This document shows positions 1 to 64,000 of a stretch of DNA of 64,000 nucleotides, piece after piece. Numbering within the stretch: position 1 is the stretch's first letter; each line of letters starts with the position of its first letter. The translations under genes and the position numbers were made by a program. The DNA comes from a virus (lineage: Duplodnaviria; Caudoviricetes): positions 160,001-224,000 of IMG/VR virus record IMGVR_UViG_3300001528_000425, one strand, 5' to 3'. The notes beneath the pieces were generated by a model. It was given only the letters and a program-made list of their open reading frames with translations, did no database searches and had not been told where the DNA came from.

Positions 1-8602: not shown

Positions 8603-11600
8603 ATCGTCGTTAGTGACGCACGGCATCAGAATCGAGCTAATAGACAGGATATTGGACGGTTTCAGATCAGCGATATTCGGTGGAGAAGACATCCCTCGGG
8701 CGTTGACGATAATGGGGTCGACAGGAGCAATTGCATTCATGCCAACCTTGTAGTTGTCAACAGTAGCCTCGGAGATAGTCCCCATGGAGTCCGCTGAATA
8801 CTGACGGTCCGGAATACGAAACGATTCACCTTGTCGACCACCTGCACCTGCATGTGAGAACTTGGTGTACTGTTTAATATCGTCGATCGGGTTGATGATC
8901 GAGACATTGTCCATCAACTGTTCGGTCATGATCCTCTGTTTGATGAGGTATTCGCTGATCGACCAGGTTCTCTTGGCACCGATCGAACGATTCCGGTAAG
9001 TAGCGAATGCTCTTGCCAGTTCGTTGTAGATGATGCCAGTGATCTGTTCTACGCCTCTCAGTCGATAGTTCACAACTGAAGATGCAGGAAGATGTTCTCT
9101 GGTGGTGAGAAGTGTTGTTGCTCGGATCAGAAGATCTCGAACATTCGTTGGTTCTCTCATCTGTCTCAAGATGTCTCTGGTCATGGGATCGATGAACAGA
9201 TCGAAGAAATCGTCGATACCTTTGATGTTGTTCATGCTCAGTCCCTTGGTCTGGATGAGATCGTAATAGACGTTCTTGTCGTCCATGTCTTCGAATAGAA
9301 CATTCTTCAGATCGAAGTTGTTCAATCCTGCGAACAAGAGAGAGTTGACCTGAGGTGTACGACTGATGATCAATCGTTTATCTTGGAACCGAATGATGAT
9401 ATCCGAAGCTTTCGCATCGATACGCGAACCAACTTCTTCCAATCTGAAATCCACATTGCAGTATTTCAGCATCGTAGAGAGACCGAATCGATAAGACAGA
9501 GCGAAGATGACCGGAATGGATTTGTTCAGGAGTTTCAGATCAACCCACTCATTGAGTGGAGATGCTTGAACATCCGACAATTCCGCCAGCTTGTCGATCA
9601 TCGTTCCGACGAAAGTCTCCTCCCCAGAAGTGAGGTTGACTGATGTCAGTGTACCATCGACATGGATGAAATGAGCCGTAGAAGTACGGTTACTGAACCC
9701 GCAGAGGACTCCATACTTCTTCTCTTGCTCTTCGATTCCAGTTCTGAATTTCTCAGGAATCTCTGATACTCGATCGTCGTATTTGAAGAAGAATCGATCA
9801 TCGGCTACATCTCCTCTGTGAAATTCGACGTAATGATACTTCAACCCGATCGTTGTGTAATCGCTTGCCAATGGTATCATCGGATACTCGTTGGTACCGA
9901 AAGTGGTCGTGATCACAGACGAGGTCATTTTGTCGAAATACTTATCGATGTAAGCAAGGAAACTGTGTGCAACGTTCGTGTTACGTTCAATCAAACACTT
10001 GTTGTAGTTGGAGTTCAACGTAACACGAGTCGGACTGACCTTGCAGATCGGGTTGGAGATGCGTTGCTTGCTCAGCGACTTGATCGATCCATTTACCAGA
10101 CAACGTCCGGTTTCATCGATGTTAGGGATCGTGAACCGAATGGTGTGGTTCTTGTGCCTGGAGTCTTCGTACCGGAAGACGTACTCTTTCAAGTCGTTCA
10201 TAGCATCAGATACCGTCTTCTCTTCCACATCCGTCAGGAACATGCCCTGTGGAGCGAAGGAAGTGGCAACTGCAGCTAAGTCTTTCTTGAAGACTCTCTG
10301 AGTGTAGACCTGATCCAATGTTTCGATCGTTGATCCAGTCATATCGGGCATGGGAACTTCTTCCTTAATGAAAGGAAGTTCGTTGTCCTCCACATGGATC
10401 TCTGCAGGTTTACTGAGAAGTTCACCGATCGGTTCTCCACCGATCTTGATCTCCTTGTATTTCTTGGATACCGTGACAGCATGCGTTGCTTGGGCTTTGG
10501 TTAGATCGGAAGTTTTCTCCACTGCAGTCTCTGCAGCTTTGTCCAACTCCTCAACATCCTTGGCAGCGAACTCGGTCTGATCCACTTCTGGAAGAGGTTT
10601 GGTGAATCCAGGAGTATTGGGTACGTCCTTATTGGTATTCACGGTAACTAACTCTTCCTGAGCGATGTCAGCTTCATCTTCTGTCACCACACCCTCTGCA
10701 CCACGATCAGCCAACCGATTGATCTGATTCATCAGACGCAACAGCAAAGCATTGCTTCTGCCGTTCAACTGTTTGAGGGTTTTCAGGTTGTAAGCGAGGA
10801 AGCTATCTCCAGCTGTAAAGATAAAGTTGACTTTATCCCAGTACTGGGTGGGGAGTAATTCGAAGATGGATGAGTTGAAGTTCTGCCATGTCTCGAACGC
10901 TTCCATGGCACCGACTACTTCATCTTCCATCTTACCCATCTCGTAACTTCGCAGGTAGGAGAGGAAATCAGCATCGGTGAGACCAGTCAGCTCGTTCTCT
11001 TCGTGCTGCCAGCCTTCCATGGCGGCATTGGCTTCATCTTCCTCTTCTTTGGTCATTTCGACAACTGGTTTATCGTCAACTTTGATGTTCCGGTTGGCGA
11101 TGATAGCGTAGAAGTGAGCCAAGAACAGATACTGGGGAATTTCTGGATAGACCAGAGAAACCTTATCCATCTGTTTGAACACTCGCATGAAGTGTTTCTT
11201 CTCGAATCGCATGGCCGCAAGCGGAATGTGGATGAAGTGTTGACGATTCGGTGCTTCTACCAACTTGTTCATGATGGTCGCAAGCATGAACGCCATGAAC
11301 TTCATCCGCCGTCGCATGCCAGTTACTCTGGCACGATAGAGCGGGTTGTAGTTGACGATGTCGATCGTAACAGCACGTTCTGGCATCTCGGTGATGCTGT
11401 TAAGGATACGGATACCTGGCATATTGGCTCGCTTATAAGCGGCCAGTGCTGTCAATAATCCAGCAGAAGGAAAGATGATGCCTTTGGTGTCGAACGGAAT
11501 GAGAGGTTCTTCTCCTCGTCCAGCGGGACCTGTGACGTGAACGACGAACTTCTTGTGATCGTTCAGATTGATGATTGGGTTGTCCGGTCGAGGAGCCATG

Positions 11601-11749
11601 GAAGGAGGATCGACCATCTGGAAGTTATCCAGCACATGCAGGATCGTCTCCAGTGGCATCTCCGGAACATCAGCCAACTGTTTTAACTCGTTGAACTGAG
11701 AAGCCCTCCAAATCATCTGTCGACGGACAAAGTTTGGGTATCTTATCAT
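8603..11749 (-). CDS. virion RNA polymerase beta subunit (phiKZ gp178-like), exon 1
   Basis: KQRISNPICKVSPTRVTLNSNYNK, LFIDPMT, YRLRGVE, NPID, GAGGR, MGTISEATVD; AME repeats in N-terminal part fit head-protease processing. Confidence 0.9.
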
Positions 11750-11779
11750 GAGATAAACTCCTGAGGTTGAATGTTAAAG

Positions 11780-11829
11780 CATAAGATGGCGGGTTCCTTT
11801 ATTCCTATACTTATCTCCCCCATTGTATA
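11780..11829. promoter_or_regulatory. divergent pair of putative late promoters
   Basis: CATCTTATG on - (11780-11788) before vRNAP beta; CATTGTATA on + (11821-11829) before 11891. Confidence 0.6.
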
Positions 11830-11890
11830 CAAGTAAAGACGGTGTGTGTCGTTTAGTTCGTCTACTTAATCCTTAACTAAAGGTGAAACA

Positions 11891-12979
11891 ATGCGATTTA
11901 TTGTACCTAAGGCCAGCAAGCAAGAGCTTGTTGTCACGGATAGCATGCTTGTTTCCGCCGCGGAAAGTCTCAGCGAAGAGCGGGAGGAACTCACTGCTGC
12001 CATCAATGAACATTCCGAGGCTGAACAAAAACTCGAGGCTATCAATGCCACCGCACTCGCCCTGGAAACCATGGGCTACACGGACACTTTCCTGACCATC
12101 TACAACCGCGACGGCGTTCTGCTGTCTGAGCTCGGCCTGGTCAATGTGGTCAGTGGATCGATGGAAGGCATGGACGAAGCCAGCAAGGCGGAAGATGCGA
12201 AGAAGGTCAAAGAAGGCCTCGATGAAGCCAAAACCAAAGCGGAAGGTGTGCGTTCTAACGCTGCCAAACGCATGGTCGAAGCCGCGATCACCTTCCTACG
12301 GAAGTGGTTCACGACCAACGAGTATCTGGCGAAATCCATCGCCAAGAACACCGAGAAACTCAGCTCTATGAATGAGAAAGAGTTCGCGGAGATGCCGGCA
12401 ACGATCTTCTCCGATGATCAGCTGCAAGCCGTCTTCGGTGCCACTGCTCCGGTCATGGCTCTGCTGAAGAAGGTTCTCGAAAAGGGAGTCGCCGCTTACA
12501 GCAAGAAGGAAGGCTCTCCGAGTGAAGTCGAGTTCTGGAAATCCATCGGCTGGTCCAACAAGATCTCTGCGATCGGCATCACGCTTGGCGATCATGGCAT
12601 CACCATCGATACTGCCAAACCCAAAGCCACCAAAACCACCTACGGCGAAGCCAGCTGGACCAAACCTTTCCTGACCAGTGCTTCCAAAGAAGCGCAGGCG
12701 GCTCTCCGCTGGAACCGTAAGGAACTGGCGACGATCATGAAGGCTCTGGACAAAGCTGCAGTTTCGGCTGTTACTCAAAACAGTGGTGAAACCGATCTCC
12801 CGACTCTGTTCAAGATCACTGGCACGGCGATCCGTATCGCCAAACGTCAGTCCACCCTGCTTTCTTCTGCCGCAACCCAGGTTGATCTCGCGATCCGACG
12901 AGCGGCTGGCGTCAGCAGCAAGGAAGCTGAACCGAAGAAGGATGACGAGGCTGCCAAGAAAGACGAAGCCAAGAAGTAA
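11891..12979 (+). CDS. internal head (inner-body-like) virion protein
   Basis: Acidic propeptide-like N-terminus with AAE, ALE, SME motifs, helical Ala/Lys-rich body, strong codon bias. Confidence 0.7.
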   Translation: MRFIVPKASKQELVVTDSMLVSAAESLSEEREELTAAINEHSEAEQKLEAINATALALETMGYTDTFLTIYNRDGVLLSELGLVNVVSGSMEGMDEASKAEDAKKVKEGLDEAKTKAEGVRSNAAKRMVEAAITFLRKWFTTNEYLAKSIAKNTEKLSSMNEKEFAEMPATIFSDDQLQAVFGATAPVMALLKKVLEKGVAAYSKKEGSPSEVEFWKSIGWSNKISAIGITLGDHGITIDTAKPKATKTTYGEASWTKPFLTSASKEAQAALRWNRKELATIMKALDKAAVSAVTQNSGETDLPTLFKITGTAIRIAKRQSTLLSSAATQVDLAIRRAAGVSSKEAEPKKDDEAAKKDEAKK

Positions 12980-13000
12980 CACTTCTTATACACAAAGGAT

Positions 13001-13036
13001 CAGTTAGGGTAGGCGGATATCCGCCTACCCTAACTG
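13001..13036. terminator. 36-bp perfect palindrome between convergent genes
   Basis: CAGTTAGGGTAGGCGGAT|ATCCGCCTACCCTAACTG. Confidence 0.8.
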
Positions 13037-13049
13037 TATCTTATCGTTG

Positions 13050-15503
13050 TTATTTGAGATCTTCCGGATCAGGATCTTCTGTCATGTTGTACATGGTAAG
13101 AGACACCAAGTCATCGAAAGCAAGTAGAAGCTTGCCACTCGGTGACAGATAGTTATTCAAAGTCTTGAGATAACCCAAGGCTTCTTCATTGGCTTCCTTA
13201 CTTAAGATAGGAACCCAGTTGACAGTGTCATAGACGACTACACCTTCGTTAACAACAAAGACTTTCGTGGATTCCACAAGGAAGTCGTAGACTCTCTGCG
13301 GACCGAGAGTAGTGATGTTCTTCGGATAACTCCAGATGATATCCTTATTGTTCAATCGCTGCCACAGGGGAGTTTCTTTCCCGATATAGTCAGCGTATTG
13401 CATCAGTTCATCCCTCTGGATAAATCCTAAAGTCTTGACTCCCGTATAGGTTCTCAGATAGTTTTCTTCCTCTACGGTGAGAGGAATAACATCATCTTCC
13501 CGATCGTGTACAATGGGAGAGCTCCAATTGTCCGAATCTCCGAATAACGGTTTCCGTTTGAACACCGGAATCCTTGTGGTTGCGTTCGTATCCTTAGGAG
13601 CAATCCGTCGAAGACCTCCAGTATTCTGATCGAATACCGCCAAAGATTCATTGGTAGAAACTCCGATCTCACGATTTGCTACCGTACAAGACACAGCTTC
13701 GCAATCATCTTCGATTGTCACGCCAGAAATAGGTTCCCAGGAACCTTGGTTGGGACCGGATTGATAACTCATGATTTCGCAACCAGGAGCTACATCGAAG
13801 ACTCTCGCTCCATTTCTGTCGAGTTTGAACGGACCGGTGACCGGAAACTCTTGCATCTGGATCTCACAGTAGTTCCATCCATCTTTGGTGAGGAACGTCT
13901 TATCCTTCAGATTCTTGAGGATCGAATCTTTGTCGAGTTGACTTGCCGAATAATCGGCCGTCTGCAACTGAGTATACCAAAGATTGGTATATCTCAAGGT
14001 TACAGTCGTAGTACCAATAAGGCAGTTCCCATCGAAATCTCCCCCTAACGGCGCAAGTCGACTTGGGTGTAGAAGCAATGCATCGGTGAACGAACTGTTC
14101 AAGATCGGATACTCCGGCATCGTAACTGGTTCAGTTGATCCATTGATCAGTTGAACAACTCTGGAAGGTACCGTGGAGATCAGGTGGATCTTCGATACAT
14201 AGATACTGCCGGCATCCGTTACCGGATATCGAGTTACTGTTCCAGTCTTACCGATCGAAGACATCCAAGTTGCGATATACAAGATCTCGCAATAGGTGAT
14301 CGGTCGGAGTCTGGAAGGATCATACAGCAGGTTCATCTTCTCCAACTGTTGTTTCAGGGAGTTGACATCACGTACAAGGATGATCTGTTGATCCAAGTCA
14401 TAGATCATGAACATGTAGTAATGTTTCTTATTCTCTGTCTCAACTGTGAGAGGACGGAACCTGAAATCAGCATCCTGAAACAAATCGATCATCTTGACAA
14501 TACCTTCACTGGAGAGTAATCGGTCTTTCTCGGATTCAGTGATCGGCTGATATTCCAGCTGAAGGGTTTGCGGATTGATCAAACTCACTTGATCAGAACT
14601 GGCACTCAAGACAGTACTGAAGAAGAACTGTTTCAGGTTGTAAATGACCAGAGGTTGTAAGGCTTTGGCTGCTTGAAACAGAGGAACTTTGGTCTCATCG
14701 ACTTTATGGTACTGCGGATCTTTGGGATCTTTAGCAGCCATAATGGAAGATGCGATCACGTTACGAGTTCCAAGAGCAAGTGCACGTGCACCGTACTTCG
14801 ATTCCAGGAACCCTTTCTTCCCGGTCATCATACTGAGGATGTGAAGATAGATTTCATTCACTTTCCTCTGGATCGCGTAATGCACACTGTCGTAGATCGG
14901 ACGTTGCCAGGCCGAAGGCGGCATAGCCTTACAATTGTTCATCAACGACATGTAAAGGTTGTTGACAACATCTTTCTCTTGTTTCCCATCGGTGATCCGA
15001 ATGTCTCGGATACCAGCAGGGAGAACCAGGAATTTGTCGATCAGCAGCCGATCTGGGAATTGCAGGATCAGATCGATCTTGTCTTCCCGTTTAAGAGAGG
15101 CGTTCTTTCGCCAATTGATTTCTGGGAAGTGAGTGAGGAAGAAAGTGAATCCAGTGTCAGCTTCTGGATCATCTTCCGAAGCATGGTCGAAGTCACCGAG
15201 TTCCTTGTTCCAGGTAGCATATGACTTACCAGACATAATGTCAACATAGAAAGATTTCAGTGCTTTCAGGTTCTGGAAAATAAGCGGATGAAAGACTTTA
15301 CAGTTCAGGTTGATCCAGCCGAAGCGAATCAATCGAGCGTTGGTTCCGATCTGTCCGAAGATCTCCTCAGAGAATAAACCCTGAGGATGGAACATGTTAC
15401 TGGAAGGCTCACGGATCAGCGGAGAAGTGACCTCAAGCATGTTGTACTTGGCGATCTCTTTCTCCACATCCATGAGCGAAAGATTAAATGGATCTCTTGC
15501 CAT
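13050..15503 (-). CDS. virion RNA polymerase beta' subunit (phiKZ gp180-like), intein-containing
   Basis: GLFSEEIFG, VLPAGIRD, GKKGFL, GTRNVI, VTRYPV, LGGDFDG; start MARDPF with GGAG RBS. Confidence 0.9.
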   Translation of the reverse strand: MARDPFNLSLMDVEKEIAKYNMLEVTSPLIREPSSNMFHPQGLFSEEIFGQIGTNARLIRFGWINLNCKVFHPLIFQNLKALKSFYVDIMSGKSYATWNKELGDFDHASEDDPEADTGFTFFLTHFPEINWRKNASLKREDKIDLILQFPDRLLIDKFLVLPAGIRDIRITDGKQEKDVVNNLYMSLMNNCKAMPPSAWQRPIYDSVHYAIQRKVNEIYLHILSMMTGKKGFLESKYGARALALGTRNVIASSIMAAKDPKDPQYHKVDETKVPLFQAAKALQPLVIYNLKQFFFSTVLSASSDQVSLINPQTLQLEYQPITESEKDRLLSSEGIVKMIDLFQDADFRFRPLTVETENKKHYYMFMIYDLDQQIILVRDVNSLKQQLEKMNLLYDPSRLRPITYCEILYIATWMSSIGKTGTVTRYPVTDAGSIYVSKIHLISTVPSRVVQLINGSTEPVTMPEYPILNSSFTDALLLHPSRLAPLGGDFDGNCLIGTTTVTLRYTNLWYTQLQTADYSASQLDKDSILKNLKDKTFLTKDGWNYCEIQMQEFPVTGPFKLDRNGARVFDVAPGCEIMSYQSGPNQGSWEPISGVTIEDDCEAVSCTVANREIGVSTNESLAVFDQNTGGLRRIAPKDTNATTRIPVFKRKPLFGDSDNWSSPIVHDREDDVIPLTVEEENYLRTYTGVKTLGFIQRDELMQYADYIGKETPLWQRLNNKDIIWSYPKNITTLGPQRVYDFLVESTKVFVVNEGVVVYDTVNWVPILSKEANEEALGYLKTLNNYLSPSGKLLLAFDDLVSLTMYNMTEDPDPEDLK
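13227..14024 (-). mobile_element. atypical 266-aa intein (no intact endonuclease seen) in the DFDGD motif
   Basis: Block A CLIGTTTVTL directly after GGDFDGN; blocks F/G RVYDFLVESTKVFVVNEGVVVYD followed by Thr. Confidence 0.85.
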
Positions 15504-15537
15504 AGAGCACTCCAATGTTATTTATTTAAGCAGTTTG

Positions 15538-15574
15538 TATAAGATGGCGTGTTCCTGTATCTGACCATTCTATG
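15538..15574. promoter_or_regulatory. divergent pair of putative late promoters
   Basis: CATCTTATA on - (15538-15546); CATTCTATG on + (15566-15574). Confidence 0.6.
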
Positions 15575-15620
15575 CAGATTTTACTACTACTGTAACGCCC
15601 CTTATAAGGAGATTATAACA

Positions 15621-17012
15621 ATGCTTTACGCCTTTATCAACGACACTGCGGCATGGAGACGTGCTACTGGTTTGTCGGAGCTGGTCAATTATGACCAAGG
15701 AGCGATGTTCCTCGATGAACAGATGGTGAACTACTTCAACGTTCCCGTCAAGATCGGCGATACACGCAAACAGCGTCTGGCGATCTCCGTGGACACTTCT
15801 TCCGGTGAATCGGTGAGCGGTGTTCCGGATGGCATGATGCATCTGATGTTGGACAAAGACAAACTCGGTGGAGTTGATTTCAATTCCGTTACGGCCAACG
15901 AATACGGTCAGTTGTTCAACATCATCGAATTGTGTTTTACTTCTCAGAATCGTACAGCGGCTTACCTCAACGCCCAGATGGAATCCAACTCCATCTACGG
16001 CGTTTACATGGTTGGCTCTCTGAAGATCTCAGGGTCGTATGTGACTCTGGACAACTACTATCTTCAGAACAACTTGATCGCTCGTCCGATGATCCGTTCG
16101 TGGATCGAATTCCGAGTTGCTCTGGCAGGTCAAGTTGTGGACTTCCACATCTGGGCGGAACGAGATCAATTCCGCGCCGACTACCCGTTCACCACGATGA
16201 CCGCTGTGGTGTATCCGTGCGAACCGGCACAGATCCTGACCCTGAACGATATGGAGAACGTCGCCAAGATGCTGCAGGAAGGATCACTGACCTCCACAGC
16301 GATCACCGCTACCGAGATGGCAGCTGATGACCACTCCGGTATGTATCGGTTCAAATGCAAATATAACAACTCAATCCTCGGGATCGGAAGATACTCTTTC
16401 TATTTCGGTGTGATGTATAAAGGTCGTGCGCCTTCTCGTGAAGAAGCGCGACAGTTCATCAAGACCGATCTGCTCGAGAAAACCAATACCACTGAAGATA
16501 TCTGGATCGATGTTCTTCCGGACCTGTTCGCCAGAGCTTCGTTCATGTTGGTTCCGATCTGGGGTAACTACTCCAGGAACGAGGCCAATGAGACGATCAA
16601 GTTCGGTGTTTATGATGCTCAGGTTTTTGCCAAGGCATTGAAAGCAACTTATCCGGATTACAATCAATCCAACATCGACGAGTATGCGGAAGTGCTGACA
16701 GTGGCATCTTCCGATATTCTGGTTGCTGCGATCCCGGGTACGGACAATGATGCTGCTAACAAACAGCTGTCCGCTATTCATCCGACTTACATGGGTGTCT
16801 CTAACGACGATCCTCTGTTCAGCAAACAATCCACCATCACTCAGCAGTTCAGTGAACAACTGAACGATACGATGGGAACATTGATTGCTGCTGGCAGTAG
16901 CAACGTCGTAGATGCGGATGTCGTATACGGATTACGGCATCTCTCGTTCTCGGTCAATGGTGTCGATTACCACGTGCTGATCAAGGCTGATTATCCGCTC
17001 AGTGGCATTTAA
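15621..17012 (+). CDS. putative virion structural protein
   Basis: AAGGAG RBS before MLYAFIN; W..vLPDLF...F..VP.W pattern recalled from phiKZ-like structural proteins; first gene of + strand late operon. Confidence 0.6.
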   Translation: MLYAFINDTAAWRRATGLSELVNYDQGAMFLDEQMVNYFNVPVKIGDTRKQRLAISVDTSSGESVSGVPDGMMHLMLDKDKLGGVDFNSVTANEYGQLFNIIELCFTSQNRTAAYLNAQMESNSIYGVYMVGSLKISGSYVTLDNYYLQNNLIARPMIRSWIEFRVALAGQVVDFHIWAERDQFRADYPFTTMTAVVYPCEPAQILTLNDMENVAKMLQEGSLTSTAITATEMAADDHSGMYRFKCKYNNSILGIGRYSFYFGVMYKGRAPSREEARQFIKTDLLEKTNTTEDIWIDVLPDLFARASFMLVPIWGNYSRNEANETIKFGVYDAQVFAKALKATYPDYNQSNIDEYAEVLTVASSDILVAAIPGTDNDAANKQLSAIHPTYMGVSNDDPLFSKQSTITQQFSEQLNDTMGTLIAAGSSNVVDADVVYGLRHLSFSVNGVDYHVLIKADYPLSGI

Positions 17013-17023
17013 GGAGAAGTTCC

Positions 17024-17938
17024 ATGCAACAACTTAAACTCGGAAGTACCTATCGGGTAACATTCAAACCTGAGTTTGCCATACATGGATACCAGAAAGC
17101 CACGGAAGAGAATTCGGAACCAACTTTCCTACATGAAGGAAAGGGTGTAGCCAGAATCGAAGCGATGATGTCGTTCAACGATCTGGTGAAATCTGGTATC
17201 AACTTGTATGAGTCATTCTTCAAACCGTGTGGGATCACCGAGGAACAATACCTGCGATATTTTGATGGGAAACCCGACGATATCGCAGGTGGTACGGTAG
17301 AGGATGAAGAAGGCAATGTGGTGAATATCACGGAACGTGTCTTCTCTTCCGTTAACTATTCCAACTACCCCATTTACAAATTCGTGGATGCGATCGACTC
17401 CACCGATACGTATTACGTTCCTCAAGAGGCTATGGCCTCGTTCCCTGAAGTGGATATCAATCCATATCTGAAGTTGATGATGACTGTTGACTTCGGTGCG
17501 TGGGCTGATGTGTCCCAACTTCAGAACATCGAGAAAGTGATCGCCGATAACCTGAACCTCTTCGGTCTCAAAACCGCAGACGTTCGCATGATGGTCTATG
17601 ACACGGTTTTCATGACTACCAAAGAGTATGAAGAGATGGATGCTGAACGGAAACCGGAAGGTTCCGTTGTCGTGGAACTTACCACGGAGAACATCTCTCT
17701 CTACGTCAACACGAGATACATCCTCAGCAAAGACGGTACTCTCACGAAACTAACGGATGCCAATCAATCCGAGTACATCGGAAAGACGGTTACGTTGGTT
17801 TCGCTCAACTCTTCGTTTGCTACCAACTATTTCCTTCGTTGGAAACTTGCTGAGCAAGAACTGTTGGAAACACAAGCGCGCTGTCAAGCTCTTGAAGAAC
17901 TGGTGATCCAGTTGTCCAAAGGCGAGCAGAACCCGTAA
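17024..17938 (+). CDS. putative virion structural protein
   Basis: AAGGAG RBS, C-terminal coiled coil, same operon. Confidence 0.55.
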   Translation: MQQLKLGSTYRVTFKPEFAIHGYQKATEENSEPTFLHEGKGVARIEAMMSFNDLVKSGINLYESFFKPCGITEEQYLRYFDGKPDDIAGGTVEDEEGNVVNITERVFSSVNYSNYPIYKFVDAIDSTDTYYVPQEAMASFPEVDINPYLKLMMTVDFGAWADVSQLQNIEKVIADNLNLFGLKTADVRMMVYDTVFMTTKEYEEMDAERKPEGSVVVELTTENISLYVNTRYILSKDGTLTKLTDANQSEYIGKTVTLVSLNSSFATNYFLRWKLAEQELLETQARCQALEELVIQLSKGEQNP

Positions 17939-17966
17939 TCGTTCTACTTAAACAAGGAATCTACCT

Positions 17967-20111
17967 ATGTCCCTTTCGTACGACCTTACCGGGAGAGATC
18001 CGAACTTTAAGAGGACGGATGCCCGGTTCGCGGTATTTATGGAAGAGCAGGTGATCAGCTTCGATGAACCCGTATACGTGGAAAGCATCGTGGTTCGCCA
18101 CTTGCTCGGTGGAAATACCACCGAACTGACCGCTGACATCGATTGGCTTATAACCAAGAATAGTTACGACTACGATGCCATTAGTCAAGCCAAGGTGATG
18201 GATGCAGCGTTCACCAGAACGCTGGTGAAGAACATCGTCTTGAAGATATTCAGAACAGGAGAAACGGAATCACAGGTGTCTGTTGACTATCAAAGATTCC
18301 AAAAATCCTACGTGGCCGAATATGATCCAGATGGTGATGGACCGGCATACAGTCCTTCTCTGATGAAGGACATGCTTGATCGAATCACTCAACTGGAAGC
18401 GATCAAGAACCCTGTCAACGATCTGGTAACAGACGACCTGAATAAGGTCACGTTCCTTGAAGTTGACAAAACTGGATTAGCTACTGCCAACTACGTGTTG
18501 GACGAACTGCAATCGATCAATGTTCCTGCTGGTCAGCCTTTCCTGCGACCCGCATATGGCTCGTTCTATGCTCACGATGTTGTGGTGAAATCGGTTGTCA
18601 CTCGATCCATCCCTATCTCCAAAGTAAAAGCAACTGGCTTCTACGATGTATATCGGACTGGTACGGTTGGATCTGGTTATCCGCTGCTCACCAGAGCACA
18701 ACAGATGTCGGAACAAGGAGTCGCGTTGTCAGGAGACGGAACTCGTATCCGTAACACGAGTGAAATCAACTCTCCGATCAAAGATGTGGCCACCGGAAGG
18801 TTGTTGATCACTTCTGCCGATATCGCTGCTGGGTTGGTGGCGGTATATGAAGAAGAGACGATGTTGACTCAAGGAGAGGACTACAACGTCTCCTATGCGA
18901 ACTTGTCCAAGACCAGGCAATCCACTCATCCGAGTGGAGTGTATGAAGTCATCTACTTCCTTGCACCTTTGGTTGGTAACGTCAAGGTATCGTACCACGC
19001 TTATGGCGGAACAGTTTCTCCGTTCGATGTCACCAAGTTGCAGAGTGCACTGATCGACATCATCACTGTTCTTCAGAACAATGGATACCTGACCCCAGAA
19101 GATGTGGATAAACTTACTGTCATCCAGACGATCATCAAACGTCTGGACAAGATGGAGGAGTTCCACCGTCATTTCTTGCAGATCGAACGAAATGTTGCTG
19201 TAGTTGACGAGAATCGGCACTGGTATCCGATCGCGTTCATCTACGATGACAGGTGGTCCGGTATCGATGATGGGACAGATGACATCGGACAATTCCGTGT
19301 GGAATCGTTGGAACGAGAATGGGTGTACGACTTTGTTGTAACCGCCAATCTCTCTGCGATCGGACACCGGAAGTTCATGCTCGACACGATGAAATCATGT
19401 GATCCTAACTACGTCTTCTCTCAGAACGACTATCGAGGAGCGTGCAATGGAGATATGATCCAAGCACGTTTGGTCTGGGTGGGTGATGGAAAGTCCAGTG
19501 GAGTTGTTCTCCAGCTTGGTATCAAATACGATAAATTGGTTGGCAAGAAAGACGTCGATCTCCTTGTTGTTACCAATAAGTCTGGTGGTGCCAGTCGCTG
19601 GAGATTGAGCGAGCCTTCGCTTAATGTAGTCCAACCACAGGATACGCAAGTCACTATGCCTGGACGAGTTACTGTATGGAACTCTGGTTCTGTGAACCAC
19701 AACTCCATCATCAAGACACTTGAACCTCCCAATGGTCTCCTGCTCTATGCTGGTTCTATGGCCATGCGTCCGTTCGGTACTCCGGCTCAACTGCCGTTGT
19801 TCAGTGAAGACATCACGGCTGATTTCCAGCCATGGCATGTCAAGGAACTGGAATTTGCATTCTTCGATCGCAAGGATGGGGAGTGGGTATATGCTCGACA
19901 AGCTGTTCACCTTGACAACTTCGATGGGTTAGGATCTACCGACTCAGAATCCGGGAACGAACTTGTGTTCTTCTTCCCTGATCTCTGTGGTATCCGTTAC
20001 CGTATGCTGCAACTGAATGGATTTGTCTTCTTTGTGGAAGCATGTCTTGGTTCCAGCAGCTTCTTCAACGATCGATTTGATTTGCGTCAAGTCGTGGCTC
20101 ATCTCAACTAA
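17967..20111 (+). CDS. putative baseplate/tail-associated structural protein
   Basis: Repeated D.TG...N module (YDLTGRDPN, VDKTGLATAN...RPAYGSFY) seen in phiKZ-like baseplate proteins. Confidence 0.6.
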   Translation: MSLSYDLTGRDPNFKRTDARFAVFMEEQVISFDEPVYVESIVVRHLLGGNTTELTADIDWLITKNSYDYDAISQAKVMDAAFTRTLVKNIVLKIFRTGETESQVSVDYQRFQKSYVAEYDPDGDGPAYSPSLMKDMLDRITQLEAIKNPVNDLVTDDLNKVTFLEVDKTGLATANYVLDELQSINVPAGQPFLRPAYGSFYAHDVVVKSVVTRSIPISKVKATGFYDVYRTGTVGSGYPLLTRAQQMSEQGVALSGDGTRIRNTSEINSPIKDVATGRLLITSADIAAGLVAVYEEETMLTQGEDYNVSYANLSKTRQSTHPSGVYEVIYFLAPLVGNVKVSYHAYGGTVSPFDVTKLQSALIDIITVLQNNGYLTPEDVDKLTVIQTIIKRLDKMEEFHRHFLQIERNVAVVDENRHWYPIAFIYDDRWSGIDDGTDDIGQFRVESLEREWVYDFVVTANLSAIGHRKFMLDTMKSCDPNYVFSQNDYRGACNGDMIQARLVWVGDGKSSGVVLQLGIKYDKLVGKKDVDLLVVTNKSGGASRWRLSEPSLNVVQPQDTQVTMPGRVTVWNSGSVNHNSIIKTLEPPNGLLLYAGSMAMRPFGTPAQLPLFSEDITADFQPWHVKELEFAFFDRKDGEWVYARQAVHLDNFDGLGSTDSESGNELVFFFPDLCGIRYRMLQLNGFVFFVEACLGSSSFFNDRFDLRQVVAHLN

Positions 20112-20123
20112 GGAGGAATTGAA

Positions 20124-20462
20124 ATGGTCTATGCTGTGATCAGATATGATTCCGTTTCAAGGAATATCCTTGGTGTCGGGATCAGATACGTGCGGAGTGG
20201 CATTGCACAAGGAGCTGGTGAACTCTGTCTCCGGTGTGACAACGAAGAGAACGGATTGCCTGACGGCATGTCGATTGAATCGTTCATGAACAACTTTCAC
20301 CACTGGATGGTTACTACCGATGGAGGTGGTCTGATTAAAGTCAGTGAAACTTCTCCTGGTGGAAGAACTTACACGAATGCCGAATGGAATGCATTGACAT
20401 ACAGTCATCTTCCGTTGGCATATCGTAGAGCGAATGAGATCAAGAACTTCAAATTCGTTTAA
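20124..20462 (+). CDS. hypothetical protein
   Basis: AAGGAGG RBS; last gene of operon. Confidence 0.7.
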   Translation: MVYAVIRYDSVSRNILGVGIRYVRSGIAQGAGELCLRCDNEENGLPDGMSIESFMNNFHHWMVTTDGGGLIKVSETSPGGRTYTNAEWNALTYSHLPLAYRRANEIKNFKFV

Positions 20463-20475
20463 CAACTCAAAATAC

Positions 20476-20512
20476 CCTAGAGGGAAGGAGCGTAGTGCTC
20501 CTTCCCTCTAGG
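20476..20512. terminator. hairpin between convergent genes
   Basis: 16-bp stem CCTAGAGGGAAGGAGC/GCTCCTTCCCTCTAGG. Confidence 0.8.
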
Positions 20513-20524
20513 TGATATTTGTCT

Positions 20525-21565
20525 TTATTTTTTGGTTTCGTCTTTCTCAGTGGGAGGACGCCAGTCTCTTGCCGCGTTGCAGACGAACAACAACGCACGT
20601 GCAACCGCTCCATTATTCACAGAGGATTTGCGAAGAACTGATCGGAAGAAATCCGCTTCCTTCTTGATAGATCTGGCCAAATCTTGATCACCGTCACTCT
20701 GAGCAGCTTGTTTGGCGGTGTTCATCTTCTTGAGAACTTCGTTCATCGCCCGATTCATTGTCTGATCGTCTTTCAACATACCGATTGTGGTTTCACAGTA
20801 TGTCTGAAGGTCTCCCAGTTTCCATTGTGCTACACCGAGTTTGAACACTCGACGTTCGGGACCACGATTGGAAGAATGAACTCCGTCAGCAGTGATCGTC
20901 TGTCCAAAGTAGGCAAAGCTCTTCTCCAGGACATTGATGTGCTTCTTGACATAGTCTCCTTGATCCTGGTTCAGATCGGAGTAAGTCTCCGTAACGGAGA
21001 TAGCTGCAGCTTGCAGTTCACGCCACACCAGATTGTGATAGGTGTTGACTGAAAGCTGGGCAAAGATGTTCTGATCCCCACGACAGTAGATGTTGATACT
21101 GTTCTGAAGCATCGCCGCATGCTTCTGCAGCTGGAATCGATACCGTCGGTTATGGACGATATAATCCATCATGAACTCTTTGAATGCTTCCATCAGCTGA
21201 GTCAGGATACGAATGAAGTCTTCTTTCCATCCTTCCATGCTCGCTTCTGCTTTCTGCAGATAGAGATCACGGAGCTCCGGATTGTACGATTCCATTGTAA
21301 CGATTTCGAGTGGTTGACCGATAAGAGATTCCATCTCTCCGTTGTAGTCGAAAGCACTCAAAAAGGCCGTATCAACCCGGTAGCCTTCGACTGCCTTTTT
21401 AAAGGCTAAAACTCGGTCATACTTAAGCAATTGGCTGTCCAAATCAGCCATAATTGCATCACACTTCTGAATGGCCAAAATTTGATCGAACTCAGATTGA
21501 GTCAAATCAGCATCGGCACTCTCAAGTGTTGGTCCAACCGGATGACCCGGCATGGTGTACTTCAT
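20525..21565 (-). CDS. internal head virion protein
   Basis: Start MKYTMPG with GGAG RBS; AVE and SME|G motifs; FL..YN.xG segment similar to 11891 protein. Confidence 0.65.
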   Translation of the reverse strand: MKYTMPGHPVGPTLESADADLTQSEFDQILAIQKCDAIMADLDSQLLKYDRVLAFKKAVEGYRVDTAFLSAFDYNGEMESLIGQPLEIVTMESYNPELRDLYLQKAEASMEGWKEDFIRILTQLMEAFKEFMMDYIVHNRRYRFQLQKHAAMLQNSINIYCRGDQNIFAQLSVNTYHNLVWRELQAAAISVTETYSDLNQDQGDYVKKHINVLEKSFAYFGQTITADGVHSSNRGPERRVFKLGVAQWKLGDLQTYCETTIGMLKDDQTMNRAMNEVLKKMNTAKQAAQSDGDQDLARSIKKEADFFRSVLRKSSVNNGAVARALLFVCNAARDWRPPTEKDETKK

Positions 21566-21588
21566 GTTACATATCTCCAAGTTTATAC

Positions 21589-23487
21589 TTAGTTCTTGTT
21601 CACTCGATGCCACGGGAAGATAGACATCAACGATTTGATTGGAGCGCTCATGCCCATCATGGTTGCCCAGTAAGTTGAAGATCCCCACGTGTTACGTTTC
21701 ATCAACAGAAGCGCTTGTGTTCTTCTCATCATGGTATCCCATCGGAAGTATCTTTCCTTCAAGCCGATACCGGCAAGTGTGTCCAGATACATATCGAGTT
21801 TCGTTGTATTCAAGTTATCGATCGTCCCATCACACAAGTGTGTATAAAGCACAGGAGAAAGATCCTTGATCGAGAAACTCACTTTAACGACAGTGGGCAT
21901 GTCTGTATGGTTCCACCCGAATTCCTGATCGCCTCGCTCTACACTCAGGCTATCGATGATTCCGTAGGGAACGGCGAACATACCCTTGACATATGCCCTT
22001 ACCATAAACGGTGAGGTGAATGTTGAGTTACCGGTACCTCGAGGAAGAGTACCAGCCAACAAACAAGACAACGGGATGTAGATGGATTGGTAGATCGAAA
22101 CCGGATCTCCATACTTGGCACGTAGTACCATATTGAAACTGTAGCTTTTGCTGAAGCTACTTCCAGCCCATACTTCTGGTAAGTCGAAATATCCGTTACC
22201 GGTGTAGATATTCATAGCGGCCTTTTTGAAACCGCTAGAAGCTGCTTCCCAGAATTGCTTAAATCCAGAAACCAATGCATCCAAAGTTCCGATAACACCA
22301 GTGCCACCGGCACTGTTCATGGAGATGTCACGTTTCTGCCCAACGAATCCGTTCAAGTCCTGTGCCAACTGAGTTTCCTTGGTGCTGTTGCTGAAACTTT
22401 CGGAGGCGTTGGTACCCTTTTCGATGCGGAACCCGATGAAGTCGTTGCCACCAAGTGCAGAGCCCTTAAACGCACCAGTGAATCGATCGAAGATCGTAGA
22501 TTCTTGTCCACCATCGATCTCATCTTTGTTGGTTTTCTCGTTGCGTTTGATACCCTTGCCCATTGCTTTCGCTTGCTCGTCATTTAGATCGTCAGTAGAC
22601 ATATTGAGTAGCTTCTGATCCTTGGCGTCTGGGTCCAATCGAGCAGCACGTTTGTTCAGGATACGAAAGATATCCGGACCGTCTTTGATGATCTCTGGGA
22701 GATTATGTCGATACATAGCTGCTATTTCTGGATTCTGCAATCCTTGGGAAGTAGTGTTACCCCAAATACCCATATTAACTGCAAGCTTAGATGCTATGAC
22801 GTTCACCAATCTCAGATACAAGGGCATGGATTGATAGAACTTGATGTAGTCGGTAACCTCAAATGTGTTACCAAGCGACAGTAACTTCGATGTCCAGATG
22901 ATCGGATACCATGGAAGTTCGAATGCGATCTTCAAACCTTCTCCAAGCAGATGTCCAATGGAATAGGCTGCGCTCGCATAACCGTTCTCCATGGTAACAG
23001 CCAACTTAGCTGCTGTCGCTTTACCAAGGTAATCTTCCAGCTTATTGAAGTGAGGTACTCCGAAGGTCATCCACAAGATGCGTTGTTGTCCGTCGAAGAT
23101 CTCACTATACACTCGACCCATACCAGAGTATCCATATCCAGCAGCTCTACCAGCCTTGCTGTTCATGATAGGAACAATGTCATCATCCAACCCGAAGGAC
23201 GGATAAGGATTGATAGCATCGTTACCACCTACACTTGAATCAGACACGATCGGACGTTCTCCGATCGATTTGTCTTTCTTTTCAAGATCTTTCAATTGCT
23301 CCCTGGCACGAGCTCTTGCTGTATCCACGTCCATATTTTCATCAGCTTCCATGAAACCCTTAGCGAATACATCAATAAGAGAATCTCTGTAGTTCTGATA
23401 ACTCTTACCAAGGATGACTCCGTAGGGGGATTTGAGCCAGTCTGGATTCTGGTCCATCACAGTTTCGGGTCTTTTAACCGAAGCCAT
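21589..23487 (-). CDS. tail/baseplate protein (phiKZ gp182-like)
   Basis: SSVGGNDAINP, MGRVYSE, PEVW..S, LRAKYGD, SPF, IIDSLSVERG; immediately downstream of gp181-like gene. Confidence 0.75.
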   Translation of the reverse strand: MASVKRPETVMDQNPDWLKSPYGVILGKSYQNYRDSLIDVFAKGFMEADENMDVDTARARAREQLKDLEKKDKSIGERPIVSDSSVGGNDAINPYPSFGLDDDIVPIMNSKAGRAAGYGYSGMGRVYSEIFDGQQRILWMTFGVPHFNKLEDYLGKATAAKLAVTMENGYASAAYSIGHLLGEGLKIAFELPWYPIIWTSKLLSLGNTFEVTDYIKFYQSMPLYLRLVNVIASKLAVNMGIWGNTTSQGLQNPEIAAMYRHNLPEIIKDGPDIFRILNKRAARLDPDAKDQKLLNMSTDDLNDEQAKAMGKGIKRNEKTNKDEIDGGQESTIFDRFTGAFKGSALGGNDFIGFRIEKGTNASESFSNSTKETQLAQDLNGFVGQKRDISMNSAGGTGVIGTLDALVSGFKQFWEAASSGFKKAAMNIYTGNGYFDLPEVWAGSSFSKSYSFNMVLRAKYGDPVSIYQSIYIPLSCLLAGTLPRGTGNSTFTSPFMVRAYVKGMFAVPYGIIDSLSVERGDQEFGWNHTDMPTVVKVSFSIKDLSPVLYTHLCDGTIDNLNTTKLDMYLDTLAGIGLKERYFRWDTMMRRTQALLLMKRNTWGSSTYWATMMGMSAPIKSLMSIFPWHRVNKN

Positions 23488-23551
23488 ATGACGTTTCCTC
23501 CTTTAGTTGTTCTTAAATTTGCTATATTATCGTCCATAACGAATAAAAAGA

Positions 23552-23589
23552 ACTAGGTAAGGAGGGGGATATCCCCCTCCTTACCTAGT
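23552..23589 (-). terminator. 38-bp perfect palindrome with U tract
   Basis: ACTAGGTAAGGAGGGGGAT|ATCCCCCTCCTTACCTAGT then TCTTTTTATT on -. Confidence 0.85.
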
Positions 23590-23596
23590 GGATGAG

Positions 23597-26500
23597 TTAC
23601 TTCTTACGAAGATCGACTCCATCTCGATCCGACTCTTTTCCAGTCTGCTGCATAACAGCAACAGGGGAATTGTTCATAACAACAGGCGGCGGCATTTCCT
23701 TCTTGGCGGTTTCTTGCGAAGCCTTGACCAGGTCAGACATACCATCGATCTTGATGCCTCCTCCGTTGGTAACCAACTTGGATAGCAACTGAGCGATCTG
23801 AGCGCTGTTCGCTGCATTTTGAGCAGCAGCAGATTCATTCTTCTTAAGGCTCTCAGCGAGACCCTGCTGAAGTTTATCAACACTGTTGTTAAGATTACGC
23901 GCACCTTGCAGTTGAGTAGAAGGTGCAGTCTGTGCTGCATTCTTCACCTCTTCCTGGGTAGATGCCATCGGATTGGGATCGGAACCCATGATGTCACGAC
24001 CAGTAGTCGTGAGCTTCGGTGCATTGGTTGATGCATCTTTGATGATGTCAGATGCTGGTGGTTCTGGTTGGATTTCTGCATTCTCCACGGAAGCAGCTGC
24101 ATCCTTCCCTTGTTCCAGGGCGGCTTTTTCTTGTTCAGCTTTAGCAGCTTGCGCCTTGCTGTACTCAGCCTCGATGGCTTTGGAGATAGCGAAGCCTTCT
24201 TTACTACCAGCTTTAGTTCCCAAGAACGCGGCGGCTTTGTCCGCCAGAGATTTGCCCTCGGGGGTGTTCATACCGCCAAGCTTCTGAACAAGCATCTGGT
24301 GACGTTTGTTCTTAAGCTCCCACATCTTCTTATCATCACTATTACCACGGAAGAAGTTCTTCATGGACAACCAACCGGTTTCACCTGCAGAACGAGCAGC
24401 AGCTACGATCACACGACCTTGTTCGACTGGGTTGAGACCAACGTCAATTGCATTGTTGACGAACCCTCTCCAGCTCACTCCGCCACGGTTAGCGACCTGT
24501 TCCTCGTATTCTTTTCTGCGTTCTCCGGTCATGAGCGCACCATCGATAGCACCTGCACCGATCGCTGCCAACTGGAGTGGACCAAGTGCTTTGGACGCTA
24601 CACCAGAAGCAGCTTTCAGACCGACAGTAGCTGCAGCCTTGGGAGCTGCTTTAGCGGCGACCTTACCAGCTAAGCCGAGAATCGGCGCTGCCGTATAGCC
24701 AACGTTAACTGCCGTATCAGCTGCAGATGCGATACCAGACTGATTCTCAGCGGTGGTATCATCCCCGAGAGCCGTCAGCCAAGGACCTTTCTGTTGAGAA
24801 GATGCTGGTACCGGAGGCGGAGCTCCACCTGCTTTCAGCTTCTCCAGCAGAGCATTATTCGGTGCATTGGTTGATGCATCAGCGTTCTGCATCGGATTGG
24901 GATCGGGAGTATCTCCAGGAGATTTCACTTCCGTTCCTACTTGTTCCAGGGCGGCTTTTTCTTGAGGAGTAGTTGGAGAGCCTTCTTCCTTCCCTTCTTC
25001 ACCGGGAATTAATCCAGCATCCTTCTTCATCTGAAGTTCTTTGATACGATCGGAGATATCCTCATCATCGTTCAAATCCACTCCAAGTGCATTCAACTCC
25101 TTGATATCACGTTCTTCTGGCGCTTTGTTTCGAAGTTCCTGAAGTCTGGAAATCTGCTGATCAGTAGTCATAAGGGCGGACGTTGCCGCCTTCTTATCAT
25201 CTTCCGATGCAGCTTCTCCGTCTTCTGTCTTTTCGATGGCACCGCCAGCTGCATCCGCAACTGCCTGTTGGAACATGTTGTAAGCTGCCTGGCATTCCTC
25301 GATAGACTTCGCCTCCGTGATGTTCATCATAGCGGCAGCTGCCGCTTTCTTCTGACGATCATTCATGTCTGGCATCGTACTATCGATGGTATCGAGCAAC
25401 TGCTTCTTGTAATCGGCTAATTGCTTTTCTTGATCATCATCACCTCCGGACATCCCGTAGGCAGTACCAGCGATAGCAGCGGTTCCGATACCAAGCACAG
25501 CCAGCTTCTTCCCCCAACCACCAGGAGTCTTAAGGGCCTTCATTAACATTTTGCCGCCAGCCTTCCAAACGCTAGGTTTGAAGAGTTTGCCAGCTGTTTT
25601 GGTAGCAGAGGCGATACCCTTACCGTAGTTCTTGAACGCTTTGCCGCTGGTAAACATCCGACGTGCGGTGTTCCACACCTTTGATCCTCTGGTGAGCATG
25701 CCTCCAGAGGTCTGAGATGCACGACCAGCGCGCTGAAGCACTCGTGCTCTGGCGTAGAGACCTTTGCCAAGCTTAGAGCCCTTGCTCCAGCCCCCCTTCG
25801 CCATGGTTCTGCCTTTGTACCAGTTAGCGAACTTACCGGCTCCAGCAGCCAGACCCAATCCACCTAACGTGTATTTGACTGTCTTGCTGAGCCAACCTTC
25901 GCCTCCCTCACCAGTATTGTTGGTGACGTTATTGATGACTTGAGGTCCATCATCACCGCCTCCTCCACCTGCAGCCATGGCAGCGAGTTCCTCGCGACGT
26001 TCCTTCTCGGCTTGACGCTTCTCCATGATGTCTTCGTAACTTCCATCACGATCTCCATCACCATCGGCATCGCCGAACATCGGTCGTTTTCCACCAGGCC
26101 CGCCACCATAGAACCCATCTTCAGGAAGTCTCGCATCCAACAACTTGTAGATCAAATCCAACCGATCTGTGATCGGTGCGTACTTCTTCTCTGGGTTCTT
26201 ACCGGCTCCGAATAGCCATTTGAGACCTGCACCCGCACCATCGAACAATTTCTTGTAGATGTGCGTGTACATCTCAACTACGCTACCGCCACCTTTGAAG
26301 AGGGTCTTCAGCATGTCAGAACCATTGCCGAGAAGTTTCTTGGCAAGACCTCCCCCACCTCCGGCTCCAGATCCGAGTGGACGGTTATCCACATCTACCA
26401 ACCCATGCTTAATATCTTCTTCAGTGATCAGACACTCTTTGGTTTGAGGATCGAACACCGGTTCGATGATATCTTCACTACGCTTGACTGTGGTACCATC

Positions 26501-29500
26501 TTTGAACACGACTCCGCTTTCTTGCTTCCGTCGTGACAGGATCGGTTTACCGGGATCGATCTGATCCTTGAGATAGATGTTGACATAAGGTCTGTCAGCT
26601 GCTCGTCTGCCACCGAGGATATTGGAGATACCCTTGATGGCCGCACCGTAAACACCGAAGTAACCTTTCAGCAATCCGGTCGCTCCTTTGACAGCATTGT
26701 TAGCCAAGAGCAACCCACCTTGCACCATCTTGGACAGAGGACGATTAGACACCGTCACCAGGCCATGTTGCAAGTCTTCTTCACTGATCAGTACTTCTCC
26801 GGTAGCTGCATCGATCACAGGACGATCGATATCCTTACTGTTGAGAACACGTTCTTGTGTATCTGCGAACAGTACGCCAGGTGCTCTCGCTTGTTTCTGG
26901 GCACTGAGCAGCGGATGTCCGAGATCGACGTTATCCTTGAGATAGATGTCGTAGTACGGTTCCTTAGCACCCAATACACCACCAGCTATCTTGCTGGCTA
27001 ACCCGAAGGCTCCTTTGATCGCTGAACTGTAGACGTTGAAGTAGCCTTTCGCGATGGTGCCACCAGCACCTACGAGTTTACCCGCAAGTCCTGTCAGACC
27101 CCCACCACCTTGGCCTCCTATACCTTGGAGTCCTGCGACCAACTCGAGCATCGTGTCAAGTTGTTCGTCGCGTTTGGTCTGACGTTCGTCCCAACTAACG
27201 TTCCATGCCTTGAACGCATCGAGCATTGAGTTGGAGTTGGTAACACCAAGACCAGGATCATCGATACTGGGAGAAGCTGGATCTTGAACCGTACTGGTTT
27301 GCACGGTAGAAGAAGGTGCTTGAACTTGCGGCAGAGGAGCTGCTTCAGGTCTCAGTCGGTTGAGCTGAGTCAGTTTTCTAGCCATCACCATACGCAACTG
27401 CAGCACATCGAATTTCTTACCGGATTTGGATTCCAGTGTATCCAGTAAGGCACCGAAATCGTTCCGATATTGAAGGATCAATGCTCCAAGTTGATCAGAA
27501 TCCATACCTGCCTGGTTGGCAAGATCTTCAGCCGAACTGATAGGAGTAAGTTGCGGAGAAGATGGAGATGGTGCAGCACCTGTGGGCGATGGTATCCCCG
27601 ACGGAGGTGGTGTCTCTGGGATGAAGGACTCCCGTCTCGGTGCTGGTGCCGTCTGGCTTTCATTACCGATGTGGATACCACGTTCGTGTAACCTTGCAAC
27701 GATTCTATCTTTGAGATCACCTTTGGCCACACGAGTCAACGTCTCTCCGGTTCCTTGGAGAAAATCATCCACAGGCTGGAAAACGCTGGAACTGGTAACA
27801 GAGCGAAGTTTATTCGCTCCAGCAGCCAGTGCTCCAGTGACACGACTCCCTACTGTAGAGATCTTCTCCGTGGCAACTTGTCTTACTTCATCAGAATGCT
27901 GTAAGCCACGAAGTGTGGACTCGTAAGCGTCATCAACAGCGCTTCCAAATGTTTTCTCGTCTTTCTTCCGCAATTCAGCGGCGATGGGATCGAGATTGAT
28001 CTGGTCGTTTTTATTGATGATGTCGGTCAAATACCGACGCATGCCACGAGCTTCAGCGAAGATCGGCAATTCGGTTTTGAAGGCATCGCGTGCAGATTGA
28101 CGATTGACCGCTTGTTGGATCATGTCCACCATGCGCTTGTCATATACACCATCCGGGAAGCAAGAGTCGTAGATCACTCGCAACACTGCTTTTGGATTAC
28201 GTGTCCCCTTGGTGATCGTTGCGATGTACTTGTCCGGGTCCGGATAGGGATCATTGGGATCTTCGTTGATATAAAGTCCGATCGTGTCCAAGTCCAGCGC
28301 CTCCATACGGAGCGCCATATTGACGATCACTTTACTAATGTCGTCCTGGACATTATCGAAGTTCATCTTATCTTCTTCAGATGCTTGAGACTTCGAGTGA
28401 CCAGCTTTGATTGTACCGATCGCCGCAGACAAATCCTTGGATCGTTGCTCTGCAGTACCCATGATACGATCGAACATGTTAGAACGCATCTCGGACACAG
28501 GGACAAAAGAGCGACTGTAATAGTCGTAAGCTTCTTCCTCTTGAGGTGATCCGGCTCTCAGCTGAGCGATCTCATTGTGGATCTTACCGAGCCATCCAGG
28601 GATGATCTCCACGATCGATTGTCTGGTGATGTTGTCGTAGATAGCGGCATCGGTGCCATTGGTCAGAAGCTTGTTGGTTCCAACTGAAGCCGCTTCAAAA
28701 CCCGGGATGATATCCGCCAGGAAACCCATAAGACCAGGCTGGTTCGCAGCGCGTTTACGCCACTGGGCCACTTTCATCAAGGTATTGGTTTTGATATCAC
28801 CGAAGGCGCCTTCCATGTCAGACGCGAATGGCTGAAGCTTATCAGCGATACGTCGAGTACCAGCAACGCCAAGGAATCCACCCAATCCTCGAGCAAGGAG
28901 ACCGCTGATTTGGCTTCCGATCCCCTGGCCTTCCATGCCAAGTTCACGCCCCATCTCAGCAGCATCAGCTTGTTGTTCAAGTTGTCCTGCAAAACTTCCA
29001 AGCATCCCTTGAGTACGTTCGAAGACTTTGTCTCGAATGTTTCCAAGGAGTTTGTCACGGAAGGTAGAAATGTATCCAGAAAGTCTCTGACCCCACTGTC
29101 CGTAGGTGGACTTCAAGTATTCTTCCTTCATACGTTCGATCTTGGTGATCTTATTCACTTCCGGCAATGCCGTATTGTGAGCGATGATCTTCAAGTTCGA
29201 TTCCATGACTTGCGACATCGTGCTGATCGCTCCAAAGATGTCTCTGGATACAAACAGATGTCTGTATTTCAGTTCCAGGGATTTCTTCAAATAAGCGGTG
29301 TAAGTCGTCTTCACGAAAGCAGCCACGTAGCGATTCGCTACATAGATGTCAGACAACCGATTCTCAAGCTGACGATTCCGGGTGGAAGCGAGTGCTTGAT
29401 TCAACATGTTGGTCTGACGTTCTTCCGCCTTCTGGGCTGCCATATACTCGATCTGAGCACTGGAAGTATCAGCGAAGACAGAACTCAATTCCGCTGCAAT

Positions 29501-29989
29501 ACTCTCCGATTCGATCGATTCTTTCGATCTGGGAGAATACGCCCAACGAGCATCGATGTCACGACGTCTCTGGCGGTCCTGCAGCTTCTTATTGATCTTA
29601 TCATAGATTCGTTTCGGGACCAATCTCTTCGCTTGAGGTAACAGCTTACTCGCTGAGACCTCGAGACTGATCAACGTGGGCTGGAGTTTCTGGGAGAACT
29701 CCCTTCGCATGTCGTTGAACTCACTGTAAGTCTGTGAGAGTTCACTCGCCATAGCGGATGTCTTGGGAAGACGACGTCCGATTTCCACACTGAGAGCATC
29801 ACCTGCTCCAGTTGCGGTATCTTTCAGGAACTTGCTAACGAATTTCTTAGTAGGACCAGACGGTTTACGTCCGGTTACCTTCGGTTCTTCGATATCGAAG
29901 TTACCAAGTCCAGATTCCCATTCGTCAGCATTGTCGAATGGTTGGAAATCTTCTTCCCGCAATGATTCAAGACTTTTATCAATAGCCAT
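23597..29989 (-). CDS. tape-measure-like giant tail protein (phiKZ gp181-like)
   Basis: 2130 aa; YLKKSLELKYR, NTALPE, SIVEIIPGWL; duplicated DIYLKD...P.LS...I..PV.D...LI.EED...GL repeat; long Gly/Ala/Lys-rich helical segments. Confidence 0.8.
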   Translation of the reverse strand: MAIDKSLESLREEDFQPFDNADEWESGLGNFDIEEPKVTGRKPSGPTKKFVSKFLKDTATGAGDALSVEIGRRLPKTSAMASELSQTYSEFNDMRREFSQKLQPTLISLEVSASKLLPQAKRLVPKRIYDKINKKLQDRQRRRDIDARWAYSPRSKESIESESIAAELSSVFADTSSAQIEYMAAQKAEERQTNMLNQALASTRNRQLENRLSDIYVANRYVAAFVKTTYTAYLKKSLELKYRHLFVSRDIFGAISTMSQVMESNLKIIAHNTALPEVNKITKIERMKEEYLKSTYGQWGQRLSGYISTFRDKLLGNIRDKVFERTQGMLGSFAGQLEQQADAAEMGRELGMEGQGIGSQISGLLARGLGGFLGVAGTRRIADKLQPFASDMEGAFGDIKTNTLMKVAQWRKRAANQPGLMGFLADIIPGFEAASVGTNKLLTNGTDAAIYDNITRQSIVEIIPGWLGKIHNEIAQLRAGSPQEEEAYDYYSRSFVPVSEMRSNMFDRIMGTAEQRSKDLSAAIGTIKAGHSKSQASEEDKMNFDNVQDDISKVIVNMALRMEALDLDTIGLYINEDPNDPYPDPDKYIATITKGTRNPKAVLRVIYDSCFPDGVYDKRMVDMIQQAVNRQSARDAFKTELPIFAEARGMRRYLTDIINKNDQINLDPIAAELRKKDEKTFGSAVDDAYESTLRGLQHSDEVRQVATEKISTVGSRVTGALAAGANKLRSVTSSSVFQPVDDFLQGTGETLTRVAKGDLKDRIVARLHERGIHIGNESQTAPAPRRESFIPETPPPSGIPSPTGAAPSPSSPQLTPISSAEDLANQAGMDSDQLGALILQYRNDFGALLDTLESKSGKKFDVLQLRMVMARKLTQLNRLRPEAAPLPQVQAPSSTVQTSTVQDPASPSIDDPGLGVTNSNSMLDAFKAWNVSWDERQTKRDEQLDTMLELVAGLQGIGGQGGGGLTGLAGKLVGAGGTIAKGYFNVYSSAIKGAFGLASKIAGGVLGAKEPYYDIYLKDNVDLGHPLLSAQKQARAPGVLFADTQERVLNSKDIDRPVIDAATGEVLISEEDLQHGLVTVSNRPLSKMVQGGLLLANNAVKGATGLLKGYFGVYGAAIKGISNILGGRRAADRPYVNIYLKDQIDPGKPILSRRKQESGVVFKDGTTVKRSEDIIEPVFDPQTKECLITEEDIKHGLVDVDNRPLGSGAGGGGGLAKKLLGNGSDMLKTLFKGGGSVVEMYTHIYKKLFDGAGAGLKWLFGAGKNPEKKYAPITDRLDLIYKLLDARLPEDGFYGGGPGGKRPMFGDADGDGDRDGSYEDIMEKRQAEKERREELAAMAAGGGGGDDGPQVINNVTNNTGEGGEGWLSKTVKYTLGGLGLAAGAGKFANWYKGRTMAKGGWSKGSKLGKGLYARARVLQRAGRASQTSGGMLTRGSKVWNTARRMFTSGKAFKNYGKGIASATKTAGKLFKPSVWKAGGKMLMKALKTPGGWGKKLAVLGIGTAAIAGTAYGMSGGDDDQEKQLADYKKQLLDTIDSTMPDMNDRQKKAAAAAMMNITEAKSIEECQAAYNMFQQAVADAAGGAIEKTEDGEAASEDDKKAATSALMTTDQQISRLQELRNKAPEERDIKELNALGVDLNDDEDISDRIKELQMKKDAGLIPGEEGKEEGSPTTPQEKAALEQVGTEVKSPGDTPDPNPMQNADASTNAPNNALLEKLKAGGAPPPVPASSQQKGPWLTALGDDTTAENQSGIASAADTAVNVGYTAAPILGLAGKVAAKAAPKAAATVGLKAASGVASKALGPLQLAAIGAGAIDGALMTGERRKEYEEQVANRGGVSWRGFVNNAIDVGLNPVEQGRVIVAAARSAGETGWLSMKNFFRGNSDDKKMWELKNKRHQMLVQKLGGMNTPEGKSLADKAAAFLGTKAGSKEGFAISKAIEAEYSKAQAAKAEQEKAALEQGKDAAASVENAEIQPEPPASDIIKDASTNAPKLTTTGRDIMGSDPNPMASTQEEVKNAAQTAPSTQLQGARNLNNSVDKLQQGLAESLKKNESAAAQNAANSAQIAQLLSKLVTNGGGIKIDGMSDLVKASQETAKKEMPPPVVMNNSPVAVMQQTGKESDRDGVDLRKK

Positions 29990-30762
29990 TACTGATCAGT
30001 TCCTGTAATAATCTTGTTGCGGATGAAAGTGAAGTCACATACAGCTGCCATGTGGATCTGTTGGTTCTCGATCCTCTGTTCGATGTCATCTGTATGTGTT
30101 ACTTGTATACGACTGAAGACGAACTTGGTGAGAAACTCGTTAGCCTCACCCAGTCTAGCACAAGTCGATCCTTTCCGGAAGAAATTCAGAATATCGTACA
30201 CTACAAAATAATCCAGTGTTTCGATAAACGACTCAGGATAGGAGTTGATTTCTCTATCCAAGAATTCAACTCGCATGAATGGATCGATTCTGGTTTTCAA
30301 CTGATGTTTGATCATCAACTTGGCATCTTCATGCAGATGAAGTGATGTACAGTTGAAGTAATAGGTTACAGGATCGTTGGTATCTTTGTGTTTGTTGAAT
30401 GTGTTAATCCCTTGGATCATAGAATCGATGGTTCTCCAAGATTCCGTAATGGGAGATCCAAGGCAAAGATTCCGGTTGAACTTCGGGTTGTTCAGTACTT
30501 CCAAGATTTGGCTCTCTTTCAGCCTTAACTGAGGGAAATACTTCGCTGTCTCCAGATCGATCGCTTTCTCATACATGGGAAGTCGATACAAGATGTATTG
30601 ATATTCCACATCTGTAGAGATAAGCTGTTGTATGATTGCTCCAAGCTTGTAATCGAAGCAACATTCCAGATCAATGTAGACGTTCCTGATTTGCTTGAAA
30701 TAAGGAGACATCATAGCGGTTCCCAGTGCAGAATATTCGCTGAATGATGCGGGTGGCTGCAT
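29989..30762 (-). CDS. conserved hypothetical protein
   Basis: AGGAGG RBS, late motif upstream, stop overlaps start of tail gene (TAATG). Confidence 0.7.
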   Translation of the reverse strand: MQPPASFSEYSALGTAMMSPYFKQIRNVYIDLECCFDYKLGAIIQQLISTDVEYQYILYRLPMYEKAIDLETAKYFPQLRLKESQILEVLNNPKFNRNLCLGSPITESWRTIDSMIQGINTFNKHKDTNDPVTYYFNCTSLHLHEDAKLMIKHQLKTRIDPFMRVEFLDREINSYPESFIETLDYFVVYDILNFFRKGSTCARLGEANEFLTKFVFSRIQVTHTDDIEQRIENQQIHMAAVCDFTFIRNKIITGTDQ

Positions 30763-30804
30763 ATAAGCTCTCCTCCTATTTGATTCATATAGACCTTATT
30801 TTAA

Positions 30805-30813
30805 CATAGGATG
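30805..30813 (-). promoter_or_regulatory. putative late promoter
   Basis: CATCCTATG upstream of the tail operon. Confidence 0.6.
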
Positions 30814-30914
30814 GCGGGTAGCTGTAGGTATTTAATTAGAGTACCTTAGCTATTATATGTGTGTACGTGATAACGTGTATGTCGTATCAACAAGTCAAGT
30901 ATCTAGGAGTTAAC

Positions 30915-31970
30915 ATGAAATTCACCCAACCGACGAACGAAGAACCGGTCGTCTACAACCTGCCGAATACCGACGCTGTCGTCGGTGTGCTCGCCAGGAT
31001 TGCCGCCGGCGTGGAAGGTGATTCTGTCACGATGGTCGTCAACAACGTCCTGACCGACACGATCACCGTGGAAGGTGTGACGCTGGCTGAAGGAGAGGCC
31101 AAAGTCCTCTTCGACTTCTGTCAGGAATTCCGCAAGCTGAACGAAAATGTTCAGTGGAACGTCATGAATCTGACCTACACCAAAGCCGTGGGAGATGCCG
31201 ATGCTTTCGTCGACATCACCGTTGCCTGGGATCAGGCGAAGTACGACGAGACCAAGAAGGCGCTCGAAGAGACTCCCGACACCCAAGCCGAACCGCAACC
31301 TGAAGCTCCCGCTGCCCCGGCCGCGCCTGAGTCCCCGGCTCCCGAAACGGAAACCCCGACCGAACCTGCCGCTGAGCCCGCTCCGGCGCCGGAACAGCCG
31401 TCTCTGCCCGCTACCATCGATGTCCCGGAACCGACGAACGTCTACCGTGCTCCGCATGCTCTGAAGCTCTTCGGTGCTGATGGTCAGCCGGTGTTCGCCT
31501 GTGATGTCACCTGGGGTATGGAAGGTCTGTATCCGGCCGAGAACGTCAAGGTGGAAGATCGCGCCTGGTGGGTGCACATCGACACCGTCGCTCTCTTCGG
31601 CAAGAAGTACGACATCAACGCCTGCATCGCCTGCGATGTCCCGGGCGGCAAGATCGTCGAAGCTCAGGTCAAACTGTACAATGAAACTGTCGAGAAGCTG
31701 GACGAAATCGTCGAAGCGTTCATCGGCAAGGAACTGCTGCAGTATCTGACCGAAGCTATGAAGGAAGTCGAGAACGCTCCGGAACTGACCGCCGAATCCA
31801 TCAAGGAAGCCATCGTCGATCTGAAGAAGATCAAGATCACCTCCGTCGATGGCAAATACGATGCGGTCATCGGACTGTGCCTCAGCTTCTGCCCGGACTG
31901 CTGCATCGGTATCAAGCTGGTTGACGGCAAAGTTGACGAGATCGACAAGATCGAAGTCATCGCCTGCTAA
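30915..31970 (+). CDS. acidic multi-domain protein with Pro/Ala/Glu linker
   Basis: AGGAG RBS before MKFTQ; very strong C-ending codon bias. Confidence 0.8.
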   Translation: MKFTQPTNEEPVVYNLPNTDAVVGVLARIAAGVEGDSVTMVVNNVLTDTITVEGVTLAEGEAKVLFDFCQEFRKLNENVQWNVMNLTYTKAVGDADAFVDITVAWDQAKYDETKKALEETPDTQAEPQPEAPAAPAAPESPAPETETPTEPAAEPAPAPEQPSLPATIDVPEPTNVYRAPHALKLFGADGQPVFACDVTWGMEGLYPAENVKVEDRAWWVHIDTVALFGKKYDINACIACDVPGGKIVEAQVKLYNETVEKLDEIVEAFIGKELLQYLTEAMKEVENAPELTAESIKEAIVDLKKIKITSVDGKYDAVIGLCLSFCPDCCIGIKLVDGKVDEIDKIEVIAC

Positions 31971-31999
31971 CAGCAGCTACAGATGAAATAGAAGAGTCA

Positions 32000-32032
32000 G
32001 TCACTAGTGGAGCTTCAAGCTCCACTAGTGAC
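32000..32032. terminator. hairpin between convergent genes
   Basis: GTCACTAGTGGAGCTT-C-AAGCTCCACTAGTGAC then CCTCTTTTTG on +. Confidence 0.8.
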
Positions 32033-32042
32033 CCTCTTTTGT

Positions 32043-33410
32043 TTATTTAGTCGCAACTTTTACTACAAGTTCCAGTTGCAATTCAGGGGACAAATCACTG
32101 TCTTGATAAAAGTCTTCGTAGACAACTCCCGACAGAAACGCTCTGATACAATCCTTCTTATATTGTTCAGTTTCTTCAGTAACATGATCGACAACATTCC
32201 TGATCTGCTCATATAAGGTATCCGTATCACCTTGTTTGTCAGATGCCTGTGTGTATAACGAAATCAAGGACGTGATCTCTTTCATCGTTGTGAATCCGCT
32301 GGCACCGATAGATGTCGTTTTGGGCTTTGGGAATGAAAAACCCATACTACCAGGACCATCAAATTCACTGAGCATAGTAGACAGAGATAGAACATTGTAC
32401 CTGAAATATTTCAATTTCAAAGAACGAAGAGACTTAACGACTTCGTCGAAATACTCTCGTGCAGTCTCCTTGCCCGTAGTAGAAGGCATGTTCAAAACAT
32501 ACGAACTGTAAGCTATACGCTCCGTATAATAGGCTTTCAGCTCTTGGCTAGTGACCAGAGACAGTTTCCTGGATTTAATCTCTTCCGACAATCCATTCTC
32601 TATCATGGCTTCATATTCATAGAATCCGAACGATCTGTCCATTCCCTTCAGCATATCTCCAACCTCATCGTGGGAGCGAACGATAGGCTTGCCAGGAGAT
32701 GCTGCCTTGAATAGTTTCTCTATCAAAGACACCTGCGCGGACATCAGCGACAGTTTGTCTTTGACGAATGTTCTCAACTGCTTGTGGAACAACGAAACCA
32801 TAGTCAGTCTGGCATTGAGTCGCGCTCTCTCCTGCGGAGTTATGTTCTTGTAGGTATCGAACTTAAGCCAGCGTTTGTTGCGATCGACATAATACCTTGT
32901 CGACGACCTTAACGCTGGAATCAAATCACAGAAGGAACTGATCACATTACTCAATGATTCCAGAGTGTAGCCTTTCGACTTATAAGTACCTTCCGTGGAT
33001 ACAAACAGATCATTCGGTATCGATATGTGTAAACTTTCGTTCGCCAGAATTTTGATATCTTTATCTGAAAGTACACCACGAGATCGTTTGATGAACTCGC
33101 TCTTCAGGTCTTGTGCTGACATCTTGATCAGATTATCAAGCTTTGTGGGAGGAAAGTTATCATAACAGAAAGCACGAAAGCCGCCTAACCTCCCCTCCAT
33201 CTCATTCAGTGGAGGGAGTGTGGTTTTCTCTTGTGCTAGCAGCTTGTTGACTGACGACCGTCTCTCCGGAACATCAGCTTGGCGTAACCTCTGTTTCAAT
33301 TTTGTGAACAAAGCAAACATATCGGTGAAATCGTCCACCAATCCCTGTAATACATCAATTGCAAGATTTTCCATTGCAACTTCAATGTTGTTGTTTACTA
33401 CAATGCGCAC
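32043..33410 (-). CDS. putative virion head protein
   Basis: MRIVVNNNIEVAME|N; STE|G; AAGGAG RBS; late motif upstream. Confidence 0.6.
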   Translation of the reverse strand: MRIVVNNNIEVAMENLAIDVLQGLVDDFTDMFALFTKLKQRLRQADVPERRSSVNKLLAQEKTTLPPLNEMEGRLGGFRAFCYDNFPPTKLDNLIKMSAQDLKSEFIKRSRGVLSDKDIKILANESLHISIPNDLFVSTEGTYKSKGYTLESLSNVISSFCDLIPALRSSTRYYVDRNKRWLKFDTYKNITPQERARLNARLTMVSLFHKQLRTFVKDKLSLMSAQVSLIEKLFKAASPGKPIVRSHDEVGDMLKGMDRSFGFYEYEAMIENGLSEEIKSRKLSLVTSQELKAYYTERIAYSSYVLNMPSTTGKETAREYFDEVVKSLRSLKLKYFRYNVLSLSTMLSEFDGPGSMGFSFPKPKTTSIGASGFTTMKEITSLISLYTQASDKQGDTDTLYEQIRNVVDHVTEETEQYKKDCIRAFLSGVVYEDFYQDSDLSPELQLELVVKVATK

Positions 33411-33444
33411 TGTAATTTACTCCTTAATAATGTTTAATGGTAAG

Positions 33445-33478
33445 TATAAGATGATGAGGGGGTCATCCCCTCATCATC
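33445..33478 (-). promoter_or_regulatory. hairpin overlapping putative late promoter
   Basis: GATGATGAGGGG/CCCCTCATCATC stem; CATCTTATA at 33445-33453. Confidence 0.55.
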
Positions 33479-33491
33479 CTACCATTTCAGC

Positions 33492-34501
33492 TTAAGCGTG
33501 ATACACATGGAACTCGGGAGGAATAGTGAAACTTTCATCAGGACCAGGTCTCCAAGCCAAGTCCCAAGGATTGGCTGTTCCATCCGGATCATCCGCCTGG
33601 TAACAGGCATTTCGTTGCCACGATAGGTACCACTTCTTAATGGATGGATACCACCTTACTTGATGCCCTCCGTTACTGACATCTCTCCAGCAACGGTTGG
33701 AACCAATGACAGTTGCATCATCGAGCATGAACAGTCTTCCAGTACCACTATCCGTGTTATTCCAATTCCAGTTGGTACCTCTTATTCGTATATGTGGAAT
33801 CATGATAGAATCCTGCACGTTCATCCAAGATCCGCTGAACACATCTGCAGCACGTGCTAACGCTGTACCAAGACCACTCGATCCTTGAGATAACCAAGAC
33901 TCCGTCACGCCAACATTACGAACATAAGGAGCTGCTGATACAGGAACTCCTTTCGCTGGTACGAAGTATACACTGTAATTCGTACATCCTGTTGTAGATC
34001 CGCTATCAGGGGCTATCTCCATGTACGTATGACTCCCAGGGTTGATGGGTGTGATAGAGGACTGCCAGGTATCTCCATCCGGTAACGCGTCTCCTACGAA
34101 TACCATACGATTGGCTACATAACCAGGTCTCACCCATGTAGCTTGTGTCTTATTCGCACAATCGTACAAGGTAACGTTTTCGTTGTAACGATGGAACAGA
34201 TGCCCGGGATGACCAGCTACAAATTGAACGACGTCACAGTCGTTATTTCTTTTAACTTGCTGTACCCAGATATATCCAGGAGCACGAATGTGCCAGATAT
34301 GTCCATGTCTGGTATTAGCCAACTGTAGCATGAAGGTGGTTCTCGTGAAATCCGGTAGAGAAGCTGTACCGATTTCATTGAGAGCTTCTCCTTTGGTGTA
34401 ATAACGATCGTCGTGATTGTGAACGATGTTGGCAAAGGTTTTATTTAACCACGCCTTGAAATCATCGGCGATGGAATGATCCTGTGAGGGAAGTTAGCCA
34501 T
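33492..34501 (-). pseudogene. tail-fibre-like paralogue with 1-nt frameshift near 34475
   Basis: ATG 34501 with AAGGAG RBS; adding one T gives MANFPHRIISIADDFKAWLNKTFANIVHNHDDRY, co-linear with the 57766 and 57679 N-termini and in frame with 33492..34331. Confidence 0.75.
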
Positions 34502-34644
34502 GGTTGTGAACTCCTTGGTTGGTAAAATGGAATTGACTATTTCTATGTAGAAATAGTCACAACTATTAAATTTCACACACCACCGAAGCTGATCGTCAAT
34601 GCGATCATGCTATACAGGACATATAACGACAAAAAATAAAGAAC

Positions 34645-34683
34645 CAGTTACTAGGAGGAGCATCAAGCTCCTCCTAGTAACTG
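34645..34683 (-). terminator. intrinsic terminator
   Basis: 17-bp stem followed on - by GTTCTTTATTTTTT. Confidence 0.85.
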
Positions 34684-34903
34684 CATGTTAGTTGATCGGT
34701 ATTCACCCTTGGAAGATCTCCAGATCATCATCTGTAACATGACAACAGCTACAGAACTCTTGCCCTTTTGGAGAAGTAGTATTGTTCTGTTTGGTGATTA
34801 TCTGTACATGTGGTGATATGGTACTCATAACAATTTCCATGTATCCTTATCTTCTCCGTGAGTCAGAAGTTTCTTAACCAACTCATTCATAGTAGATATC
34901 TCC

Positions 34904-35110
34904 TCATCCAAAGATAGTCTTCAGAAGCATATAGCATCCGATGACACATAGAACGATGATAGCCAAACAGCCGAATCCCAGACAGCCGAGGCATCCGAAT
35001 CCGAGATACTCATCGGTGTGATCTGGTTTCGGTGGGTAGTTGTGGATCTCGTAGACGACTTGACCATTCTCTTTGGTCACCTTGGTAACTTTCGGATGTC
35101 GTTTCAACAT
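34904..35110 (-). CDS. small membrane protein
   Basis: AAGGAG RBS; hydrophobic C-terminus with GFGCL repeats. Confidence 0.7.
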   Translation of the reverse strand: MLKRHPKVTKVTKENGQVVYEIHNYPPKPDHTDEYLGFGCLGCLGFGCLAIIVLCVIGCYMLLKTIFG

Positions 35111-35170
35111 AGCAATCTCCTTTCTATATACATCTATGAGATGTAGTTAACGTGTAAAAATTAAAGACAT

Positions 35171-35206
35171 GGTAAGGGATGGAAGGCAATCCTTCCATCC
35201 CTTACC
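35171..35206 (-). terminator. intrinsic terminator
   Basis: 16-bp stem GGTAAGGGATGGAAGG/CCTTCCATCCCTTACC; T-rich tail on -. Confidence 0.8.
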
Positions 35207-35223
35207 ACCTATCGTGTGATCGG

Positions 35224-35424
35224 TCAGATGTTCAAGTCGACCGTTCCGGTGACGCCGGTATCAACCATCTTGATATTCACGCGTTCTCCTTCATAGAAGA
35301 CTTCCTTCTCCATGCCTGTCACATAGACATGTACGGGTAACGTCTTGTCCTGGATATCCGTGAGAACATCGATCAGATCTTGTACTGACATCGGTTGCAC
35401 TTCTTTGTGGTTGTCCATACCCAC
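35224..35424 (-). CDS. small hypothetical protein
   Basis: MSVQDLIDVL...LPV pattern common in small phage proteins; GAGG RBS. Confidence 0.65.
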   Translation of the reverse strand: MGMDNHKEVQPMSVQDLIDVLTDIQDKTLPVHVYVTGMEKEVFYEGERVNIKMVDTGVTGTVDLNI

Positions 35425-35436
35425 ACCTCATCTTTC

Positions 35437-36912
35437 TCAAATGTAGTTAATAACATGCTCGTGATAATCACGAGCCTTTCGTTTCAAGATCTCACGTCGC
35501 TCATAGACGTGTCTCTGATGGGATTCGAGATTGAGATCATACTGATCTACATAGATCAGACTCTCTCCTGGATTCAATTCTCGTAGACGACCTAACCACT
35601 GTTCAATTTGCGTTGGAGCTTTGGTTGAAATCGTGTTGTAAGCTGTCTTCAGATTCTTGATATCCAGACCAGTTCCACCCTTCTGAGGAACCGTGATGAT
35701 GATGTCAACACCATCCGCTAAGTTGCTCTCAGGGCTACCACCCACGTACTCCTTAATTACGAGTGATGGGTAGTATTTTTCAAGCTCCTGCTTGAGTTTT
35801 TGGAGCATTTGGATCGTTGATACGAATATGAGCAATTTCTGATTCTTCTTACGAACGTTGATGTAATGACTGTCGATTCTTGGTTTGATCACCATTTCGA
35901 CATATCGTTGGAACTTCCGTTCTGTCTTCATCAGTTGCGCTTCGTATCGAGCATGCATGTAACCACGATTAGTGACCACTTTACGTTCCAAGACCTCTCC
36001 ATGGTAACCGTACATGAATACAGTGACATACTGCTTATAACGATCCTCTCCGAACCTCATAGAGGTTGGATAGATGATATCGAAGATCCTTCTGCATTCT
36101 GCTCCTGATTGGGTAAAGGTAGCAGTTAGATAGATGTTGTTGGGAACGTTCGTGTAGAGATCCATCATGGTTGTTGCATGGAAGTCACGGTGTACTTCAT
36201 CGTACACTTTCGTTCCGATACCATAATGCTTGAAGAACTCCTTGAAATCCATAGGGAGTTCAGCATAGTTACCTTTCGCCCCCATGAAGAGTCTCATCGT
36301 AGCCAGAGAGGCAACGAATACGGAAGGCTTCCAATCGCTTCCCATTAACATCTCTAAACTACGATGTTCTTTCAGAACATAAACCTCATCCTCAGCATTC
36401 GTCTGTTCTCGAATGGACTTGACCCATTGCTCCACCAGACCTGCTACTACGATGATAGCGGCATGTTTCAAGTTAGCGATAGCTTTGGTAGCACTGTAGG
36501 TTTTCCCAGCACCCGGTTGTAAACTCAATCCACGTCTTGGAGTAGACGGATCGGACAAATATCTGATCGCATCAACTTGATGAGGTCTGTCTGTAAATTT
36601 CGGATTCATTTTGAGATTGATACTTCGAATCGGATAATCCGGTAATTTTCTCTGTTCGGTATCGATACCCAACTCGTGAAGCCGCTCTGAGAAGATATTG
36701 AGAAATCCGATCGGTATCCTCAAGGAACTCGTCTCGTAATCGTAATAACAGAATTTGCGAACTTCGAAGATCCTTCTTCTACGTGGGTCCCACGTATGTT
36801 CTGTCAAGGATCTCCTCACCAGATCCCCGATGTAATGACCCTTCGGATGATCTGGTGGAATGACGATGGCTGCATGGGTGTAGCCAACGTATACAGGAAT
36901 CGTTGCGGCCAT
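35437..36912 (-). CDS. superfamily 2 DExH helicase (phiKZ gp75/UvsW-like)
   Basis: Q-motif RPHQ, Walker A LQPGAGKT, VYDEVH, LTAT, GTGLDI, QWLGRLR. Confidence 0.92.
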   Translation of the reverse strand: MAATIPVYVGYTHAAIVIPPDHPKGHYIGDLVRRSLTEHTWDPRRRRIFEVRKFCYYDYETSSLRIPIGFLNIFSERLHELGIDTEQRKLPDYPIRSINLKMNPKFTDRPHQVDAIRYLSDPSTPRRGLSLQPGAGKTYSATKAIANLKHAAIIVVAGLVEQWVKSIREQTNAEDEVYVLKEHRSLEMLMGSDWKPSVFVASLATMRLFMGAKGNYAELPMDFKEFFKHYGIGTKVYDEVHRDFHATTMMDLYTNVPNNIYLTATFTQSGAECRRIFDIIYPTSMRFGEDRYKQYVTVFMYGYHGEVLERKVVTNRGYMHARYEAQLMKTERKFQRYVEMVIKPRIDSHYINVRKKNQKLLIFVSTIQMLQKLKQELEKYYPSLVIKEYVGGSPESNLADGVDIIITVPQKGGTGLDIKNLKTAYNTISTKAPTQIEQWLGRLRELNPGESLIYVDQYDLNLESHQRHVYERREILKRKARDYHEHVINYI

Positions 36913-36937
36913 AGCAGCCACCTCTCTTGGTTAGTTG

Positions 36938-37171
36938 TTAATCGATCGTGTACGGTATATCCACGCCGCTAACAGCAGCAGCATGGGTATCTAACGTACG
37001 TTTGAGCGTGTGCTCGGTGTCACTCAATGGCGTCACTCGTTTCCAGATTTCAGTCGTTCCACCGTTATGATGATCCGGCTCATATCCGACGACCATGTAT
37101 TGCACGTTACCACACGTCCGCGTGGTTCCTAATGGAAGACAACGGACATCACTTCGTAAGGGAGCTTTCAT
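36938..37171 (-). CDS. hypothetical protein
   Basis: GAGGA RBS; co-oriented in operon. Confidence 0.55.
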   Translation of the reverse strand: MKAPLRSDVRCLPLGTTRTCGNVQYMVVGYEPDHHNGGTTEIWKRVTPLSDTEHTLKRTLDTHAAAVSGVDIPYTID

Positions 37172-37198
37172 GCAACCTGTTCCTCACTCAATTGATCG

Positions 37199-37816
37199 TC
37201 AAATGAATTCCATATAGTCGTCGATGATCTCGACCTCACCCTCGTAGCGATTGATATTCACTACAGCCATGGGCATGTCGATCATGAACGCCATGAGTTG
37301 TTCGGGAGCTATCGCTACAACCCCATTTTCATCCGGATTCCATTCAGCCAACTTGGGTATTGCTTCAATGAGTAAAGTCCGGTATGGAGTGATGGTAGTC
37401 GGTACTCCGTCCTCGTATTCTTGACGTCCTTCAGTCTCACCATCGAGACTGGCGGCCTTGACCGTAATGAAAATCGTGCCTCGTTCTCTGTCCTTGAGCT
37501 CTCGGTAAACGTCCCGTACTAAGCAAGGATTCACTTTTCCTTTAGCGTGTATCATGTAAGCTTCGATGAACTCCTTTTCGGACAAATTCAGATTCGACTT
37601 GGAGAATTCGACTATCTGAACTATCATGGATTCTTCAGGCCAATGCTTCGCGTACACGTCATAGTCCTTGATATCAGGAGTCTCTTCATCCGGATACTTG
37701 GCTTTGAAGAACTCGTAGAATCGAGGCCAGTGATTCGGAGGAGCTCCGTCCTTTACAGCACGTTTGATCGCCTGCATGGATGGAGTATTGTCCAATATCT
37801 TGAGGTAGTTACTCAT
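37199..37816 (-). CDS. hypothetical protein
   Basis: AGAGGA RBS; 205 aa. Confidence 0.7.
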   Translation of the reverse strand: MSNYLKILDNTPSMQAIKRAVKDGAPPNHWPRFYEFFKAKYPDEETPDIKDYDVYAKHWPEESMIVQIVEFSKSNLNLSEKEFIEAYMIHAKGKVNPCLVRDVYRELKDRERGTIFITVKAASLDGETEGRQEYEDGVPTTITPYRTLLIEAIPKLAEWNPDENGVVAIAPEQLMAFMIDMPMAVVNINRYEGEVEIIDDYMEFI

Positions 37817-37840
37817 GTTACATTTCCTCTTCTGATAATG

Positions 37841-37870
37841 TGGTCCTAGGGGCTCGAGCCCCTAGGACCA
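37841..37870. repeat. 30-bp perfect palindrome
   Basis: TGGTCCTAGGGGCTC|GAGCCCCTAGGACCA after nvRNAP beta' stop; no clear U tract. Confidence 0.8.
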
Positions 37871-37880
37871 TGGTTTCGGG

Positions 37881-39869
37881 TTAGAACCCGAAGTAGCGAT
37901 CGTTCATTCCTTCACGCATGTCGACCAAAGTTGCCTTTGGATCGGAGAACAAGCCGTCCATCCGTTCGAAACTCAACTTAGTAGAGAGCGCTGCTTCATT
38001 GATCACCGAAGCCATACCCGCGAAGGATACAGACTGATGAGCATCTTCGATCACAGGAATACTGTAGTCGATCGAGCTCTTGATCATAAAAGCTCTAAGC
38101 AACATCTCTACATAGAATATTTCGATATCCGTCTTGTTGTACAGGATCTGCGTAAAATCCTTCAACAGTAACGGAATGGAGTGATAGTCGGCGATCTGCG
38201 TCGACAAGAAGTTTTCGATCCTTGTCACGAACGAGACCATGTCGTCGTTCATCACCGTGTACTTCATGAACGGTTTGTGGAGGTCGAACTCTGCCAACGG
38301 TACAGTGACCGTATCGGAAGTGATCTCCAACTGCTTCCAGTACTTCTTCATGTGCATCAGCGCATACGAAGAGAGATACGGAATAGCCGCTCCATCTTCC
38401 ATCGGGACTCGTTCCACGAATTTACCATCCATGAGGATATCGAAGAACCGAATCTTGGTGAAAGACTCCGTGACAGGGAGATTCTTCTGAGTCAAGTCGG
38501 TAAGCGTACCGATCGCATCCAGAGGAATCCTGATCTGCATACGGGATAGTTTGTCTGCAAGAGCCACGTTCCAGATGATACCGTCGTTATGTTTCAGCAG
38601 ATACTTGAGAGCCGGTACAGGAATATTGTATTCCTTCGACAGCGTGCGAATCAGATGCTTCGCACTCAAGATCAACTGAGTGATGGCGGCAACCACCTTG
38701 GTGGCAGAGAAGACACCGATATGGATGCCCGGTGGGATGAACTTGGATAGATGTCCATACATGAACCCAGCACAATGTTCACATACTCCGTCGGTATGTC
38801 GACATCCGAACGGACTGAACATCTGTACTGGCTGTGCAACATATTTTCGAATGTTCTCTCTGGTAAGGATCACCTTGTTCCCGTCGATGCGGATGATCTT
38901 CCCAAGATAGTTCTTCATAGAACGCTCAGGGATCGTTACATCCATGAGGACATCAGACCCACACCATCCAGGATACACCCTCGGTAACTGTGATCCAACC
39001 AATCGGCATTTTCGTGCGAAGTACTGGGCACGTTCGATAACTTCAGAGTTAAAGAACGCACTCTTCTTCGCACTCAACGCCTCGATAGCGTAATCCTCCA
39101 CACCGTCAAGTCCTGACATAGCAGAAGACTGAATCACGTGCTGCATCATGATGTCAGTGATATCGGAACGACAGCCGTACTGCAAGAACATCTGCGGAAG
39201 CTGGTTGCGCTTCAACAGTTTGGTGCTCATGTACGGACGCATCCAGTTGTTTACCAACGGACCGTCTTTCTCCGCTAACAAGACATGCAGCTGATGATTT
39301 AGCTGATCAATCTTCTTCTCAGCGAATGCGGTTCCAAGCTTACCGTCCACCGTACCTGCTGTGAGATCCTTCAGAGGTTTCTGGGTGAACAACTCAGCGA
39401 TACTGATTGCATCCATAGTACCTTGATAAGGTCTCAGATACCTATGGATGAAGTTCGCTAGATAACATTTACCCAAGAAAACCTGCTGAAGGACTTCCAG
39501 ATAGAACGTATCTTGCTGTTCTCGGAGTTTCAGATCGTTGACATCGTGGATCTTTTCATTTTCTCCGGCATAGTGCTTAAGCACCAATTCTTTGAAAATG
39601 ACACCGAAGCATTTGCCATCGGTTTCATCACTGAACGATGGAATCACGAAGACTCGTTCTTTGGTGATCGGTTCTTTGAAATACGCATAGACCCTCCAGA
39701 ATATGGCATTCATGATGATCTTTCTGACAGGAGCGATATACTCGTACTTGTCATTCAGAACTACCATGCCGTAGCCGTTATCCTTGTGGTCTTTCATCAG
39801 CTGTTCACAGAACTTCGGATCGAGGATCTGTTTCAGCTTGAACGTTTGTGTGACTTTTACATCCGCCAT
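37881..39869 (-). CDS. non-virion RNA polymerase beta' C-terminal subunit (phiKZ gp74-like)
   Basis: E..SAKKS...I...QYFARK bridge-helix-like, WCGS, SPFGC...GVCEHC zinc site, TQLILSAKH; between gp71-73-like and helicase. Confidence 0.85.
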   Translation of the reverse strand: MADVKVTQTFKLKQILDPKFCEQLMKDHKDNGYGMVVLNDKYEYIAPVRKIIMNAIFWRVYAYFKEPITKERVFVIPSFSDETDGKCFGVIFKELVLKHYAGENEKIHDVNDLKLREQQDTFYLEVLQQVFLGKCYLANFIHRYLRPYQGTMDAISIAELFTQKPLKDLTAGTVDGKLGTAFAEKKIDQLNHQLHVLLAEKDGPLVNNWMRPYMSTKLLKRNQLPQMFLQYGCRSDITDIMMQHVIQSSAMSGLDGVEDYAIEALSAKKSAFFNSEVIERAQYFARKCRLVGSQLPRVYPGWCGSDVLMDVTIPERSMKNYLGKIIRIDGNKVILTRENIRKYVAQPVQMFSPFGCRHTDGVCEHCAGFMYGHLSKFIPPGIHIGVFSATKVVAAITQLILSAKHLIRTLSKEYNIPVPALKYLLKHNDGIIWNVALADKLSRMQIRIPLDAIGTLTDLTQKNLPVTESFTKIRFFDILMDGKFVERVPMEDGAAIPYLSSYALMHMKKYWKQLEITSDTVTVPLAEFDLHKPFMKYTVMNDDMVSFVTRIENFLSTQIADYHSIPLLLKDFTQILYNKTDIEIFYVEMLLRAFMIKSSIDYSIPVIEDAHQSVSFAGMASVINEAALSTKLSFERMDGLFSDPKATLVDMREGMNDRYFGF

Positions 39870-40783
39870 TACTTCACCACCACTTCTGCACTGTTCCCTT
39901 CAACTTGACGAACTTTGTCAGCTTCCGGTCTGGTATCATACCCGATCGGAGCCATCATGTGCGTAAAGATGGAGATGTTGTTGCTGGTTTTAATGATGTG
40001 ATCAGTCTCCATGGGATAATGAGTCACTTGCGTAGGATGTGGGTCGGTGAGAGCAGTTCTTTCCATCAACTTAACTGCTGATGGAGAGTTGCCGTTCACG
40101 CCCATCAATCTCACGATCGTGTAAGCTCCCATGGACATCGTCGACATACAGATCTCATCTTCACCCAGTCTCTGACAGGTCTGTCCGACTGGAGATTGAG
40201 ATTTGATGTATTTGCTTGTCGGTTTCATCGGAGTCTCGAACTGATTCCCATAACTGATCTCCACACAATGCAGCATGGAGGTCGGGATCTTCCCGAGTAA
40301 CATGAGATGTTTGTCCCCGATGATAGTCTCAGACAGAGTCCTGACTGTTGTCATGGTTCCATCCTCTTCCCGGACCGTATACGTTAAGGGAGATTTCTTC
40401 AATCCATACTTGTCCTTCATGTACAAGATCCACTCTGGTGTGATGTTCTCCATGAACCCGATCGCAAGCATGATCCCGTCGCGTCGAACCGTTTCCACGA
40501 ACTCTTCCTTACGGTTGATGGTCGTTTTCTCGTATTCTTCACGAAGTACGGGTCGAACATCTTCAATGTATCCCATGATGTATTCATAGGCTTTGTTGAT
40601 GTCCTTCATCTCGCGTACCGTCTTCTGGACACATCGACTGAGAGCATTCAGGTCTTGTTCATAGAACTGACCAGGATTCATACGGTTGATCACAGATGCT
40701 GTAGTGATACAGAAATCCGCGATAGTCCCATCGTCCGTGCGAGGCATGTATTTCTTCTCACGGATATCTGATACGACACCTTT
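39869..40783 (-). CDS. non-virion RNA polymerase beta C-terminal subunit (gp71-73-like), exon 2
   Basis: KGVVS...MP, SVINRMNPGQFYEQ, RLGEDE. Confidence 0.88.
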   Translation of the reverse strand, partial: KGVVSDIREKKYMPRTDDGTIADFCITTASVINRMNPGQFYEQDLNALSRCVQKTVREMKDINKAYEYIMGYIEDVRPVLREEYEKTTINRKEEFVETVRRDGIMLAIGFMENITPEWILYMKDKYGLKKSPLTYTVREEDGTMTTVRTLSETIIGDKHLMLLGKIPTSMLHCVEISYGNQFETPMKPTSKYIKSQSPVGQTCQRLGEDEICMSTMSMGAYTIVRLMGVNGNSPSAVKLMERTALTDPHPTQVTHYPMETDHIIKTSNNISIFTHMMAPIGYDTRPEADKVRQVEGNSAEVVVK

Positions 40784-42642
40784 CGTTATGTTCAAGAGAA
40801 CGCGCTACTGTCCTCCCCGCGGCATGACCCGCTCCGCTGCAAGCTTTCCTTGCAGACCAGACTATATCTCCACCTTCACCATTACGTGGTCAGGTGCACT
40901 TCTATTTCCTCGCCGCTTGGCAAGTACAGGGTGGATCAGTCCCTTAGTCGTTGAACTCACCTCATGTCGATATACAGGATATATCGATTTAGAGGGCAGC
41001 TGCGGATTACCCATTACAGCGATCGCGTCTAGAAAATCCCATCTAGTCGATCATCTCGATTTCTTTTACCATACCCAGGTTAATTACTCCTGGCCCCACA
41101 GTAATCACGTTTCCGGCTGTGGTTGGTGTATCGAGCTTTAGTGGCTTCCCGTCAATTAAGAAGTGAATAGTTAAGCATTTCTGCTTAACCAGCCATCAAA
41201 TCTTTGAGATAGTAAATGGATCTGAAGGTTTACTGTATCGTAACGCTCGTTTGATAAATTTCCTATCAACACCCAGCGCTTTCGCAGCTTCCCTCAGCGA
41301 ATGAAACGTGCGTTCTTCTCCAGTTGCTTTATCAACAACCTTCATCTGAACGTTCTTGAACTTGTTTTGTAAAACAGTGGTTGGCCATGCATGAGATGAC
41401 TTGAACCTAACCCGGAACCGCCCGATCATCTTCTTTCCACCAGTCTTCGCTGCTAAGATCAAACTACAGCGAGAGATGCCAACATAAGCTGCAGCTTCTC
41501 TCTGGTTGTGAAACGACCGAACATCTCCGGTGTCAGTATCTAGAACTTGTATCACCTTAGGAACACACTGATCCGTATAGGTAGCAGTATATCCAGGATA
41601 ACGCGCTTCGAACTCTTCGATCGTCTCCCGTACCGACTTGCAGATATTCCACAAACCGAAATACTTGACGAACGTTCGAACCCCGTTGAACACAAGTTCC
41701 TTACCATCTGGATCAACGACTGTGATGATGTACCTAGATGGTTCCACGTTCACAGTCGGTCGATCATAGACCCAAGGTCTAGTGTCACCTTCCACCCGTA
41801 CTTCCCACTCTTCGTTGTACAATCGATTCCCTCTCCAGCTAGCCAATGTAGCAGCTTCACGAGAACCTAACCCAAGATATGCTCTTGCTTGTGAGATACT
41901 GGGAAATTCTTTGATCTCTCCAGTTTTCGCACTTCTCAAGAAACACTTCGTGGTTGGACGAAGGTTGTGGTTGATCGCATGGAGGTTGTTACCTCTGATC
42001 GTTGTCCATTCCAGATTACTTGCATGATTGTTAAACTTATTACCATCGAGATGGTTCACGATAGTGTAGAAGCCTAACCTTGGGTTATGTACCCAAGCCA
42101 TGGCAACGAGGATGTGTATCGCTTTACCAATTCGTTTCTGGATGATCGTGTCCATGACGAATACTTGACGGTATTGCCCACGCAAACCTACACTGAGATG
42201 TGCTCCAGTCTTCACATCGATCACGTCTCCATCTATGGAAACCGCAACCGAAGGATACTCTGGTACGATCCTGTACGTTTCGTCATACATGATCGGTGTC
42301 CTGAATTCCACAACATAAGGGAACTCCGGTCTCCGACTGTCCATCCTGCTGTGGAAGAAGACGTCATCCGGAACAACCGGTACGTATTCTCCCAACCCTA
42401 ATCTGGAGATTAGGAACAACCATCGCCTGGATCGTTGTTGTGTTTTACAATACATTTCAATTGAGACAAGATCTCCTGCCGTTGGCAGATTCACTTCTCT
42501 CTTGTTTTCATCAACAATCTTCAAACGGTTATTGATGAAAAGCTTTTCATTCGTTCCTGGTATCACGTAGTACATAGATTCCTCCGTTTTCAGATTCTAT
42601 ATAATAGTGTACCATCTTCCTTTTTACTTACCTCAAAACGAT
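40784..42642 (-). mobile_element. group I intron in nvRNAP beta gene
   Basis: P AATTGACGGGAA, Q AATCCGCAGC, R TTCAACGACTA, S GAGATATAGTC on -; terminal G before AAA GGT; splicing restores KFTGRDGA|KGVV. Confidence 0.9.
41196..42575 (-). CDS. intron-encoded HNH homing endonuclease
   Basis: IHILVAMAWV...VNHLDGNKFNNHASNLEWTT..NNLHA; multiple NUMOD1-like repeats (FPSISQARAYLG, FHSLREAAKALGV); GGAGG RBS. Confidence 0.92.
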   Translation of the reverse strand: MYYVIPGTNEKLFINNRLKIVDENKREVNLPTAGDLVSIEMYCKTQQRSRRWLFLISRLGLGEYVPVVPDDVFFHSRMDSRRPEFPYVVEFRTPIMYDETYRIVPEYPSVAVSIDGDVIDVKTGAHLSVGLRGQYRQVFVMDTIIQKRIGKAIHILVAMAWVHNPRLGFYTIVNHLDGNKFNNHASNLEWTTIRGNNLHAINHNLRPTTKCFLRSAKTGEIKEFPSISQARAYLGLGSREAATLASWRGNRLYNEEWEVRVEGDTRPWVYDRPTVNVEPSRYIITVVDPDGKELVFNGVRTFVKYFGLWNICKSVRETIEEFEARYPGYTATYTDQCVPKVIQVLDTDTGDVRSFHNQREAAAYVGISRCSLILAAKTGGKKMIGRFRVRFKSSHAWPTTVLQNKFKNVQMKVVDKATGEERTFHSLREAAKALGVDRKFIKRALRYSKPSDPFTISKI

Positions 42643-43863
42643 TGCTCCGTCCCGGCCTGTAAATTTAAATCCCCTTCCAACCTTACGTTTGTAAGCGTAA
42701 GTGATTTCCACGGAAATAAACTCAACCGGTTCTTTCTTGTCGATCAGTTGAAGTTTGGAACGAACTCGATTCCTTGGTGCCAACAGTCCGATGCATCTTG
42801 TGACCAGAGTATTGAATTCCGGTCGCAATTCATAACCATCCGATTGGACTTTGTCGTAGATCGCCAGAATGGCCTGATGATATGCATCGTGTTGTTCTTT
42901 GTACTTCACGAATTGCTCATAAGGCCCTTGACGATTCTTCAATCGTTTGTACGCATCGAAGTTGATGTATACATTGACATCGAGTACTGTCGATCCTGCC
43001 GGAGCATAATGACACTGATCGTGCATCTTCTCCGTACGCATCAACGCTTCCGCTGTCATGTCGGTAATGAACGTCGTCTTATTCCGTTGACGGAGGCCGA
43101 CAAGGACTCCATCGGAACGTAACTGACTGCCGATATCCGGGAAGGCTTTATACTCTTCCAGAGAACCATAGAGGTTCAGAGGAACATCATCTTCTCGGAT
43201 GTTCAGTTTCATCGTGCCGATCGCAGTGTGCTCATTCTTCTCCGCATATTCATCAGAAATCAGGAATGCGTCCTCGGTAACTTCCCATCCACTCAAATAA
43301 GCAACTGCTGCATTGGTGCCAAGACAGTAGAGATTACCTTTGTGATTGGGAGATGTGACGAACTTGGTTTCCTTGGATACGTGGTTGTTGTTGGTCAGGA
43401 GATAAGAATTCAGCATCGTGTTCATGTAGCCAAAGCCATCGTGCAACTGACGATAGTTGGTAACATCGAAGTAACCGATCTTCTGATCATCTTGTCCAAC
43501 ATAGATGACAGTCATCGTGGGGTTGGTCAACCCATCCGAACTCCAACATGTAGTCTGGAACTTCGGTATGACTGCCAAGATGATGATGTCCTGATCACGT
43601 CTGGTGTCATCGAATTCATAACGACCGATGATACCTTCGTATCCGGTACATACCATCGGAGGTTCACATCCATCGACCACCAGAGCTTGCGCGATGTTAC
43701 TGGCGAACATCATCGCTCGCTGACTTGATACGTACTGCGGAAATGGCAGTAGCAAGGCTTGTAAGCCTAAGAATTCATACCGCATCTTTAAGTCGGACAA
43801 CAATCGATTTGGATTATCCCGTCCATAAGGATATCGACTTTTGCCCGTTGCAGCATCGTCCAT
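42643..43863 (-). CDS. non-virion RNA polymerase beta C-terminal subunit (gp71-73-like), exon 1
   Basis: SSQRAMMF, TGYE, EDAFLIS, PLNLYG...YKAFPDIG, GFKFTGRDG. Confidence 0.88.
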
Positions 43864-43953
43864 ACTGTTCCTCCTGTTAGTTAGTAGGTTGATATAAATT
43901 TGGTTAGAACCATCATATGCTCGGTCTTAGTACCTGGCATACCCCTCATGAAC

Positions 43954-43964
43954 GTAATATATAC
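43954..43964 (-). promoter_or_regulatory. early promoter motif
   Basis: GTATATATTAC upstream of nvRNAP operon. Confidence 0.75.
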
Positions 43965-44017
43965 GTAAACTTAGGATGTACCTTTAAGGCATCTTGTTGA
44001 ATAAAGGAACTATCGTT

Positions 44018-44374
44018 ATGGCCACAACTTACAACACATTGGCTGATCGCTGCGAGTCCAAACTTGGTGATTATTCCAATACCGATACAGGATGGGTACA
44101 ATTTGTAAAAGATCACAGGGAGATGCTGCTGCAAAACTCTACGGTCTTAGAGATGTCCCTGGAAGTAGCGCACCGATATCGGTTCAGTCTTGCACTACTT
44201 TTATACGATCGATCCATGGATCAAAGTACCATGTGGATCATCATGTGGTTGAACCAAATCTCAGCTGAGCATGAGTTCAAGCAACTACAACGTTTGCTGA
44301 TTCCGACGAATGAATACTTGGCTACACTGAAAGCTCAGTACGATTCCAATAAACAAGCGGCAGAATCAGTTTAA
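44018..44374 (+). CDS. putative baseplate wedge (gp53/LysM-like) protein
   Basis: YRF.L..LL...WIIMWLNQI...LLIP pattern; AAGGA RBS. Confidence 0.55.
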   Translation: MATTYNTLADRCESKLGDYSNTDTGWVQFVKDHREMLLQNSTVLEMSLEVAHRYRFSLALLLYDRSMDQSTMWIIMWLNQISAEHEFKQLQRLLIPTNEYLATLKAQYDSNKQAAESV

Positions 44375-44380
44375 ACGAGC

Positions 44381-44845
44381 TTACACGATCCTGGCGATCT
44401 TCGTCCAAGCTTGAGCTAAATCTGGCAGTAGCCAGAGATAGTCATACTTCTCCATCCATTCATTGATCATACTGCGGGGCACCTTGTAGGTGTTTCGCAG
44501 TATGTATCTGAATTCTTTCTTCATGTACTCAACATAATCGTGACCAACGGCCATCGAGATACGATCTTTGGTACGATAGAGATGGAGCAAGGACCGATCT
44601 TCAGAAGAAGCTCCTTGCTGAAGAGATTCGAACTTCTCCATACCAGATTTGGTGGTCAGTGCACCAAGATTGAACAGGATCAGATTGTGGATCGGATAAT
44701 ACTCCAATCCTGATTCGATCTTCTGTACAGAGATGAGTCTTTTGAGAACTTCCTGTGTGACTAGAGAATACTCATTGAGCATCTCCACAATAATTCCATG
44801 AAGAACCATACGTTCTTCGACGGTATATTTCGGTTTGAAAATCAT
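44381..44845 (-). CDS. hypothetical protein
   Basis: AAGGA RBS before MIFKPKY; upstream extension in ORF track overlaps the spike gene. Confidence 0.65.
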   Translation of the reverse strand: MIFKPKYTVEERMVLHGIIVEMLNEYSLVTQEVLKRLISVQKIESGLEYYPIHNLILFNLGALTTKSGMEKFESLQQGASSEDRSLLHLYRTKDRISMAVGHDYVEYMKKEFRYILRNTYKVPRSMINEWMEKYDYLWLLPDLAQAWTKIARIV

Positions 44846-44858
44846 GAACTGGTGTTCC

Positions 44859-45890
44859 TTATGGCAACCAAGAGATAGAACCGGATTTGGTAGCGACGTT
44901 GAAATTGTTTCCGATGAAGTTGAAAGTACCTTCCAGACAGTTGAACGTCTGAAGTTTGCAATTGACCGTATATGCAGTACCAACGGTGAGGGTGTCGTTG
45001 GCACCGATCGTGGTGGTACGGTTCGTCTCGACGTTCAGTGTATCTTCACCGATCGTGGTGGTATTCTTCTTGATCACGGTGGTTTCCATGGCGTTTTCAA
45101 CGGTAACCTTACGAACATCTTTAACTGTCAAGGTATCCGCCTTCTCCACCAAGGTGGTTCTTACTTCACAAGTTGTGATGATATTGGGAGCGGTGATATT
45201 GATCGTGTTCAGGCAACCGATGTTGATCACGTCTTTGATCAGCGAAATAGTACTCTCATGGTTGTTGTGAAGCACGATCTGGGGAATGTTGCTATCCAGC
45301 TCGATCCAATTGTTGGCATCGTCGTTGATACGTACCGTGTTAGCGATCGTGTTGATCGCGATGTCATAGCGGAACGCTTCCCCGTTGTTCCGACAGGTAC
45401 GGATGAAGATACCACGACTTTCTGGACGAGTATCAAGTTCGATATAGTAGGTGTTGTCAGCATCGACGTTCTTCCAAGTACCCGGCTGTCCTTTGTCGAT
45501 GATCGCAACATCATCTTGCACAAAGATACGAAGCCGTTCGAAGTTGCGTACTTCCGTATGTTGTCCAGTCGGTCTCCAGTAGAATACATCGAGTCCACCA
45601 TAAGTGATGACTTCCACCAATTCTCCTCGATGTACACAGGGAACTGTCATGTTATCGCGTCCGAAATACTTCGCCTTGACGCACTGGGCTATGGCGATCG
45701 TGTCTTTATCTTTCACCCCTTTCAGTGCATCGAACGTTTCGAATTCGATCGAGGATGCGACATTCTCCACATCTCCTGTGTGCATAGGAGATACTTCCGG
45801 GAGAAAGACTAAGATTTCAGTGTCAGTACCGTTTTGAATGGTTGTACATGAGACACCGATATAGGCCTTCCATTGTGATTCTATTTGCAT
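44859..45890 (-). CDS. baseplate central spike (gp5/gpV-like)
   Basis: OB-fold signature VPCVHRGELVEV...FYW, then 8-residue beta-helix repeats (TTTIGEDT, TTTIGANDTLTVG). Confidence 0.75.
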   Translation of the reverse strand: MQIESQWKAYIGVSCTTIQNGTDTEILVFLPEVSPMHTGDVENVASSIEFETFDALKGVKDKDTIAIAQCVKAKYFGRDNMTVPCVHRGELVEVITYGGLDVFYWRPTGQHTEVRNFERLRIFVQDDVAIIDKGQPGTWKNVDADNTYYIELDTRPESRGIFIRTCRNNGEAFRYDIAINTIANTVRINDDANNWIELDSNIPQIVLHNNHESTISLIKDVINIGCLNTINITAPNIITTCEVRTTLVEKADTLTVKDVRKVTVENAMETTVIKKNTTTIGEDTLNVETNRTTTIGANDTLTVGTAYTVNCKLQTFNCLEGTFNFIGNNFNVATKSGSISWLP

Positions 45891-45927
45891 GCGATGGATC
45901 TCCAAAAAAATAAGGGCCTGATAGAAA

Positions 45928-45962
45928 GAGCTACAGTGGGTCTTTACGACCCACTGTAGCTC
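45928..45962 (-). terminator. intrinsic terminator
   Basis: 15-bp stem GAGCTACAGTGGGTC/GACCCACTGTAGCTC then TTTCT. Confidence 0.8.
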
Positions 45963-45972
45963 CCTGAGAGAA

Positions 45973-47085
45973 TTACCAGTTGCCCGCCATCACGGAAACA
46001 GGAGCCATTCCGTTAACAGGACAACCGCCGGAGACAGGTTGACCGAAGTGCATACCAGTCAGCGGAGCCGGAGTGAAACCGACCGGAACCGGAACAGACG
46101 CCACGGGGACGGTGATCGGTGCCGTAATCGGAGTACTCTCTGCCGGTACGATCGTACCGGGAATCACGCCATTGGTCGGGATACCAACCGGACCGATGTT
46201 TGCACCTTCCGGGAGCGGAACTCCAGTGCTGGTCTTGGTTGGTGCTGTTCCCCACGGAACTGCAGGTTTTTCCGAGGAAACGGAGGCGGCCGATGTGCCG
46301 GTGGCGAACCAGGCGATGAGCTTCTGATATTTCTCGAGGTGTTCGAGATGAGAAGCCAGAACTTGAGGATGAAGGTCGACGTTGAGGATCTTCTTGACAT
46401 GCGGATTGAGCCGGTTGGCTGCCATCGACATGATGTGGAAGATCGCATCGGCTTTCGGTATCGCCACATTGGCGGACGTGAACGTGAACTTCGCTTCGAT
46501 ATCATCCGTACCGAAGATCAGAGCCATGAGTCCGCGGAAGACTTCCCAGGACTGTTTCCTGATCTTGTTGCCGAGCGACTCCTGAAGCTGGGTATTGAAG
46601 ATATCGGACTGGAGCTGTGCGGTGTGGGTCGCTTTGTCGTAAAAGATGTACGCCCACTCCATCACTTTGATTCGATCGATCTCTTTGAGCATCTTCTCAT
46701 CGAGTTTGTCATAGAATGCTGTGACAAGATCGAGTTTTTCGTAATCGGTGTCTTTGCCCTTGTCGATCGCAATTTCCACGATGCGAGTGAACAGCTGCTT
46801 GAGCATGCCACCGATCAGAAGCTGCCGGGACTGGAAGAACCATTCGCGCTCCGGAGCTTTGCCGAGCGTTTCGACGAGAGGATTGAGAACGACATAGTTG
46901 CCGACTTTCATCCCATCCTTGAACAGAGCCACCGGAAGAGTCTTCTTACCGACGGCCACGCCGATCGGAGAATTGTCCGAGGTGGTCAGGATGATCTGAT
47001 TCATGTCCACGTAATACGCTCCACCAAACTCAGTCACGAGTTTGAGGAACGCATACACGGAATCCTGGTTGATGATTTGTTCCAT
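45973..47085 (-). CDS. conserved protein (phiKZ gp70-like by synteny)
   Basis: Follows gp69-like gene; NPLVE motif; Pro-rich disordered C-terminus; strong codon bias. Confidence 0.55.
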   Translation of the reverse strand: MEQIINQDSVYAFLKLVTEFGGAYYVDMNQIILTTSDNSPIGVAVGKKTLPVALFKDGMKVGNYVVLNPLVETLGKAPEREWFFQSRQLLIGGMLKQLFTRIVEIAIDKGKDTDYEKLDLVTAFYDKLDEKMLKEIDRIKVMEWAYIFYDKATHTAQLQSDIFNTQLQESLGNKIRKQSWEVFRGLMALIFGTDDIEAKFTFTSANVAIPKADAIFHIMSMAANRLNPHVKKILNVDLHPQVLASHLEHLEKYQKLIAWFATGTSAASVSSEKPAVPWGTAPTKTSTGVPLPEGANIGPVGIPTNGVIPGTIVPAESTPITAPITVPVASVPVPVGFTPAPLTGMHFGQPVSGGCPVNGMAPVSVMAGNW

Positions 47086-47132
47086 GATGCGTTGTTTCCT
47101 TTTCGTTATTTCACGACGTGTGAATCTGTAAG

Positions 47133-48830
47133 TTAATGACGAGCCACCACTACTTCGTCACCGAACCCGTAAGAAGGTGCGGGCATCGGTTGTTGACCGA
47201 ATGGTCCTCCGAAGGATGCCTGGTGCATACCCGGAGGCTGGCTATCGAACATGAGTTTGCGTCCGACCACTCGATCCCCAAGTACCGCCAATTCCGTTCC
47301 GTTGTGGATGAATGTATCCCTGGAACCGAGTAGCGGATTGTGAGTGACCGGGAGCCGATTGCTGGTTTCGTAATATCCGGAACCTTCGTTGGATACCGAG
47401 AAATCCATGAAGTGCAGGTCGACGATCGTTTCCGAACCCAAGTCATGGCGACAATGTAATTCGAAATCTCCGCTTGCCGACTTCAGGATCGGAACGATGT
47501 CCGAACAGAAGTTGATCCGGAACATGTTGATCGCTGCCTCCAGCTGGTTAGCAGCGACTGTCGGATTCGGATCGGGGCAGAGCAAGTGAGCCGGTTCGAT
47601 CTCCGGGTGATTCTGATCATAATGCAACTGGAAAAGTCCGTTACGATCAGCTGCCATCGCAGATGTGAATGATCTGAACCCGAACCGAATATCTGCCAGA
47701 CCAGCACTGCTTGCCAGCGTCGAAATCGCAGAAGCAACCATCGAAGAGAACTGCACCTTAGCACTGATCTCTGTCTGCGGAATCACGTCATACTGCGAAC
47801 GTCTGGCGATATTCAGTACCTGCACGGCAAGTTTACCGCCGAAAGTGGCATCCAGATAACCGAGAGTGAACGGCTGAGAGACATCGATGCCGATATTAAC
47901 CGGAATGGTTCCGACTGAACGATGAAGACCATGCCGGAAATCACTGACAGCTTGTTCTACCGGATCGTACGCTCCAAGGAATCCGGTCTGACTCAAATCA
48001 CTTTGCGTCGCGAATTCTTCGGACTTGGCCGTGTCGATGGCGCTCTGCAGATGAGTGGTGATCTCCTGGAGATGATGTCGCGGTGACTTCAGTCTGGTCG
48101 GGATCGGTGCCTGTTCGTTGTTCAATGTGGCAACCGCTGCAGCTCCTTCTGTGGTCACTCTGGACACCATATTGCCAAGAGAATCCTTGACGATATCACC
48201 GACATTACTGACAGCATCGCCAGGAGTACAGATGAACAGATCCTGTTGCGGAGTCATCGAACTCATGTATGCACCGACGATATCGTCATCGTCCGATACG
48301 ATACGATTCGGGATACCACCAACCATACCGATACGGTCTCCGATACGAAGGACCGAACGATGCGTGGTATACAGCATGCAGTTCTGATTGATCACCGGCT
48401 GCGCATTGTTCATAGACCACGGGAGAACCGGTTCATCCGAACACCAGCCAGATGCCATCAGTCGGATCTTCGATCCGCATCCGGCAATACCCAGCGCATT
48501 CGGTGCCGTTGGCATGTCGATCATGAGAACGAACGTCCATTGTGCGGACATCGTCTGCATGTCGACCATAAGTCCGTTGGCTTCCGGTCGAATGGCAGAA
48601 TTGAATGCTGGATCTTCGAACAAACCTCCGTTGCGGAGAGCCATCCTCGGATCTTGCATCGTCGACAACTTATCGACCATGTTGCCGTTGAACTGATACA
48701 CATACGGTCGAATGACCTGTGTGTCGAACGTCTTGGGGCTGTACAGCCACAGCCAAGCCGATGATTCGTTGAATGTCGAAGCACCGAATTGACTGACTTG
48801 TGAATAAATGGGAAGCGGTTTGTCGAACAT
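47133..48830 (-). CDS. putative nuclear-shell import factor (phiKZ gp69/PicA/Imp1-like)
   Basis: N-terminal TFDTQVIRPY motif, size and position between gp68-like and gp70-like genes; synteny-based inference. Confidence 0.5.
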   Translation of the reverse strand: MFDKPLPIYSQVSQFGASTFNESSAWLWLYSPKTFDTQVIRPYVYQFNGNMVDKLSTMQDPRMALRNGGLFEDPAFNSAIRPEANGLMVDMQTMSAQWTFVLMIDMPTAPNALGIAGCGSKIRLMASGWCSDEPVLPWSMNNAQPVINQNCMLYTTHRSVLRIGDRIGMVGGIPNRIVSDDDDIVGAYMSSMTPQQDLFICTPGDAVSNVGDIVKDSLGNMVSRVTTEGAAAVATLNNEQAPIPTRLKSPRHHLQEITTHLQSAIDTAKSEEFATQSDLSQTGFLGAYDPVEQAVSDFRHGLHRSVGTIPVNIGIDVSQPFTLGYLDATFGGKLAVQVLNIARRSQYDVIPQTEISAKVQFSSMVASAISTLASSAGLADIRFGFRSFTSAMAADRNGLFQLHYDQNHPEIEPAHLLCPDPNPTVAANQLEAAINMFRINFCSDIVPILKSASGDFELHCRHDLGSETIVDLHFMDFSVSNEGSGYYETSNRLPVTHNPLLGSRDTFIHNGTELAVLGDRVVGRKLMFDSQPPGMHQASFGGPFGQQPMPAPSYGFGDEVVVARH

Positions 48831-48865
48831 AAGACCTCCTGTTATTATCTATGTTCTTGTTGTTA

Positions 48866-50221
48866 TCAAAGGATCAGACTACCGAACCACGAGCATTCAT
48901 AATCATCAAGCAGGGCCCTGCAACCCAACGCCAGAAATATGAAGTCGAAGTAATACCTGATAATCATTCCATCCTCGTACTTATAGGTAATATATGCGTC
49001 GTCATTGAATGACCGATAGAGAGAGATCGTTGCGATCGGTACTCTATGATTCATAACAGCTGCAGATTCCATTAAGCGATGGTACAGTTCCAGTCCTTGT
49101 ACCGATTGGATAGAAAGATTCAGAGGTACTTCTTGTTGTCTCCTCATGTTTGAGTTAACTGATTTTATCGTCTGATCCGGCGTATACGCATTCCAAAAGT
49201 TACCCTCCCATGTATGCTGAGTACACTCGAAGGAGAACTCTGTATATGGTAGTTCCTCTATGTATTTATTTAAGGCGTGAAATACAGGAACCTCGTGCTC
49301 TTCCAGTCCGACTTTGACATCTGGTGTGAGTGGAAACGGGGTTCGCAATGGTATCCTCGCATAAGGCCGCATGACGATCGCACTGCTGATCATGGAGATG
49401 AAAGGTTCTGTGCTTTCACATCCAGCAAGTGCCATACGTCCCACGCTGCCACGCATACAAGGATGATCTTTCCATTGTTCCTGAAAACCACACACTGGCT
49501 GTCCGGCTGGTCTGCGACGTTCCCACGGATGGTGAACTTTAACCAATTCTTTCGGAATACTGAAGAATCTGGCTGTTTCCACAATGTCATCTGCAGGTAT
49601 CATAGCTCCATTACAGATAAGAGAATTGGGATTCTCCATCACGCACCTCCTGAGATCCGCGAAAGAAGGATGATAACTTAAATAATCCAACTCTTGCGGA
49701 GTCGCTTCTACAGAAGTGCATGCTGTATTGTACACATTCGTAATGTCGTACAGCAAGTTGTACAAAGCCGCCGTGAAGTAGTAATGGGACTGGACTCCCC
49801 TCTGATCGAATGACCTGACACCGATCGGAGCGATGTTGACAGCTTCTCGACGTGGATCGAGGATGGTCTGTGGAGTTACTTCGCCGTACGCAACGGCGAG
49901 GTACTCCAACATCAACCCTTGATGCTGTTCAACGATCTTGACTTTCTCAAAGTTGGTATCAACTCGATCAAGATTTCTCCCTAACCAGAAATACTCCTCA
50001 GTCGCGATGCCATCACGATGAGTAATAATCTCCGGGGAGAATGTACTGAAATTTATGATCCCCTGATAACCTTTCCAGTGGTTGACCAGGGGAACAATAT
50101 CAACGATCATAGCACAGCGAACCTCCAAGTTAAATGGGACACCAAGATTTACGTAGTGTAAGGTAATCCCTTGTTGCAGCATCTGACTCTGCTGTTGAAG
50201 TAGCTCCGAAGAACAATACAT
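48866..50221 (-). CDS. hypothetical protein
   Basis: 451-aa ORF, no recognised motif. Confidence 0.7.
   Translation of the reverse strand: MYCSSELLQQQSQMLQQGITLHYVNLGVPFNLEVRCAMIVDIVPLVNHWKGYQGIINFSTFSPEIITHRDGIATEEYFWLGRNLDRVDTNFEKVKIVEQHQGLMLEYLAVAYGEVTPQTILDPRREAVNIAPIGVRSFDQRGVQSHYYFTAALYNLLYDITNVYNTACTSVEATPQELDYLSYHPSFADLRRCVMENPNSLICNGAMIPADDIVETARFFSIPKELVKVHHPWERRRPAGQPVCGFQEQWKDHPCMRGSVGRMALAGCESTEPFISMISSAIVMRPYARIPLRTPFPLTPDVKVGLEEHEVPVFHALNKYIEELPYTEFSFECTQHTWEGNFWNAYTPDQTIKSVNSNMRRQQEVPLNLSIQSVQGLELYHRLMESAAVMNHRVPIATISLYRSFNDDAYITYKYEDGMIIRYYFDFIFLALGCRALLDDYECSWFGSLIL
48987..48997 (-). promoter_or_regulatory. early promoter motif within 3' end of upstream CDS
   Basis: GCATATATTAC, about 157 nt before 48830. 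Confidence 0.6.
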
Positions 50222-51368
50222 GGGAGTTGACCAGACCTCCTCCGGTAAGCAACCACCAAACCAGATCGATATACCACCAAGGTTGATTTGCTATCGATGG
50301 TCTGAACCAGAACTCTTCCAGATAGGTCTTGTTGACTTGAATGGGAGTCTGATCGGATTCATTCATACCGAGAACATTCTTCAACAGATCGTAGCTCCTG
50401 TAGAGTTTCTTGGGAGCGGACTGGTATCCGTTATAACGAATGGACCCAATACGTTCGATATCACCCGGAGTCAGTGTCAACTGGAAATCAGTACTGTTAC
50501 AAGCAAATCCATCTACAACGATCGTTTCAGCTAATGATGCTGTGGCAATATCGGACAGATCAGTCTCGCATTCATTATACACGATTGCGTTCCGTCTAAC
50601 ATCGTCTGGAGTAGAAGGAGATTGCCACAGATGCAGTCCGAATTTGCTTGACAGATGAGGAACCAACTCCGATGACATCCTTGTTTTGCTCATCCATAGC
50701 GAGAACGTATCGAACATGCTACGCGGAACCGCGAAATGTCTGAGTAGCAGTCTCGGTTCAGGGGGCATACCTAACATTTCAGCTAGTTCATGCATAAGTT
50801 CATACGGAGTCTGAGAGTCGTTGATGATCAGATTCTCGATCATATTGACTACTTCTCCAGTTGACATCGGTTGAATGTCAAATGAATACTCTGGCATGAA
50901 CAGAGATTGTGGTGGTTTGTTGAATAGTTTGGCTGATATCAGCGTGAGATAATCCAACAACGACACAACAACTCTACCAGTGAATGTATCGCTAGCGCAC
51001 AACCGAGGACATGCGTCGAACAACTCTCTGATGCCATCTACGTAGTAATATCCCTCATAAGGGCGATCTCCTTTGTACCGTTTGATCTTCTTAAACATCA
51101 CCGGGAACAAACGAACTGGTTGACCATTTGTTCCAAGTAATGTCATGGGATTCATTGGCTCTAAAGTCAGGACGATGTATTCATAGAAGTTCACGTGATC
51201 CTGTCGTATCAGTTTGTACTTATGGATATTCGGTTGAACTTGAATGCTTCGCCCTGCAGAGATTTCCACATACCAACCAGAATCAGTTGTTAGATGTCCA
51301 CCTCTGACATTTGAGATCATATCACCAGGTCGCATCGATGAAGGTAATTCAACGATACCATCTATCAT
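50130..51368 (-). CDS. hypothetical protein
   Basis: AGGAG RBS; 412 aa; overlaps next ORF by 92 nt. Confidence 0.7.
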   Translation of the reverse strand: MIDGIVELPSSMRPGDMISNVRGGHLTTDSGWYVEISAGRSIQVQPNIHKYKLIRQDHVNFYEYIVLTLEPMNPMTLLGTNGQPVRLFPVMFKKIKRYKGDRPYEGYYYVDGIRELFDACPRLCASDTFTGRVVVSLLDYLTLISAKLFNKPPQSLFMPEYSFDIQPMSTGEVVNMIENLIINDSQTPYELMHELAEMLGMPPEPRLLLRHFAVPRSMFDTFSLWMSKTRMSSELVPHLSSKFGLHLWQSPSTPDDVRRNAIVYNECETDLSDIATASLAETIVVDGFACNSTDFQLTLTPGDIERIGSIRYNGYQSAPKKLYRSYDLLKNVLGMNESDQTPIQVNKTYLEEFWFRPSIANQPWWYIDLVWWLLTGGGLVNSHVLFFGATSTAESDAATRDYLTLRKSWCPI

Positions 51369-51404
51369 AATTCTTCTCCTGTTAGTTGTCGATGAAAGTT
51401 CTTA

Positions 51405-53015
51405 TCAGTGGACTTCTCCATCTGACGATTGCAGAGCTTTCTCGACGAAGATACACATCCCAGTGATCATATTCGGATCATTGACGATGCGTTTGCCGTT
51501 GAGTTCTTCTTCTCCCATGAGATCCCAGAGATATGTGGGAGTGTTGTAGACGTAGATCTTACCGACCAAGTCAGCGACGATCTCCTCCACTTCTTGATCC
51601 CACTCACGTCCATTAGAACTTGCCGGAGATAATTCGATCTTTTGTTTGACGTTCCGATAGGCGAAGGAGTTGCCGTAATTCAGTCGCAGCAACGTATCCT
51701 CCTGTGTTTCCTGTGTCCTTGCTGTCAGAGCAGGTTGGGCCGTCAGGATATGACCAAACTCTTTGAATCCCTGTGAAAACACGATCATCTGCAACAAACA
51801 AATGATCCGAGTATATTCAGGAGCTTGCAGATACTGGACACCACGTCCACCACCGAAATCCCTCGCAAAGAAACTTCCGGCTACGAACTTATTGATCGGA
51901 GTCGGGTAGATCGGATGCTTCAGGAAATACTCGTAGCAAGCATTGAACTCGTCTTTGGCGATATCGAACATCATGCAATACTTGTAGATGGTCGGTTCTA
52001 CCGCAACACTGACGATCATCGGGATGTCCATCGTCTTCGCGGTAGGTACGCTGTCAACTTCAAGCTGAGCAACATTACCAACATCATCACTACCCGCAGC
52101 CGCTCCGAACGGAATGCGAGTCTTGACCTGGTTCTTATTGGCGGAGCTATCTTGAGTCCCAACCAGCGTTCTGGCGATAGAATCGCAGAACCGCATGATA
52201 TTGCTATCATCGTAACACAGGTCGATGTTGATGAAGTTACGAACCAGGAGATTCGCATAGATACTGGTTGTTCTCGTGGAAATCGTGAATCCACTGAACA
52301 CTGCAGCCGGATTCTCCTGACCACAGCATCCACGTACCGTATGCTGCAGATAATGCTGGAACTTGATCATTAGATCTTTGAAGGAATGTTCCAACAAAGG
52401 TTTCATGATAACAGCACATCGCATCTCTCTGTCGAACGGTTGGTGTTCTTTGCCATCTTCTCCAACGATATTCGGCATCTTGCTCATCAGCCCACCGAAG
52501 ATCGGAATCAGAAGTTTGCACAGAAGTGCCACCACAATGAGTCTTCTCATCTCCGGTGGATGAAACGTCAGTTCAGCAGTATCTTGAGGACGCGTTCCCA
52601 CTTCCGTGGTATCATCCATCTTGATGAACTGATGGGAATACTTGTCGAACAGATTGATCAGATCCAACTCGAATACCAGAGACATGAAGAATGCCCCAAG
52701 TTCTTTGAGTAACTGATCTTCTTCTCTTCGATTCCCATCAACAGGCATCCGTTCGATAACCATGCGTTGCATGGTAGCGAATGCTTTGGCGAACGTCACC
52801 AGCTGTTCATCATTCAACTGAGTTAATACCCAATTGCTGGCTCCAAACAAGGCGTTCCAGATGGTCGGATCACCGCCATCTTTATCCAGTTTCTTGTACG
52901 TTCTGGTCTGCCAGATCAGCCAGGGCTCGATGATCTTCCTTTCAGGAACATCGAGGTTCTCGAAATCGAGTTTGACTCGATACGATTTGTCCACGAATAC
53001 AGGTTTAAATTGCAT
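51405..53015 (-). CDS. putative sigma-like nvRNAP promoter-specificity subunit (phiKZ gp68-like)
   Basis: DTAELTF....RRLIVVALLCKLLIPIFG helix recalled from gp68 homologues; about 536 aa; early promoter and AGGAGG RBS before MQFKPV. Confidence 0.6.
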   Translation of the reverse strand: MQFKPVFVDKSYRVKLDFENLDVPERKIIEPWLIWQTRTYKKLDKDGGDPTIWNALFGASNWVLTQLNDEQLVTFAKAFATMQRMVIERMPVDGNRREEDQLLKELGAFFMSLVFELDLINLFDKYSHQFIKMDDTTEVGTRPQDTAELTFHPPEMRRLIVVALLCKLLIPIFGGLMSKMPNIVGEDGKEHQPFDREMRCAVIMKPLLEHSFKDLMIKFQHYLQHTVRGCCGQENPAAVFSGFTISTRTTSIYANLLVRNFINIDLCYDDSNIMRFCDSIARTLVGTQDSSANKNQVKTRIPFGAAAGSDDVGNVAQLEVDSVPTAKTMDIPMIVSVAVEPTIYKYCMMFDIAKDEFNACYEYFLKHPIYPTPINKFVAGSFFARDFGGGRGVQYLQAPEYTRIICLLQMIVFSQGFKEFGHILTAQPALTARTQETQEDTLLRLNYGNSFAYRNVKQKIELSPASSNGREWDQEVEEIVADLVGKIYVYNTPTYLWDLMGEEELNGKRIVNDPNMITGMCIFVEKALQSSDGEVH

Positions 53016-53058
53016 GCACGACCTCCTAAGTTGATTGTGAGTTCTACTCATCAATTAA

Positions 53059-53069
53059 GTAATATATGC
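53059..53069 (-). promoter_or_regulatory. early promoter motif
   Basis: GCATATATTAC. Confidence 0.75.
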
Positions 53070-53168
53070 ATATAGCTAGAATGAGAGAGGACTCACAGCT
53101 ATCTCCACTATGTTCAAGGTGCAGTTGCAACCTTGATCTGTACCTATAGGTTATTCCCAAAAAATAAA

Positions 53169-53202
53169 AAGTTACGGGTCGGTGATTAGCCGCCCGTAAC
53201 TT
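53169..53202 (-). terminator. intrinsic terminator
   Basis: AAGTTACGGG...CCCGTAACTT stem, TTTTTATTTTTT tail on -. Confidence 0.85.
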
Positions 53203-53213
53203 CTTGTAGATAA

Positions 53214-54092
53214 TTATACGATTGATTTGGTCCTGGCAGCAGCTACACACGCCGCTTGAATCGCATCCTCATAAGGAATATCGGCTTTGGTCAAATTTGG
53301 TTTCATGAGATCCCATGAAAGCATCGACCGAAGTGTCAAAATCAACGCAATGTGAAAATGACGATAATCTTCCGGACGATTGACCGTCTCGGCATAGCTA
53401 AATTCTGTGCTATCGTACAACGATTTGTATTCCTCCATAGCGGGATCATGATGCAACTTATGACGAATGGTCTTGAATAAGTAGCGACGAAGTGGTATCA
53501 TCGTCGTGTTCTTATCGCGGGCACGTGCACCTGTCGCCATTTCATTGAACCATCGAATCACCTCCAGCCACAACGAAGGATCGCGTTCGCGCAACCAGGA
53601 ACAAGCATCCAGTGTGGAAGTGAGGAACGGCTCCAGGAATCGTAGGCGAAGCTGCAATTGTATCATGTAAATAGAAAGCAGCTGATCATCCAGGGATTCA
53701 CCTGAATCGACAATTGCTTGAGTCAGTAAAACCGCTGATGACGTTTGAGCCGGAATCAGCGGATAGAATGTCGAATCTATAAGCTTCGATAGATATGTCA
53801 GTAGCTGATACATCTCCTCGGCTACGCGATCCAACGGAAAGTCTGCGAGAAGCGATATTTCCTGCAAATATTGCTTGATGTGCAATATCTTACCTTCCAA
53901 TCTCTCACGTGTCTGAACGTCCAAATCAGCACAGAGCATGTTCAGGAAAGTCGTTTCTCCGTTTATGATAAGCTCGGATGGTATATTGGTTCTGAATCCG
54001 AACATTCGCAACTCTCGAGCATAGTTCCATGGACGCCCAGTTGGCACATATGCTATTACACCTTTCTTCCGATCGTGACTGTAATGAAACAT
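53214..54092 (-). CDS. hypothetical protein
   Basis: GGAG RBS; tightly packed operon. Confidence 0.7.
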   Translation of the reverse strand: MFHYSHDRKKGVIAYVPTGRPWNYARELRMFGFRTNIPSELIINGETTFLNMLCADLDVQTRERLEGKILHIKQYLQEISLLADFPLDRVAEEMYQLLTYLSKLIDSTFYPLIPAQTSSAVLLTQAIVDSGESLDDQLLSIYMIQLQLRLRFLEPFLTSTLDACSWLRERDPSLWLEVIRWFNEMATGARARDKNTTMIPLRRYLFKTIRHKLHHDPAMEEYKSLYDSTEFSYAETVNRPEDYRHFHIALILTLRSMLSWDLMKPNLTKADIPYEDAIQAACVAAARTKSIV

Positions 54093-54093
54093 G

Positions 54094-54630
54094 TTAATTC
54101 TCCAAGTTAAGGTTACGTGGATCGATCCCGATCAAACTGGAATCAGATTGGTAACTTTGTTTGGTTTTGGTTGCAATATAGAAGGATTGTTCCTGAACAC
54201 CGAGATCTGGATACAACCCTCCATATTGCGCAGCGAAGTTCTTAGCCGCACGATAGAACCCAAGAGCTTCTTGATAGCTCATCGTAGAGATAAAGAACCG
54301 CTTATGAGAATCCCCGTAAGTATACTCATCAACGACCCATCTATGAAATGAGTCAGCTGGTGGTTTATCCTTCACACCAAGGCCTTGAAACAAATGTTGC
54401 AAAGACACTCGAAAGGAATGTGTACAGGTACGGCAGAGGAACTTATGATCAGCACGAAAACTTTCAACAGTTCCTACTACCAGATAATCCGCTGGTGTAT
54501 GTTTACCTTTTTCCAGACATCGAACACATAGTTCATCTCCGTGGATGACAACTGGATCAACATCTGGACCAAAGTTAAAACTAGAACCAACGGACGTGCA
54601 GATGGTTGTTATAATTTGACCTTCTCTCAT
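54094..54630 (-). CDS. hypothetical protein with CxxC pairs
   Basis: CVRC, CRTC; ATGA overlap with upstream stop. Confidence 0.65.
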   Translation of the reverse strand: MREGQIITTICTSVGSSFNFGPDVDPVVIHGDELCVRCLEKGKHTPADYLVVGTVESFRADHKFLCRTCTHSFRVSLQHLFQGLGVKDKPPADSFHRWVVDEYTYGDSHKRFFISTMSYQEALGFYRAAKNFAAQYGGLYPDLGVQEQSFYIATKTKQSYQSDSSLIGIDPRNLNLEN

Positions 54631-55025
54631 GGATGTAATGTCCTATCGAAGTATCGAGCATCTCTGATATCACCGGAACGCAACGACCGATATGAAAATG
54701 TTTTCAATCCATTCATGTAGACTTGATCGAACGTGTTCCGGACCAATTCCGTCGATCGTTCATCTAGTTCTACACATACCGGATTACGCCCACGTGACCG
54801 GTTGTACTGCTCCTTGATTTTTACAGCCTCTTTTACCAAAAACTTGTGGATATCGTCGGTGTTTTTACAGGCATACAGAGCTTCGATCTGATCTTCTGTA
54901 AAAGACCATGAAGCCCAAGTATCCGGATCATCACCAAGAATTTCCACAGTTCCGTAATAAGCATAATGAAGGAGGTTCCAGTTGATCGTCCGAATCGTAT
55001 GAATGACATCAAAGGGCTGATTCAT
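54627..55025 (-). CDS. hypothetical protein
   Basis: GAGG RBS; coupled to neighbours. Confidence 0.65.
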   Translation of the reverse strand: MNQPFDVIHTIRTINWNLLHYAYYGTVEILGDDPDTWASWSFTEDQIEALYACKNTDDIHKFLVKEAVKIKEQYNRSRGRNPVCVELDERSTELVRNTFDQVYMNGLKTFSYRSLRSGDIRDARYFDRTLHP

Positions 55026-55458
55026 TGGATGACCTCACGATCTTCCGATACAGTAAGTTCCGCTCTTCACCTGGATACAGCTTGGGTATCGACGTCAGTT
55101 TCCAGCAGGGATTGTCCAAATCACCTGGAATTCCATCTGCCGTGCCAACGATATTTCCTTCATTGGTCGTTACATAGAAGCTAGTCCAATCGATCCGCTC
55201 GTCGTACGTACAGTATTTGAATTCGATCCACTTATAACCTGGAAATAGTGGCCAACATATTCTCTTGTCTTCATTGATCTTGTTGAGAAGATCAGTTGCG
55301 TTATGTGCTACAATCGTAGTTGCGAGTGAATCATCAAGCTCTTTTCTCCAGAACCTGAATCGTAACGGACGACGAATGATATTGTGGAAGCATGGTTCAC
55401 CTTCAACGTCACGCAGAAGATCAGTGAGATGCTCTTTTGAGAAGTCTGAATTTGTCAT
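55009..55458 (-). CDS. hypothetical protein
   Basis: GGAGG RBS before MTNSDF; YDERIDW...V.....G pattern. Confidence 0.65.
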   Translation of the reverse strand: MTNSDFSKEHLTDLLRDVEGEPCFHNIIRRPLRFRFWRKELDDSLATTIVAHNATDLLNKINEDKRICWPLFPGYKWIEFKYCTYDERIDWTSFYVTTNEGNIVGTADGIPGDLDNPCWKLTSIPKLYPGEERNLLYRKIVRSSNESAL

Positions 55459-56191
55459 GATGTTTCCTCCAATTCTGGTACAGGTGTTCGTGTTGCTTAA
55501 TACCGGTCTTATCGATGGATTTAAAGTAGGCATGCCAATCAACCGGTCTGTAAGTGTGTTGAATTTCGACGATGTATGCGGTAATATCTTCAACTCTCAT
55601 GGTAGAGAGATACTGCTCACGTTGTTTCAGTTCTTCCTTGAACGTATCCAGATAGAGTTGAGGGAATTCCCTGTCTGCATGTAACCGATCACCCATTCTG
55701 GAGATCAATTGCACAGCAGTTTCTTCTGGAGTTGTAACCTCTTTCTCTTCTAAGAGATACAGAATACCTCTAAGTACACAACGTGCATCGGCGTTGGGTA
55801 ACCCAGCATCCGCACATGCGATGATCTCGTCGTCGATAGTAGGCCAAGGAGTACCGAGATGTTTTCGTTTCATCTCCTTACTGGAATTCCGATGGAAGAG
55901 GATCGTATGTACGATCGTGTCGACTTCCTCTTCAGAATACCCAAGCTGTTTACATTCAACTTCAGCGATGAATGCACTGGTGTACTCGTGTTCCTTGGGA
56001 AATAGCTTATGACCACTATCGTGGAAAGCAATGTATGCAAGCTCCACATCTGACAGTTTTCGCTTGAGACAGCGCATAGCAACTGTCATGGATTCTTCGA
56101 TATGATTCCAGCCATGCGAGCCATACGGCGGATAGTAGAGTTTGGCACGTTCAATCACGTACTCTCTATTGATCTTCGGCTTTGTTGTCAT
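55421..56191 (-). CDS. HD-domain phosphohydrolase
   Basis: HGWNH, AFHDSG, EHE, FHR, CAD: HD metal-binding set. Confidence 0.85.
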   Translation of the reverse strand: MTTKPKINREYVIERAKLYYPPYGSHGWNHIEESMTVAMRCLKRKLSDVELAYIAFHDSGHKLFPKEHEYTSAFIAEVECKQLGYSEEEVDTIVHTILFHRNSSKEMKRKHLGTPWPTIDDEIIACADAGLPNADARCVLRGILYLLEEKEVTTPEETAVQLISRMGDRLHADREFPQLYLDTFKEELKQREQYLSTMRVEDITAYIVEIQHTYRPVDWHAYFKSIDKTGIKQHEHLYQNWRKHHDKFRLLKRASH

Positions 56192-56248
56192 ATACTCCTA
56201 TCTCCTTAGTTAATTAAGTTAATGTATAAGTTAGTTATATTCGTTAAA

Positions 56249-56259
56249 GTAATATATAC
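56249..56259 (-). promoter_or_regulatory. early promoter motif
   Basis: GTATATATTAC. Confidence 0.75.
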
Positions 56260-56262
56260 ACG

Positions 56263-56302
56263 AACTAGAGACCGGGTGGAATATTCCACCCGGTCTCTAG
56301 TT
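56263..56302. terminator. 40-bp perfect palindrome
   Basis: AACTAGAGACCGGGTGGAAT|ATTCCACCCGGTCTCTAGTT after stop at 56309. Confidence 0.75.
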
Positions 56303-56308
56303 GTCGAT

Positions 56309-57679
56309 TTATTTGTAAGGATGATCCAACCAGGTGTGATCCATGACGGACATCTGTGCTCCAGTTAGGATAGTCTGGATATACGGATGGTTCGCCACCG
56401 TTACCGGTTGCCAAAATCCCGTAGCATTGGTTACCGATGTTGCCGTATTGGGGAACTCGATCGGGGACCAACGCTTGTCATAGTTGTAATACGCCAGCTG
56501 ATTCGTGAAATTCAAATTAACGAATCGTCCGATCGCAGCTGTCGATTCTCCAGTGATCACATTCGAGTAGAACGTATGTGCATGCCGATATCTCGGAATG
56601 TACACTGTACCTCCATTGATGTTAGCGATGGAAGTGGTTGCTGCTTGTGCGGAAGTCAGACCAGGATTCGTGGTCTTGATCTCACTGGCATCTCGGTTCG
56701 GAGGAAGACTCACCTTACGAACTCCATTTTCGATCATGAGTTGTGGTGCGATGTCTTCCCATTTAGTGAAAGCCACCAACTGCCATTGATTACCGATATT
56801 GTACAACCATACCTCATCGCGACCTTGTACGTAATTGTAATTGTAGGAATAATCCCCAGAAATAGTCGGAGAGTTAACTCTGGTGGCATTGTATCGGCAG
56901 TATCCAGAAGTAGCTGCTCCAGTTACCGAGTACTTGTAACACGTACGAGTAACTTTTACTCCATTCACCGTAGGTGTATCCGTCGTTCTGGCGTACAGAA
57001 AATAATCTGTCTGATAATTGGCACGTCCAGTAGCGTTATAAGGTCCACTCGTCTGGAACATTTCACGATACAGCATCCGGAGACGAGCACCGTCTTTATC
57101 AAGGATGCAGTTCCCAGGAAACCCTCTGGTTCCAAGATGTCGGCAAGCCATGTTGGAAGTTGGTGTAAATACCAGTTTCAGATATTCTGTAGTTGGAGTT
57201 GACACGAATGGCACGAAATACATACGACAGCAGATCATGTCATTGGCTGCACCGTATCGGACGTACCATGGATGCGTGGCGCCTCTGACAGGTACGATGG
57301 TGGTACCCAAGTTAATTCCGTCATCGGCATTTGCTGACAGGATGAACTTGTCATAGTCATACATGTTGTTCGTGGAGGTGATCGCCTCAAACAAAGTAGA
57401 AGCCATCAACAAGTAATCGCAGTCATTATCGTTATGACCTGCGTGAAAGGTAAAATAAATGTATCCATCAGCCATGGTACGGTAGACATACGCAAGACTT
57501 GCAGAGTTACCGGGACCGAGCGTGTACTCTTTAGCACGTGCCCAGTCTGGCGTGGTATTCACGAGTTCAGACTTCAGAGCGTACTGAGGATGTTCGTGAA
57601 CTGTAGGAGCGAAAGTCTTGTGAAGCCAATCTTGGAATTCAGCGGATACCGCGAGTATACGATTGGGGAAGAGTGCCAT
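56309..57679 (-). CDS. tail-fibre/receptor-binding-like protein
   Basis: MALFPNRI...F..WL..TF...HEHPQY N-terminus with HxH; Tyr/Thr/Asn-rich beta body. Confidence 0.6.
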   Translation of the reverse strand: MALFPNRILAVSAEFQDWLHKTFAPTVHEHPQYALKSELVNTTPDWARAKEYTLGPGNSASLAYVYRTMADGYIYFTFHAGHNDNDCDYLLMASTLFEAITSTNNMYDYDKFILSANADDGINLGTTIVPVRGATHPWYVRYGAANDMICCRMYFVPFVSTPTTEYLKLVFTPTSNMACRHLGTRGFPGNCILDKDGARLRMLYREMFQTSGPYNATGRANYQTDYFLYARTTDTPTVNGVKVTRTCYKYSVTGAATSGYCRYNATRVNSPTISGDYSYNYNYVQGRDEVWLYNIGNQWQLVAFTKWEDIAPQLMIENGVRKVSLPPNRDASEIKTTNPGLTSAQAATTSIANINGGTVYIPRYRHAHTFYSNVITGESTAAIGRFVNLNFTNQLAYYNYDKRWSPIEFPNTATSVTNATGFWQPVTVANHPYIQTILTGAQMSVMDHTWLDHPYK

Positions 57680-57765
57680 TGAATAACCTCATAGGTTGGA
57701 TTGATTTTCTCTAACATGCTACATAGCATGTTAGAAACACAGTTAAAACCAGGAGATTTCACTTC

Positions 57766-58434
57766 ATGGCTAACTTTCCAGAACGACTTATCCAACTATC
57801 AACCTCGTTCACAACTTGGTTGCAGAATAATTTCTCCAATATCAATCACAATCACGATGGTCGATATGCTCTTCTTAACCACGAACACGACAACATCATC
57901 AGTGGCGTCCCAGACTATGCAAGACAGTATAGAGTACGTACCAACGATATCACCACACAAGGTAGGATAGCGACCGACCCTGTACGGCAAGTTATACGTC
58001 CGGTGACAGGTTGCTATCTTCTATGTACCATATATGGAAGTTCCAATACTGAATCAGACCGAATAATCGAATGGTCTCCTAACATAAATCGCACTGTTAT
58101 CATGCCGTGCAGTAACTCCAATGGAGAGAAGAATCCGTTCCGTAAGCTGCTTGATGCTATGCAGGCGATAGAACCATTGTACAGATGCTTACACTTCAAT
58201 GATGTGGTCAGCATGGTGTTGCCGTTGTCACCTGGATTCTACTATCATGCAAGGGTAGGTAGCGTCAACTCGAATAACGAAAATACGGATGCGGTCCAGA
58301 TGTACCTGCTTCCTCCATATGGAAGATCTGTAGGCAAGTTGGCAGAGTTGTACGATGTTACGGTGAGTTTCAATAATAAAGCTCAATTTCTTAGCTATAT
58401 CTACAGTAACAAAACTGCAGATGTAAATATTTAG
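57766..58434 (+). CDS. tail-fibre-like paralogue
   Basis: MANFPERLI...F..WL..NF...HNHDGRYALLNHEHD; AGGAG RBS. Confidence 0.6.
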   Translation: MANFPERLIQLSTSFTTWLQNNFSNINHNHDGRYALLNHEHDNIISGVPDYARQYRVRTNDITTQGRIATDPVRQVIRPVTGCYLLCTIYGSSNTESDRIIEWSPNINRTVIMPCSNSNGEKNPFRKLLDAMQAIEPLYRCLHFNDVVSMVLPLSPGFYYHARVGSVNSNNENTDAVQMYLLPPYGRSVGKLAELYDVTVSFNNKAQFLSYIYSNKTADVNI

Positions 58435-58446
58435 TGTATAAAGAAA

Positions 58447-58484
58447 CTAGTTAGGAGAGAGGGATGTCCCTCTCTCCTAACTAG
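58447..58484. terminator. hairpin between convergent genes
   Basis: CTAGTTAGGAGAGAGGGA/TCCCTCTCTCCTAACTAG; TTTCTTTAT tail on -. Confidence 0.85.
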
Positions 58485-58487
58485 GAT

Positions 58488-59692
58488 TCAACGAACTTTT
58501 GAAAGTCCTTTGTTGCATTGTTCAAGCAATGGTAACATCTTGTTGACAAGAGCACAAGCGTCGGCGTAGCGACGTGAAATAGGAGTCACGAATCTTGCTG
58601 AATGCAATCCAAGATGATCGTAGGTAATGTATTCTGGACGTTTCGCTGCAGGTCCAAACACAAGTTTATCCTGACGATAAGCTTCATCAAGCGTCAGGAA
58701 GTGCTCATTTCGAATAAAGATCTTAAGAGTGGACTCGTTAACATCCAAGCATTTAAGCTTATCTTTCTGATCGAGCACCCATTCCTTAAATGCTGGAGCT
58801 AAGATCAACTTGTCACGAGATGCCGTTAGTTGTTCCACAAAACCGAGCACTTCTTCAAGTCCCGCTGGAGTAACCCAAGCTGGCAATGCGATCGAAGCCT
58901 TGGAATTAAGAACAGTCTGCAGTCTCTGATGCTTGTTGATGTACTTAATAACGACATTCTCGTAATTGACGGTAAGCTGTCGGATCACAGCTAAACAATC
59001 ATAAAGAGCCTTAGAGTAAACCTGCAATGTCCTGGTTCCGTCTTTGTGAGATAGCTTTCCACGGGTAGAATTAATCGCATCACTGATTGCATTGTAATGC
59101 TTAGTTCACGTTTGTCGGAAATTGTCACAACCTGTGGATGATCCTGCGATTTATCCACAGCCTCGTCTACTGCAGCATGAATTACTTCCTTCGCAGGTAC
59201 CACTTCATTCACACCGGAAGGGGCTTTTGAAATAGCACAGCCGTCCAATATAGTTCTAGTGATAGCGTGATCACGAACATTATCGGCTAACAAATATCCT
59301 TCATTGCCTTCCGTGACTTCTCCCTTTCTCGGGTTTTCCAGGAGACGAAGATATTCTCCTCCGGCGGACCTTACGAACATCATCCGCATGCGAACCACTT
59401 TGTCTGTAATGTAGCCGATGATCGCACGAATGATCCTTACGATCTCTTTCAATGCAGCCTTAGCTATTTTACCAGCAGTGCTCCAAAATCCCTCCTGAGA
59501 AGCAACTAGTTCGTACTGCAACTGATGTTGTATAAGAAACTGTTCGAACGCTTCCACGTTCTGATCTGTCAGACCGAATTGACAAACACTGGCTTCAATC
59601 AGTCTCCATTTATCCAAATCTTGCAATAACGATGATTCGTCTAGTTCAGGGAAAGGCAAACCATCCACAGGAATAGGACAAGCTATTCTCAT
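58488..59692 (-). pseudogene. putative virion head protein split by 1-nt frameshift near 59036
   Basis: MRIACP...ASQE|G ORF and 58488..59027 ORF join as TETRTLQVYSK if one A is added; second ORF has only a TTG start. Confidence 0.55.
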
Positions 59693-59734
59693 TTCAACAT
59701 ATTCTCCCAATATGCATTACAAAGTTAAAGAAAA

Positions 59735-59769
59735 GAACACTAGGGGAATCTTTCTTCCCCCTAGTGTTC
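59735..59769 (-). terminator. intrinsic terminator
   Basis: GAACACTAGGGG/CCCCTAGTGTTC then TTTTCTTT on -. Confidence 0.8.
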
Positions 59770-59776
59770 ACACAAG

Positions 59777-61891
59777 TTAAGCGATGACCGGGAACGGATC
59801 AACAAAAGTTGCCGCATCGACCATATACCAGAACCAACGATAAGATACCGTCACGTTGCCATCTTCGGGCATCGTAAACGGGATCGTCAATTTGAAGCTG
59901 GTGCTTCCATCAACGTTCTCCCAGACGGCATCGTCTTCGGCTTCCCAATGACCAGCCTGCGAGAAGATCTTGCTTCCATCCGGAAGTTCGATCGTAGCCT
60001 GGAAATGTTCAGGAATCTCCGTAGGATCGTTGTATCCGTACAGAGTCATGTGGAACGTAAGGGTTCTCTCCCCTGCAGAAGCAGGAAGAGTGATGCCCTT
60101 GAACGGAGCTCCACCGATCTCGATCGGCCGTCTGCTGTCATTCTGAATTTCGTTGGAAAGACGGATGGAGCAATTCGAAGTAGAACCAACGCGATAGACA
60201 CTCCAGGTCTGCGCCTGTGAGAATCGACTCCTCACGGTGAAGTTCCCTTCCTGCATATTGTTCGTGCAGATATAAGCACACTCCGTCTTGTAAGAATCCA
60301 TGCTCTCGCTGGAGAAGTTGTTCGTGACAAATCGAATATTTGACGATCCGCACAGGATATAAGAATGCCAGTTAACCGACAATGCCACCTGAGAGTTATA
60401 TTCCCAGCGAGGATTGGAGCGATTACAGGTAATGGAACCAATATAGAGGGTATTACGGCCTCCGTCATTGAACGCGTACCCAGGATACCAACTGGAGATC
60501 GATTTGATCTTACCAAGGCTCAAACTCGCATACACAGAACCTTGTATATCACAGTCCGACATATCGATCATCGCCTGATACACCTTCATTGCGATCCCGA
60601 ATGGTGCCGTAATGTGGATGTTTTGGAGCAGATAATCGGTTGACGCGTTGCGTTGATAGGAGCTTTCCGTGGTAGCAACCAAAAGTCCGTTGTCATAATC
60701 AGTGAACGGATTCTGGTCCCAAGTAGTGAAGTCGTTCAACGTATCCGTGTATTCCGTACACGCATTGATCGTAATGTTGCGGAAGATGTTGTACTGGCCT
60801 CTCGAAGGAGTCCAATATCTGCCGTCGTCTTGATTCTGGATATACTTGAAGTAGAGAATATTGGAATTTCTCCCTTTCAGTGTCGGGAGATCAACCGTAA
60901 CGTTTTCCATGATAGATCCTGCATTCATGGAATTGGCACAGATAACGCCACTCATATAGAACCTATTCTGGTAAGCAGAATGATTCTGATGTTCTCCCAT
61001 GGCCACTGTAACGTTATCCACGAAGATACGGTTAACGGTATTGTTGACAAATGGCCGACAATACGGATCTTCGCAATGATTGTTGTAGTACGCATAGTAC
61101 TTGATATTTTTGACCTTTACTTCCGGCGCATTCTGTTGATCTTCCGGAGACCACGTGATGATCGGTTGTACTGCATCTCTGCACTGAGTGACATGAGCTT
61201 CACAATCTTCAATGCGTATGTTACGCACACGACCAAGGTTGATCGCCCAACCGCGTCCCCACTTATCGAACCGACAATTGAGAACCGTTGCTGAGTTAGC
61301 GAATACATCCGTGCATCCAGTCAGCCACTGCTGTCCACGGTAGTAGTTCGTATCGTTGGTATCACCTTCTGCCGTGAAATCGAATCCGGAATACTTGAAT
61401 CGACAGTTCTCCAGATATATTTCGGTACCGAATGAACTGGAGAATGACAGACATGCGGCTTCGTTGTTCTCAGTTCTGCCATCCTCGAAACAAACTCGAC
61501 TGATATGAACCTTACGACACGAAGTGAATTTGGTTCCATATCTTCCATTGAACGGCATGCGTATCCAGGCCCATTCGCGTTCCGCATCTACCCAAGCAGA
61601 TTTGGCATCTGCAGGCATTTCGGTGAACATCGGATCATCCGTCTTGGGCATACCCATGATCACCACACTCTTCACGTTGTTGAAAGTGAGGCTGGAGTTG
61701 TTGCTGTATGGGAGTAATGCAACCAAACCAACAGCAGAGCGACGAACGAGATAGATGGTGTTATCTTCCCATGTGGATGGGAAGTTTCTGGAAGCATTGG
61801 CGGCAGAAGACCCATCTCCACCATCACCTTGTTCGTTAGAGAGAGTCGGGTCAATGTAGTAGAACTTGTGTTCTGTGTTATGTATCAACAT
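59777..61891 (-). CDS. parallel beta-helix (pectin lyase-like) tailspike candidate
   Basis: YYIDP....GDGSS..NA start motif; repeated I.LENC.F, I.IEDC, FRNITI, LQNIHI rungs; beta-sandwich-like C-terminus. Confidence 0.65.
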   Translation of the reverse strand: MLIHNTEHKFYYIDPTLSNEQGDGGDGSSAANASRNFPSTWEDNTIYLVRRSAVGLVALLPYSNNSSLTFNNVKSVVIMGMPKTDDPMFTEMPADAKSAWVDAEREWAWIRMPFNGRYGTKFTSCRKVHISRVCFEDGRTENNEAACLSFSSSFGTEIYLENCRFKYSGFDFTAEGDTNDTNYYRGQQWLTGCTDVFANSATVLNCRFDKWGRGWAINLGRVRNIRIEDCEAHVTQCRDAVQPIITWSPEDQQNAPEVKVKNIKYYAYYNNHCEDPYCRPFVNNTVNRIFVDNVTVAMGEHQNHSAYQNRFYMSGVICANSMNAGSIMENVTVDLPTLKGRNSNILYFKYIQNQDDGRYWTPSRGQYNIFRNITINACTEYTDTLNDFTTWDQNPFTDYDNGLLVATTESSYQRNASTDYLLQNIHITAPFGIAMKVYQAMIDMSDCDIQGSVYASLSLGKIKSISSWYPGYAFNDGGRNTLYIGSITCNRSNPRWEYNSQVALSVNWHSYILCGSSNIRFVTNNFSSESMDSYKTECAYICTNNMQEGNFTVRSRFSQAQTWSVYRVGSTSNCSIRLSNEIQNDSRRPIEIGGAPFKGITLPASAGERTLTFHMTLYGYNDPTEIPEHFQATIELPDGSKIFSQAGHWEAEDDAVWENVDGSTSFKLTIPFTMPEDGNVTVSYRWFWYMVDAATFVDPFPVIA

Positions 61892-61902
61892 GGTTCACAT
61901 CC

Positions 61903-62385
61903 TCATGGTTGTTCTTCAGTTGTTGTGTCATCCGGACTCGGATGGTATACGAGCGGGAACGGAGATTCATCGAAGGCAACCAGTTGCGGTTGTTCGAGTT
62001 CAAGTGATCCTTGGAATACTGTATTACCTCCACACCATACTCCGAACATACCAGCCGGAGGTTTGTTCGGTTGAAAGTGGTTGGGAAATTCCATAGAGAT
62101 CACAATGGGTTCAGCGAATGCCGTTTCAAGGTCTAAGATCAGTCCACCAGAAGCTTGTCCTCTACGAGGATATCTGGGAGTTCCGAACTGATCCACATCT
62201 TGAAAGTTGAAGAAGAATTCGAAGTCGTTCTGATAGACAGAGTCGATCAAGGATGGAATGTCCAGTAGAACAATCTCTTTCCCATCAGGTATCACCACTC
62301 CTTTGGCGATAAGGGACTCCTTAGCTTCAGCTTGTACTTGTTCGACAAGTTCGAGTATCTTGATCGTCTTTTCTACTAAAGTCAT
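61903..62385 (-). CDS. hypothetical protein (tailspike-associated)
   Basis: AAGGAGG RBS before MTLVEK. Confidence 0.65.
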   Translation of the reverse strand: MTLVEKTIKILELVEQVQAEAKESLIAKGVVIPDGKEIVLLDIPSLIDSVYQNDFEFFFNFQDVDQFGTPRYPRRGQASGGLILDLETAFAEPIVISMEFPNHFQPNKPPAGMFGVWCGGNTVFQGSLELEQPQLVAFDESPFPLVYHPSPDDTTTEEQP

Positions 62386-62398
62386 GGCATCCTCCTTA

Positions 62399-62662
62399 TC
62401 ATGGCGTTGCGTTGACTTCGTATCCAAGAATCTTCAAGATTTCGGTATCCAAATCGCTGACAACTCCAACAGTCTTCTCCAAAGCGGCAATCCTCGCTTC
62501 GAGATCTGCTCCTCCACCTGTGTTGTCAACCCATTCGGTTGTACCGTCTTCTTTAACGGAAAGAATCTGTCCAGCTTCTCCAGGGATCTCGGGAGCAAGC
62601 ACTCTCTTCTGGATCTCTGGTAGCAAACTCTTTCCATTGATGATCACGGATGTTTGTTTCAT
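62399..62662 (-). CDS. small tail-associated protein
   Basis: GQILSVKEDGTTEWVD fibre-type motif plus LEARIAALE coiled coil; AGGAGG RBS. Confidence 0.65.
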   Translation of the reverse strand: MKQTSVIINGKSLLPEIQKRVLAPEIPGEAGQILSVKEDGTTEWVDNTGGGADLEARIAALEKTVGVVSDLDTEILKILGYEVNATP

Positions 62663-62693
62663 AGGGCTTGGTTCCTCCTATTCAAATAAGATG

Positions 62694-62738
62694 TATAAAA
62701 TGGTACGTACTACTGTGGGAATTCCCACAGTAGTACGT
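62694..62738 (-). promoter_or_regulatory. putative late promoter next to 34-bp perfect palindrome
   Basis: CATTTTATA at 62694-62702; ACGTACTACTGTGGGAA|TTCCCACAGTAGTACGT at 62705-62738. Confidence 0.6.
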
Positions 62739-62743
62739 GAGCT

Positions 62744-63181
62744 TTATTCAATTACATGCTTCAGATGCATCTTAATGGAATTGTCCTTCTTACGATGACA
62801 AGGACGACATAACCACATGACTTCAAGTGGTTTGGAGTAATCATCATGGTGCATCTCCAGATGATCGATCGATCCACAGATCTCACAGGGTTGTGGAATC
62901 AAGATACCTTTCCGTCTTGCGACATTAGCCAGGTATCTTGCATGGTATCGATCTGGATGTTTCTTCCGGTCTTCTGCTGCTCTACGTCTACCTTCTTCGG
63001 ATCTAGATTTCATTCGAGAATATTCTCGGTACTTCTCTAGCTTCCTCTGTCGGATATGATACTGCGCTGTTTTGGCACAATCTTTACATAGATACAGCAG
63101 ATTGTCTTTTGAAGTTGGATGGTGATAATACTCCGTGAAAGGCTTATACAATCCGCACTTACTACAGACTTTAGCCGGCAT
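62744..63181 (-). CDS. zinc-finger HNH-family endonuclease-like protein
   Basis: KVCSKC..KP..EY...CKDC and PCEICG...HHDDYSKPLEVMWLCRPCH. Confidence 0.75.
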   Translation of the reverse strand: MPAKVCSKCGLYKPFTEYYHHPTSKDNLLYLCKDCAKTAQYHIRQRKLEKYREYSRMKSRSEEGRRRAAEDRKKHPDRYHARYLANVARRKGILIPQPCEICGSIDHLEMHHDDYSKPLEVMWLCRPCHRKKDNSIKMHLKHVIE

Positions 63182-63254
63182 CAGGTCATCTGTTCCCGGA
63201 TCAACTGGTACCCAATCGGGTAATTCAAGCGGGATATCGAAGGTGTCTCCTGAC

Positions 63255-63884
63255 TTAGAAGGGAATATCGTCGTCGGAATTGCCGGAGCCGCCTCCATTG
63301 CCTCCGTTGTTTCCGCCGTAGCTATTTCCTCCTCGAAAGGAGTTACCCCCATTGTAGTTGCCACCACCGTTACCGCCATGGCGGTTCGGATCGTATTTCT
63401 CATCCGTCCAGATGACCGCCAGCATCGTGCGTTCGAACCACTCGATCATGGTCTCGAAGGCGAACGCCGACTTGTCCGCATTGCTCATCGGATCGGAGCC
63501 GATGGAAATACCGCCGGTGCCGCGGAAGACGAAGTCGAACGTCCGGTTGCCGTCCAGACAGTTCGTCAGCGTGACATGATAGAGCATCTCGGCATCCTTG
63601 GAGAAAGTGAGAACCCACTCCAGCGCCCACTGTTTGGTCTCCGGATTGAACTTCTCTTTCTTCACCGGGATCTTGGTTTCAGGAGCCGCTTTGCGGATCT
63701 TGTTGAATGCCGATTTCAGAACTTCGTAGAGATACGGAGTGACGTTGATCTTGATCGGCGGTTTGCCGCCACCCTTGGTGAAGACGGCGAATGAGATCGT
63801 TCCCTTGAAAACGCTCAGATTCAGGGATTCCCCGGAAGCCTTGTTGTCCAGAGTAAACGGTCTGATGAAGAGTTCCTTTTCCAT
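63255..63884 (-). CDS. putative single-stranded DNA-binding protein
   Basis: Beta-rich core, Gly/Asn-rich linker, C-terminal SDDDIPF tip; strong codon bias. Confidence 0.65.
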   Translation of the reverse strand: MEKELFIRPFTLDNKASGESLNLSVFKGTISFAVFTKGGGKPPIKINVTPYLYEVLKSAFNKIRKAAPETKIPVKKEKFNPETKQWALEWVLTFSKDAEMLYHVTLTNCLDGNRTFDFVFRGTGGISIGSDPMSNADKSAFAFETMIEWFERTMLAVIWTDEKYDPNRHGGNGGGNYNGGNSFRGGNSYGGNNGGNGGGSGNSDDDIPF

Positions 63885-63898
63885 TTGATTCATTCCTT

Positions 63899-64000
63899 TT
63901 ATTTAAGGTTGTTGGGTACTTCGATATTGAGTCTTTGGAGAGCATCGTTGATATACATGGGAGTATGCATCGTCCAACGCTCTTGTTCTGCCACTTCCAG
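63899..64000 (-). CDS. 3' end of a CDS entering from beyond the window
   Basis: LEVAEQERWTMHTPMYINDALQRLNIEVPNNLK* open to the edge. Confidence 0.55.
   Translation of the reverse strand: MEVAEQERWTMHTPMYINDALQRLNIEVPNNLK

Follow-up and report, generated by a model that had tools for sequence, protein, structure and literature searches.

An intein clade at the catalytic motif of phage RNA polymerases that occurs with asparagine in place of the third metal-binding aspartate

The window analysed here is a 64,000-nucleotide stretch of a Caudoviricetes genome (positions 160,001 to 224,000 of IMG/VR record IMGVR_UViG_3300001528_000425). It contains the gene for the N-terminal part of the beta' subunit of a virion RNA polymerase (vRNAP), which resembles phiKZ gp180. 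The gene, intein included, occupies 13050..15515 on the minus strand, as do all features described below, and its stop codon is at 13050-13052. It encodes 821 aa from a TTG codon and 817 aa from the likely start, an ATG at 15503. The gene belongs to phrog_2986 (E=2.5e-137, with profile positions 6-493 of 539 covered before the insert) and shares about 33% identity with homologues of gp180, among them 201phi2-1 gp275 and RAY gp163. Pfam PF00623 gives no detection of these divergent polymerases.

The phage genome is complete at 235.6 kb, with terminal repeats present, and holds the vRNAP beta' gene in single copy. The first-pass annotation had named an intact copy elsewhere as one possible refutation; a search of the entire genome at E<=10 brought up no second copy. 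A regex search of the genome for another DxDGD, the catalytic motif of the nvRNAP, also found none. The NADFDG of the paralogue is on a small exon beyond the window. Searches of 50,697 phage records, by megablast with the gene and by tblastn with the intein, gave no match, and no cultured phage among them carries this intein.

The N-extein (14025..15503) ends in GGDFDG-N and aligns with intein-less homologues up to D[FY]DGD. The C-extein (13053..13226) is 58 aa long, begins T-V-N-W-V-P-I-L-S-K-E and aligns with these homologues directly past the motif (D-T-x-S-W-I...). Between the two lies an insert of exactly 266 aa (13227..14024), in frame at the conserved site, so that the translation reads GGDFDG-N497/C498-LIGTTTV ... 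VVVY-D763/T764-VNW. Six intein-less phage homologues run straight across the insert in the alignment and read D[FY]DGD-[T/M]. The junction codons are AAC for Asn(-1) (14025..14027), in the position normally held by the third Mg-binding Asp, TGC for Cys1 (14022-14024), GAC for the terminal Asp (13227-13229) and ACT for Thr(+1), the C-extein nucleophile (13224..13226). These junctions and codons, the length and the penultimate Tyr are as first annotated.

The insert was originally described as an intein in the vRNAP catalytic loop, and the structural model agrees. An AF2 model of the insert (pLDDT 87.2, pTM 0.84) has the HINT fold, and its top Foldseek matches in the PDB are all inteins (38 at E<=1e-3, best E=5.8e-8). 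The class-1 nucleophile positions are filled by Cys498 (position 1) and Thr764 (+1), and Asp763 is a C-terminal residue able to cyclise. Block A (C-L-I-G-T-T-T-V, 14001..14024) carries the Cys1 nucleophile. The equivalent of block B (13644..13658) reads S-T-N-E-S instead of the canonical T-x-x-H, with Ser for Thr and Glu for His B:10. Relatives that keep Asp at -1 hold S-x-x-H-S (S-x-[DE]-H-S) at the aligned positions, so the lack of His noted in the first-pass annotation is a true absence. Blocks F and G (13227..13292; V-Y-D-F ... T-K-V-F ... [quoted passage not shown] This stretch is the source of the weak match to Pfam PF14890 (Intein_splicing), which at 15-16 bits is below the gathering cut-off of 35.8; NCBIfam matches are faint only. 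A disordered linker (13506..13541; pLDDT <50 at model residues 169-180) marks the scar of an endonuclease deletion. Relatives have 200-300 extra residues at this position, with LAGLIDADG domains (PF14528/PF05204). Together, the model and the alignment with relatives at this site identify the insert as a genuine mini-intein of class-1 type whose homing endonuclease has been lost.

A class 3 intein (WCT), which would have its Cys nucleophile at F:4 and none at position 1, was ruled out; here position 1 is Cys and F:4 is Asp (V-Y-D-F). A group I intron was also rejected. Rfam gives no match in 13000-14100, the reading frame stays open and its product adopts an intein fold. The boundaries are unsuitable for such an intron, only AAC...TAT would restore GGG-GAC and this is not of the form U/...G/.

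Asn(-1) together with Cys1 is present in 27 protein clusters and at 7 distinct IMG/VR loci (L007, L008, L010, L011, L012, L014 and L017) from public metagenomes. Comparison of these sequences confirms the observation and makes it far more general than one gene. The inteins have the signature DxDGN/C, a block B of S-x-N-x-[ST] without His, and the terminus [Y/W/F]D/T; none of the three places where His is canonical (B:10, F:13 and G:6) has it. The 29 tabulated Asn(-1) rows share, without exception, Asn(-1), Cys1, Asn B:9, the terminal Asp and Thr+1, and identity to the splicing domain of the window's intein falls to about 32-46% among the aligned sequences. Both Asn codons, AAC and AAT, occur at -1 across the clade, which excludes a sequencing error and bears out the original view that chance or error was unlikely. 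A-to-I editing or recoding of AAC was likewise rejected: the site is not the TACG loop of TadA, AAT is also used and both are ordinary Asn codons.

In the intein tree the Asn(-1) inteins are monophyletic (SH-aLRT 99), and they span two very different host architectures, the split phiKZ-type (gp180-like) genes and fused beta-beta' genes. On these phylogenetic grounds the Asn(-1) clade is best described as one old intein clade at the DFDGD/T site of phage multisubunit RNA polymerases. Asn(-1) has a single origin, and the 29 rows are therefore not independent on the intein side of the argument. Mini-inteins without an endonuclease are found in the window (266 aa), in P0018 (259 aa), in P0012/L008 (196 aa) and in L010 (290 aa). 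Their placement on different branches of the intein tree suggests that the endonuclease was lost repeatedly while every splicing block stayed in frame. The repeated mini-inteins with intact blocks and the single copy in a complete genome indicate that the host gene is under selection. No earlier description of the feature was found in the literature on DFDGN / NADFDGD inteins or on phiKZ or jumbo-phage RNAP inteins.

Inteins clearly homologous to that of the window, but with Asp at -1, are found at the same site of phiKZ180-like and fused beta-beta' polymerases, in 48 protein clusters and at 5 loci of IMG/VR (P0101-P0199, L016-L021); one of them is labelled 'PHIKZ180' by JGI. The two groups share the insertion point, the LAGLIDADG endonuclease, the [Y/W]D end (QD in one Asp(-1) intein), Thr at +1 (Ser in one) and Asp at F:4. 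The Asp(-1) inteins differ in leaving the catalytic Asp in place, in having Ser as the first residue in most cases and in usually retaining the block-B His; their position 1 is always C, S or T and their +1 residue always T or S. They pose no puzzle, because canonical splicing yields the normal DFDGD-T. About nine of the Asp(-1) inteins lack the block-B His as well, and its loss is therefore not exclusive to the Asn(-1) inteins. Asp, and never the usual Asn, is the terminal residue before +1 in 82/82 tabulated inteins, and +1 itself is Thr in 81/82 and Ser in 1/82 intein-bearing alleles. The terminal Asp is not a compensation for Asn(-1) but common to the group as a whole, since the Asp(-1) inteins also end in Asp.

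The residue at -1 follows the presence of the Asn(-1)-clade intein. The intein-less homologues were tallied in 128 rows, 6 of which are false motif matches. DxDGD is present in the other 122/122 and Asn at the third position in 0/122, against Asn in 27/27 clade clusters; the intein-less relatives with DFDGNT that the first-pass annotation had named as a refutation are thus absent from this set. Thr follows the motif in only 57 of the 128 intein-less rows, the same 6 false matches included. In the tree of the host gene, based on the N-extein, intein-bearing and intein-less alleles are interleaved, and the well-supported branches force at least four changes. P0004 and P0013 are sisters whose N-exteins are 78% identical, and P0011/P0019 and P0018/P0024 are paired likewise. 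Asn pairs with the Asn(-1)-clade intein and Asp with its absence, with no exception on this tree. The -1 position is the sole extein column that separates the intein-bearing from the intein-less group, and no compensating substitution was found elsewhere in the exteins of the subunit. The proposed Asn/Asp pairing therefore stands in part. Asn or Asp at -1 tracks intein presence perfectly, but a linked swap between Asn(-1) and the terminal Asp is not upheld.

As encoded, the host gene reads D-F-D-G-N in place of the D-x-D-G-D of the Metal A triad. The residues of this triad do not vary, and bacterial, archaeal and eukaryotic enzymes lose their activity when they are mutated (PMC2605557). Asp is probably needed in the mature enzyme, because all 122 intein-less homologues keep it and Metal A mutants are inactive (PMC2605557). 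The intein must be excised for the virion RNA polymerase to work, and the predicted product of canonical splicing is DFDGN-T, as had been anticipated. Either the enzyme works without the third Asp, or maturation re-creates it.

Inteins with a C-terminal Asp and without a penultimate His splice (PMC4031507), and the intein of the window probably does so too. We favour canonical splicing with an obligate Asn(-1), the carboxylate being restored by deamidation during or after splicing, and consider this explanation about equally likely to be right or wrong. Cys1 would form a thioester at Asn(-1), the N-extein would be handed to Thr(+1), the intein would be freed by cyclisation of its terminal Asp and the chain would be closed by an O-to-N shift. 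Asn(-1) would serve as an uncharged stand-in for Asp, demanded by the chemistry of the N-terminal junction in this clade, and would move with the intein through co-conversion in homing. During or soon after splicing the Asn would become a carboxylate (Asp or isoAsp), that is, it would be a masked catalytic residue. Such a conversion is suggested because every intein-less polymerase insists on Asp. We infer both a need for Asn in splicing and a restoration of Asp by deamidation, the deamidation itself being purely conjectural. Against this explanation, spontaneous deamidation of Asn-Thr is slow and its product is mostly isoAsp, and no intein is known to alter an extein residue.

A tentative chemical route is that Asn(-1) is a masked Asp whose activated alpha-(thio)ester cyclises via the side chain (as an isoimide or anhydride) and loses ammonia, converting DFDGN to DFDGD-T; this may be correct, although we would not expect it to be. 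In the work of Amitai et al. 2009 on effects of the -1 residue, Asp at -1 reportedly promotes premature N-terminal cleavage. Asp(-1) is combined with Cys1 in 12/53 Asp(-1) rows, so nothing in principle prevents an Asp from standing beside the thioester, and the case for 'masking' is weaker for it.

The main competing explanation, conceivable but rather unlikely, is that Asn is kept. Splicing would then be canonical, the mature polymerase would work as DFDGN-T with the Asn carbonyl as a weaker Mg ligand, and the homing intein would impose a cost on its host. This is the simplest chemistry and calls for no additional step; there are other enzymes in which Mg is bound by Asn side chains, homing elements spread even at a cost, and the clade is old and widespread, so its product works whatever its form. 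Retention of Asn is hard to reconcile with the complete lack of Asn in the intein-less homologues, where a one-base change would suffice, and with the lack of a compensating change in the rest of the subunit. Cellular and viral multisubunit RNAPs moreover all have the Metal A Asp residues, and mutants in them are inactive (PMC2605557).

Cleavage without ligation is very unlikely. Asn(-1) would cyclise on its activated carbonyl as in an asparagine lyase, leaving an N-fragment that ends in a succinimide and the 58-aa C-extein as a separate chain; hydrolysis of the succinimide would give either isoAsn, the alpha-amide of Asp, or an Asn whose carboxylate is free. Asn cyclisation is a standard reaction of inteins and asparagine lyases, and succinimide hydrolysis gives iso-Asn (PMC4031507; PMC3207474). 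A carboxylate would be regained without loss of ammonia, and phiKZ-type polymerases are naturally split over several genes. However, the clade-invariant Cys1 and Thr(+1), with C/S/T at position 1 in the Asp(-1) groups, point to acyl transfer and ligation, and in no homologue is the C-extein encoded by a separate gene.

We regard a shift of the splice boundaries as highly improbable. The excised segment would run from N-C to the penultimate Tyr and the host's own Asp-Thr would follow, giving DFDG+DT. A DNA insert AAC...TAT between GGG and GAC spares all host codons, and the register would be right for both groups, with Asp preceding Thr or Ser in every tabulated intein. Against this, no chemistry is known for Gly-Asn cleavage or for Asp as the +1 nucleophile, homology and fold place Cys at position 1, Asp at G:7 and Thr at +1, and the C/S/T at position 1 and Thr/Ser after Asp fit only the canonical register. 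The earlier suggestion that the terminal Asp is retained consequently lacks a chemical basis.

The three missing canonical His could suggest that two codons were misread in sequencing, or that the intein is decaying within a polymerase gene that no longer functions, but this reading is effectively refuted by the comparative data, with the same residues across the clade's clusters and loci, varying synonymous codons, intact frames in exteins and inteins, one gene copy in a complete genome and a high-confidence fold.

Inteins by definition leave the host protein unchanged, and here an entire clade of them goes together with the replacement of a catalytic residue that RNA polymerases otherwise conserve absolutely. 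Conversion of Asn to Asp during splicing would, if it occurs, be the first instance in which protein splicing rewrites a residue of the extein. Such a conversion would be a new outcome of protein splicing and a natural 'caged' active-site residue, relevant to intein engineering and conditional enzyme activation. It would also mean that a selfish element has made itself irremovable, precise loss of the intein being lethal, which is a form of addiction. If Asn(-1) is a masked Asp, the virion polymerase could stay inert until maturation. If Asn is kept, the Metal A triad, though universal, tolerates more change than had been assumed; conversion and retention would both be new. A clade without the three canonical His is in addition a test case for splicing catalysis by the HINT fold.

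The Tko CDC21-1 intein is the one functional intein reported without the block-B His (PMC4031507). His B:10 is absent and the host gene is maintained in both cases, which implies another means of activating the N-terminal junction. The present inteins differ from Tko CDC21-1 in host and site, and form a clade with invariant Asn B:9 and Asn(-1) in which no compensating Lys was identified.

The known RNA polymerase inteins are in archaeal rPol A' and A'' and in eukaryotic and viral RPA2, RPB2 and RPC2 (PMC1635734). They likewise lie in the most conserved, active-site-proximal parts of the subunits, but none of those described there is reported to lie inside the Metal A triad or to have a changed catalytic residue at -1.

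The inteins with a C-terminal Asp or Gln, for example those of ribonucleotide reductases (PMC4031507), have the same HINT fold and class-1 nucleophiles at 1 and +1. They likewise have a cyclisable terminal residue in place of Asn and no penultimate His. In contrast to these inteins, the terminal Asp is invariant here over the 82 tabulated inteins and not sporadic, the F-block His is also replaced (by Lys in the Asn(-1) clade), and the extein residue at -1 is changed relative to the intein-less alleles.

The window carries a gp180-like RNA polymerase gene at 13050–15515 on the minus strand. Its open reading frame, intein included, encodes 821 amino acids, or 817 from an ATG at 15503, and residues 8–502 of the protein match the profile of PHROG 2986 'RNA polymerase beta subunit' (E=2.5e-137). 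Homologues were found with tblastn in 313 phage records, every one at less than 60% identity; these records are phiKZ-like jumbo phages, whose annotations call the homologue the virion RNA polymerase (vRNAP) beta' subunit, and the named examples include 201phi2-1 gp275 ('similar to phiKZ gp180') and RAY gp163. Alignment with six phage homologues places an insert of 266 residues exactly behind D-F-D-G-x of the window protein, at a site where all six read D[FY]DGD-[T/M] without interruption. The N-terminal junction is GGDFDG-N / C, with Asn(-1) (codon AAC, 14025–14027) at the site of the third catalytic Asp, directly followed by Cys1 of the intein (14022–14024). The C-terminal junction is VVVY-D / T-VNW, with the terminal Asp of the intein (codon GAC) at 13227–13229 and Thr(+1), the start of the C-extein, at 13224–13226, all on the minus strand. 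These residues and codons are as the first-pass annotation gave them. The intact second copy of the gene that it had raised as an objection is absent: a search at E<=10 of the complete source IMG/VR genome (235,559 bp, direct terminal repeats, completeness estimate 100%) gave no second gp180-like gene, leaving one copy only.

The insert is an intein. Pfam Intein_splicing matches its last 60 residues below threshold (15–16 bits against a cut-off of 35.8), and an NCBIfam search gave nothing useful. An AlphaFold model of the insert, made from an alignment of 19 relatives, has a mean pLDDT of 87.2 and a pTM of 0.84. The top Foldseek matches of this model in the PDB are inteins only, including the Aes123 PolB1, TFIIB, VMA, DnaB, RadA and GyrA inteins, with bacterial intein-like and Hedgehog domains lower down (best E=5.8e-8; 38 matches with E<=1e-3). 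The sole disordered linker spans model residues 169–180. At this position relatives have 200–300 extra residues bearing LAGLIDADG Pfam domains, the window copy is therefore a mini-intein that has lost its homing endonuclease. An intron at this position is excluded, because Rfam gives no match at the insert, the frame is open and the host codons could be restored only with AAC...TAT boundaries.

Relatives came from 1.84 billion representative proteins searched exhaustively with HMMER, from three word-indexed searches and from a scan of IMG/VR; the phage record collection holds no related intein from a cultured phage. All 122 intein-less homologues have D-x-D-G-D, six apparent exceptions being false motif matches or ORFs out of frame just past D-H-D-G, and DFDGNT was looked for among the 122 and found in none. 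Inteins with Asn(-1) are present in 27 protein clusters and 7 distinct IMG/VR loci. They read D-x-D-G-N / C, with S-x-N-[E/P/A/D]-[S/T] in block B, Lys or Arg at the canonical F-block His site, a [Y/W/F]-D terminus and Thr+1. Inteins with Asp(-1), from 48 protein clusters and 5 loci, read D-x-D-G-D / [S/C/T], with S-x-[D/E]-H-[S/T] as the usual form of block B and the same [Y/W]-D / T terminus, apart from one Q-D / S. The Asn codon is AAC at some loci and AAT at others. The odd junction residues are thus a family trait and not an error; the first-pass annotation had already called a pair of reciprocal errors unlikely. Two kinds of host gene carry the inteins, the split gp180-like gene and a very long fused beta-beta' gene with Rpb2_6, Rpb1_1 and Rpb1_2 domains. 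IMG/VR contigs of 18–178 kb (L010–L021) encode viral fused ORFs of more than 2000 amino acids with the domains in one frame, these carry both intein types in NADFDG[N/D].

In a tree of N-exteins from which the N/D residue was left out, alleles with an Asn(-1) intein and alleles with none are intermingled, and well-supported branches force at least four intein gains or losses. Protein P0004, which has the intein and N, groups as sister with P0013, which has D and no intein (SH-aLRT 100), the two being 78% identical in their N-exteins and 85% in their C-exteins; other pairs are P0011 with P0019 and P0018 with P0024. Finer sampling around P0013 added eight intein-less alleles, all with D, and five intein alleles, all with N. 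In a comparison of 16 Asn(-1) hosts with 18 close intein-less relatives, -1 is the sole extein column that separates the groups (overlap 0; next best column 0.24), there is therefore no compensating substitution in this RNAP subunit.

By homology the Cys is position 1 of the intein, the Asp that precedes Thr is G:7 and the Thr is +1. Canonical chemistry in this register would thus link residue -1 to Thr, giving normal DFDGD-T from the Asp(-1) inteins, which are ordinary but for their terminal Asp, and DFDGN-T from the Asn(-1) clade. Working inteins with a C-terminal Asp or Gln, or without the penultimate His, are known (PMC4031507). Since the Asp(-1) inteins also end in Asp, the terminal Asp is no counterpart of Asn(-1): the supposed Asn/Asp swap is two separate traits coinciding, and the predicted co-variation holds without exception for intein presence but not for a linked N(-1)/terminal-D pair.

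In a tree of 82 splicing domains, the 29 Asn(-1) inteins group together in a single clade (SH-aLRT 99), whether their hosts are split or fused; Asn(-1) therefore arose once. Those Asp(-1) inteins whose hosts are fused branch beside this clade, and the 48 Asp(-1) inteins from split hosts make up a clade of their own (SH-aLRT 100). Asn(-1) has been maintained across deep divergence, even though a single transition would give Asp, and has travelled together with the intein to different lineages of polymerase, as would be expected if the adjacent codon were co-converted during homing. The endonuclease-less mini-inteins (the window copy, P0018, P0012/L008 and L010) lie on separate branches, which suggests repeated endonuclease loss. 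Splicing blocks and frame are kept in every one of them, the signature of selection for excision; with the single copy in a complete genome, this indicates that the gene matters to the phage. Contig IMGVR_UViG_3300045988_163688 (361,040 bp) has two copies of the gene with its 196-aa mini-intein (L008 and L009), in opposite orientation and separated by about 240 kb; instead of a true duplication, they may reflect an assembly concatemer.

Other mobile elements, too, are concentrated in the DNA of the catalytic motif. The closest relative of the window gene, L007 (IMGVR_UViG_3300045988_175426), has an intein about 70% identical to that of the window over the aligned parts. Four codons upstream of it, a group-I-like intron of about 400 nt (L007:2596-3001, boundaries U/...G/) splits GGD/FDGN; Rfam Intron_gpI matches 2583-2910 with a score of 36.3 bits (E=1.2e-7), which is under the gathering score. 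Intron and intein therefore lie almost side by side in this motif; the window gene is without such an intron. In the phage genome from which the window comes, the non-virion RNAP beta' paralogue lies outside the window (L024:1514-2403, minus-strand positions 228513-229402 of the genome). Its N-A-D-F-D-G is on a small exon, directly preceded by a group I intron (61.9 bits in Rfam); D-F-D-G is immediately followed by non-coding sequence in which Intron_gpI matches weakly (25.8 bits), and nowhere else does the genome encode an intact DxDGD. In four metagenomic gp180 homologues (P0063, P0067, P0087 and P0156) the ORF diverges or stops directly past D-[FH]-D-G, which suggests introns at the same Gly/Asp codon boundary as the intein DNA. 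In phiKZ (L023:2924-5206, gp55 and gp56), annotated gp55 lacks D-x-D-x-D and the HNH endonuclease gp56 comes directly after it; the annotated gene may therefore end where an intron begins close to the catalytic motif. Another gene in the window, whose downstream part is at 39869–40795, is interrupted by a group I intron (40837–41223, minus strand; 52.4 bits, above the Rfam gathering score) and an adjoining 459-aa ORF (P0231; 41196–42575, minus strand), which by eye resembles an HNH-type homing endonuclease.

Asn(-1) is never found without the intein, Asp(-1) is never found in the Asn(-1) clade, and the rest of the subunit is unchanged. From this we infer that Asn is needed for the N-junction chemistry of the clade, which lacks His B:10, the usual N-junction catalyst. 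We give about an even chance to the reading that this chemistry requires Asn and that the mature enzyme regains the carboxylate. The Asn side chain could attack its own activated alpha-(thio)ester to form an isoimide or anhydride, with ammonia lost before transfer to Thr, or Asn could be deamidated once the exteins are ligated, perhaps with help of bound Mg; both routes are chemically plausible. That Asn instead persists in the mature enzyme as a weak Mg ligand is possible but doubtful. Cleavage with no ligation, by which a C-terminal Asn or isoAsn would remain, is improbable given the invariant Cys1 and Thr+1. A shifted register with the product DFDG+DT would account for the invariant terminal Asp and for a DNA insert that leaves the host codons intact, but no chemistry stands behind it and we consider it very improbable. 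An artefact or dead gene is hardly credible.

Full-text literature searches gave no description of an intein within an NADFDGD or DFDGD motif, or of one whose presence goes with a changed catalytic residue in the extein. The clade described here, which lacks the canonical His at three positions and in which Asn obligately replaces Asp at -1, is a new variation on known inteins. If the conversion of Asn is true, the editing of an extein residue by splicing would be an outcome new in kind.
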